This document shows, in pieces, positions 1-31,736 of a stretch of DNA of 31,736 nucleotides. The notes beneath the pieces are model-generated. The model did no database searches, was not told the origin of the DNA, and saw only the letters and a program-made list of their open reading frames with translations. Origin of the DNA: Desulfobulbaceae bacterium. Lineage in GTDB: Bacteria; Desulfobacterota; Desulfobulbia; Desulfobulbales; Desulfobulbaceae. The stretch's first letter is position 1. Each line of letters opens with the position of its first letter. The stretch spans positions 1 to 31,736 of the forward strand of contig DRLX01000158.1 in assembly GCA_011322715.1 (NCBI GenBank). Reading direction: 5' to 3'. The translations under genes were made by a program, and so were the position numbers.

Positions 1-1224
1 ATGCTGCTGGGCTTTTTTGGGCTTGTCGCCCTTGCCGGTCTCCTTGTCGGACTCCATGGTTTTTTTGTCGGCTATCGACATGTATACAATGTCACCAGGG
101 AAATATCCTGGGGCATGCTTATTTCGGCATACATCTTCTGCGTTGTTACTTCCACCGGGCTCTGTATTGTTTCGTCCTTTGGTCATGTTTTTGGTAATGA
201 AGCCCTCATGCCGATAGCCAAACGTGCGGTTTTCCTGTCCATAATTTTTTTATTAGGCGGATTTTGCATCATCTTTTTTGATATTGAAAATCCCTTCAGA
301 ATGGCGATCTGGAATGTGATTTCCCCTAATTTCAGATCGAATATGTGGTGGATGGGAACCTTGTACGGTGCCTATATGGTCCTTATGATGATTGAGTATT
401 ATTGCCTGCTTAATCAGAATCATACCGTGTCCAGAATTGTTGGTTTTATCGGCCTGTCAGTAGGTATTGCCGCCCATAGTAACCTCGGCGGTATCTTTGG
501 TATGCTTCATGGCCGTCCCTTCTGGTATGGGCCCTATCTGCCGATCTACTTTATATTTTCCGCCGCCATGTCCGGTGGTTGTGCTATTTTGTTTTTTACA
601 ACGCTCGCGGCCAAGATTAATCCGGAGATTATGAATCAGCGCATGGAGCGTGCGGTAAAGTCTCTGACCCTGCTGACCGTCTATTTTATCGCCACCATAA
701 TCTTTTTTACTATCTGGAAGGTCATTACCGGTCTGGTTTCCGAAGGCAAGTATCCGGTGATCATGTCGTTTCTGACCGGTGATTATGCCGTTAATTTTTG
801 GTTTTTTGAGATTTTCCTCGGTATGGTTCTGCCGCTTTTTCTGCTTATTGCTTCAAGGGGTAGAAAATATACGCTCATCATGTGGACAACCGGCCTTATG
901 ATGGTGGGGATTTTCTTTATGCGTTACGACATTGTTATCCCCGGGCAAATGGTTCCGGTGTATCATTCCCTTGGCGTTGTTGAGGCCTCCCATATAATGT
1001 CCTATGTTCCCTCTTTTCATGAGATTATGATATCAATCTGGGGCCTTGCCTTTATTATAATTGCCTATCTGGCCGGTGAAAAGATGCTGAACGGCCATCA
1101 GCTGCAGAAACATGAGATTGTTCCCGAAGGTGCCTATATCTGTCCTGGTTGCGGTGGTATCCACTATATGAAAGAGGGCGAAACCATGGAAGAGGCGATG
1201 AAACGTCAGCATGGGAACTGGTAA
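1..1224 (+). CDS. NrfD/PsrC/DsrP-family integral membrane anchor (quinone-interacting subunit); 5' end may lie outside the window
   Basis: Polytopic hydrophobic protein with NrfD-like segments (VTREISWGMLISAYIF, SNMWWMGTLY, AHSNLGGIFG, RPFWYGP, FFMRYDIVIPGQ); adjacent to a 4Fe-4S partner gene. Confidence 0.85.
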   Translation: MLLGFFGLVALAGLLVGLHGFFVGYRHVYNVTREISWGMLISAYIFCVVTSTGLCIVSSFGHVFGNEALMPIAKRAVFLSIIFLLGGFCIIFFDIENPFRMAIWNVISPNFRSNMWWMGTLYGAYMVLMMIEYYCLLNQNHTVSRIVGFIGLSVGIAAHSNLGGIFGMLHGRPFWYGPYLPIYFIFSAAMSGGCAILFFTTLAAKINPEIMNQRMERAVKSLTLLTVYFIATIIFFTIWKVITGLVSEGKYPVIMSFLTGDYAVNFWFFEIFLGMVLPLFLLIASRGRKYTLIMWTTGLMMVGIFFMRYDIVIPGQMVPVYHSLGVVEASHIMSYVPSFHEIMISIWGLAFIIIAYLAGEKMLNGHQLQKHEIVPEGAYICPGCGGIHYMKEGETMEEAMKRQHGNW

Positions 1225-1332
1225 GTTGAACCCAAGCAATGTTCAGGCTGCAGGCGATATTTCGTCAATAATGGTTGCGCAGGCATCCACAGTATCCTGT
1301 TGAATCTATAGAATTGTGTAATGGAGATTAGA

Positions 1333-2157
1333 ATGAAATTTCCTAAAATAAATTTCGATGAAATGGAAAATGAGGGCACTAAATCGGTGACGTCCAGGGA
1401 AAGAAGAAAATTTCTGAAACTTGGGTTTGCCGTTGCCGGTGTCTATGCGGGAGGGAAATTCCTGTCCCTGACCTCTCTGGTTGGTTCGGCCCAGGCCTCA
1501 ACCGGTGCGGAAAGGGCAGTGAAAGACCTGTACAGCCCTCATTACAGTATGGTGATCCGCCAGTCCATGTGCATTGATTGTGAGCGGTGTGTCGAGGCAT
1601 GCATCAAGACGAATGATGTCCCGGAATATGGCTACAGAACACGGATCTTGACCAAGAAGTATTCCGGGACCCTGGACAAGGCGGTGGAGTTTATCCCGGT
1701 CCTCTGTAACCATTGCAATAATCCACCCTGTGTGCGCGGCTGCCCGACCAAGGCTACATATAAGGATCCGGTTACCGGTATTGTTCGTATGGAGAGTAAG
1801 AAGTGCATCGGCTGTAAGACGTGTATTCTTGCCTGCCCTTATGATGCCAGGTATTTTGATGAAGAACGGCATGCCATAGACAAGTGTGATTTCTGCTGGG
1901 ACAAACGATTGTCGAAGGGGGAAACCCAGACCGGTTGTTCCGCCGCCTGTCCAACGGGCGCCCGTACCTTTGGTGATCTCAGTGACCCGAATAGTATTGT
2001 TTATAAGCTGGTTCATCAGATTCAGGAAGAGGTCTGGGTGCTTCGTCCCGATGACAATACAAAACCCAATGTGTTCTATATGAAGGGAACCATCGGGTCA
2101 GTGGATGCCATCCTTAAGGGATCTAAATTCAAGTATTTTGATCCGACAAAGGTATGA
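1333..2157 (+). CDS. Tat-exported 4Fe-4S ferredoxin subunit (NrfC/PsrB/DsrO-like)
   Basis: Twin-arginine motif SRERRKFLK; four Cys groups CIDCERCVEAC, CNHCNNPPCVRGC, CIGCKTCILAC, CDFC...CSAAC; GGAG precedes ATG 1333 (ORF track start 1321 is the alternative). Confidence 0.9.
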   Translation: MKFPKINFDEMENEGTKSVTSRERRKFLKLGFAVAGVYAGGKFLSLTSLVGSAQASTGAERAVKDLYSPHYSMVIRQSMCIDCERCVEACIKTNDVPEYGYRTRILTKKYSGTLDKAVEFIPVLCNHCNNPPCVRGCPTKATYKDPVTGIVRMESKKCIGCKTCILACPYDARYFDEERHAIDKCDFCWDKRLSKGETQTGCSAACPTGARTFGDLSDPNSIVYKLVHQIQEEVWVLRPDDNTKPNVFYMKGTIGSVDAILKGSKFKYFDPTKV

Positions 2158-2330
2158 TGGCGTCGTAAAAACTTCGATCTATGGCGTCCTGTCCCGTGGC
2201 GACTCACAACATACTACTGTATAGTTGAGACCCGCCCCGGAACACTACCCCTCGGAGTTCTTGCTTACCTGCATATCTATGTTTTTACTTAGCCATCCTT
2301 GAAGAAATCTTGACTTTTTTCGAGATCATC
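2156..2330. mobile_element. MITE-like non-autonomous element, family A, copy 1
   Basis: Imperfect terminal inverted repeats GATGGCGTCGTAAAAA (2156-) and reverse-complement GATGATCTCGAAAAAA (-2330); 7-bp direct repeat AAGGTAT at 2149-2155 and 2331-2337; internal core shared with 14246-14398. Confidence 0.8.
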
Positions 2331-2370
2331 AAGGTATAATACTCCCTCCTTTCCGCATCATCCCCCTAGG

Positions 2371-2403
2371 CAGCGTACCGGTAGTGGCCGGTACGCTGTT
2401 TCA
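2371..2403 (+). terminator. Rho-independent terminator of the nrfD/4Fe-4S unit
   Basis: Perfect 11-bp stem CAGCGTACCGG / CCGGTACGCTG, 6-nt loop, followed by a short T run. Confidence 0.7.
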
Positions 2404-2542
2404 GTTTGTCCTGATCGGTATTCTCCCTGAGTTGCATGTGCGGCGGTTTCCCGGTCACGCCATTTCTGTTCCCCATTTTTATACTCTGGGTCCTACCGAG
2501 TGAACCGGATTTTAATGGCTGTACATGGGCAATTTTTCCTTT

Positions 2543-2598
2543 GCATATATTTTGTATATGCTTTATATAGATTTTAATGAATGAATCACCATTCATTA
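2543..2598. promoter_or_regulatory. Two palindromic candidate transcription-factor sites upstream of the multiheme cytochrome operon
   Basis: GCATATA-N5-TATATGC (2543-2561) and TAATGAAT-N8-ATTCATTA (2575-2598). Confidence 0.35.
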
Positions 2599-2697
2599 TT
2601 GTTTTTCTGCTTCTCTTCGGGGTTGTTATATATTATCCACGTATTTACGAGTAGTTGGAGTATGTAAAATTCACCCTGCATTCATCAACAAAAAAGG

Positions 2698-4704
2698 ATG
2701 GGAGACATGAGCGCCACTATTGGGAAAAAGGCAGGAGTCGTCGTCACTTTCTTTTTCATTGTTCTGACTGCCTTGGCCATGAGCAGCCACAAGGCCCTGT
2801 CCATGAGCAATGAGGACTGTCTGGAGTGCCATGGTGATGAAGATCTCACCAGAGAAGCGGATGACAGTTCCGTGTATGTCAATGCTGAGGTTTTGGCAAA
2901 GTCCGTTCATGCCGATGAAGAATGCGTTTCCTGTCATCAGGATGCCGACACCGAAGATGAGCATCCTCCTAAATTGAAAAGAGTCAACTGTGCGGAATGT
3001 CATGATGATATTGGTGCAATATACGAGAAAAGCATTCATGGCAAGGCACGTTCCAGGGGCGATGCCCTGGCCCCTTACTGTTCTTCCTGCCATGGGACTC
3101 ATGATATCCTGCCGCCCAATGACCCAAAATCAACAGTATATGTCACTAATATTCCCTTAACTTGCGGACGGTGTCATCGGGAAGGCTCTCCGATGACCAA
3201 GACCCATGAGGATATTGATCAACATAATGTTCTGAAAAATTTTTCCATGTCCATGCATGGCAAGGGGTTGCTGAAATCAGGTTTGATTGTTGCGGCCGTA
3301 TGTACCAGTTGTCATACCTCCCATAACGTTCGTCCCCATACCGATCCGGAATCTTCAACCAACCCTAAAAACGTTGCGAAAACCTGCATGCATTGCCATG
3401 CCAATATTGAAAACACGCATAGAAAAGTCATCAGAAAGTCACTCTGGGAAAAAGAGCCGCACAAAATTCCCTCCTGTATTGAATGTCACCAGCCCCATGA
3501 ACAGAGTAAGATCGGCTATCAGGGCAAGTTGTCCGATGCCTACTGCCTGAAATGCCACAGCAATCCCAATCTTGTCATGCCTGATGAGGAAGGCGGTGTG
3601 AAAAGCCTGTATGTGGATACGGATGAGTATGATGAATTTAGAGGGACTTTGCACAAAAAAAATAAAATTGCCTGCGTCAAATGTCATTCCAATATGGATA
3701 GCGCCAGAGATCCCGTCTGCAGGGGATCCGGACCGGTGGATTGCTCCGCCTGTCATCCGCAGCAGAGTGATATTTACGCAAAAAGTATCCATGGCAAACT
3801 GCTGGCCGAGTTGGACCCGAACGCTCCGGGATGCACCGATTGTCACGGCAAGCACAACAATATGTCCAAGGCCAATCCTGATTCTCCGATCAATCCGATA
3901 AATATTCCCAATCTCTGCGGCGCATGTCACCAGGATGGGAAAAAAGCCGCAGTCAGAATAAAGGGAGGAGAACGGAAAATAGTTGCCACCTATTCCATGA
4001 GTATCCACGGCAAAGGACTTGTCAAAAGTGGTTTACTGGTTTCCGCCACCTGTGCAAGCTGCCATACCGGCCATTCCATACTACCGCCTTCTGATGCTGA
4101 GTCGACCGTTAACCGCAATCACGTGAGTGATACCTGTGAAACCTGTCATTATGGTGTTGCCAGGAAAATTCAGCAGTCGATCCACAATCCTCCTGTCGGC
4201 GCCGACACCTCACGCTTTCCCATCTGCAGCGACTGCCATTCAGCCCATGGGGCGGCACGTGTTTCCGGGGCAACATTCAGAAAACAGCAGGCGAGTGAAT
4301 GTGAAAAATGCCATGAGGAGCAGGTGGAAACCTATCGTGAGAGTTATCACGGCAAGGCGTCCATGTTGGCCGGTGGTGAACGGGCGGCGCAATGTTCGGA
4401 CTGTCACGGCAGTCATACCATCCTGGCGGCCACGGATCCCGATTCAACCCTTGCCGGTCTCAATGCCGTCAAGACGTGTCGAAAATGTCACCCCGGAGCA
4501 AATTTAAGTTTTACCACCTATCGGACCCATGCCACCCACGGTGATAAGAAGCGCAATCCCGATATGTATTATGCATTCTGGAGCATGACCAGCCTCCTGC
4601 TGGGCACTTTTTCACTGTTTGGGCTGCATACCTTGCTCTGGTTCCCGCGATCTTTCAAGGAACGTATGAAGATGATACGCAAGGCCCGCGAGCAAAAAAA
4701 GTAG
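2698..4704 (+). CDS. 19-heme cytochrome c with N-terminal signal/anchor and C-terminal transmembrane helix (CbcL-like cytochrome c moiety)
   Basis: 19 CxxCH motifs counted by hand; repeated S(I/M)HG distal-His motifs; C-terminal YAFWSMTSLLLGTFSLFGLHTLLW helix; alternative start 2707. Confidence 0.92.
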   Translation: MGDMSATIGKKAGVVVTFFFIVLTALAMSSHKALSMSNEDCLECHGDEDLTREADDSSVYVNAEVLAKSVHADEECVSCHQDADTEDEHPPKLKRVNCAECHDDIGAIYEKSIHGKARSRGDALAPYCSSCHGTHDILPPNDPKSTVYVTNIPLTCGRCHREGSPMTKTHEDIDQHNVLKNFSMSMHGKGLLKSGLIVAAVCTSCHTSHNVRPHTDPESSTNPKNVAKTCMHCHANIENTHRKVIRKSLWEKEPHKIPSCIECHQPHEQSKIGYQGKLSDAYCLKCHSNPNLVMPDEEGGVKSLYVDTDEYDEFRGTLHKKNKIACVKCHSNMDSARDPVCRGSGPVDCSACHPQQSDIYAKSIHGKLLAELDPNAPGCTDCHGKHNNMSKANPDSPINPINIPNLCGACHQDGKKAAVRIKGGERKIVATYSMSIHGKGLVKSGLLVSATCASCHTGHSILPPSDAESTVNRNHVSDTCETCHYGVARKIQQSIHNPPVGADTSRFPICSDCHSAHGAARVSGATFRKQQASECEKCHEEQVETYRESYHGKASMLAGGERAAQCSDCHGSHTILAATDPDSTLAGLNAVKTCRKCHPGANLSFTTYRTHATHGDKKRNPDMYYAFWSMTSLLLGTFSLFGLHTLLWFPRSFKERMKMIRKAREQKK

Positions 4705-4796
4705 AGGGTGCTGCTGAAGTCCGCCGACAAATGGAATGCATCCAAAAACGATCCCGGCAATATGTGTCGGATGTGCAACAGAAAGGGTAAACTGAA

Positions 4797-5642
4797 ATGA
4801 GTAAAACAGAGACAGTCTATGTTCAACGATTTAATGTTTTTGCACGGGTTCTCCACCTTACGGTTATTATCAGTTTTTTGACCCTTGCTCTCACCGGCAT
4901 GGCCCTGAAATTTGCCGATGAACCATGGGCCGGCGCCATAGCCGGTTTTTTCGGGAGCTTCAGGGTCCTTGGCATTCTACACAGGATAGGAGCCGTCCTT
5001 ACCTTCGGCTATTTTTTCTTCCATTTTATTCTGATCTTCCAAAACTGGCGTAAAAGCGATAAGTCTTTTGTCGGTTTTATCATCGATAATACCATCGGTA
5101 TGGTGCCGAATCTGCAGGATGCAAGAGAAATAGGCCAGACGATTAAATGGTTTGTCGGTAAGGGACCCAGGCCCAGATACGGCCGTTGGACCTACTGGGA
5201 AAAATTTGATTATTTTGCCGTATTCTGGGGTGTTGCCGTTATCGGCCTTACCGGACTTTGTCTCTGGTTTCCCACCTGGGTCACACAGTATATCCCAGGC
5301 TCCTGGTTGAACATTGCCACTATTATCCACAGTGATGAGGCGTTGCTGGCCACGGGATTTATCTTTACCATTCATTTCTTCAACACCCATATCCGACCTG
5401 AAAAGTGGCCTCTGGATCGTGTCATCTTTACCGGTTCCGTTACCCTTGAAGAACTCAAACATGAACGACCGCGTGAATATGAAATGCTGGTTAAGGAGGG
5501 ACGCCTGGATGATGTCATTGTCGACAAACCGCCGACCTGGCTGGTCGTCTTTGCCTATGTCTTCGGATTCGCCGCTCTGACTATCGGAATGGGACTTGTT
5601 TTCCTCATTATGTATACGATTTTTCAGCGTACATTCGGTTAA
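4797..5642 (+). CDS. Diheme cytochrome b, FdnI/HydC/CbcL type
   Basis: Multiple TM helices with four placed His (RVLH, GILH, TIIHSDE, FTIHFFNTH) and RWTYWEKFDYFAVFWG; directly follows the multiheme gene. Confidence 0.88.
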   Translation: MSKTETVYVQRFNVFARVLHLTVIISFLTLALTGMALKFADEPWAGAIAGFFGSFRVLGILHRIGAVLTFGYFFFHFILIFQNWRKSDKSFVGFIIDNTIGMVPNLQDAREIGQTIKWFVGKGPRPRYGRWTYWEKFDYFAVFWGVAVIGLTGLCLWFPTWVTQYIPGSWLNIATIIHSDEALLATGFIFTIHFFNTHIRPEKWPLDRVIFTGSVTLEELKHERPREYEMLVKEGRLDDVIVDKPPTWLVVFAYVFGFAALTIGMGLVFLIMYTIFQRTFG

Positions 5643-5693
5643 AGAAAGAACCTGAGCCGGGAGCCCTTTTTATAGAGGATTACATCCGTATCA

Positions 5694-5984
5694 ATGGAAC
5701 ATAAATTGCCGTTGCATACTCGCCTGGGTATTTACGCCACAGGGGCAATTTTGGGTATACTGTGTTTTGTTATGCTGAAGACTTGTGCGAGTGCCTTGTA
5801 TTACGGTGGAAAGACGACAAGCGATGAAATTAGAGATTCGTATACGGCCGGTTTTACATCCGGTTTGAACGGAGGTGACACAGTTAATCAGTCGGTTAAA
5901 AGTTTGTCGAATCCGCTTCTTGTAAAAATGTATCGAAAGGGTTTTCGTGACGGCAGAGATCGTAAGGGTTATGGGAAAAAATAA
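5694..5984 (+). CDS. Small hypothetical membrane-anchored protein
   Basis: 96-aa ORF, AGAGGA upstream, one N-terminal hydrophobic helix, two Yx(2)GFx(2)G motifs; co-oriented between cytochrome b and rhodanese genes. Confidence 0.6.
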   Translation: MEHKLPLHTRLGIYATGAILGILCFVMLKTCASALYYGGKTTSDEIRDSYTAGFTSGLNGGDTVNQSVKSLSNPLLVKMYRKGFRDGRDRKGYGKK

Positions 5985-6017
5985 AAGAGAAAATGAAATA
6001 CTCTTAAAGGAAGAAAA

Positions 6018-6818
6018 ATGAAAAAAAACAGTCTATTCTTGGTACTGTTCTCTGTGCTTTTCAGCTGGGTAGGCGCATTGCCCGGTCCTGTCCTGGCCAT
6101 GGTTATCGATATTCCGACTATTGATGCGGATATGTTGAAGTATGAACTGTATCACGGCGCTCCCATGGTCCTGGCCAATGCCCTGAGCCCCATAGAATTC
6201 AAGGATCTTACCATCAGGGGATCAGTAAATATTCCATCGAGTAAGGTGGAAGGTAATCCAAACCTGCCCGAGGATAAAAGCACCTTGCTTGTCTTTTTCT
6301 GTAAAGGTCCCGGCTGACTCAAGAGTACTCTGGCCGCCAGGAAGGCGGTTAAACTCGGCTATACAAATGTGAAGCTGTACAATGGCGGGCTACCCGACTG
6401 GATTAGAAAGAGATATCCCGTTTTGCGTACCGTCAACTATCCAAAGGTCAATATCCCAAAAGTATTTCCCGAACATGTGTATAAAAATATCAACAATGTC
6501 GTCATCCTTGATATCGGCGGAGAGGCATTGCGGCGGATAGGAGAATTTCATACGGGTGATGTCATCCATATACCCCTTGATGACCTTGAAGAAAAATACA
6601 CAGCTCTTCCCAAGGACAAAAAGATTGTTATCGTTGATGTAATGGGTAAACAGGAGAATATCGCCGGTAGGTTCCTGACCATGAAAGGGTATACTAATCT
6701 GGCTGAGATGGCCGGCGGCGGACGTGCCTGGTTTAAGACCATTCGGGTGAATGAGATGGAAAAAAGGAAAACCGGCGTTCGGTCGGGGAAAGCGGAAGGA
6801 AAAATGAAGAACAAATAA
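6018..6818 (+). CDS. Exported tandem-rhodanese sulfurtransferase, putative selenoprotein (Sec100 from UGA at 6315-6317)
   Basis: ORFs 6018-6317 and 6369-6818 are in one frame; the gap translates LKSTLAARKAVKLGYTN, completing the rhodanese motif FFCKGPG-U-LKS..AA..A...GY.NV..Y.GG.P.W; SECIS-like hairpin follows; N-terminal signal peptide; 266 aa in total. Confidence 0.85.
6315..6356 (+). promoter_or_regulatory. Bacterial SECIS-like element
   Basis: Upper stem GGCCGCC / GGCGGTT with loop AGGAA starting 21 nt after UGA and G at loop position 2; lower stem GAGT/ACTC. Confidence 0.75.
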
Positions 6819-6897
6819 TCGTATCGTGAATTTTCTCCGGCATGACCTCATTTTTTGTGGTTCATGTTGTGATTGGAGCTGTATAGTATTCCATCAG

Positions 6898-6930
6898 CCT
6901 GCCGGTCTTGTTGACCGGCAGGTTTTTTTT
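6898..6930 (+). terminator. Rho-independent terminator closing the cytochrome-rhodanese operon
   Basis: 10-bp stem CCTGCCGGTC / GACCGGCAGG, 5-nt loop, T8 tail. Confidence 0.88.
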
Positions 6931-7254
6931 ATTGTGGCCGCGTGAGGATAATTTATCAACGTATTGCTGGTTTTATTTGTAACTCGGCTGCAAGATGTGT
7001 ATATATTCGTCGTCCAGAATACTGTTTACGTTGAGGGCTCTTGAAAAAATAATTATTCCATTCTCCTTGCCTTTACTTCAGCTTTTACGGTGTAAACAGG
7101 AGTACATGGCGTTGCTATGTAATCATCTTTTACGTTTTGAATTTGTGGAAAAAATCGGCGTATTATTGGAGAATTATTTTACTAATGCCCGTACACCTGT
7201 TTCTTTTGGTTATCCTTGAGATGCCCGATGCATCCGGATAGGGGTAAGAGGAAA

Positions 7255-8820
7255 ATGATAGTGAAAAAAAATGCGTTTTATTTTGTCTGCTGCATGTTTA
7301 TAGGTTTTTCGGCGGTGAACGGACATGCCGCTCCCATAGGTTCGGGTCGTTCAATTGTGCAGAAAAATTTTCAACAGCTTGTCAAAACTAATGGTTGTCC
7401 GGGCTGTGATCTCGCCGGTGCCGTCTTGACTAGAGTTGATCTTTCCGGCGCTGATCTTTCCGGCGCAAATCTGGCCGGTGCCAAATGCAATCTGGCTGAT
7501 TTTTCCGGCGCCAATCTCAGAGGTGCGAACCTCCAGGGTGCAAATCTCGGCGGGGCCGACCTGGCCGGAGCTGATTTGACCGGTGCCAATCTGACCGGTG
7601 CAATTCTGCAGGGCGCCTATTTGAAAGGGGCAAAGATCGACGGTGTGCTCACCGATCAAGCCGGTGACCAGGACAGTGAGGCAACCGGTGAAACCGTGTT
7701 TGTCCCGGATGGCGCAAAATCTAAACACGCACCTTACAGTCAGGAAGTGGCTATTGAAAATAAGCGCGATCTTGAAGAAACTCCGCCGACGGTATCAAAA
7801 AACCAGGACAAGAACACCGACAATGTGCGAGCAAAACAGCCGCCGGTTGCTCCCATGACCGACTCAAAGCATCCTGTGGCCATGGCTGATGCCGTGGTCC
7901 CATCGTCATCGGCGACTTTAAGTAACCAAAAAACTGAAGAAGAAACGGCGGTTGTACTTAATGAACAGAAAAAACAGCCTGTTGTCGCTAAGAAGACAGT
8001 GGCGGCAACACCGGAAAAAGTTGAGCTGGAACCGTCATCGGAAACCACCATCGGAGTGGATAAGGATTCGGCCGTGCATGACATGATCGCCCGGATTGAG
8101 GCGGATTCTCCGGATAAAAATCCTCCGGCAATAAAGAAAAAAGCACGTGCCGATGTCGCCGGCCCCGACGCAGGAAAACCGAAGATGGTTCAGGAGAAAA
8201 GCAGACCGAAGGCAACCACCGTCCCTGTCGTGGAAGCAAGTCCTGAAATACACGCAACAACTCCAAAAACTGCAGAAGCAGGTAGGCAACAGAACAAAAC
8301 AGTATCGGTAACGACCAAAACCGACGGGCAGGCAACAAAGGTCGCCGCACCTGCGGCCGGTGATGTTGCTGCAACAGCCGGTACTCCGGGAGCCGCTGTA
8401 AGTCAGAGTGTAGCAGGTATAAAAAACGGGGCCGGCCCACTCCTCTATACCGTGGAAACACCGGCTCAGGCTGCAGCGGAAAAACAGGCCCTTGTCGATC
8501 GGTTGCTCGATACCGATGCCTGCGTGGAGTGTGATCTTGCCGGGGTGGACCTTTCCGGCAAGCGACTTAAAGGTGTTGATCTTGAAAGGGCTAATCTTGC
8601 AGGCGCTGATCTGTCGGATACCAATCTTTCCGAGGCCAACCTCAAAGGTGCCGATCTTGCCGGAGCCAATCTCAGAGGCGCCGATCTCTCCGAAGCTGAT
8701 CTGTATAAGGCCGACCTCACCGACGCTGATTTAACCGGTGCGGACTTGTCTGAGGCATCAACGGATTCGGCTGATTTTACCGGTGCCCAAGGCGTACCCG
8801 TTACCGGAGATAACAAGTAA
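7255..8820 (+). CDS. Secreted protein with two pentapeptide-repeat domains joined by a long low-complexity linker
   Basis: A(D/N)Lxx repeats near both termini, preceded by CPGCDL and CVECDL; signal peptide; AGAGG before ATG 7255 (track start 7216). Confidence 0.85.
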   Translation: MIVKKNAFYFVCCMFIGFSAVNGHAAPIGSGRSIVQKNFQQLVKTNGCPGCDLAGAVLTRVDLSGADLSGANLAGAKCNLADFSGANLRGANLQGANLGGADLAGADLTGANLTGAILQGAYLKGAKIDGVLTDQAGDQDSEATGETVFVPDGAKSKHAPYSQEVAIENKRDLEETPPTVSKNQDKNTDNVRAKQPPVAPMTDSKHPVAMADAVVPSSSATLSNQKTEEETAVVLNEQKKQPVVAKKTVAATPEKVELEPSSETTIGVDKDSAVHDMIARIEADSPDKNPPAIKKKARADVAGPDAGKPKMVQEKSRPKATTVPVVEASPEIHATTPKTAEAGRQQNKTVSVTTKTDGQATKVAAPAAGDVAATAGTPGAAVSQSVAGIKNGAGPLLYTVETPAQAAAEKQALVDRLLDTDACVECDLAGVDLSGKRLKGVDLERANLAGADLSDTNLSEANLKGADLAGANLRGADLSEADLYKADLTDADLTGADLSEASTDSADFTGAQGVPVTGDNK

Positions 8821-9003
8821 TTTCACATCCGGAAATGCGTAACCCCCGGAGTTTTGCTCTCCTTGCAGCCGTTTCCGGATAAACAGGCATTCCCGGTGTA
8901 GTGGGCTCAATAAATGATGAAATCAGAGGAGGCATAGAGGCAGGCCGCAATTGTCGGCGTTCCAAGGCAAGATTCTCTGTTTCCTGTCTTCGGATAAATT
9001 TTC

Positions 9004-9030
9004 TTGACAGAATTTTTTTAATTCGATAAT
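9004..9030 (+). promoter_or_regulatory. Candidate sigma70 promoter of rpsT
   Basis: Perfect TTGACA at 9004-9009; GATAAT at 9025-9030 with a short 15-bp spacer. Confidence 0.45.
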
Positions 9031-9087
9031 AAGAGAAGTTCAAAAAAATAAATGATGATCCCTGTTGGGGACAATAAGGAGTGTTGT

Positions 9088-9360
9088 ATGGCGAACCATA
9101 AATCCGCAATGAAAAGAGACCGTCAGTCAAAAGTGCGTCGTCTTCGTAACCGTATGTATAAATCAAAGATGAAGACAGCCATTCGACAGGTTGAAGAGGC
9201 TCTTGTCGCCGGGTCTGAGGAAGAGGCCCGTAACGCCTTGGCCAAGGCGGTTCCGGTAATTCAGAAAACCGCTGCCAAGGGAACTATTCATAGAAAGACA
9301 GCATCCCGTAAGGTTTCCCGTTTAACCAGGAGAGTGAACAGGATGCAGCCCCTTGGTTAA
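9088..9360 (+). CDS. rpsT: 30S ribosomal protein S20
   Basis: MANHKSAMKR...IHRKTASRKVSRL signature; AAGGAG SD before ATG 9088. Confidence 0.97.
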   Translation: MANHKSAMKRDRQSKVRRLRNRMYKSKMKTAIRQVEEALVAGSEEEARNALAKAVPVIQKTAAKGTIHRKTASRKVSRLTRRVNRMQPLG

Positions 9361-9391
9361 GGGGTGTCCATTATTTTCATTTTGAACGTAT

Positions 9392-9429
9392 AAGCCATGG
9401 GAGCAATCTGCTTCCATGGCTTTTTTTTT
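9392..9429 (+). terminator. Rho-independent terminator after rpsT
   Basis: AAGCCATGG-GAGC / GCTT-CCATGGCTT stem followed by a T run. Confidence 0.8.
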
Positions 9430-9467
9430 ATTCTTTGTCCTCCTGTTTGGGGAATTTGTGATTTACA

Positions 9468-10964
9468 ATGTATAGCCCTGATCTTACGACTTTTACGGAA
9501 ATGACGGACCAGTCCGGTCTTGTTCCCGTGTATCGGACGATTATTGCCGATCTGGATACGCCGTTGACGCTGTTTGCCAAAATTGCCGGTGAGCGGAGTC
9601 ATGCCTTTCTCTTTGAATCCATGGAAGGAGGAGAAAAATGGGGCCGGTATTCCTTTATCGGTCTTGATCCGCTGGTCACCTTTACCAGCAGGGGAGACAG
9701 GGTACTTCTGAATCGGCCGGATCAGGAAAGGGGGGCCAGGGAAATTGACCACTGCAATCCTCTGGATGAACTGCAGCGTCTTCTTGACTCTTTTAAGACC
9801 GCTGACCTGCCCGGCATGCCGAGGTTTTACGGTGGTGCCGTTGGTTTTTTAGGATACGACATGGTTCGCTTTGTCGAAGATATTCCCTGTCGGCATCCCG
9901 AGCTGCCATATCCGGACAGTGCATTTATGGTGCCCCGACTGGTGTTGATCCATGATGCCGTCCAGCAGACGTTGACCATTGTCTGTAATTTGCAGGTAGA
10001 TAGTCGCTTTTCCGCAGAAGATCTTTACATTCAGGGATGTCGGCGTATTGATGAGGTGATTAAACTCCTACATGCGCCCCTCAGTACGGCTTCGTCCCAA
10101 AAGACGGACCCGCATGAATTTTCTTCCAATATGCAACCCGAGGCCTTTGAGGCCATGGTGGAAGCAGCCAGGGAATATATTCTGGCCGGGGACATTATTC
10201 AAGTTGTGCTGTCGCAACGTTTTCATACTGAAACTCACCTTGATCCTTTTTTACTCTACCGGGCACTCCGCCATATTAATCCAAGTCCCTATCTCTTTTT
10301 TATCCGTCACGAACAAAGCATCCTGATCGGCTCATCTCCGGAGATACTTGTTCGTCTTGAACAGGGAGAAATCGAGCTGCGTCCCATTGCCGGAACAAGA
10401 AAACGAGGCCGCACCGAGGCTGAGGACAAGGCTCTTGAGCGTGAGTTGCTTGCCGATCCCAAGGAAAAGGCGGAACATCTCATGCTGGTCGATCTGGGCC
10501 GGAACGATGTGGGTCGGGTGGCTGAATCAGGGTCGGTTCATGTTAAAGATCTGCTGGTGATTGAACGCTACAGTCATGTTATGCATATTGTTTCCGGTGT
10601 ACATGGCCGCTTGGCACAGGGGAAAAATCAGTTTGACGTTCTTAAGGCCTGCTTCCCCGCCGGGACCGTGTCCGGTGCGCCCAAGATTCGGGCGATGGAG
10701 ATCATTGATGAGCTGGAAGTCGAACGCCGGGGACCTTATGCCGGAGCTGTCGGATATTTCGGGTTTTCAGGGAATATGGATTTCTGTATTACCATCCGTA
10801 CCTTTGTATTGCAGGAAACAGACGACCCGAACACCCGGGATCTTTATATCCAGGCCGGGGCCGGTATTGTGGCCGATTCCGATCCGAAAAAAGAATATGA
10901 GGAAACCCTGAATAAGGCACGCGGCCTGCGTCGCGCCGTGGAGCTTGCCGAAAAAGGGCTGTAG
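9468..10964 (+). CDS. trpE: Anthranilate synthase component I
   Basis: [60 protein letters not shown] motifs; first gene of the trp cluster. Confidence 0.95.
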
Positions 10965-11023
10965 AATTTTTCCGCCTGTTCGCCGTAGCGACAGTAATCT
11001 TTAGAAATCCACCGGGATACCAG

Positions 11024-11659
11024 ATGATGCTTGTTGTTATAGATAATTACGATTCTTTCACCTATAATATCGTCCAGACCCTGGCCACCCGGCCACCCGG
11101 AGCTGCCGCCGACTGGGCCTCGCCTGAAATTCGCGTTTTTCGAAACGACCGGATTACCGTTCCGGAAATTGCTGAACTTACCCCGGACAGACTTCTCATC
11201 TCCCCCGGTCCCTGCACACCGTCCGAGGCCGGTATTTCCATTGCGGCCATAGAATATTTCAGCGGCAAGGTTCCCATCCTCGGCGTCTGTTTGGGGCACC
11301 AGTCAATAGGCGAGGCATTCGGCGGCCAAGTCATCCGGGCGGGCAGAGTCATGCACGGCAAAACCAGCCCGATCCACCATGATAATCGGGGCGTGTTTAC
11401 CGGGCTGGACAATCCCTTTGACGGTATGCGCTATCATTCCCTGGTGGTGGAGGAAAACACTCTGCCCGCCTGTCTTGAGGCCACCGCTCATACCGACCAG
11501 GGGGAACTGATGGGAATTCGGCATAAAGAACTGGCCGTGGAAGGGGTGCAGTTTCATCCGGAATCGATTATGACCGAGGTCGGTATCAATCTGCTGCATA
11601 CGTTTCTTCGAGATGATTATCCTCAACTTTTGCGGGGGAAAAATGAATCTTTGGATTGA
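11024..11659 (+). CDS. trpG: Anthranilate synthase component II (glutamine amidotransferase)
   Basis: [30 protein letters not shown] motifs. Confidence 0.95.
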
Positions 11660-11667
11660 GGGACATC

Positions 11668-12699
11668 ATGATTAAAGAGGCCATAGGAAAGGTAGTCGTC
11701 GGTAAAAATCTTGCGGAGCAGGAGATGATCGGCGTTATGAATGAGATCATGTCCGGAGAGGCCACGCCGGCCCAGATAGGTGCATTCATTACCGGTCTTC
11801 GCATGAAGGGCGAGACCATTGATGAAATAGTCGGTGCCGTTCGGGTGATGCGTGAAAAGGCCACCTTTGTTGACTGTGGTGTTGACATGGGGGCGGACGA
11901 GGTGCTCATGGATATCGTCGGTACCGGTGGCGATGGTTCCGGAACCTTTAATGTCTCCACCACGACAGCCTTTGTGGTGGCCGCTGCGGGTATTCCGGTT
12001 GCAAAGCACGGAAATCGTGCTATTTCATCAAGCTGCGGCAGTGCTGATGTTCTGGAGGAACTTGGGGTTGATCTTTCCATGCCCGCCGACAAGGTTGCCG
12101 CGTGTGTGCGCCGGGTCGGTATCGGTTTTCTTTTTGCTCCCATGCTGCATGGAGCAATGAAATATGCCATTGGTCCGCGTCGTGAAATAGGGATTCGCAC
12201 GGTCTTCAATATCCTTGGCCCAATGACCAATCCGGCCGGGGCCAATGTCCAGCTTACAGGTGTGTTTGATAAAGAACTGACCATGGTCATGGCACAGGTC
12301 CTGGCCCGGCTCGGTATGAAACGAACCCTGGTTGTCTGGGGTGAGGGCAACATGGATGAGATGACCGTAACCGGCACTACGCACGTGGCGGAGGCCGCTG
12401 GCGGTGAGGTAACAACCTGGACGGTTGAGCCGGAGGATGTCGGGCTTTCCCGGGCAGGAGTGGATGATATCAACGGCGGCGCCGATGTGGGGGAAGCGGC
12501 AAACCTGGTACGGTCGGTCCTCTCCGGTGAACCGGGAGCCCGTCTGGATATGGTGCTTTTAAACAGCGGCGGCGCCTTGATGGCTGCCGGTAAGACCGAT
12601 ACCCTGCAGCAAGGGGTGGACATGGCACGTGAGATCATTGCCTCGGGCATGGCGCTTGCAAAACTTGAGAGTCTGGTTGATTTTTGCCGGGCAACCTGA
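11668..12699 (+). CDS. trpD: Anthranilate phosphoribosyltransferase
   Basis: DIVGTGGDG, KHGNRA, SSCGSADVLEELG, GIRTVFNILGP motifs. Confidence 0.95.
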   Translation: MIKEAIGKVVVGKNLAEQEMIGVMNEIMSGEATPAQIGAFITGLRMKGETIDEIVGAVRVMREKATFVDCGVDMGADEVLMDIVGTGGDGSGTFNVSTTTAFVVAAAGIPVAKHGNRAISSSCGSADVLEELGVDLSMPADKVAACVRRVGIGFLFAPMLHGAMKYAIGPRREIGIRTVFNILGPMTNPAGANVQLTGVFDKELTMVMAQVLARLGMKRTLVVWGEGNMDEMTVTGTTHVAEAAGGEVTTWTVEPEDVGLSRAGVDDINGGADVGEAANLVRSVLSGEPGARLDMVLLNSGGALMAAGKTDTLQQGVDMAREIIASGMALAKLESLVDFCRAT

Positions 12700-12709
12700 G
12701 GAATCGGCC

Positions 12710-13477
12710 ATGATTCTTGATACCATTGTTGCCAGGAAAAAAGAAGAAGTCGCAGGGTTAAAAAAAAGCGGTATTCGGTCGCCCGAAGAATTGATCGCGC
12801 CTCCTAGAGGTTTTACCAGAGCACTATTGACCGCACCATGGGTTGCGATCATTGCCGAGGCGAAAAAGGCCTCGCCTTCCAAGGGAGTTATTGAACCGGA
12901 TTTTGATCCGGTCCGGATTGCAACCCGGTATGAACAGGAGGGTGCCCATGCCATGTCCGTGCTGACGGATGTTGATTTTTTTCAGGGCCGGCTCGATTAT
13001 CTGGTTCAGGTCCGGAAGACCGTTGCCCTGCCTGTTCTGCGCAAGGATTTTATTATTGATCCTATCCAAATCAAGCAATCGCATGTTTATGGAGCAGATG
13101 CGATTTTATTGATTGCCGCCATTTTGGACACTTCCCAGCTGCATGACTTCAGGCAGCAGGCCGAGGAGTTGGGAATGGACGTACTGGTCGAAGTCCATGA
13201 TGAAAAAGAAGTGGAATCTGCGCTGGCGGCAGGCAGCCGTCTTATCGGCATCAACAATCGTAACCTGAAAGATTTTACGGTGGATCTGAACACGACCTTT
13301 CGTCTGCAGCGGGAAATACCGGAAGAGATTCCCCTGGTCAGTGAGTCGGGAATTTCCACGGTGGAGGATATTCGTGCTCTTCTTCACCAAGAGGTGACGG
13401 CCGCGCTCATCGGAGAAAGCCTGATGCGCAGCAGTGAGCATTCCACATTACTACACGATTTTGTTCATGTTGAGTAA
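12710..13477 (+). CDS. trpC: Indole-3-glycerol phosphate synthase
   Basis: IAEAKKASPSKG, SVLTD, LRKDF, GINNRNL, VSESGI motifs; GAGG before ATG 12710. Confidence 0.95.
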   Translation: MILDTIVARKKEEVAGLKKSGIRSPEELIAPPRGFTRALLTAPWVAIIAEAKKASPSKGVIEPDFDPVRIATRYEQEGAHAMSVLTDVDFFQGRLDYLVQVRKTVALPVLRKDFIIDPIQIKQSHVYGADAILLIAAILDTSQLHDFRQQAEELGMDVLVEVHDEKEVESALAAGSRLIGINNRNLKDFTVDLNTTFRLQREIPEEIPLVSESGISTVEDIRALLHQEVTAALIGESLMRSSEHSTLLHDFVHVE

Positions 13478-13521
13478 CTGTTCACATAATCAGTTGTAAA
13501 TGTTGTGGTTCGCTGAGTTAC
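13474..13521. repeat. Degenerate family-B MITE remnant overlapping the trpC stop codon
   Basis: GTAACTGTTCAC at 13474-13485 resembles the family-B end AACTGTTCAG; inverted CTGAGTTAC at 13513-13521 (only a 6-bp inverted match). Confidence 0.35.
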
Positions 13522-13567
13522 CTTATTTAGCCCGTGCTGAGTGATCATGTTGAGTAAAAAAACTACA

Positions 13568-14257
13568 ATGAACACGATGACCCGTATACGTATTAAAATG
13601 TGCGGTGTGACCAGAATCGCGGATGCCCAGGCGGCGGTTGCAGCGGGCGTTGATGCGCTTGGTTTTATCTTTCATCGGAAGAGTGGCCGCAATATTGACC
13701 CCGACAGGGCCAGGGCAATCATTGAACAATTGCCGCCTTTTATTGCTACCGTCGGCGTGTTTGTTGATAAAAAACGGCATGAAGTTGAGGAGATAATAGA
13801 TTACTGTCGTCTTGCCTATGCCCAACTCCATGGCCGGGAAACGCCAAAGTATTGTGAACGGCTTGCCCGTTTTGGTGCACCCTGTCAGGTGATTAAGGCC
13901 TTTCAGGTAACACCGGAACTGGCTCCTGAAGATATTCGGCCCTATGATGAGCATGTCCGTGGGTACCTGCTTGATACCTATCATCAACAAATGGTCGGCG
14001 GAACGGGAGAGACTTTTGACTGGGACCTGATCGGCAAGCTCAAGCTGAACCGGCCGCTGCTGTTGGCCGGAGGATTAAAACCCGGTAACATTTTGGCGGC
14101 CCTTAATGCGGTCCGTCCCTATGCGGTGGATGTCAATTCAGGTCTTGAAATACAACCCGGTATCAAAGACCATTCCCTGATCAAGTCCCTCGTCAGTCGG
14201 GTTCGCAGCTATGAAAATACGATAAACGGTGACCTGGAGGGAATAAAGACGCCGTAA
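13568..14257 (+). CDS. trpF: Phosphoribosylanthranilate isomerase (start uncertain, 13541-13577)
   Basis: RIKMCGVT, GFIF, VGVFVD, QLHG, LLDTY, GGTG..FDW, LAGGL, VDVNSG motifs. Confidence 0.93.
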   Translation: MNTMTRIRIKMCGVTRIADAQAAVAAGVDALGFIFHRKSGRNIDPDRARAIIEQLPPFIATVGVFVDKKRHEVEEIIDYCRLAYAQLHGRETPKYCERLARFGAPCQVIKAFQVTPELAPEDIRPYDEHVRGYLLDTYHQQMVGGTGETFDWDLIGKLKLNRPLLLAGGLKPGNILAALNAVRPYAVDVNSGLEIQPGIKDHSLIKSLVSRVRSYENTINGDLEGIKTP

Positions 14258-14398
14258 ACCTCATTCGCTAACCGCACATTTCACAAGTGACCTGCTATGA
14301 GGCCGGAAAATACCACTCCTCGGAGTCTGCGCTTACCCGCATGTCTATTGTTTTTACTTAGCCGTCTTTGAAACAATTTGGAGTTTTTACGAGCTCAT
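14246..14398. mobile_element. MITE-like element, family A, copy 2 (left end degenerate)
   Basis: Shares CCTCGGAGT, GCTTACCnGCATnTCTAT, GTTTTTACTTAGCC and TTTTnCGAGnTCAT blocks, in the same order, with 2156-2330; no TSD seen. Confidence 0.7.
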
Positions 14399-14416
14399 AA
14401 GGCCTGCAACCAGAGG

Positions 14417-15199
14417 TTATCTGGCAATGATCAGGGCGTTGGGAAATCCGTTGTTCTCTATAAAATGTTCGTAGCCGCGAGCTTTTTTCAATGAGGTTCC
14501 GGCAAAGACCATGACCCGGAACAGGTAGGTTCCGGCAGCCGGAAACTGCTGAATGATGACATCCTTGCCGTGGGCGGCGAATTTTTTTGCCAGTGCCCGC
14601 GCCGCTTTTCTTTGTTCAAATGATCCAACCTGAACATAAAAATGACCGGCATCAAAATTTTCATGTTTGAGCTTTGGTGAATGGGTAGCCGGTTTTCCCT
14701 TTGTTGCCGTTTTTGTCGGTGTGTGTACGGCCTCACCGAGGGCGGTTATCATCACTTTGGCTGTACCTTTGCCGATCATACCGATGGATTTTGCCGCCGA
14801 ATAACTCAAATCAATAATCCGGTTTTTGACAAAGGGGCCGCGGTCATTGATTCTGACCACGGTCGACCGGCCGTTTTTCAGGTTTTTTACCAACAGCATG
14901 GTGCCCATGGGCAGTGTTTTATGGGCGGCCGTCCCGCCGTACATGTCATAGATCTCACCATTTGATGTCTTGCGACCATGAAACTGTTTGCCATACCATG
15001 AAGCGATACCGATTTCTCTGTACCCCTCGGCGTTGGGGATTGGATAATACCTTTTTCCATGGATGACATAGGGCCGTTGGGTAGCCTTACCCGGTCGTTT
15101 CCGTTCATGTGGATGGGGTTTTATATATGGCGGTCCACAACTACTCACAAGAAACAGGAGCGCCAGTACAAAGGGCAGGGCACGGAAGTATCTCTTCAT
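14417..15199 (-). CDS. rlpA: RlpA-family septal ring lytic transglycosylase lipoprotein with C-terminal SPOR domain
   Basis: Lipobox LVSSC; GIASWYG..FHGRKTSNGE.YD, AAHKTLP, VRINDRGPF, RIIDLS; VQVGSF SPOR start. Confidence 0.93.
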   Translation of the reverse strand: MKRYFRALPFVLALLFLVSSCGPPYIKPHPHERKRPGKATQRPYVIHGKRYYPIPNAEGYREIGIASWYGKQFHGRKTSNGEIYDMYGGTAAHKTLPMGTMLLVKNLKNGRSTVVRINDRGPFVKNRIIDLSYSAAKSIGMIGKGTAKVMITALGEAVHTPTKTATKGKPATHSPKLKHENFDAGHFYVQVGSFEQRKAARALAKKFAAHGKDVIIQQFPAAGTYLFRVMVFAGTSLKKARGYEHFIENNGFPNALIIAR

Positions 15200-16680
15200 G
15201 GTTGATTTTTTCCCCGACGCTCAAGCAGGTGTTTGAAACGGTCGAGATAAAAGAGGCCGGCGGGACCGGTGGTATGCGGAGTGTAGGGACGTAAGCCGTC
15301 GTCATTACCGGTCAGGTCGTCAAAAAGTACCCGACCGTCACTGTCGACGGCAGAGAGATGGAGGTCAAGGATGGGACGAAATACCTTGAGGACACCATCG
15401 TCGTCACGACGAACAATGATCGGCCGCCAGCGGCGACGACCGAATCCCTTATACCAGATGCCGGGCCGGATTTTCCCGGTAATGGTGTCGGGCATGGTGG
15501 GATCACGTTCATCTTCATCCGAATTGAGGTTGTGATCCAGGAGCTGTTCCACCCAGGAGCTTGACTGGACTGTTAATCGTTCCATCATGTCAAAGTCATC
15601 TGTTTCACTGCGCATCAGATAGGTGCCGTAATCGTCAAAACTCCACTGTGCGTGGCAGACCTGGCAGCTCACCCGGTCGGAGTACTTCTTATGAGCGGGA
15701 TTACGCAACATGGGAACGGCGTGAGTATGGCCGGAATGGTCGATGAAAACCGGTTTTCCCTTATCAATTTCGAGACCTTTTATGTTCGGGGGCCGGGTCC
15801 ATGATTCAGGTTCAGCGTGGCAACTCAGGCAACTTATTTTTCGCTCAATTTGTTGTTGGTCCGCCTGGAGATTTTTTCCGTTGTGACAGTCGATACAGAT
15901 TAAGCCTTTTTGCTGGTGGATATCCGGGGCCAGGTCATGCAGTTCTACGCCATAGGGCCGGAGATAGGGTTCACTGCTGGTATAGGGCGTTCGGTATTCC
16001 CAGTTGAAATCATGCTCAAACTGGCCGTAATAATCGGCACCGACATGGTTGGCATAATGGCAGCTTATACACTGCCAGTCGCCTGGAGATTTCAGGAAAC
16101 GGTGACTTTGCAAGCTGCCTCCGGAAAACTGAAGATGGCATGCGGCGCATCCTGTTCCTCTAGTAATATAGGGATAGTCATCGCCCCGGCTATATAGGTG
16201 ACAGCGCAGACAGCGACGTCTAAGCATATCGTCGACCAGAGCAAGGGCCGGGTTCTTTTCCTGCAGGGGGATGGCTACCAGGGAATCAATGGTGTCGGTC
16301 GCTCCGAAGTGATGACGGGTGAGGTTGACGGCCTTTTCCAGGCTTAGATGCAGGCTGCCTGCACAGCCCTGTATTTGTTTGGGATGGCATGTGCCGCAGC
16401 TTTTGGCCATGTTGGCCGGACTTGCCGGTTCCGCAACAAGACCCGTGTGGGCCTTTTGTTGTTCCGTGGCCGTATTATCACCCCGGTGGCAGGAGATACA
16501 GCCCTGGTTGTGGTGTTGATCAAGAGTGACTTCGGCATGGCAACGCCTGCACCCCGGCAACAGGGCCGCAGGTTTGCTTATGGGCGCAATCGTTTTTTTT
16601 TCAGGCCGTGGCGCATCGTCTTTACAACCGGCAAGCAGCGTCGCCAGGGCCAGAAAAATGAGGAAAAATTTGTCGTGCAT
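15196..16680 (-). CDS. 9-heme cytochrome c lipoprotein (tentatively ExtM-like)
   Basis: Lipobox LLAGC; 9 CxxCH motifs counted; ATGA overlap with rlpA. The ExtM resemblance is from memory and unverified. Confidence 0.85.
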   Translation of the reverse strand: MHDKFFLIFLALATLLAGCKDDAPRPEKKTIAPISKPAALLPGCRRCHAEVTLDQHHNQGCISCHRGDNTATEQQKAHTGLVAEPASPANMAKSCGTCHPKQIQGCAGSLHLSLEKAVNLTRHHFGATDTIDSLVAIPLQEKNPALALVDDMLRRRCLRCHLYSRGDDYPYITRGTGCAACHLQFSGGSLQSHRFLKSPGDWQCISCHYANHVGADYYGQFEHDFNWEYRTPYTSSEPYLRPYGVELHDLAPDIHQQKGLICIDCHNGKNLQADQQQIERKISCLSCHAEPESWTRPPNIKGLEIDKGKPVFIDHSGHTHAVPMLRNPAHKKYSDRVSCQVCHAQWSFDDYGTYLMRSETDDFDMMERLTVQSSSWVEQLLDHNLNSDEDERDPTMPDTITGKIRPGIWYKGFGRRRWRPIIVRRDDDGVLKVFRPILDLHLSAVDSDGRVLFDDLTGNDDGLRPYTPHTTGPAGLFYLDRFKHLLERRGKNQP

Positions 16681-16869
16681 TATCTTGACACTCTACCATA
16701 AAATTGCTACATCAATAAACCTCAAAATGCCTATGATGTTTATCTGAAAATACGCCACGAAGTTTTGTCGTTCGGAACTATTTTCATCATTCGAAGTCTA
16801 CGCTTATCTGTTGTGGCTGGGACGATAAAATATGGTCCAGCCATGCTGGTTATATGGATTCTTGGTCCT

Positions 16870-16945
16870 GCCGGTATAGCTCAGTTGGTAGAGCACTTGA
16901 TTCGTAATCAAGGGGTCAGCAGTTCAAATCTGCTTACCGGCTCCA
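16870..16945 (+). tRNA. tRNA-Thr (anticodon CGT)
   Basis: Acceptor stem GCCGGTA/TACCGGC; D arm AGCTCAGTTGGTAGAGC; anticodon stem CTTGA/TCAAG with loop TTCGTAA; T loop GTTCAAATC; encoded CCA; 76 nt. Confidence 0.97.
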
Positions 16946-16950
16946 GTATA

Positions 16951-16986
16951 AAGCGACTGCGGTTTTTTCTGCAGTCGCTTTTTTTA
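16951..16986. terminator. Probably bidirectional terminator between tRNA-Thr and rarD
   Basis: 10-bp stem AAGCGACTGC / GCAGTCGCTT with T run on +; lies immediately past the rarD stop on -. Confidence 0.8.
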
Positions 16987-17895
16987 TCCCGTGATTCTCT
17001 TTTGTTGTCGGACCCGCCGATATACATTTTCACTCACATACAGTGCAAGCGCAAGCCAGACAAGAGTAAAGCCGATAAGCTTTTCTCTGGGAAAGGGTTC
17101 GTGAAACAGTAGCAGACCTATGAGAAATTGAAGTGTCGGGGCGAGGTATTGCATCAAGCCGACGGCAGTCATGGAAATTCTTTGCGCTCCAAAAACAAAA
17201 CAGAGCAGCGGCAGGGCGGTGATTGGCCCGGCGCCCAGAAGGAGCCAAGTGTATCCCGGAGCCAAGGTGAAAAGATGTGATCGGCCATGCCAGGCAAGAT
17301 AAAAAAGAGTAGCCGCCGCCGGCAGAGTGAGTAATCCCGTCTCAAATGTCAGGCCGTCAAGGGAGCGGAGAGGGGCGGTTTTACGCAGCAAGCTGTATAA
17401 GGCAAAGGTGACGGCAAGCGTCAGCCCGATCCAGGGAAAACGTCCGTAGGAAAAGGTCAGATAGAGGACACCGGCAAGGGCGACGGATAATGCCGCCCAT
17501 TGGCCTGGTCGCAGAGGTTCGCGGAGGAAAACAACGCCGAAAAATACAGCGATTAACGGATTGATGAAATATCCCAGGCTGGATTCTATGATATAATCGT
17601 TATTGACTGACCATATATACACCAGCCAGTTGCACCCGAGCAGACTTGCTGTTGCGAGAAAGGTAATGACCGTCCGCCTGTCTCTAAGGTTTTTTATAAA
17701 TGGGTTGATCTTCCTCCTGAGTCCGAGCAGGGCAAGCGAGAAGAGAAAAGACCAGAGAATACGATGACAGATAATCTCATAGGAGGGAACGGCATCAAGC
17801 ATTTTCCAGTAGAGGGGGAGAATGCCCCACATGGTATAAGCCAGTAAGACCGTCGGCAAACCGTATCGTTTATTCAAGCCTGCTTGTTGTTGCAT
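16984..17895 (-). CDS. rarD: RarD-family EamA/DMT transporter
   Basis: WGILPLYWK, EIICHRILWS, SLGYFINPL, GLMQYLAPTLQFLIG, FTLVWLAL motifs. Confidence 0.92.
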   Translation of the reverse strand: MQQQAGLNKRYGLPTVLLAYTMWGILPLYWKMLDAVPSYEIICHRILWSFLFSLALLGLRRKINPFIKNLRDRRTVITFLATASLLGCNWLVYIWSVNNDYIIESSLGYFINPLIAVFFGVVFLREPLRPGQWAALSVALAGVLYLTFSYGRFPWIGLTLAVTFALYSLLRKTAPLRSLDGLTFETGLLTLPAAATLFYLAWHGRSHLFTLAPGYTWLLLGAGPITALPLLCFVFGAQRISMTAVGLMQYLAPTLQFLIGLLLFHEPFPREKLIGFTLVWLALALYVSENVYRRVRQQKRITG

Positions 17896-17940
17896 TGAAA
17901 AATCCAGGAGAGAGGGGGTACGGAATAAAACAAAGGAGAT

Positions 17941-18061
17941 AACTGTTCAGGAGCACACCATTTCCGAAGTCTCGCACCTCGCTATCTGCACGGTTAGGCC
18001 TGATTCATAGAGGAATCACTACAGGCCTGCCTTCGTAGATATGGAGCACTCCTGAACAGTT
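17941..18061. mobile_element. MITE-like element, family B
   Basis: Perfect 13-bp terminal inverted repeats AACTGTTCAGGAG / CTCCTGAACAGTT around a 121-bp non-coding segment with internal hairpin AGGCCTG...CAGGCCT; no TSD seen. Confidence 0.65.
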
Positions 18062-18259
18062 CAGACCGTGGCCGGGGAAGTTCCCTGCACCCACCTGAAT
18101 AGTTGCCAAGAGAGAAAAGACGGTTTAAGGGGTTCCAGATAAATAACTATTCCATTCTGCTGGTTTCTTGTTCCTTAAATCTGCAACAAAAAACAGCGCA
18201 TACGGGATAAAATTTTTTGTGGCCCTGAATGTTCCGAAATTCTTCCATCGGGATGGCGG

Positions 18260-18604
18260 CTATTTATCCATGCCGCAAAAGGAAAGAATTTCTTTGTCCT
18301 TATCGACAAAACAACTGATCAGGGCTTTCTGCTCATCACCATTTACTTCAGCGCCATGCCTGATCATGGATTTTATGGTCCGTTTCCATGATCGTGTTCC
18401 CTTGTTTTTGGTAATTTTCCGGCATATCCTGGTCTCAAAATGGCAATCAAGGCATTTGTTTTCCATCAGGGATTTGCAGGAAGTTGCAGCTTCGGCAAGG
18501 GCCGGCGATGTCGGTGAAAAGTAGAACAGTCCGCCAATAAAAACAGCAGGGAATATGAAGGTTATGTAGATGTTTTTCCGTTGAATTTTCAAAATTTGTA
18601 CCAT
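18260..18604 (-). CDS. Small exported monoheme cytochrome c
   Basis: Signal peptide; single CLDCH; W..T...M...GA pattern giving a candidate axial Met; four additional Cys. Confidence 0.7.
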   Translation of the reverse strand: MVQILKIQRKNIYITFIFPAVFIGGLFYFSPTSPALAEAATSCKSLMENKCLDCHFETRICRKITKNKGTRSWKRTIKSMIRHGAEVNGDEQKALISCFVDKDKEILSFCGMDK

Positions 18605-20166
18605 TTTTTTCTTTTATTTGGATTATACATGGCCACCCGGTTTCTTCCCTTTTCCTTGGCCAGGTACAGGGCTTCATCGGCAAGACCGATGAATTCGTTC
18701 TTTTTAAAGTCACGACCCGTCGGATGGGCACTGGCAACGCCGATCGAAATTGTTACTTGATAGGTATTCGTCCCGTCGTCAAAGGTATACTTTTCCACGG
18801 TTGACCGTATTTTTTCCGCGACGATTTTTGCCTCATCCGGGCCGGTCTCCGGCAGGACAAAGATAAATTCTTCGCCTCCATACCGTGCCATCAGATCATA
18901 TTCACGAATCTCCTTTTGGCAGACCCGGCAGAGTTCCTTAAGGATAAAATCTCCGGTCTGGTGGCCATAGGTATCGTTGAATGTTTTAAAATTATCTATG
19001 TCGGCCAAAAGAAGTGAGATAGCCCTTTCATTGCGGATGGAACGGTTAATTTCCTGGTCAAGAAAATTTTGAAAAAAGCGATGATTGTTGATTTCGGTCA
19101 AGCCGTCGATATTGGCCAGGTTTTCCAGAAGCTTATTTTTCTGCTCCAGTTCCCTGGTTAATTTTTCCAATTCCATTTTGGAACGGATGAGTTCCCGGTT
19201 CATCTCCTCATAGGACATGTTGAGCATGCTGAGCCTGAGATTGGCTTCCTGCAGAATTTCTTCTACTGATTTCGTCGGCTTCATGGAAAGACCGAAATAT
19301 TCTGCGGTCTGATCAACCAGGTTATGAACTTCTTTGAGAATCTTGTTGATGGCAAGAATTTTCAGGCCAAGTCGTTTTTTTGCCTCATTCCTGAATGCCT
19401 TGTGGTATTCCTGTGGTTTGTCGGAATAGAGGATGCCGGTCAGGATGTCGGCCAGGTAAATAGCATTGATGCTGCGGGCGACCTGTTTGTCTCCGCCGTC
19501 ATAATTTTCCGGCTGATGATGATACTTGATCGGCAGGAGTAGGGATTCGGGAAACCCCCAGTGCTCGGCCACGGCAAAGCCGACTACGCTATGCTCTTCT
19601 CCGATAATTTCTTTTTCAATTTCATTTTCCACGGCCCCTTCATCCTTGGCCATTCGGGTGAGGACCTGTTCGTACAGATCAGGCAGGGTAGAGGCGAAGA
19701 TCAACTGGCCGATATTATGAAGCAGGGCGGAAATAAAGGTTTCCTCGGTATCTGCGCCGGGAACCTGCTCTAAGATAAGTTTGGCGGCAACGGCCCCGGC
19801 CAGGGATTGTTCCCAGAACTGTTTGAAATCAAAGGCGGTTGCGCCCTTTCCTTTTTTACGCATGGATAGAAAGGAAAATGAGAGAACCAGGCTGCGAACC
19901 GCATTGGTTCCCAAGATGGAGACCGCCTGGTTGATGGAACTGATTTGCTGGGGAAACGAGTAAAAGGCTGAATTGGAGACCTTGAGTATCTTTGCGGCCA
20001 AGGCCATATCCTTACTGATCAGGTTGGCGATATCGGTCAGGGTCGTTTCCTCCTTGCCCGCTATCATCAGGAGCTTGGAGGCTACCGCCGGTAAGGTGGG
20101 AAGGTCCTCTGATTGCAGAACGGTCTCGATGACCTGGTCCCGGCTCATTGTCATGGTTGTATCCAT
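18589..20166 (-). CDS. HDOD-GGDEF diguanylate cyclase
   Basis: N-terminal HDOD (LPTLP..A, ILKVSNSAFY, LLHNIG, W.FP); C-terminal DGLTEINN, DIDNFK..NDTYGH..GD, intact GGEEF with RxxD (REYD) I-site. Confidence 0.92.
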   Translation of the reverse strand: MDTTMTMSRDQVIETVLQSEDLPTLPAVASKLLMIAGKEETTLTDIANLISKDMALAAKILKVSNSAFYSFPQQISSINQAVSILGTNAVRSLVLSFSFLSMRKKGKGATAFDFKQFWEQSLAGAVAAKLILEQVPGADTEETFISALLHNIGQLIFASTLPDLYEQVLTRMAKDEGAVENEIEKEIIGEEHSVVGFAVAEHWGFPESLLLPIKYHHQPENYDGGDKQVARSINAIYLADILTGILYSDKPQEYHKAFRNEAKKRLGLKILAINKILKEVHNLVDQTAEYFGLSMKPTKSVEEILQEANLRLSMLNMSYEEMNRELIRSKMELEKLTRELEQKNKLLENLANIDGLTEINNHRFFQNFLDQEINRSIRNERAISLLLADIDNFKTFNDTYGHQTGDFILKELCRVCQKEIREYDLMARYGGEEFIFVLPETGPDEAKIVAEKIRSTVEKYTFDDGTNTYQVTISIGVASAHPTGRDFKKNEFIGLADEALYLAKEKGRNRVAMYNPNKRKKWYKF

Positions 20167-20414
20167 CCTTTGCGAAGAAAAAAGAGTAAATGAATAAACT
20201 ATTATATATCAGGTTTTCCGGTCACTTCAAGGAGGCTTTTTCGTTCAAACCATGGAAAAACAATAATTCCACTAAATGTGGGGCGATTTTGTTGTAAATT
20301 TAATAGAGGGAAATGGTCGTATATCTTGAAAATTCAGCTTTTTTCACCATTGGAAGTCAGGAACGAAACAACCGGGAAGGCCGGGTGATTTTTTCGCTGG
20401 TTATTGGAAAAAAA

Positions 20415-21467
20415 TTACCAGCCATTGCCCTGGCGGTTGGGATAGCTGCAGGCAGCACCCTGATAGGTGGTAAATTCCAGAGTCTCACCGCAGGTGTTGA
20501 TATAGGCCGGGGTCAACGGAATCTTGCCGCCGCCGCCGGGCGCGTCCAGGGCAAAGGTCGGTACTGCCATGCCTGACAGGTGCCCGATCAGATGCTGCAT
20601 GATGTCAAGGCCGGTTTCTATGCGGGTACGGAAATGGGAGGTACCTCGGGTGAGATCGGCCTGAAACAGGTAATAGGGCTTAACGCGAATGGCAAGCAGC
20701 TTACGCATGAGTCGGTAAATGGTCTGGGCATCGTCATTGACGCCTTTAAGCAGCACGGTCTGGCAGCCGAGGGGGATTCCTGCATCGGCAAGACGCGTAC
20801 AGGCAAGGGTGGCCTCCTGTGTAATTTCAGCAGGATGATTAAAGTGGGTATTGATATAGAGTGGATGAAAATTTTTCAGCATGGCGGCCAATTCATCGGT
20901 CACACGCATGGGCAGAGTACAGGGAACCCGGGTGCCGATACGGATAACCTCAATGGATGGAATTTTCTTTAATCGGCTCAGAATGTCTTCCAGTCTGCTG
21001 TCACTAAGCAGTAGGGGATCGCCTCCTGAAAGCAATACTTCCCGTATTTGCGAGGTGTTGCGCAGGTAGCTGAATCCGGCATCAAGTGTCTGTTCATTGA
21101 TATGCATCTTTGCCGTTCCCACTTTTCTTTTTCGTGTACAGAAGCGGCAGTACATGGCGCATTCGTTACAGACAAGGAACAGGGCCCGGTCCGGGTATTT
21201 GTGGACCAGGTTGGGTACGGGACTCAAACGCTCCTCGGCCAGGGGATCAAACATACCCTCGTCATCATGTAACTCCCGCAGGTCGGGAACGGCCTGCCTG
21301 TAGAGCGGCAGGCCGGTTTTTTGGATAAGATCAAGATAATAGGGATTGATTCGCAGCGGGTAGGTTGCCGCTACCCGGGCAATATTCCGGCAGTTGCCAC
21401 CCAGAGACTGCACAAGCTCTTCCGGAGAGGTTATGCTTTTTTTCAGAATTTTTTGCCAGCTTGTCAT
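20415..21467 (-). CDS. KamA-family radical SAM aminomutase (lysine 2,3-aminomutase-like)
   Basis: HKYPDR, CAMYCRFC (CxxxCxxC), LLSGGDP, RIGTRVP, HFNHP, DAPGGGGK (PLP Lys). Confidence 0.9.
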   Translation of the reverse strand: MTSWQKILKKSITSPEELVQSLGGNCRNIARVAATYPLRINPYYLDLIQKTGLPLYRQAVPDLRELHDDEGMFDPLAEERLSPVPNLVHKYPDRALFLVCNECAMYCRFCTRKRKVGTAKMHINEQTLDAGFSYLRNTSQIREVLLSGGDPLLLSDSRLEDILSRLKKIPSIEVIRIGTRVPCTLPMRVTDELAAMLKNFHPLYINTHFNHPAEITQEATLACTRLADAGIPLGCQTVLLKGVNDDAQTIYRLMRKLLAIRVKPYYLFQADLTRGTSHFRTRIETGLDIMQHLIGHLSGMAVPTFALDAPGGGGKIPLTPAYINTCGETLEFTTYQGAACSYPNRQGNGW

Positions 21468-21577
21468 TGCCTGTCCCAGGGGAGAGTGCTACAAGAGAGG
21501 AAAGAGAAAAAATTCTCAGCGTGAGAATTGTTTATATACGTTGTTTATATCCCACCATCACCGAGGGAGTATACGAA

Positions 21578-23314
21578 ATGTCAGAAAATTCCGCTATATT
21601 CAAATACGATGAGTATGGTAATACCCGTGAGATTTATGTGTATGATTCCGGCACAAGTATCCACGGTAACGCCTTTATTAATAAGGGGACCGCATTCACC
21701 TTTGAGGAGCGGAAGCGCCTTGGTCTTATCTCCATGCTTCCTCCGGCGACAAGAAGTCTTGAGGACCAGGTGGAAAACAGCCGCTATAAGGTGGAGAATA
21801 AAAACAGCGACATTGAACGATTTATTTATATCCGTTCCCTGTTTGACCGTAACGTCACCCTGGCCCATGCCCTGATAAAGAGTGACATTGCCCGCTATAT
21901 GTCGATTATTTATACACCGACGGTCGGCCTTGCCTGTCAGCATTTTTCCTCCATGTTTCGTTCCGCCAACGGCCTTCATTTTTATCCGGGCAATATCGAA
22001 TATGCCGAAGATGTACTTCGCCGGTTCCAAACAAGGGATATCCGGGTGGCGGTGGTGACCGATAACCAGGGAATTCTCGGCATCGGCGACCAGGGCGCCG
22101 GCGGTATTGCCATTTGTGTGGGCAAGCTGATGCTGTATACCCAGGGCGCGGGCATCGCTCCCTGGCACTGCCTGCCCATCTCTCTTGATGTGGGAACGGA
22201 CAATCAGGACCTGCTCAATGATGATGAGTATCTTGGCTGGCGGCATCCGAGGATCAAGGGTGACGAGTACATAAATTTTGTCCAGCGTTTTGCCCGCGCT
22301 TTTCGCCATGTCTTTCCCAATGCGCTCTGCCAGTGGGAGGATTTTTCCAAGCAGAATGCCTTTGCCATTCGCGATTCCTATCTCCATGATCTGATTTCGT
22401 TTAATGATGATATCCAGGGAACGGGTGCAGTGGCGCTGGCAGGCATACTGGCGGCCATGCGTCTGAAAAAGGAATCGTTGCGTGATCAGGTATATCTTAT
22501 TCACGGGGCGGGAGCAGGTGGCGTAGGTATTGCCGAACAGATAAAGACCGCGCTCTGTGAAGAGGGACTCTCCAATGAGGAGGCCCTTGCGCGAATTTTT
22601 GCTCTGGATTCCAGAGGACTTATCACAACGGATCGGGATTTGCTGCCGTATAAACGGAAATTTGCCAAAGATCCGACACGTCTTGAATGGCTCAAGGAAG
22701 ACTCGGATCTGCATCTTGAAAATGTCGTCAAAAAGGCAAAGGTCACTGTTTTAATAGGCACTTCGGGCCAGGCGGGTTGTTTTACCCATGAAGTTGTTGA
22801 TTCCATGATGGAAAACTCAGCCAGGCCGGTCATCATGCCGCTGTCCAATCCAACCGATCACGCCGAGGCCATTCCCGCGGATGTTTATAGATGGACGGAT
22901 GGACGTGCCCTGGTGGCAACCGGGTCCCCGTTTCCTGATGTCGAGCATGGAGGCAAGACCTATCGAGTCGGGCAGGCAAATAATGTCTTTGTTTTTCCAG
23001 GGGTCGGTCTTGGTACCCTGGCTTCAGGGGCCAGAGAGGTGAGGCCTGAATTTTTTACTGCTGCGGCCCGGGCGGTTGCCGGTACGGTCACGACGGAACA
23101 GTTACAACAGGGAGCGCTGCTGCCGGAAGTGACCACTCTGGCCGATGTCAGCCTCAAGGTTGCCCAGGCTGTCGGTGAATCGGCAATCAAGCTTGAAGTA
23201 AGCAGAAATTGCGCGTTTTCTACCTTTCAACACCAGAATGACCCCACCCGGCTTAAGGAGCTCATTCGCAGGTTGCGATGGAGCCCTGATTATCTGCCTC
23301 TGGTGGCCATGTAA
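21578..23314 (+). CDS. maeA: NAD-dependent malic enzyme family protein (large-subunit type)
   Basis: YTPTVG, ILGIGDQG, GKL..YT, QWEDF, FNDDIQGTG, GAG..G, PLSNPT, GQANNVFVFPG motifs; GAGGGAG before ATG 21578. Confidence 0.9.
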   Translation: MSENSAIFKYDEYGNTREIYVYDSGTSIHGNAFINKGTAFTFEERKRLGLISMLPPATRSLEDQVENSRYKVENKNSDIERFIYIRSLFDRNVTLAHALIKSDIARYMSIIYTPTVGLACQHFSSMFRSANGLHFYPGNIEYAEDVLRRFQTRDIRVAVVTDNQGILGIGDQGAGGIAICVGKLMLYTQGAGIAPWHCLPISLDVGTDNQDLLNDDEYLGWRHPRIKGDEYINFVQRFARAFRHVFPNALCQWEDFSKQNAFAIRDSYLHDLISFNDDIQGTGAVALAGILAAMRLKKESLRDQVYLIHGAGAGGVGIAEQIKTALCEEGLSNEEALARIFALDSRGLITTDRDLLPYKRKFAKDPTRLEWLKEDSDLHLENVVKKAKVTVLIGTSGQAGCFTHEVVDSMMENSARPVIMPLSNPTDHAEAIPADVYRWTDGRALVATGSPFPDVEHGGKTYRVGQANNVFVFPGVGLGTLASGAREVRPEFFTAAARAVAGTVTTEQLQQGALLPEVTTLADVSLKVAQAVGESAIKLEVSRNCAFSTFQHQNDPTRLKELIRRLRWSPDYLPLVAM

Positions 23315-23405
23315 GATGCAGGGTGGACGGAAGTGACGTAATGGGCCGGAATCCCGGGATCAGGTCCTTGGAATATGATGTGTTTATGGTTGTTACAATG
23401 TTTAC

Positions 23406-25310
23406 ATGCCCGGAATGAGGCCGGCCGTAAAACGATGGATATGTGGGGAATCATCTTCCCTGCTCCGTTCCTGTGGGTTCCTGTTTTTTCTTGCTGCAGG
23501 AACCCTGCTCGTTGTGCTGGTGTTGACGACCGCCCGTTTTACCTCCCGGCAGGGACTGCGGGACCTTGCCGGCGAGGGAAACGCTCGCCTTGAACTGTAT
23601 GTTTCTTATCTGCAGGGAGTCCTGGAAAAATATGAAGGGCTGCCGGAACTGCTTGCCACCAATAAGCGGTTGGTCGGGTTTATGAAAAAACCGGGAGGCA
23701 GGAATCGTATAGAAGCGCTTAACCGATATCTTGCCACCATCAACGATATCTCCGATGCGGCCGACACGTATCTCATGGATCGTGAGGGATTGACCATTGC
23801 AGCTTCCAACTGGGATGCCGAACGTCCGTTTATCGGGAGAAATTTCAGTTATCGACCTTATTTTAAACAGGCCATGCAGGGTCAGTTAGGGCGATATTTC
23901 GCCCTTGGCACAACTTCAAGTCGTCGCGGGTACTATTTTGCCTACCCGGTCCGAAGCAATGGTGAAATTCTCGGGGCCGTGGTCGTCAAAATCAATATCG
24001 ACAAGGTGGAGCATAACTGGGGCCATCGTGATGAAACCTTTCTGGTCACCGATCCGGATGGCGTTATTTTTCTCAGCACCAATCCCGCCTGGCGTTTTCA
24101 GGCCCTTCATCCCCTGTCACCCGATGTAAAGACCCGGATAAAACAAAGCCGCCGTTATCCGAACTCCCGGTTATCTCCGGTTCCCGTGTCGGCCACAAAA
24201 CCGACTGATACCGGCACACTGCTGACCCTTCTGGAGAACGGCCGCGAGAAGGAATATCTGCAGCAGAGTCGAACCATGCCCCAGGCTGGCTGGCAGGTGC
24301 ATATTTTAAGCGACACCAAACATGTACGGTTGCTGGTGCGCCGCACCCTTATCGGCACCGCCGCCGCTTTTATCCTGGTGGTCGTCCTTGTGCTGATGTA
24401 TCGGCAGCAACGGTTGCGTCTGCAGGAACAGAGAGGCCATGAAGAAGAAAACCGGAGAATGCTTGAACAGGTTAATCTTGATCTTGAGCGTCGGGTCAGT
24501 GAGCGTACCAGTGCCTTGAGAGAAGTAAACAGTCAACTGCGTCTGGAGATAGGTGATCGCAGGCGGGCCGAGGAAAAACTGCGGCATGCGCGCAAGGAAT
24601 TGATCCATACGGCAAAGCTTGCCGCCATCGGTCAAATGGCGACCGGCATCAACCATGAACTCAATCAGCCGTTGGCGGCCATCCGGGCCTATGGTGCCAA
24701 CGGCCGTGAATTATTGATTAAAGGACGCGTTGAAGAGGCAATCTCCAATTTTGATCGCATTGCCGAACTCACCGAACGTATGGCTGGAATAGGAAGCCAG
24801 CTCAAGATTTTTTCACGGAAAAGCCGGGGTAATCTCAGCAGTCTGCCCCTGCAGGGTGTTATCGACGGTGCGCTGGAAATCCTCATGCCAATGCTCGGCA
24901 AAACCGGGATCACAATCGGTATAGATCTGGACCCGGCCGATATAAGGGTGCGGGCCAATTCTCTTCTCCTGCAGCAGGCCCTTGTCAATCTGATCGCCAA
25001 TGGTGTTCATTCCGTACAGGAGGGGGAGAAAACTCCGATTGTCGCGGTGACCGGACGGTTTTTTGAGGATATGGTGCGCGTCGAAGTACGGGATAACGGG
25101 TCCGGAGTGGGAGTTGCTGACAAGGAAAAGGTCTTTGATCCTTTCTACACCACCAAACCCTCGGGGCAGGGACTGGGATTGGGCCTGACTATTACCCGGA
25201 GAATTATAGAAGAAATGGATGGCCATATTTATCTTGAAGAAAACAATCAGGAAGAAAAGGACGCATTTACCACCTTTGTTATGCTTTTACACCGGGCGTC
25301 GGCTGAATAG
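23406..25310 (+). CDS. dctB: C4-dicarboxylate sensor histidine kinase
   Basis: dCache segment YLMD..G.TIAASNW..F.G.NFSYRPYF; H-box GINHELNQPLAAI; N, DNG.G, F.PFYTTK, GLGLGL boxes. Confidence 0.93.
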   Translation: MPGMRPAVKRWICGESSSLLRSCGFLFFLAAGTLLVVLVLTTARFTSRQGLRDLAGEGNARLELYVSYLQGVLEKYEGLPELLATNKRLVGFMKKPGGRNRIEALNRYLATINDISDAADTYLMDREGLTIAASNWDAERPFIGRNFSYRPYFKQAMQGQLGRYFALGTTSSRRGYYFAYPVRSNGEILGAVVVKINIDKVEHNWGHRDETFLVTDPDGVIFLSTNPAWRFQALHPLSPDVKTRIKQSRRYPNSRLSPVPVSATKPTDTGTLLTLLENGREKEYLQQSRTMPQAGWQVHILSDTKHVRLLVRRTLIGTAAAFILVVVLVLMYRQQRLRLQEQRGHEEENRRMLEQVNLDLERRVSERTSALREVNSQLRLEIGDRRRAEEKLRHARKELIHTAKLAAIGQMATGINHELNQPLAAIRAYGANGRELLIKGRVEEAISNFDRIAELTERMAGIGSQLKIFSRKSRGNLSSLPLQGVIDGALEILMPMLGKTGITIGIDLDPADIRVRANSLLLQQALVNLIANGVHSVQEGEKTPIVAVTGRFFEDMVRVEVRDNGSGVGVADKEKVFDPFYTTKPSGQGLGLGLTITRRIIEEMDGHIYLEENNQEEKDAFTTFVMLLHRASAE

Positions 25311-25392
25311 TTCAGGACCATGAGGGATCAAGTAAAAATAATTTACAGAGATTGCTCCTGAATCCCTTGGAGAAGGAAAAACAGGAAAGACA

Positions 25393-26748
25393 ATGGAGGA
25401 ATTACGGCAGGTACTTTTTATTGATGATGAGCCCCATATCCGGTTGGCAAACAGGCAGACCCTGGAGCTGGCGGATTTTGAGGCGACCTGTCTCGAGACG
25501 GCTGAAGAGGCGCTCACCTTTCTTGCCGATGAATGGCCGGGGATTATCATCTGTGATATTCGGCTTCCTGGTATTGACGGCATGCAGTTTCTTGAACGGG
25601 TACGGAAAATCGACCGGGACCTGCCGGTTATCATCATTACCGGTCATGGGGACGTGTCAACCGCTGTCAAGGCCATGCGCAAGGGAGCTTATGATTTTAT
25701 TGAAAAGCCCTATGCGCCGGAACGTCTTGTTAAAACCGTACAGCGGGCCCTGGAAAAACGGGCGCTGACCCTTGAAAACAGACACCTGCGGACCGAACTG
25801 GAGGCCCATAGCGCGCCTGGTCCACGAATTATCGGTAAAACGCGGCAGATCAAACAGCTGCGTGCTACCATCGCTCAGCTCGCCGATACCGGCGCCGATA
25901 TCCTGGTGATGGGAGAAACCGGGACCGGTAAGGAACTGGTGGCCCGGTCCCTGCACGAACACAGCGCCCGGCGGTCAAGAAATTTTGTCGCCATCAACTG
26001 TGGAGCCGTGCCCGAATCCATGATAGAAGATGAGCTTTTCGGGCATGAGGCCGGTTCCTTTACCGGGGCCGAGAGTGTACGAATCGGCAAGTTTGAACAT
26101 GCAGCAGGTGGTACTCTGTTCCTTGATGAAATTGAGACCATGCCTATACAGATTCAGGTCCGTCTCCTCAGGGTGCTGCAGGAGCGTTCTTTGGAACGGC
26201 TTGGTTCAAATACTGTTATTCCACTTGATTTTCGGGTCGTGGCTGCGACCAAAATTGATCTGCGTCAGGCGGCGGACAAAGGGGGATTCAGAGAAGATCT
26301 ATATTACCGGCTCAATGTGGTGACTCTGGAAATTCCGCCCCTGCGTAAGCGTCGTGATGATATTCCCTTGCTCTTTCATCACTTTCTCCTGGTTGCCGGG
26401 CATCGCTATCAGCGTGAAGTCCCTTTGCCGGAAAAAGGTCAAATGAGTGTTTTGATGTCGTACAATTGGCCCGGCAATGTTCGGGAACTGAGAAATCTGG
26501 CGGAACGATATGTATTACTCGGCAGTCAGTTTGATCATTCCCTGGAACGGATGCTCTCCGGCCAGGATTTTGCTGAGGTCACCGGCCTTTCCGAACAGGT
26601 GGAGTGTTTTGAACGCGGCTTGATTGAACAGGCCCTGACAGCCAATCGGGGTTCCATCAAGGATACCATGGCCGCGCTCTCCCTTGCCCGCAAAACCCTC
26701 TATGATAAAATGCGCAAGTACAATCTGGATAAATCCGACTATAAGTAG
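25393..26748 (+). CDS. dctD: Sigma54-dependent response regulator
   Basis: Receiver (FIDDE, DIRLP), Walker A GETGTGKE, GSFTGA loop, LFLDEI, DLYYRLNV, WPGNVREL, C-terminal HTH RKTLYDKM. Confidence 0.93.
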   Translation: MEELRQVLFIDDEPHIRLANRQTLELADFEATCLETAEEALTFLADEWPGIIICDIRLPGIDGMQFLERVRKIDRDLPVIIITGHGDVSTAVKAMRKGAYDFIEKPYAPERLVKTVQRALEKRALTLENRHLRTELEAHSAPGPRIIGKTRQIKQLRATIAQLADTGADILVMGETGTGKELVARSLHEHSARRSRNFVAINCGAVPESMIEDELFGHEAGSFTGAESVRIGKFEHAAGGTLFLDEIETMPIQIQVRLLRVLQERSLERLGSNTVIPLDFRVVAATKIDLRQAADKGGFREDLYYRLNVVTLEIPPLRKRRDDIPLLFHHFLLVAGHRYQREVPLPEKGQMSVLMSYNWPGNVRELRNLAERYVLLGSQFDHSLERMLSGQDFAEVTGLSEQVECFERGLIEQALTANRGSIKDTMAALSLARKTLYDKMRKYNLDKSDYK

Positions 26749-28125
<1,377 letters not shown>

Positions 28126-28148
28126 ATTGTTTTTATTGTGATTTTCCC

Positions 28149-28183
28149 GGGGTCGTGCCTGTTAGGGGACGGCCCCTTTTTTT
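28149..28183 (+). terminator. Intercistronic stem-loop after dctP (partial terminator or mRNA stabiliser)
   Basis: GGGGTCGT / ACGGCCCC stem followed by T7. Confidence 0.6.
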
Positions 28184-28197
28184 AATGAGGTCTTCGG

Positions 28198-28740
28198 ATG
28201 TTACGTCTTCTCAATCGAACGGAAGAGGCGATTATCTGCCTGCTGATGGCGTTAACGACTTTGCTGGTTTTTGTCGATGTCATTATGCGGTTTGGTTTTA
28301 ATACCGGCTTTATGTGGACCCAGGAACTGACTTTGCATATGTCGGCCTGGTTTGTTCTGTTTGGTGCTTCTTATGGTATAAAGGTCGGGTCACATATCGG
28401 TGTGGATGCCTTTGTCAAGTTGTTCCCACGGACCGGCCGCCGTATTTTATCGGCTATCGGCTGTCTGTTGGGGTTGTCCTATTGCGGGCTTATCCTGTAT
28501 GGCAGCTGGATCTATCTTGCCAAAGTCAAGCGAATCGGTATTGAACTTGAAGATGTTCCCATTCCAGCCTGGATCGCCCATAGCATGTTAATTGTCGGAT
28601 TCACCTTTCTTACTATTAGAATTACAATTTTATTATGGGATATCATCACCAATAAGGCTGATGGCTTTCGATATGCCAACGAGGCGGAAGAGAGTATGGA
28701 ACTGGTTGAGGAACTGCAAGAGGAGGGCCCCAAGTTATGA
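28198..28740 (+). CDS. dctQ: TRAP transporter small permease
   Basis: Four TM helices; W..EL...W..LFGASYG.K.G.HI.VD motif. Confidence 0.93.
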   Translation: MLRLLNRTEEAIICLLMALTTLLVFVDVIMRFGFNTGFMWTQELTLHMSAWFVLFGASYGIKVGSHIGVDAFVKLFPRTGRRILSAIGCLLGLSYCGLILYGSWIYLAKVKRIGIELEDVPIPAWIAHSMLIVGFTFLTIRITILLWDIITNKADGFRYANEAEESMELVEELQEEGPKL

Positions 28741-30134
28741 CAACCGCCGCGCTGTTCATCCTGTTATTTGCCTGCATGCTGCTGGGCATGCCCATTGCCC
28801 TTGCCCTCGGGTTTTCAAGCATTACAACCATTTTGTTCTTTTCCAACGATTCACTTGCTTCGATAGCCTTAAAACTTTTTGAATCGCTGTCTGAACATTA
28901 TACCCTGCTGGCCATCCCGTTTTTCATCCTCTCCTCCGCCTTTCTTTCCACCGGCGGAGTGGCAAAGCGCATTATTCGTTTTGCGCTCAGCCTGGTTGGT
29001 CATATTCGAGGCGGTATCGCCATGGCCTCGGTCATGGCATGCATGATCTTTGCCGCCGTGTCAGGCTCATCTCCGGCAACGGTAGCGGCCATCGGCAGTA
29101 TTGTTATTGTCGGTATGGTCAAGGCCGGGTATCCGGAGAGTTTTGCCGCAGGCGTTATTACCAATGCCGGTACCCTGGGTATCCTGATCCCTCCCTCCAT
29201 CGTCATGCTGGTTTATGCGGCTGCGACCGAGGTCTCGGCCGCCCGGATGTTTATGGCCGGATTCCTGCCTGGTCTGCTCATGGGCCTGATTCTCATGATT
29301 GCCATATATATCGCCGCCCGGGTAAAGAAAATTCCGGCCCAGCCGTGGCGCGGATTTGGGGAAGTTATAAGCTCCGGTGCCGCAGCATTCGGTGGTTTGA
29401 TGCTGATTATTATTGTGCTCGGCTCTATCTATGGCGGCATAGCCAGCCCTACGGAGGCCGCCGCCGTTTCTGCGGTTTATGCCTTTGCTGTGGCTGTTTT
29501 CGGTTATCGTGATATCGGTCCGTTGAAAAATGTTCCATGGAGAAAGGAGGGGGAAAGCAGAGGCGCATCTTTTTCCAGAAATATTGGGCAAATGCTGTTG
29601 GCTCTGCCGAAATGCATCACCGACAAGGACGTAAACAAGGTGTTGCTGGATGCCTCTAAGGTCAGTATCATGCTGCTCTTTATTATTGCCAATGCCATGC
29701 TCTTTGCCCATGTGCTGACCACGGAACGTATCCCCCATCACCTGGCCGAATTGATCGTTCACTGGGGCCTGCCTTCCTGGGGATTTCTGATTGTCGTCAA
29801 CCTGCTCTTACTTGCCGCAGGCAATTTTATGGAGCCTTCGGCCATTCTCCTTATTATGGCGCCGATTCTCTTTCCCATTGCCTTGAAACTGGGCATAGAT
29901 CCCATTCATCTGGGCATTATCATGGTCGTCAACATGGAAATCGGTATGCTGACGCCACCTGTGGGCCTCAATCTTTTCGTTACTGCAGGTATAACCGGGC
30001 ACAGTATCGGCTGGGTCATCAAAGCTGCGCTGCCCTGGCTGCTGCTCTTGTTGTTCTTTTTGATTATTATAACCTATGTGCCGCAGGTATCGCTCTTTTT
30101 GCCTGAATTTCTGGATAAGTTGCACGGATATTAA
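28737..30134 (+). CDS. dctM: TRAP transporter large permease
   Basis: GMPIA.ALG, LLAIPFF, FAAVSGSS, LGILIPPS, MEIG.LTPPVGLNLFV; ATGA overlap with dctQ. Confidence 0.95.
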   Translation: MTTAALFILLFACMLLGMPIALALGFSSITTILFFSNDSLASIALKLFESLSEHYTLLAIPFFILSSAFLSTGGVAKRIIRFALSLVGHIRGGIAMASVMACMIFAAVSGSSPATVAAIGSIVIVGMVKAGYPESFAAGVITNAGTLGILIPPSIVMLVYAAATEVSAARMFMAGFLPGLLMGLILMIAIYIAARVKKIPAQPWRGFGEVISSGAAAFGGLMLIIIVLGSIYGGIASPTEAAAVSAVYAFAVAVFGYRDIGPLKNVPWRKEGESRGASFSRNIGQMLLALPKCITDKDVNKVLLDASKVSIMLLFIIANAMLFAHVLTTERIPHHLAELIVHWGLPSWGFLIVVNLLLLAAGNFMEPSAILLIMAPILFPIALKLGIDPIHLGIIMVVNMEIGMLTPPVGLNLFVTAGITGHSIGWVIKAALPWLLLLLFFLIIITYVPQVSLFLPEFLDKLHGY

Positions 30135-30205
30135 AATTGCAGATTCGGTAGCGGGCAGAGAATCTGCCCGTTGCTCCCTTTGCCCACAATTCCGGGAGAT
30201 TAAAC

Positions 30206-30697
30206 ATGTCCTTATTACCTGAGATAAAAAAAATTCTTTACGTCACGGATTTGGGCAAACATACTCGTCCGGTTTTTCGTTTTGCGCTTAGCCTGGCTCG
30301 CCGATATGAAGCCGCTCTTCTTATGCTGCATGTGGTTGAACCCCTGGGACCGACAGGGAAATTCTACATGGATATTTATCTTAATGAAGATGCGGCGAAA
30401 CATTTTCATGAAGAGGGGAAGCGTGAAGTCCTCGTAAAAATGAAGGAAAGATTGCGCCTGTTCTGCAATGAGGAAGTCGGAGCCTGTGAGATGGGAACTC
30501 CGCCTGTTACTGAAATTCTTGTGTCTTCAGGGGAACCCAGCGAAGAGATTCTTCGTCTGGCGGACAAACATGGGGTGGATTGTATTGTTATCGGAAAAAG
30601 CACCCATGCCCTTTTTGGCGGCAAAATGATGGGATCGACTGCCAGGCGTGTTTCCAGGCATAGCCGGGTGCCGGTAATGCTGGTTCCCAATAAGTGA
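30206..30697 (+). CDS. Universal stress protein (TRAP-associated, TeaD-like)
   Basis: KKILY.TD, LHVVEP, G.P.EEI, D.IVIG, MGS.A..V.R....PV motifs. Confidence 0.9.
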   Translation: MSLLPEIKKILYVTDLGKHTRPVFRFALSLARRYEAALLMLHVVEPLGPTGKFYMDIYLNEDAAKHFHEEGKREVLVKMKERLRLFCNEEVGACEMGTPPVTEILVSSGEPSEEILRLADKHGVDCIVIGKSTHALFGGKMMGSTARRVSRHSRVPVMLVPNK

Positions 30698-30759
30698 CGG
30701 CCGGATGCCGGCCATTTTGACAAAGGGTGTGTCCGTGCGAGTTTAATCAGGTAATTCGC

Positions 30760-30892
30760 TGATAACGTTTGAGCTAACCCACCCCAAGCATTTTATCTGA
30801 TAGCTTTATACGTGATTATGGACTTGGGCAATCCACCAAATTCATTCAGGGAACGGGCGTACTTGGGGTCAGAGTTAAGCGACTTGTTCGGC
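30760..30892 (-). other. attC recombination site (133 bp)
   Basis: On - strand: R'' GCCGAAC, 5-nt spacer AAGTC, L'' GCT(T)AAC, stem ACCCCAAGTA / TGCTTGGGGT, L' GTTAGC, 6-nt spacer TCAAAC, R' GTTATCA. Confidence 0.85.
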
Positions 30893-31117
30893 AACTTTTT
30901 TTGTTGCAGAGACCCATTTTAACCTGAGTTTTTTGTGGGCATGTGCACAATCTTGAAGATACAGATTGATTAAATTTTGATAAGGAATTCCTGTTTCATC
31001 CGCAAGATTTTTGAAGTAATCAATGACATCTACTCCCAAACGTAAAGTAACCTGCTTTTTTAGATGCTTTGCATAAGGATTTCCGACAGATTTTGAGAAA
31101 TCATATTCTTTTTTCAT
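30875..31117 (-). CDS. brnA: BrnA-family antitoxin (RHH-like)
   Basis: MKKEYDFS...NPY...K.VTLRL..DVI.YFK..A.ETG.PYQ.LIN.YL pattern; ATGA overlap with the toxin gene; stop lies within attC. Confidence 0.85.
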   Translation of the reverse strand: MKKEYDFSKSVGNPYAKHLKKQVTLRLGVDVIDYFKNLADETGIPYQNLINLYLQDCAHAHKKLRLKWVSATKKVAEQVA

Positions 31118-31410
31118 GACAGAAAGCTCTCGTATTGTTTTTGTTCTTTTTTTGTTGCTTTCCTGGCCGAAATGATTCTGATAAATTGCTCGTTATTGCC
31201 TCGACAACAATGAACAACTACCAACACTCTCATTGCAGCACTAAGACCAAGTAAAATGAAACGATCTTCATTGACGGAATGATCATCGTCAAAAATCATT
31301 CTTGCATTGGCATCAAAAAACACGGTTTGAGCTTCTTCGAAGGAAACTTTGTGTTTTTTTAGATTACCTTGCGACTTTTTTTCATCCTATTCAAACGATA
31401 TCAGATTCAT
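31114..31410 (-). pseudogene. brnT: BrnT-family ribonuclease toxin with an in-frame amber stop at codon 8
   Basis: From ATG 31410: MNLISFE*DEKKSQGNLKKHKVSFEEAQTVFFD...EDRFILLGLS...RIISARKAT; the TAG (31389-31387) stands where the family has FEWD. Confidence 0.85.
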
Positions 31411-31445
31411 AATTACATTATAATTATATCGTAATGCTATCGCAA
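31411..31445 (-). promoter_or_regulatory. Cassette-internal sigma70 promoter with overlapping palindromic operator
   Basis: TTGCGA-17 bp-TATAAT-GTAATT-ATG; imperfect palindrome ATTAC-GA-TATAATTATA-AT-GTAAT overlaps the -10 element. Confidence 0.8.
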
Positions 31446-31459
31446 GGTTTGTTTTTTAT

Positions 31460-31478
31460 GCAGAACTTGAGGTTAACA
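31460..31478 (-). other. attI-like simple site at the cassette 5' junction
   Basis: TGTTAAC-CTCAA-GTTCTGC: two inverted 7-bp boxes with a 5-bp spacer. Confidence 0.6.
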
Positions 31479-31489
31479 GGAAGGAACAA

Positions 31490-31736
31490 TTATCCCAGGG
31501 CAACATCCAGGGTCATCATCAGGGCGAATCCGACCATGACACCAATGGTTGCGACATCCGAATGCTTTTCCGCCTGTGATTCCGGGATTAATTCCTCGGC
31601 AACCACATAGATCATTGCCCCGGCGGCAAAAGAAAGGGCATAGGGGAGCAGTGGACGCATTAAAAGTACTGCAGCCGCTCCGATGAGACCGGCAATCGGC
31701 TCCACAAAGCCGGAGAGCTGACCGTACCAGAAACTC
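31490..31736 (-). CDS. ZIP-family (ZupT/GufA) metal transporter, 3' part only
   Basis: [13 protein letters not shown]..., [22 protein letters not shown]..., GF.LMM.LDVALG; runs off the window end. Confidence 0.9.

What the first reader, a model, noticed from the sequence alone, without database searches (positions are those of the whole stretch)
2698..6930. Candidate quinone-linked sulfur/selenium redox module: 19-heme cytochrome + cytochrome b + membrane protein + Sec-rhodanese
Four co-oriented genes with short gaps (92, 51 and 33 bp) end at one strong terminator. Established: Geobacter CbcL couples an FdnI-type cytochrome b to a multiheme c domain to exchange electrons with the quinone pool; rhodaneses carry sulfane sulfur; the Geobacter ext locus links rhodanese-like and cytochrome genes to selenite/tellurite handling. 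Inference: this unit may wire the quinone pool through a long heme chain to a periplasmic selenopersulfide catalyst for S0, polysulfide, thiosulfate or Se-oxyanion turnover, possibly with the upstream NrfD/4Fe-4S pair. I do not recall this combination being characterised.
Basis: partly seen in the sequence, partly recalled or inferred. Interest (0 to 1): 0.8.

Follow-up and report, generated by a model that had tools for sequence, protein, structure and literature searches.

The report
Split CbcL cytochrome with selenocysteine rhodanese
A hydrothermal-vent sulfate-reducer relative carries an operon in which a known type of membrane "electron wire" (a 19-haem cytochrome c plus a cytochrome b that taps the quinone pool) has acquired a small membrane protein and an exported selenocysteine-containing rhodanese, a conserved but uncharacterised combination that may reduce or carry sulfur or selenium compounds.

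Summary
Window 2698-6818 holds four co-oriented genes with gaps of 92, 51 and 33 bp:
- a 19-CXXCH cytochrome c;
- an FdnI-type dihaem cytochrome b;
- a 96-aa single-helix protein;
- an exported tandem rhodanese read through UGA 6315-6317.
A strong terminator follows at 6896-6924.

The selenocysteine is well supported. The UGA is kept in seven orthologues and nearly all other homologues have Cys at that column. A SECIS hairpin carries a compensatory synonymous change. selA, selB and tRNA-Sec are present in the genome.

The cytochrome pair is not new in kind. It is a split member of the CbcL/MtrH/MtoC quinol-oxidase family. Of 52 full-length 19-haem relatives from other phyla, about two thirds are single fused proteins of 920-1020 aa, and none has a rhodanese or the small protein nearby.

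The rhodanese and small protein are accessories of one Desulfobulbales clade that includes cultured Desulfomarina profundi. In that clade a nine-haem/NrfD/NrfC unit always lies beside the four genes, in three different arrangements.

The closest unlinked relatives of the rhodanese sit next to chemoreceptor and MauE genes; more distant Sec paralogues sit next to probable sensor genes.

A role in sulfur or selenium turnover is plausible, by analogy with MccSep (2026) and Sud/Psr, but it remains inferred. I rate this a new variant of a known kind, of moderate interest.

The parts
1..1224 (+). NrfD-type quinone-interacting membrane subunit, about 30 N-terminal residues cut off by the contig start
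   Evidence: PF03916 E=1.5e-24. Weak HmcC/DsrP matches. Full-length orthologues are 435-440 aa. Own-genome contig C459 ends with the nine-haem cytochrome gene that precedes this gene in G007.
1321..2157 (+). NrfC/DsrO-like periplasmic 4Fe-4S subunit with a twin-arginine signal (RRKFLK)
   Evidence: PF13247 E=1.3e-24. NrfC, TtrB and DsrO profiles E~1e-49, all below their cut-offs.
2155..2332 (.). MITE-like repeat inserted at the NrfC stop codon, followed by a GC-rich hairpin
   Evidence: At least 40 copies at 79-90% identity on other contigs of the same genome. Also noted earlier as e1-5333195.
2698..4704 (+). 19-haem c-type cytochrome: N-terminal signal, periplasmic haem chain, C-terminal membrane helix with invariant His644. 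It corresponds to the c-domain plus first helix of a split CbcL-family protein.
   Evidence: 19 CXXCH. Cytochrome_C7, c3 and DmsE-family profiles match. All 38 haem Cys, the extra Cys341 and His644 are invariant in the full-length orthologues (one contig-truncated row has gaps at the last two motifs). Cys341, His644 and the sampled CXXCH349-353 motif are invariant in all 52 homologues from many phyla. Homologues fused to cytochrome b exist.
4797..5642 (+). FdnI/HydC-type dihaem cytochrome b with five helices. It corresponds to helices 2-6 of a split CbcL-family protein.
   Evidence: PF01292 E=2e-9 and TIGR01583 E=2.3e-12. 1kqf_C E=4.4e-4 with ligand His aligned. H20, H62, H178, H193, H198 and H222 are invariant. 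Hydropathy supports the helices.
5694..5984 (+). 96-aa single-helix protein with conserved NPLLxKxYxKGFR[DE]G motif; a candidate accessory subunit
   Evidence: No Pfam or NCBIfam match. Orthologues occur in every linked cluster, and more distant ones in other Desulfobulbales cytochrome islands; none in the 80 loci from other phyla. Complex prediction gave weak support: 0.53 against a best control of 0.00.
6018..6818 (+). Exported tandem rhodanese selenoprotein. Domain 1 carries the loop C95-K-G-P-G-U100-L-K-S. Domain 2 lacks a catalytic Cys.
   Evidence: PF00581 E=6.6e-17 with two stretches. AF2 model pLDDT 89. Foldseek top hit is the tandem rhodanese 6mxv. C95 aligns with the Cys at the rhodanese active-site position of 6mxv. 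Cys aligns at U100 in homologues.
6315..6317 (+). UGA decoded as selenocysteine (U100)
   Evidence: The TGA is conserved in six orthologues by direct inspection, plus G269. Cys is nearly invariant at this column in other homologues. selB, selA and tRNA-Sec are in the genome.
6323..6356 (+). SECIS-like hairpin: 8-bp GC-rich stem, AGGAA loop, starting 16 nt after the U of UGA
   Evidence: Fold -17.8 kcal/mol, z=-1.85. Paired synonymous changes (GCC/GCG to GCT/GCA) keep a base pair in three orthologues.
6896..6932 (+). Intrinsic terminator closing the unit
   Evidence: 12-bp stem, 8 GC pairs, T-run; the best site in 1-9500. Downstream genes are unrelated: pentapeptide-repeat protein, S20, trp operon.

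Best explanation
Genes 1 and 2 encode a split member of the CbcL/MtrH/MtoC family of inner-membrane bc-type cytochromes.

The dihaem cytochrome b, together with the His-bearing C-terminal helix of the cytochrome c, exchanges electrons with menaquinol/menaquinone. A chain of 19 c-haems carries them into the periplasm.

In one Desulfobulbales clade from hydrothermal vents (this genus, Desulfomarina profundi and relatives) the module has gained two dedicated partners:
- a small single-helix protein, probably sitting on the periplasmic face of cytochrome b;
- an exported tandem rhodanese whose extended active-site loop pairs the canonical Cys95 with Sec100.

The module is also always kept next to a nine-haem/NrfD/NrfC quinone-linked complex.

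Most likely the rhodanese binds sulfane sulfur (polysulfide, S0 or thiosulfate-derived), or selenium, as a persulfide or selenosulfide. It then either presents it to the haem chain for reduction or cycles through a Cys-S-Se-Sec bond that the haems re-reduce.

Shown: gene content, family membership, Sec decoding signals and conserved linkage.
Inferred: direction of electron flow, physical contact between rhodanese and cytochrome, and the substrate.
For: CbcL-family identity:
- 19 CXXCH followed by one helix, then five more helices in the next gene.
- FdnI-type profile and structure-sequence matches.
- His644, H20, H62 and H178+H193 reproduce the published CbcL pattern: one His in each of helices 1-3 and two in helix 5.
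- Of 52 full-length 19-haem homologues from other phyla, about two thirds are one fused ORF of 920-1020 aa. Variants with 20-23 haems reach about 1095 aa.
- This largely overlaps the 3-23 haems and 416-1034 aa reported for the family in PMC6295460.

Selenocysteine.

Linkage:
- The same four genes occur in G007, G010, G002, G008, G269 and D. profundi (Sec forms).
- They also occur in two metagenome contigs with Cys forms, at 55% rhodanese identity.
- The nine-haem/NrfD/NrfC unit lies upstream co-oriented, divergent, or downstream in different genomes.
- The cytochrome-linked rhodaneses form one clade with support 100/99.

Chemistry precedents:
- A haem-plus-Sec polysulfide reductase, MccSep, sits in the Geobacter ext cluster, which also encodes the rhodanese ExtH (PMC13510729 and PMC5877670).
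- The triheme cytochrome c3/c7 is reported to reduce polysulfide (same paper).

Habitat: hydrothermal-vent metagenomes from eight studies.
Against: - In the 80 loci examined from other phyla the cytochrome pair works without any rhodanese or small-protein homologue, so the haem chain does not need one.
- In other Desulfobulbales the gene after cytochrome b is instead a roughly 480-aa pentahaem NapC/NirT-like cytochrome.
- The nearest unlinked rhodanese relatives sit with chemoreceptor and MauE genes. More distant Sec paralogues sit with putative sensor and response-regulator genes. That context hints at sensing rather than catalysis.
- There is no expression or co-transcription evidence.
- Haem-to-selenosulfide electron transfer to a separate protein has no direct precedent.
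- The small-protein contact has only weak model support.
- No test of contact between the rhodanese and the cytochrome was run.
Confidence: 0.55

Rival explanations
1. The split CbcL is an ordinary extracellular-electron-transfer quinol oxidase feeding periplasmic and outer cytochromes (Fe(III), Mn(IV), partner cells). The rhodanese only handles sulfane sulfur formed nearby. For example it could carry away S0 or polysulfide made when sulfide meets oxidised haems or minerals, or protect the haem chain. It does not receive electrons.
For: - CbcL homologues are linked to Fe(III) reduction in Geobacter.
- One is up-regulated in the Desulfobulbales member Desulfurivibrio alkaliphilus during sulfide-driven iron-oxide respiration, alongside a rhodanese (PMC12545173).
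- Homologous loci in other phyla are packed with further multihaem cytochromes.
- L002 has further cytochrome modules downstream.
Against: - No porin-cytochrome genes lie next to the cluster in this clade.
- The rhodanese occupies the slot that a pentahaem cytochrome holds in sister lineages.
- The costly Sec residue and paired Cys suggest redox cycling rather than simple carriage.
Confidence: 0.2
2. The rhodanese is a periplasmic sensor or gate. Its Cys95/Sec100 pair reports sulfane-sulfur level or redox state and tunes the activity of the bc-cytochrome, perhaps through the small membrane protein. It does not turn over a respiratory substrate.
For: - The closest unlinked relatives are in conserved rhodanese-chemoreceptor-MauE clusters.
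- Paralogous CX4U rhodaneses lie beside response regulators and large membrane proteins read as sensors from their N-terminal sequence only; no domain search was run on them.
- CbcL is reported to be gated by redox potential (bioRxiv 10.1101/2022.08.31.506072, abstract listed).
Against: - No signalling domain is encoded in the four-gene unit or in the rhodanese itself.
- The gene sits inside a structural operon ending at one terminator.
Confidence: 0.1
3. The linkage has no functional meaning. The rhodanese and small-protein genes merely landed beside a cytochrome island and were inherited together in one clade.
For: - The linkage is confined to one clade.
- Distribution is patchy even within the genus: the cytochrome b orthologue was found in 4 of 12 other species.
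- Mobile repeats are present in the locus.
Against: - The four genes stay contiguous, co-oriented and tightly spaced down to 55% rhodanese identity.
- They stay together across a Cys/Sec switch.
- They stay together while the neighbouring NrfCD unit has been rearranged three ways.
Confidence: 0.08
4. UGA 6315 is a true stop, so the locus encodes a 99-aa truncated rhodanese plus a separate 149-aa inactive rhodanese domain.
For: Gene callers split it this way in public records, including D. profundi.
Against: - The UGA is conserved in seven orthologues at 69-90% identity, with the frame kept open on both sides.
- Homologues have Cys at that column.
- A SECIS hairpin with a compensatory change follows the UGA.
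- The full Sec machinery is present.
Confidence: 0.03

Closest known systems
CbcL (GSU0274) and the CbcL/MtrH/MtoC family of quinol oxidases/quinone reductases (Zacharoff 2016; Zhong & Shi 2018, PMC6295460)
   Same: - N-terminal periplasmic multihaem c domain followed by six membrane helices of HydC/FdnI dihaem-b type.
- His in helices 1, 2 and 3, and two His in helix 5.
- Fused homologues with 19-23 haems in many phyla.
   Different: - Here the protein is split after helix 1 into two genes.
- It has 19 rather than 9 c-haems.
- An invariant extra Cys (C341, C-x7-CxxCH) is present.
- It is accompanied by a small membrane protein and a Sec-rhodanese.
- Direct similarity to G. sulfurreducens CbcL itself was not computed.
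CbcBA of Geobacter sulfurreducens (Joshi et al. 2021, bioRxiv 10.1101/2021.04.15.440034)
   Same: Two-gene bc-cytochrome in which the c-type subunit is anchored by a C-terminal helix carrying a His proposed to ligate a b-haem.
   Different: - CbcB has four helices and three His, and is reported to share no sequence homology with CbcL.
- The b subunit here has five helices and the CbcL His pattern.
- Seven versus 19 c-haems.
MccSep (ExtKL, GSU2937-2936), the pentahaem selenoprotein polysulfide reductase (Mihara et al. 2026, PMC13510729)
   Same: - Combines c-haems with a Cys/Sec pair for chalcogen-chalcogen bond chemistry in the periplasm.
- Its gene cluster (ext) also encodes a rhodanese-like protein (ExtH).
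- Found in Desulfobacterota.
   Different: - In MccSep the Sec and the haem-ligating Cys are in the cytochrome itself.
- Here the Sec is on a separate rhodanese, and the cytochrome is an unrelated 19-haem quinone-linked chain.
- No homology was tested or claimed.
Sud/Psr of Wolinella succinogenes (my own knowledge)
   Same: A periplasmic rhodanese-fold protein binds polysulfide sulfur on a Cys and delivers it to a quinol-driven membrane reductase.
   Different: - Psr uses a molybdopterin catalytic subunit with NrfC/NrfD-type partners.
- Sud is a single domain with one Cys and no Sec.
Rhodanese-like selenoproteins, 'form 1' (UxxS) and TsoB (UxxxxU), as listed in PMC13188914
   Same: - U-L-K-S fits the UxxS motif.
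- The C-x4-U spacing equals the U-x4-U of TsoB.
- Paralogues in the same order share C-x4-U-x-x-S and the inactive second domain.
   Different: - Scores are far below the NCBIfam cut-offs for TsoB (46 against 805) and rhodanese_LYCAU (54 against 115).
- There is no DsbD-like domain.
- The cytochrome-operon context is not described for these forms.
Nhc/Ohc/Qrc-type periplasmic cytochrome:quinone complexes of sulfate reducers (my own knowledge, Pereira et al. 2011)
   Same: The neighbouring unit has a nine-haem c7-type cytochrome, a TAT-exported NrfC-like FeS protein and an NrfD-like membrane protein.
   Different: - All specific NCBIfam equivalogs (HmcB/C, DsrO/P, QrcC) score below their cut-offs.
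- The gene order is cytochrome, NrfD, NrfC.

Membership tests
CbcL/MtrH/MtoC bc-type cytochromes | Periplasmic N-terminal domain with multiple CXXCH (3-23 reported) | tested here: met
   19 CXXCH in P0001. All are conserved in the full-length orthologues.
CbcL/MtrH/MtoC bc-type cytochromes | Six transmembrane helices after the haem domain, HydC/FdnI-like dihaem b | tested here: met
   One helix ends P0001 and five are in P0002: four by hydropathy plus the His-rich helix 172-195. PF01292, TIGR01583 and 1kqf_C match.
CbcL/MtrH/MtoC bc-type cytochromes | His in helices 1-3 and two His in helix 5 (as described for CbcL) | tested here: met
   H644 (invariant in all 52 homologues). H20, H62, H178 and H193 are invariant.
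CbcL/MtrH/MtoC bc-type cytochromes | Single fused polypeptide | tested here: not met
   Two genes are separated by 92 bp. Fused orthologues at 42-50% and 50-60% identity show it is a split form.
CbcL/MtrH/MtoC bc-type cytochromes | Sequence similarity to G. sulfurreducens CbcL itself | not tested
   No CbcL sequence was available from a tool. Membership rests on architecture, the His pattern and the published length and haem ranges.
CbcL/MtrH/MtoC bc-type cytochromes | Menaquinol oxidation or menaquinone reduction | not testable with these tools
   Needs biochemistry.
CbcBA | b subunit with four helices and three His, not homologous to CbcL | tested here: not met
   P0002 has five helices and at least four invariant His, matching the CbcL pattern.
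Bacterial selenoprotein | In-frame UGA aligned with Cys in homologues | tested here: met
   Column C100 is nearly invariant Cys. The TGA is conserved in seven orthologues.
Bacterial selenoprotein | SECIS hairpin just downstream of the UGA | tested here: met
   Hairpin at 6323-6356. A compensatory synonymous pair change is present. The shuffle z-score is only -1.85.
Bacterial selenoprotein | selA, selB and tRNA-Sec in the genome | tested here: met
   selD was not searched.
Bacterial selenoprotein | Selenium in the protein | not testable with these tools
   Needs mass spectrometry or 75Se labelling.
Rhodanese sulfurtransferase (PF00581) | Rhodanese fold with catalytic Cys at the strand-loop junction | tested here: met
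   PF00581 above cut-off. The model has strand 90-94, then the loop, then helix 101-112. C95 aligns with the Cys at the rhodanese active-site position of 6mxv. Foldseek hits are rhodaneses.
Rhodanese sulfurtransferase (PF00581) | Canonical six-residue loop C-x4-[R/T] | tested here: not met
   The loop is two residues longer than in 6mxv and holds a second Cys/Sec (C-K-G-P-G-U-L-K-S).
Rhodanese-like selenoprotein form 1 (UxxS) | UxxS motif | tested here: met
   U100-L-K-S103. The motif is listed in PMC13188914. Homology to the listed example WP_010941598.1 was not tested.
TsoB (NF045694) / rhodanese_LYCAU (NF041203) | Score above the curated cut-off | tested here: not met
   46 bits against 805, and 53.6 against 115.
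Nhc-like nine-haem/NrfC/NrfD complex (neighbour) | Nine-haem cytochrome adjacent to NrfD and NrfC | tested here: met
   Seen in G007, G010, D. profundi, L041 and G269. In this genome the nine-haem gene ends contig C459, which abuts the window start.
MccSep | Five-haem cytochrome carrying Sec and a haem-ligating Cys | tested here: not met
   No UGA lies in the cytochrome gene and it has 19 haems. The resemblance is functional analogy only.

The most novel reading that the evidence does not exclude
This may be a second, non-homologous 'haem plus selenium' route to sulfur or selenium respiration.
- Menaquinol electrons run through a split CbcL-type wire of 19 c-haems, perhaps via a His/Cys-ligated haem at the invariant Cys341.
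- They reach a separate periplasmic rhodanese.
- The rhodanese's Cys95/Sec100 pair reductively cleaves polysulfide, S0, thiosulfate or selenite.
- The adjacent nine-haem/NrfCD complex feeds the quinone pool from periplasmic donors such as H2.
Probability: 0.25. Interest if true: 0.8.

Novelty: new variant of a known kind. Interest (0 to 1): 0.55.

Why it matters
CbcL-type cytochromes are treated as generic gateways from the quinone pool to extracellular acceptors. Here one is hard-wired to a selenocysteine rhodanese in vent-dwelling sulfate reducers.

If the rhodanese is the electron acceptor, this would be a new way to reduce sulfur or selenium compounds. It would parallel the MccSep polysulfide reductase reported in 2026, and it would assign a function to a widespread but unexplained family of CX4(C/U) periplasmic rhodaneses.

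The cluster is present in a cultured organism, Desulfomarina profundi (AP024086, about 590.5-594.7 kb). The hypothesis is therefore directly testable.

The work also shows two further things:
- 19-haem CbcL homologues, fused or split, occur in many phyla.
- They all share an invariant extra cysteine that has not been discussed in the papers I read.

Tried and rejected
- RNA evidence: two run searches found only DNA holders, from hydrothermal-vent metagenomes in eight studies, and one doubtful 5% hit. No reads were laid and co-transcription is untested.
- Sequence search of the 19-haem protein against PDB: no hit at E<=0.01.
- Atlas search for the small protein: best score 0.88, below the useful threshold; only unnamed clusters.
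- Complex prediction of the small protein against cytochrome b plus the cytochrome c anchor helix: 'weak support' only. The score was 0.53 against a best control of 0.00. Passes at 0.60 or under were reached by only 5 of 78 solved complexes and by all 4 mismatches that passed. The job also differed from the calibration. I use it as a hint only.
- The Desulfomarina profundi species description (10.1099/ijsem.0.005083) is not held, so its use of S0, thiosulfate or selenite could not be checked.
- Considered and rejected:
  - membership of TsoB or LYCAU rhodanese families (far below cut-offs);
  - CbcBA membership (wrong helix and His pattern);
  - an arsenate-reductase/Cdc25-type loop (no C-x5-R);
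  - UGA as a real stop.
It was used as 'linked' in the tree labels, which is a soft assumption.

Full report
OBSERVATION

The window is one whole contig (C158) of a fragmented genome: 595 contigs, 84% complete. On the + strand lie:
- NrfD, 1-1224, cut by the contig start;
- an NrfC-like TAT-exported 4Fe-4S protein, 1321-2157;
- after a 540-bp gap, four tightly spaced genes: 2698-4704, 4797-5642, 5694-5984 and 6018-6818, with gaps of 92, 51 and 33 bp.

The first of the four has exactly 19 CXXCH motifs. The second matches the FdnI/HydC cytochrome b family. The third is a 96-aa protein with one hydrophobic helix and no family match. The fourth is a signal-peptide-bearing tandem rhodanese interrupted by one TGA.

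The strongest terminator-like site in the first 9.5 kb follows at 6896-6924. Downstream genes are unrelated: a pentapeptide-repeat protein, S20 and the trp operon.

THE UGA IS A SEC CODON

- In an alignment of 24 homologues the UGA column holds Cys in nearly all. This gives the motif F-[FY]-C-K-G-P-x-[C/U]-x-K-S.
- The same in-frame TGA is present in G007, G010, G002, G008 and cultured Desulfomarina profundi, and in G269.
- An 8-bp GC-rich hairpin with an AGGAA loop starts 16 nt after the U of UGA.
- Three orthologues carry paired synonymous changes (GCC...GCG to GCT...GCA) that convert a C-G pair to U-A.
- selB, selA and a tRNA-Sec(tca) are in the same genome.
- Public gene calls split the protein in two, hence the many 149-aa 'hits'.

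A high-confidence model (pLDDT 89) places C95 at the end of strand 90-94 and U100 at the start of helix 101-112. C95 aligns with the Cys at the rhodanese active-site position of the tandem rhodanese 6mxv, and the loop is two residues longer. Foldseek returns only rhodaneses. The second domain has no Cys at the active-site position.

THE CYTOCHROME PAIR IS A SPLIT CbcL-FAMILY PROTEIN

The 19-haem protein ends in a membrane helix carrying His644, and cytochrome b adds five more helices.

Across the Desulfobulbales orthologues all 38 haem Cys, one extra Cys (C341) and His644 are invariant in the full-length sequences; one contig-truncated sequence lacks the last two motifs. In cytochrome b, H20, H62, H178, H193, H198 and H222 are invariant.

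A scan of one genome per species found 592 loci encoding relatives. The 80 best were nearly all from other phyla:
- Acidobacteriota, Bacteroidota, Ignavibacteriota and Calditrichota;
- Planctomycetota, Zixibacteria, Eisenbacteria, Gemmatimonadota and others.
Identity there is 49-60% for cytochrome b and mostly 41-51% over the full length of the haem protein.

Of the 52 full-length 19-haem homologues in those loci, about two thirds are one fused ORF of 920-1020 aa. Variants with 20-23 haems reach about 1095 aa.

This is the published architecture of the CbcL/MtrH/MtoC family: an N-terminal domain with 3-23 CXXCH, six helices, 416-1034 aa, in 15 phyla (PMC6295460). The His pattern described for CbcL is one His in each of helices 1-3 and two in helix 5. 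It is reproduced here by H644 | H20 | H62 | H178+H193.

CbcBA, the two-gene Geobacter complex, resembles this pair in having a His-bearing C-terminal anchor on the c subunit. It differs in having a four-helix b subunit reported as not homologous to CbcL.

I did not have a CbcL sequence, so direct similarity is untested.

HOW FAR THE LINKAGE REACHES

The full set of four genes is present in:
- four other species of the genus;
- G269, assigned to another family of the order;
- D. profundi;
- two metagenome contigs whose rhodanese has Cys instead of Sec, at 55% identity.

In all of these a nine-haem c7-type cytochrome, NrfD and NrfC lie alongside, in three different layouts:
- upstream and co-oriented (this genus);
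- divergent (D. profundi, L002, L041);
- downstream (G269).

In this genome the nine-haem gene ends contig C459, which abuts the window start.

In a maximum-likelihood tree the cytochrome-linked rhodaneses form one clade (100/99). The seven Sec forms form one sub-clade (100/100) nested among Cys forms. Two of the 'linked' labels rest only on matching contig lengths.

Outside that clade the picture changes:
- Rhodaneses at 50% identity or less sit in rhodanese-chemoreceptor-MauE clusters or alone.
- A paralogous family with the same C-x4-U-x-x-S loop, often in pairs, sits by response regulators and large membrane proteins that I read as sensors from their N-terminal sequence only.
- Other Desulfobulbales carry the 19-haem/cytochrome b pair followed by a roughly 480-aa pentahaem NapC/NirT-like membrane cytochrome instead.

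An HMM of the small protein (motif NPLLxKxYxKGFR[DE]G) finds it only in Desulfobulbales cytochrome islands. It finds it in none of the 80 loci from other phyla. The tblastn search likewise found no rhodanese in those loci.

Within the genus the cytochrome b orthologue was found in 4 of 12 other species, many of them incomplete genomes.

MECHANISM

Shown or strongly supported:
- a quinone-interacting dihaem b unit coupled to a long periplasmic c-haem chain;
- an exported rhodanese with a Cys/Sec pair;
- conserved linkage of these with a small membrane protein and an NrfCD-type complex.

Inferred: the rhodanese takes up sulfane sulfur or selenium on C95/U100, and the haem chain supplies the electrons that release sulfide or selenide, or that re-reduce a Cys-S-Se-Sec bond.

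Support is by analogy:
- The Geobacter pentahaem selenoprotein MccSep is a polysulfide reductase that uses a Sec and a haem-ligating Cys. Its ext gene cluster also encodes the rhodanese-like protein ExtH (PMC13510729 and PMC5877670).
- Triheme cytochrome c3/c7 is reported to have polysulfide-reducing activity (same paper).
- Sud delivers polysulfide sulfur to Psr in Wolinella (my own knowledge).
- The organism occurs in hydrothermal-vent metagenomes from eight studies.

The small protein is modelled on the periplasmic face of cytochrome b (residues 37-56 and 169-181), with only weak support: 0.53 against a best control of 0.00.

The invariant C341 (C-x7-CxxCH) is conserved in all 52 homologues examined across phyla. 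It could be a His/Cys haem ligand and a contact point for sulfur chemistry. Because it is equally conserved where no rhodanese exists, it is not evidence for the coupling.

RIVALS

- An ordinary electron-export role with the rhodanese as a mere sulfur carrier. A CbcL homologue and a rhodanese are both up-regulated in Desulfurivibrio during sulfide-driven iron-oxide respiration (PMC12545173).
- A sensing or gating role, suggested by the family's other gene contexts.
- Linkage without function.
- A real stop codon.

I cannot separate the first two from the main reading with the data available.

A MITE-like repeat with at least 40 genomic copies, plus a hairpin, sits between NrfC and the cytochrome gene. 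The four genes therefore probably have their own promoter in this genome.

NOVELTY

- The cytochrome pair is a new (split, 19-haem) member of a known family.
- The Sec-rhodanese fits a listed selenoprotein type (UxxS; PMC13188914).
- The conserved combination, and its pairing with a nine-haem/NrfCD unit, is not described in the papers I could search.

I rate it a new variant of a known kind. It is moderately interesting and directly testable in D. profundi.

Noticed in passing
window 2155-2332: A repeat of about 178 bp sits at the NrfC stop codon. It has at least 40 copies at 79-90% identity on other contigs of this genome, so it is MITE-like. It may partly explain why the assembly is so fragmented.
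   Followed up: partly
window 3718-3720 (Cys341 of the 19-haem protein); L049-L128: One extra cysteine, eight residues before the 11th CXXCH (C-x7-CxxCH), is invariant in all 52 19-haem CbcL-type homologues from many phyla. It may be a His/Cys haem ligand or an unusual haem attachment. It is not mentioned in the CbcL papers I read.
   Followed up: partly
L022:10542-11996, L030:11059-12519, L027:10039-11475; L091, L096, L102 and others: In many lineages the CbcL-type gene is followed by a 480-500-aa membrane cytochrome with 5-6 CXXCH and a NapC/NirT-like stretch. This is possibly an ImcH-like second quinol oxidase, which would place two quinone gateways side by side.
   Followed up: no
L044:8909-10590, L045:8651-10251, L046, L048: Desulfobulbales genomes carry paralogous tandem rhodaneses with the same C-x4-U-x-x-S loop, each with one TGA and often as adjacent pairs. 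They lie next to response regulators and large membrane proteins that are probably sensors; no domain search was run on these neighbours.
   Followed up: partly
L003:10001-12770, L042:8001-10759: There is a conserved three-gene cluster of rhodanese (Cys form), a methyl-accepting chemotaxis protein and MauE. It hints that this rhodanese family can act in periplasmic sulfur or redox sensing.
   Followed up: no
window 1090-1224 (NrfD C-terminus): The NrfD-like protein ends in a soluble tail with a C-P-G-C-G-G motif, which is unusual for NrfD proteins.
   Followed up: no
window 15196-16680 (- strand): Another multihaem cytochrome (494 aa, 9 CXXCH) lies 8 kb downstream on the opposite strand. It is next to a lytic transglycosylase/SPOR gene.
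   Followed up: no
window 5694-5984 and L024, L026, L027, L030, L031: The small-protein family (NPLLxKxYxKGFR[DE]G) recurs in Desulfobulbales next to other cytochrome c/cytochrome b pairs and NrfCD units, often divergently oriented. It seems tied to these islands rather than to the rhodanese.
   Followed up: partly
G000:C213:41-703: The same genome holds a second, fused CbcL-like gene: 40% identity to this cytochrome b within a 577-aa open frame at a contig end.
   Followed up: no

Follow-up and report, generated by a model that had tools for sequence, protein, structure and literature searches.

The window analysed here, a stretch of 31,736 nucleotides of forward-strand DNA, comes from a Desulfobulbaceae MAG of 3.19 Mb in 595 contigs that is 84% complete. 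Positions 6018-6818 hold one gene, not two. Read on the forward strand with TGA as selenocysteine (U), they give 266 residues with a lone internal TGA at residue 100, in the string FFCKGPGULKS (Table 1). Translation table 11 divides the same interval into an ORF of 99 aa and another of 149 aa. Public gene calls split the orthologues likewise, into pieces of 99-106 aa and 149-155 aa, and in one example of public annotation the 149-aa piece is labelled 'hypothetical protein'. The protein is a tandem rhodanese, predicted to be exported, and its gene is the last of four co-directional genes, after those for a multiheme cytochrome c, a cytochrome b and a small membrane protein.

Table 1. Features of the rhodanese gene and its operon in the 31,736-nt window.
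Feature	Position	Strand	Basis and remarks
19-heme c-type cytochrome (19 CxxCH), first gene of the module	2698..4704	+	Heme motif count; Pfam/NCBIfam multiheme matches
FdnI/Ni_hydr_CYTB-type membrane cytochrome b	4797..5642	+	PF01292, TIGR01583; four hydrophobic segments
Small single-helix membrane protein, 96 aa	5694..5984	+	Conserved beside the rhodanese
Shine-Dalgarno-like AAGGAAG	6007..6013	+	4 nt upstream of the ATG; read from the sequence
Tandem-rhodanese selenoprotein, predicted to be exported, single CDS	6018..6818	+	266 codons and TAA stop; one TGA; orthologues (n=9) of the same structure
Predicted signal peptide, Sec-type, residues 1-27	6018..6098	+	By eye; predicted cleavage between VLA and M
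N-terminal rhodanese domain, about residues 34-135, predicted redox-active	6117..6422	+	Pfam, alignment to solved rhodaneses, AF2
Active-site loop C95-K-G-P-G-U100-L-K-S103	6300..6326	+	Two residues longer than the canonical loop; 6mxv alignment
UGA almost certainly read as selenocysteine (Sec100)	6315..6317	+	TGA conserved in orthologues; Cys in homologues
SECIS-like hairpin	6333..6349	+	6-bp core stem; 8 bp in the window (6331-6351); AGGAA loop at 6339-6343
C-terminal rhodanese domain, about residues 150-245	6465..6752	+	Asp207 (6636-6638) replaces the catalytic Cys
Intrinsic terminator ending the operon	6896..6932	+	Terminator scan; 12-bp stem, then a T-run

The cytochrome operon around the gene, which the earlier note had picked out as its setting, is a conserved module with a fixed order: cytochrome c, cytochrome b, small protein, rhodanese. 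The 19-heme cytochrome begins with a signal or anchor and ends in a hydrophobic helix, and no in-frame TGA was found in its reading frame. The small membrane protein has no Pfam or NCBIfam match, and its gene overlaps the start of the rhodanese gene by 14 nt in loci L058 and L066-L068, by 4 nt in L064 and L065 and by 35 nt in L063. All nine loci with a Sec rhodanese have the four-gene module (in L054 the last 108 residues of the cytochrome match are missing), as do L058 and L066, two of four orthologous loci examined whose rhodanese is a Cys or Cys-less form. The other two, L067 and L068, show just cytochrome b, the small gene and the rhodanese because their contigs end inside or before the upstream cytochrome gene. 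Across the 24-sequence clade sampled the module is conserved, each locus showing as much of it as its contig end permits. Distant Cys homologues (40-53% identity) have other contexts, outside cytochrome operons. The module is preceded by genes of DsrP/NrfD-like and DsrO/NrfC-like type and by a c7-type cytochrome. No molybdopterin subunit, porin or Rieske protein is encoded at the locus, and Pfam and NCBIfam searches of the operon revealed no DsbD-like or thioredoxin-like partner. Predicting a complex of the rhodanese with the small membrane protein, for which the Cys orthologue pair P0018/P0190 stood in, gave a score of 0.00, a value that counts neither way.

Export of the rhodanese to the periplasm is suggested by its N-terminus, where a putative signal peptide, MKKNSLFLVLFSVLFSWVGALPGPVLA, would be cleaved before a Met. 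Inspection by eye finds a KK pair in the n-region (MKKN), a hydrophobic core and an AxA-like site, all three of them conserved in orthologues; a twin-arginine motif and a lipobox, sought in the same way, are both absent from the N-terminus. Pfam Rhodanese (PF00581) matches the protein twice (62.3 bits, gathering cut-off 22.2); the first of these matches, residues 57-130, crosses the TGA. An AF2 model built with 45 homologues has a mean pLDDT of 91 and places two rhodanese domains after a signal helix. All Foldseek matches to it are rhodaneses, with probability 1.0 to solved ones and single-domain TM scores of 0.7-0.8. In the alignment with 6mxv, YC-GSG-FRS stands against FCKGPGCLKS with two gaps, the canonical loop being C-G-S-G-F-R-S. 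Cys95 falls on the Cys of 6mxv, the catalytic residue that opens the loop behind the central strand, Lys102 occupies the usual Arg position, and Sec100 is among the inserted loop residues. The second domain resembles the rhodanese domains of NADH oxidase and CoA-disulfide reductase. At its catalytic position paralogues have Cys (YCNSGGRS), and Asp is found there in 51 of 54 homologues, in keeping with an earlier suggestion that this domain is probably non-catalytic. Asp207 in place of the catalytic Cys marks domain 2 as an inactive module; together with Cys95 in domain 1, it makes the N-terminal domain the active one and the C-terminal domain the inactive one.

The internal UGA almost certainly encodes selenocysteine, judging from what orthologues and homologues carry at the same place. 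A six-frame search of 60 related genomes returned four same-genus orthologues of 73-89% identity, with one TGA each, and three orthologues of 45-53% identity without a TGA. When GenBank MAG and metagenome loci are included, the Sec orthologues number nine, at 65-100% identity, and every one of them has its TGA in the same place. In uninterrupted full-length homologues from the protein database, the UGA column holds Cys in 53 of 54, and paralogues likewise have Cys. The earlier note had expected a second Cys in homologues (CxGPxC.KS) and had set against it the case of Trp, Arg or Gly at this column; the consensus proved to be C-K-G-P-x-C-x-K-S. Column 95 is also Cys in 53 of the 54, and the rest of the loop is strongly conserved (G97 in 54, K102 in 50, S103 in 52), so that the family motif can be written [FY]-C-K-G-x-x-[C/U]-x-K-S. 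The lone homologue without Cys95 (Asp95) is also without Cys100 (Met100), a joint loss that would be expected if the two residues form a working pair. At the population level, codon 6315-6317 is invariant across contigs from four independent vent-metagenome studies; many nearby variants affect the third base of a codon, as do five of the six located from the TGA to a GTG at 6369. DNA of the locus recurs in hydrothermal-vent metagenomes from seven studies, all of it in DNA contigs, and a search for RNA runs holding the locus returned none.

A hairpin follows the UGA, with the sequence GGCCGCC-AGGAA-GGCGGUU and a loop that begins 21 nt past the codon. Bacterial SECIS elements, by the bSECISearch-type criteria that reportedly go back to Zhang and Gladyshev in 2005, are stem-loops just past the UGA with a G in a small apical loop. 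The hairpin at 6333-6349, with two G residues after the first loop base, fits these rules, which is what the earlier note had proposed. A hairpin of 6-8 bp with an AGGAA loop is found in every Sec orthologue, 19-35 nt past the UGA. Its folding energy against shuffles is unremarkable (z = -1.1), and comparative tests were used instead for that reason. The six core pairs form in all eight distinct orthologous sequences, and core pairing in these sequences is abolished when the partner strand is slid along. One of the six pairs shows a compensatory change from C-G to U-A, produced by two Ala-codon substitutions that are both synonymous. In the wider family a hairpin occurs at the same offset in 16 of 16 Sec-bearing members collected, several of which have an fdhF-like GGUCU loop, and it is mostly missing in Cys forms; the corresponding difference in energies between Sec and Cys members (p = 0.02) is weak, and the sequences are not independent. 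The matched control within the operon is a stronger test than this wider-family energy comparison. Four Cys or Cys-less orthologues in the same operon lack the hairpin despite a similar peptide, AAK-x-AI, and the energies are -9.2 to -14.8 kcal/mol in the Sec genes against -1.6 to -5.7 kcal/mol in these Cys or Cys-less orthologues. The hairpin is thus both conserved and specific to UGA-bearing genes, with the caveat that its GC-rich arms coincide with Ala codons. An Rfam scan of 5900-7000 gave sub-threshold chance matches, and no model recognised the hairpin.

The genome also encodes a selenocysteine system. The earlier note had made its reading depend on selA, selB, selC and selD, and the genome was found to contain SelA (558 bits), SelB (297 bits, above the cut-off, its gene broken off where the contig stops), two SelD genes (357-367 bits) that contain one in-frame TGA apiece, and a tRNA-Sec (72 bits) for which ARAGORN gives the anticodon TCA. 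A maximum-likelihood tree built from 78 family members groups the nine Sec orthologues in a single clade (support 100/99) nested inside all-Cys clades, with other Sec-bearing members on separate long branches. The nesting of the Sec clade among Cys forms points to a single Cys-to-Sec replacement, which probably took place once in this vent Desulfobulbaceae lineage. Independent adoption of Sec elsewhere in the family would be the simplest reading of the same tree. Taken as a whole, the explanation that we favour is of one gene whose UGA is recoded to Sec and whose product is an exported two-domain rhodanese with an active N-terminal and a non-catalytic C-terminal domain. We put its probability at roughly 0.85.

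A mechanism can be sketched on this basis. SelA, SelB, SelD and tRNA-Sec would recode the UGA at 6315, guided by the hairpin at 6333-6349, and Sec100 would substitute for the second, family-wide conserved Cys, five residues beyond the catalytic Cys95. Cys95, lying in an anion pocket with Lys96 and Lys102, would form a persulfide with sulfane sulfur from polysulfide, S0 or thiosulfate. Sec100 would then attack the Cys95 persulfide, with sulfide being released or passed on and a Cys95-S-Se-Sec100 bond being formed, and the menaquinol-linked cytochrome b and the 19-heme cytochrome c would re-reduce the S-Se bond, or would take up electrons if the reaction is oxidative. This sulfur-carrier or reductase version is offered tentatively, at somewhat under even odds. 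More generally, the function is probably one in periplasmic sulfane-sulfur redox chemistry, and the adjacent cytochromes may be the electron partner. Sec in selenoproteins is normally a catalytic redox residue. In Geobacter, a Cys/Sec pair in MccSep reduces polysulfide, and the gene cluster of this protein also has a rhodanese-like gene and a cytochrome b. In Desulfobulbales, periplasmic rhodaneses are highly expressed with sulfur metabolism. It would be going further to regard the Sec-rhodanese as the catalytic end of a molybdenum-free respiratory module not described before, and we consider this a long shot. Were it true, electrons would run from menaquinol through cytochrome b and the 19-heme cytochrome c to a selenenylsulfide centre of Cys95 and Sec100. 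In the periplasm of vent Desulfobulbaceae this centre would reduce (or, in reverse, oxidise) elemental sulfur or polysulfide, and the Cys-to-Sec switch would represent a recent upgrade of it. In P0039, an orthologue encoded in the same operon, both redox residues have been lost. The module can thus apparently exist with a redox-dead rhodanese, and this warns against over-reading a catalytic role.

Several other readings of the locus deserve weighing, beginning with those that concern the codon itself. The interval could be a nonsense pseudogene, or it could be two genes, a 99-aa rhodanese stub and an independent 149-aa protein that starts at GTG 6369; table 11 and public gene callers do give two ORFs, and the hairpin is ordinary in stability when compared with shuffles. 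Such a stub, however, would stop within the active-site loop, without the helix that completes the domain. That helix, which follows the rhodanese loop, is made up of the residues from the TGA to the supposed second start, LKSTLAARKAVKLGY, and these residues are alignable to solved rhodaneses. The supposed start has no Shine-Dalgarno sequence upstream, and since GTG 6369 is replaced by GTA or GTT in three orthologues, it cannot be a conserved start. The TGA, for its part, is kept in nine orthologues down to 65% identity, on contigs of four studies. Of the 17 codons between the TGA and GTG 6369, 15 were compared across the nine orthologues, and they evolve like coding sequence, with variable positions at the third base in 12 of 15, at the first in five and at the second in three; by this pattern the LKSTLAARKAVKLGY segment is under coding constraint. 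Conservation of the TGA, third-position variation and the lack of conservation of GTG 6369 make the two-gene and pseudogene readings untenable together. The proposals that the frame runs continuously through UGA 6315, and that the intervening codons supply the rhodanese helix, have therefore held up: the TGA is the sole one in 266 codons, and the orthologues are alike. Readthrough might nevertheless insert something other than Sec, by near-cognate suppression with Cys or Trp or under a variant code, given that homologues carry Cys at the UGA column and that the chemistry of insertion is invisible in a sequence. A variant genetic code can be ruled out, as 7 of the window's 24 large genes end normally at TGA, which indicates the standard code without reassignment of TGA. 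Suppression is very improbable in turn when the genome has a complete Sec system, on which selD itself relies, and when a hairpin stands at SECIS distance in UGA-bearing genes specifically.

The alternative that carries most weight accepts a genuine selenoprotein and disputes its task. The protein may be a C-x4-U thiol/selenol-disulfide oxidoreductase acting on a periplasmic protein or small thiol, or it may handle selenite, tellurite or arsenate, instead of carrying sulfur. For the loop, the curated model that comes closest is TsoB, in which a rhodanese with UxxxxU is fused to a DsbD-like part; this would suit an oxidoreductase, although the operon holds no DsbD-like or thioredoxin-like partner. 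Reduction of selenite and tellurite has been connected with the ext cluster of Geobacter, where ExtI occurs together with ExtH, a rhodanese-like protein. Cdc25 and Acr2 illustrate a trend to longer rhodanese loops for larger anions, and the widened loop of the present protein may be likened to this trend. The distant Cys homologues, too, lie outside cytochrome operons. Set against these points are the tight, clade-wide linkage of the gene to a quinol-type cytochrome b and a 19-heme cytochrome, and the expression of Desulfobulbales periplasmic rhodaneses with sulfur metabolism. We regard a role outside sulfur carriage as rather unlikely, to be kept in mind all the same.

For the preferred reading, a Sec rhodanese in a cytochrome operon, the consequences are mainly ones of recognition. 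Because public gene calls are all cut at the UGA and no NCBIfam cut-off is reached, these proteins are invisible as selenoproteins in Desulfobulbaceae genomes, and the invisibility extends to studies that count periplasmic rhodaneses in sulfur metabolism. At this locus Sec has recently and cleanly replaced Cys as the second redox residue in a rhodanese loop that has been widened. As the gene belongs to a tightly conserved operon with a quinol-type cytochrome b and a 19-heme cytochrome, it is a candidate, open to experiment, for redox chemistry of sulfur, polysulfide or selenium in the periplasm of vent bacteria that disproportionate or respire sulfur. Knowledge of selenoproteins is not changed in kind by this locus; what holds some interest is the clean change of the second loop residue from Cys to Sec, along with the conservation of the cytochrome module.

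Known rhodanese systems share parts of this arrangement. In Wolinella succinogenes, Sud is a periplasmic polysulfide-sulfur transferase of rhodanese fold that feeds a membrane respiratory complex; it is a single-domain, single-Cys protein and serves the molybdoenzyme Psr. The present protein can be likened to it as a candidate periplasmic sulfur carrier of rhodanese fold, at a locus that encodes no molybdopterin subunit. Bovine TST, A. vinelandii RhdA, E. coli SseA and F. tularensis 6mxv also have two folds per chain, one active and one inactive. In TST, RhdA and SseA the active rhodanese domain is C-terminal, and the domain order is therefore reversed relative to the present protein, whose active domain is N-terminal. 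Domain packing differs from that of the classical tandem rhodaneses as well (two-domain TM about 0.3-0.39, rmsd about 16 A), and the present protein has a loop two residues longer, a second redox residue and a predicted export signal. In Geobacter sulfurreducens, the ext cluster likewise combines a periplasmic rhodanese-like protein with a quinol-linked cytochrome b and large multiheme cytochromes. There, however, Sec is in the pentaheme cytochrome MccSep (ExtKL), whereas here it is in the rhodanese, and the ext cluster has cytochrome b/Rieske, in contrast to the present locus, which is without Rieske or porin. ExtH of G. sulfurreducens is a 49-kDa rhodanese-like lipoprotein, and its comparison with the present protein is by description. 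A search with a triple-rhodanese paralogue found no Geobacter entries among its best 120 matches.

Among catalogued Sec rhodaneses, a 2026 review lists five rhodanese-like selenoprotein forms: form 1 with UxxS, forms 2 and 4 with UxxG, form 3 with CxU (NF041203) and form 5, TsoB, with UxxxxU (NF045694) (PMC13188914). Of the curated models, TsoB matches the loop region best (residues 83-139 against profile positions 104-160), and in its rhodanese loop the two redox residues are likewise separated by four others. The present protein scores 46 bits against its cut-off of 805, is without the DsbD-like membrane domain at 266 aa, has one Sec (C-x4-U) rather than two (UxxxxU), and is not encoded in a three-selenoprotein operon. 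The top NCBIfam match overall is NF041203, rhodanese_LYCAU, which likewise has Cys and Sec in the active-site loop; the present protein reaches 53.6 bits where 115 are required, its spacing is C-x4-U against C-x-U, and a model of a single domain with 126 positions is set against a protein with two domains. Accessible literature on Sec rhodaneses gives no description of a tandem-domain form with a signal peptide or of the cytochrome operon. A recent genomic survey that covers the sulfur genes of cable bacteria and other Desulfobulbales treats periplasmic rhodaneses and leaves selenocysteine unmentioned. In deltaproteobacterial symbionts, a 2007 report placed rhodanese-related sulfurtransferases among the most abundant selenoproteins. 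Form 1, for which the reference is WP_010941598.1 (PF00581; Zhang and Gladyshev, 2005, as listed in PMC13188914), has in common with the present protein the PF00581 domain, a single Sec followed by x-x-Ser (here U100-L-K-S103), a deltaproteobacterial lineage, and prediction from a Sec/Cys pair and a SECIS hairpin; membership of the present protein in this form is by motif rather than by alignment to WP_010941598.1. Sec rhodaneses, described in the earlier note as known and often mis-annotated, are an accepted and catalogued selenoprotein class, as the five forms of the review and the split public calls of the orthologues attest, and the present protein is a mis-annotated member of it.

The loop that carries Cys95 and the Sec residue at column 100 (numbering of the main gene) varies among orthologues. 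Among the Sec orthologues, the one that diverges most (65% identity, from 'Deltaproteobacteria bacterium S145_26') has the loop FCKGLPTULKS, a C-x5-U arrangement one residue longer than that of the main gene. In the orthologue P0039, both loop residues are gone together, with Asp in place of Cys95 and Met in place of Cys100. Its gene still lies within the cytochrome b - small protein - rhodanese module, and P0039 appears to be a redox-dead rhodanese retained in the operon.

Sec at the same loop column also occurs outside the orthologous group. Related Desulfobulbales genomes encode lipoproteins of ~445 aa, composed of an N-terminal domain followed by three rhodanese domains, the first of which has the motif YCGGPTU(G/T)M(S/T); their genes have a hairpin with an fdhF-like GGUCU loop. 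These lipoproteins scored below every NCBIfam cut-off, and many of their database entries are fragments of 249-251 aa. One Thermodesulfobacteriota MAG carries a Cys-form tandem rhodanese back-to-back with two adjoining 'rhodanese' ORFs (192 and 246 aa) that together look like another UGA-split Sec gene, with a predicted FCGGPTUGMS loop; methyl-accepting chemotaxis protein genes flank the group. Two fusion proteins (~570-610 aa) join the same tandem rhodanese to an N-terminal part that we take to be transglutaminase-like. [quoted passage not shown] In the source genome, since each of the two selD genes has an in-frame TGA, both copies of SelD are themselves selenoproteins.

Coordinates of the features discussed (L numbers, loci from the source genome, related genomes and metagenomes)
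Feature	Location	Strand	Remark
selD (selenophosphate synthetase)	L018, G000:C594:5868-6797		one in-frame TGA
selD (selenophosphate synthetase)	L019, G000:C265:5955-6881		one in-frame TGA
Triple-rhodanese lipoprotein gene	L044:1111-2442	-	
Triple-rhodanese lipoprotein gene	L041:1096-2637	-	
Triple-rhodanese lipoprotein gene	L046:1135-2487	-	
Triple-rhodanese lipoprotein gene	L027:2503-3615	+	
P0039	L068:1622-2416		
C-x5-U loop	L056:8280-8315		
Back-to-back group (Cys-form tandem rhodanese, split pair)	L059:7328-8650 and L059:9001-9729	- and +	Thermodesulfobacteriota MAG
Fusion protein with tandem rhodanese	L033:1-2151		related genome
Fusion protein with tandem rhodanese	L036:1453-3162	-	related genome
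4Fe-4S protein, 341-aa c7-type multiheme cytochrome, DsrP/NrfD-like membrane protein, DsrO/NrfC-like 4Fe-4S protein	window 1-2157		
Same upstream gene group	L052:136-4370		
Pentapeptide-repeat protein, 534 aa	window 7216-8820		

Directly 3' of the rhodanese gene lies that of the pentapeptide-repeat protein, which has repeat blocks at each end and a low-complexity middle, and which is kept at this position in orthologous loci (L052, L053, and L065). Upstream, a 540-bp gap separates the 19-heme cytochrome gene from the four-gene group listed above for window 1-2157, which is similar to the 'dsrOhPh-tetrahaem cluster of unknown function' reported from cable bacteria (PMC13047784). The triple-rhodanese lipoproteins, for their part, resemble in size and type ExtH, the 49-kDa rhodanese-like lipoprotein of the Geobacter sulfurreducens ext cluster.

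Follow-up and report, generated by a model that had tools for sequence, protein, structure and literature searches.

A lone integron cassette with a brnT-brnA toxin-antitoxin pair at a non-integron chromosomal site of a Desulfocapsa-like vent bacterium

Near one end of the window, by which we mean the whole stretch of 31,736 nucleotides that was analyzed, a 700-bp integron cassette with a brnT-brnA toxin-antitoxin pair and a single attC site lies between two native chromosomal genes, which encode a universal stress protein (USP) and a ZIP metal transporter. It is very probable, in our view, that an integron integrase (IntI) inserted this cassette as a circle at a chromosomal site outside any integron, and that the inserted cassette was then inherited, shared with a second species and exposed to decay. 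Contig C158, which the window covers in full, belongs to a metagenome-assembled genome (MAG) that comprises 595 contigs and is 84% complete. Related records place the group in Desulfocapsa/Desulfocapsaceae, and the sequencing runs that contain the window sequence are hydrothermal-vent metagenomes. The features of the locus are collected in Table 1; throughout, a slash within a sequence marks the crossover point.

Table 1. Features of the cassette locus, in window coordinates.
Feature	Coordinates	Strand	Details
Universal stress protein (USP) gene	30206-30697	plus	Pfam Usp E 6e-25; convergent with cassette
Integron cassette, 700 bp	31466..30760	minus	own promoter, brnT, brnA, attC
attC, 133 nt	30892..30760	minus	box geometry, covariance models R1 and R2
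attC, R''	30892-30886	minus	GCCGAAC; followed by spacer AAGTC
attC, L''	30880-30874	minus	GCTTAAC; one extra base
attC, L'	30778-30773	minus	GTTAGC; followed by spacer TCAAAC
attC, R'	30766-30760	minus	GTTATCA
Right half of reconstructed target	30760..30765	minus	TTATCA; chromosomal sequence now completing R'
brnA, antitoxin, 80 aa, intact	30875..31117	minus	Pfam PF14384 and PF12441 above cut-offs
brnT, BrnT ribonuclease toxin family, 98 codons	31114..31410	minus	Pfam PF04365 E 3e-30
Sigma-70-like promoter, the cassette's own	31417..31445	minus	TTGCGA-17-TATAAT; 10/12 consensus positions
Left junction and cassette start	31460..31466	minus	G/TTCTGC; GTTCTGC shared by homologous cassettes
Left half of reconstructed target	31467..31478	minus	box TGTTAAC (31478-31472) and spacer CTCAA (31471-31467)
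ZIP metal transporter gene, 3' end	31490..31736	minus	Pfam Zip 33.7 bits on fragment

The event that we propose would be a recombination between attC and a site in the genome (attG, or secondary site). In its course, the folded bottom strand of the attC of a circular brnT-brnA cassette of 700 bp would have undergone strand exchange with a single strand of the duplex target at a G/TT triplet in the 85-bp spacer between the convergent USP and ZIP genes, and replication would have resolved the product, leaving target-G/TTCTGC at one end and attC-G/TTATCA at the other. The integrase would have been provided in trans by an integron located elsewhere in the genome, of the kind that congeners possess. 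Insertion in this way would produce a SALIN (single attC lacking integron integrase). Its genes would be transcribed from the autoregulated promoter that the cassette brings along, probably with additional read-through from ZIP, and the cassette would have been passed on afterwards like any other piece of the chromosome. Later, USP and cassette would have moved as one block between two species that are ~10% diverged, by homologous recombination, and decay would by now have reached brnT in this lineage (a nonsense codon) and R' in the other (crossover G to A).

On the minus strand, the ZIP stop codon is followed by 23 nt, G31466, TTCTGC, an A-rich leader, the promoter, brnT, brnA and attC. An earlier, sequence-only reading of this DNA had drawn the cassette in the same way, and all the sequence features that it listed were found on the minus strand at the positions it gave, including the ZIP stop codon (TAA, 31492-31490) 23 nt before G31466. 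Excision of 30766-31465 (700 bp) in silico yields TGTTAAC-CTCAA-GTTATCA, which reproduces the site reconstructed in that reading, and the crossover triplet G/TT is present at both cassette junctions. The left half of this target is chromosomal and is located 11-23 nt past the ZIP stop, and homology with other brnTA cassettes ends exactly there. At the junction itself, G31466 is derived from the target, and TTCTGC is the rest of the cassette's own R' box. The cassette start, GTTCTGC (31466-31460), is complementary to the cassette's own R'' (GCCGAAC) at six of seven positions, as had been claimed, and to the R'' of homologous cassettes, GCAGAAC, at all seven; this complementarity is a sign of a formerly circular cassette. 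The cassette shows neither terminal inverted repeats nor a target duplication, and it has no transposase.

The cargo is a BrnT-family toxin gene followed by an overlapping BrnA/CopG-type antitoxin gene, the ATG of brnA overlapping the stop codon of brnT (ATGA). The promoter in front of them overlaps AT-rich palindromes that are kept in homologs and are likely the BrnA operator. The toxin reading frame is not intact: codon 8 of brnT is an in-frame TAG (31389-31387), and the Pfam match in Table 1 was obtained with this TAG read as W. At position 31388 the sister genome (G004) and the metagenome runs X9 and X12 differ from the window, having TGG, for the tryptophan that is present in all homologs; in run X14, from another study, a contig is identical to the window across this codon. 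Judging from these sequences, the toxin is knocked out only in this lineage, and brnA is intact. BrnA has 365 detectable relatives in many phyla known for large integrons, and many of these relatives have an attC directly after the gene.

The attC site shows the canonical 5/6-nt spacers and the one extra L'' base that the sequence-only reading had pointed out. L'' and L' pair at six of six positions apart from the extra base, the AAC/GTT cores are present, and the crossover is placed between G30766 and T30765. The site further contains an 8-bp stem, ACCCCAAG/CTTGGGGT. Its '' arm is another 2 nt longer beside the L box, where two of three base pairs are broken that are intact in the closest homolog (L025). 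R'', spacer and L'' together form the last 18 nt of brnA.

For a strict geometry scan we demanded ..AAC, a 5-nt spacer, a 7-nt L'' with one bulge, a 6-nt L', a 5/6-nt spacer and GTT, with L'' fully complementary to L' apart from the bulged base. The attC was the sole match in the window. Across the 3.19-Mb MAG, geometry alone is at chance level, with 77 matches against 59 in a shuffle; the inner-stem energy of our site, −17.2 kcal/mol, is the best of all geometry matches, compared to −9.9 kcal/mol for the best shuffled one.

With the same scanner we picked 16 high-confidence seed sites near brnA homologs in other genomes, which show the textbook attC layout, including the extrahelical A three base pairs beyond L''. 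Three of them were misplaced in a first MAFFT alignment (A1) and were dropped for a second one (A2), so that covariance model R1 was built from 13 of the 16 seeds, none from this genome. Around brnA homologs, R1 detected 35 attC sites, of which 34 point the same way as brnA, and from these 35 we built a second model, R2. In the alignment of the 35 sites, 84.6% of the cells are paired, compared to 26-40% when the partners are slid, and double changes occur in 17 of the 21 model pairs; compensatory change is heavy. Both models, which are stand-ins for the attC model of IntegronFinder and give rough E-values, match 30892..30760 over its full length, R1 with 25.5 bits (E 8e-5; next match in the window E 6.4) and R2 with 37.2 bits (E 1e-8; next match in the window E 0.36). 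In the whole MAG, the site is the only R1 match at E ≤ 1. The sequence-only reading had named the failure of an attC covariance model as the result that would count against it; since the models come from other genomes and match the site from end to end, the result went the other way.

Rfam yielded no match to an attC family, and an evalue-mode scan of 30000-31736 gave chance matches only. Unconstrained DNA folding of the whole 133-nt site was no better than that of shuffles (z = 0.92), but this is a poor test for a long attC with an unstructured center, and the structured parts of our site are the R box, the L box and the 8-bp stem only.

Homologous brnTA units with 74-80% nucleotide identity were found in G025, G022, G033 and L025. 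In G025, G022 and L025, GTTCTGC marks the exact start of similarity to the window, with unrelated sequence upstream, and the similarity ends within the attC. The copy in G025 (C238) is part of an array with two attC model matches, and inspection of the contig edge by eye shows the 3' end of one more attC; the next cassette in this array also begins with the complement of its own R''. Further arrays with multiple attC sites surround brnA homologs, for example in L030, L068, L073, L078 and L087. The covariance models and the boundaries of the homologous cassettes thus bear out the earlier proposal of a genuine integron cassette with a real attC.

One of the homologs is itself solitary. In a Desulfocapsa sp. 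MAG (L025:2653-3358, JANTGG010000112.1), a related brnTA cassette with 80% nucleotide identity and an attC of 44 bits is located alone inside an apparent IS200/IS605-type tnpA gene, part of which is missing, with GAATT on both sides. It represents a second lone insertion of this cassette family, at a different site.

A search for IntI in our MAG found none, the best TIGR02249 match reaching 81 bits against a cut-off of 265. Tyrosine recombinases on three contigs were considered as candidates. Those on C109 and C138 (81 and 76 bits at best) are each encoded directly upstream of an IS91-family transposase gene, and we read them as IS-associated and not as IntI; the one on C544 (81 bits) is far under the 265-bit cut-off. 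Among the 41 genomes searched, 24 contain an IntI above the curated cut-off, including the sister genome, and most relatives of the same genus have a strong match. The sister genome has three intI loci, of which the one on C134 has attC sites in divergent orientation and is a complete integron. The MAG does contain a second canonical attC (C109:278..207, minus strand, 72 nt, 48.6 bits with R2; G000, L123), followed by a small lysine-rich ORF. It adjoins a repeated unit that is also found on C138 and consists of a frameshifted tyrosine recombinase gene and the IS91-family transposase gene. Most likely, this attC belongs to a cassette array that the IS has interrupted and that is missing from the assembly, so that an array is, or once was, probably present in the organism.

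The cassette is part of a larger block that is shared with the sister genome. Positions 30163-31482 (1,320 bp), which take in USP and its leader, the whole cassette and a further 16 bp past it, differ from G004 at four positions (99.7% identity; L010, L121), whereas on either side of this interval the difference is ~10%; on average, G004 is 88-90% identical to the window. In the metagenomes, a 1,662-nt Logan contig (X12) has flanks of the G004 type on both sides of the block, and a 365-nt Logan contig (X14) is identical to the window across the junction of cassette and ZIP. Near-identity of the block between such diverged flanks points to its spread by homologous recombination, and the pattern suggests that the block would have passed between the two species recently, in this way or in a gene-specific sweep.

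This sharing has a bearing on where the integrase acted. It is quite possible, if somewhat short of an even chance, that the IntI event never took place in this genome, and that the cassette was inserted once, in a congener, from which the block was imported by homologous recombination. Such an import would need no integrase here, in cis or in trans, and differs from our main explanation in the last step only. The four differences in 1,320 positions between flanks ~10% apart are as expected for it, as are the two flank types joined to the same block in independent Logan contigs and a MAG in which no IntI was found. This lineage could equally well have been the donor, however, and on the right the tract extends past the cassette by only 16 bp, a short length for an exchange by RecA; moreover, given the canonical attC on C109, the MAG may well have an unassembled integron with IntI. 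The earlier conclusion that IntI must have acted in trans or been lost is in agreement with the search of the MAG but needs to be qualified, as the MAG is incomplete, IntI is common in the genus, and the block may have reached this lineage by homologous recombination, with no IntI acting in the lineage itself.

Under our main explanation, insertion by IntI and subsequent sharing were followed by decay, and two changes within the block fit this course. The first is the nonsense codon in brnT. The second is at position 30766, where the crossover G of R' (GTT) is replaced by A (ATT) in G004 and, at high depth, in X9, which cuts the R2 score of the attC from 37.2 to 30.9 bits. The two lineages thus have one derived change apiece, in the toxin here and in the attC crossover in the lineage of G004, and both changes are probably disabling. 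The lone cassette in L025 also has ATT at the crossover position, and its occurrence there and in G004 and X9 is possibly a recurrent immobilization of stranded cassettes. The sequence-only reading had seen in the locus a snapshot of cassette escape, a description that does not hold for an insertion that is fixed, is common to two species, recurs in vent metagenomes from several studies and has already begun to decay.

The ZIP gene runs in the same direction as the cassette, is 82-89% identical in congeners, and is cut by the end of the contig. In congeners USP and ZIP are neighbors, which confirms that the cassette is located between native chromosomal genes, as had been proposed. The gap between them, without cassette, is 26-60 bp in G010, G007 and G002. 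In G008 (77-84% identity to the window in the flanks), the sequence is continuous across the junction and reads ...CTGATAA-TTACATGC-GGTTACAGG..., with 8 nt and then GGTTA, where the window minus 30766-31465 would read ...CTGATAA-CTTGA-GGTTAACAGG... In addition, a contig of run X10 that is ~12% diverged from the window skips from 30669 to 31490, with 43 nt between. Since USP and ZIP are adjacent without a cassette in four congeners, the 700 bp are extra DNA and represent an insertion.

Cassette-free relatives had been expected to show the predicted junction, and this expectation was disappointed: the exact 12-mer, CTCAAGTTATCA, was seen in none of the relatives searched and in no metagenome contig, the latter scanned for the exact pattern with a gap of 0-10 nt allowed. 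The cassette-free relatives are too diverged (72-84% identity) for the missing 12-mer to be decisive. A search of runs X9, X10, X12 and X14 for the empty-site allele of the same strain returned only the occupied allele or the ~12%-diverged relative.

The congeners also speak to the origin of the cassette in place. That the cassette is all that remains of a decayed integron, or of an attC cluster (CALIN), at this locus, and not a single-cassette insertion, is very unlikely, even though CALINs and degraded integrons are common and our contig ends 270 bp beyond the cassette, which leaves one side unseen in the assembly. The four congeners have USP and ZIP directly adjacent, the extra DNA is exactly one cassette with G/TT at both ends, and in the sister genome an 11.9-kb contig (C343) that continues past ZIP has neither IntI nor an attC match. 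Even less credible is an arrival of brnTA by transposition or illegitimate recombination, with the supposed attC being an imperfect palindrome or terminator after brnA: toxin-antitoxin modules move in many ways, the folding energy of the whole site is unremarkable and its box geometry is at chance level genome-wide, but the full-length covariance-model matches, the R''/L'' boxes kept in homologs within attC arrays, the complementarity of cassette start and R'', and the lack of terminal inverted repeats, target duplication and transposase all argue against it.

At the ZIP stop codon, the spacer between USP and ZIP in G008 (L011:2150-2330) has an additional segment of ~150 bp, with the ends GGTAACT...AGTTACC and a duplicated CTATCCC, which gives it a MITE-like look. 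A 79-nt palindrome in this spacer appeared attC-like to our first scanner; neither covariance model scores it.

What kind of site the cassette entered has to be judged from the inferred ancestral target. Its crossover, G/TTAT, fits the GWTMW consensus, as the sequence-only reading had noted, and also the G/WT of attG. That reading had further called the site attI-like. The geometry behind this label is real: as in an attI simple site, a 5-bp spacer separates two 7-bp boxes in inverted orientation (6/7), and the right box has the crossover at its inner edge. The label itself is weakly supported. Inverted boxes with 6/7 matches and a 5-bp spacer occur at 157 of the 97,096 GTT sites in the MAG (0.16%), and with spacers of 3-8 bp at 0.96%; the dyad geometry is thus unusual, but it was noticed after the fact. 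Unlike an attI simple site, the target has no direct-repeat accessory binding sites and no intI next to it on the contig, and it is not conserved in G008 or other relatives, which show a plain USP-ZIP order. It also appears to lack resemblance to the intI-proximal regions of congeners: at 10 such loci, in which attI is unmapped, the best match had at least 8 mismatches in 22 positions, which is chance level. A CRGM motif of the IntI1 type, defined at +6..+9 for IntI1 only, was considered and is not claimed for the target, being out of register by one position (the target reads AGCG at +6..+9 and CAGC at +5..+8). We call the target an attG-type site with dyad symmetry and not an attI; the attG concept fits better.

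Hotspots of the attG type with the geometry of an attI simple site have been proposed as evolutionary precursors of attI. One could imagine that the target is such a natural hotspot, a dyad site bound by a dimer of the Desulfocapsa IntI, and that the toxin-antitoxin cassette acted as an addictive marker that aided the sweep of the USP and cassette block across the species boundary. We consider this combination rather unlikely.

The cassette matches the published SALIN category and its attC × attG route, and so represents a known type of event, not a new one. SALINs have been described as products of attC × attG recombination with GWT at the crossover, and 3,400 of them were counted in 2,469 of 21,105 complete genomes (Loot et al., bioRxiv 10.1101/2022.09.11.507474). 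Like these, our locus has a single cassette with its attC at a G/WT in an ordinary chromosome, with no integrase or other att site nearby, and expression is possible from its own or a neighboring promoter. The window contains one attC with a coding sequence, no other attC better than E 0.36, and no IntI on the 31.7-kb contig, in agreement with the lone cassette of the sequence-only reading. The published work is a computational census with assays in E. coli using IntI1, whereas the present case is a natural one, from a Desulfocapsa-like vent bacterium whose congeners have cassette-free loci. Here, in addition, the target is dyad-symmetric, the IntI1-specific CRGM is out of register, and later spread and decay are visible.

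Classical examples of insertion at secondary sites are resistance cassettes on plasmids. In contrast, the cassette studied here carries a toxin-antitoxin pair and is located in the chromosome backbone of an environmental bacterium. It has in common with the secondary sites of IntI1, whose consensus is GWTMW / GNT (PMC4618277), the fit of G/TTAT to GWTMW and the fixation of a cassette outside an integron.

CALINs resemble our locus in having attC-bearing cassettes without a neighboring intI. They differ in having at least two attC sites and in that they may be remnants of an integron; the one attC and the conserved flanking gene order found here indicate the insertion of one cassette. A further comparison is with the toxin-antitoxin cassettes of sedentary chromosomal integrons, which likewise are type II pairs with their own promoter, packaged as cassettes (e.g. 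PMC11023631). Relatives of our brnTA cassette are found in arrays in many phyla. In arrays, these pairs are thought to stabilize the array, whereas here the pair is alone, has nothing to stabilize, and its toxin is knocked out.

The insertion of cassettes outside integrons has been shown experimentally only recently, in E. coli, and has been counted in genomes as SALINs. The value of the present case is that the cassette, both junctions, empty loci, a sister with a complete integron and the later fate of the insertion can be read together, and natural cases of this kind help to confirm that this insertion route is functional in environmental bacteria. The present case leaves the general view of integrons as it was. 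It adds that the cargo can be a self-expressed toxin-antitoxin pair and not a promoterless adaptive gene, that a landed cassette would have traveled between ~10%-diverged species in a 1.3-kb block without an integrase, and that two lineages independently lost different functions of the cassette, toxicity through brnT in one and mobility through the crossover G of R' in the other.

Elsewhere in the window, three short stretches of ~90-170 bp each (~17940-18105, 16738-16852 and 14310-14400) match the sister genome at 79-95% identity, the first in at least 20 places, the second in ~8 and the third in ~6. They represent small, dispersed MITE-like repeats that members of the genus share.
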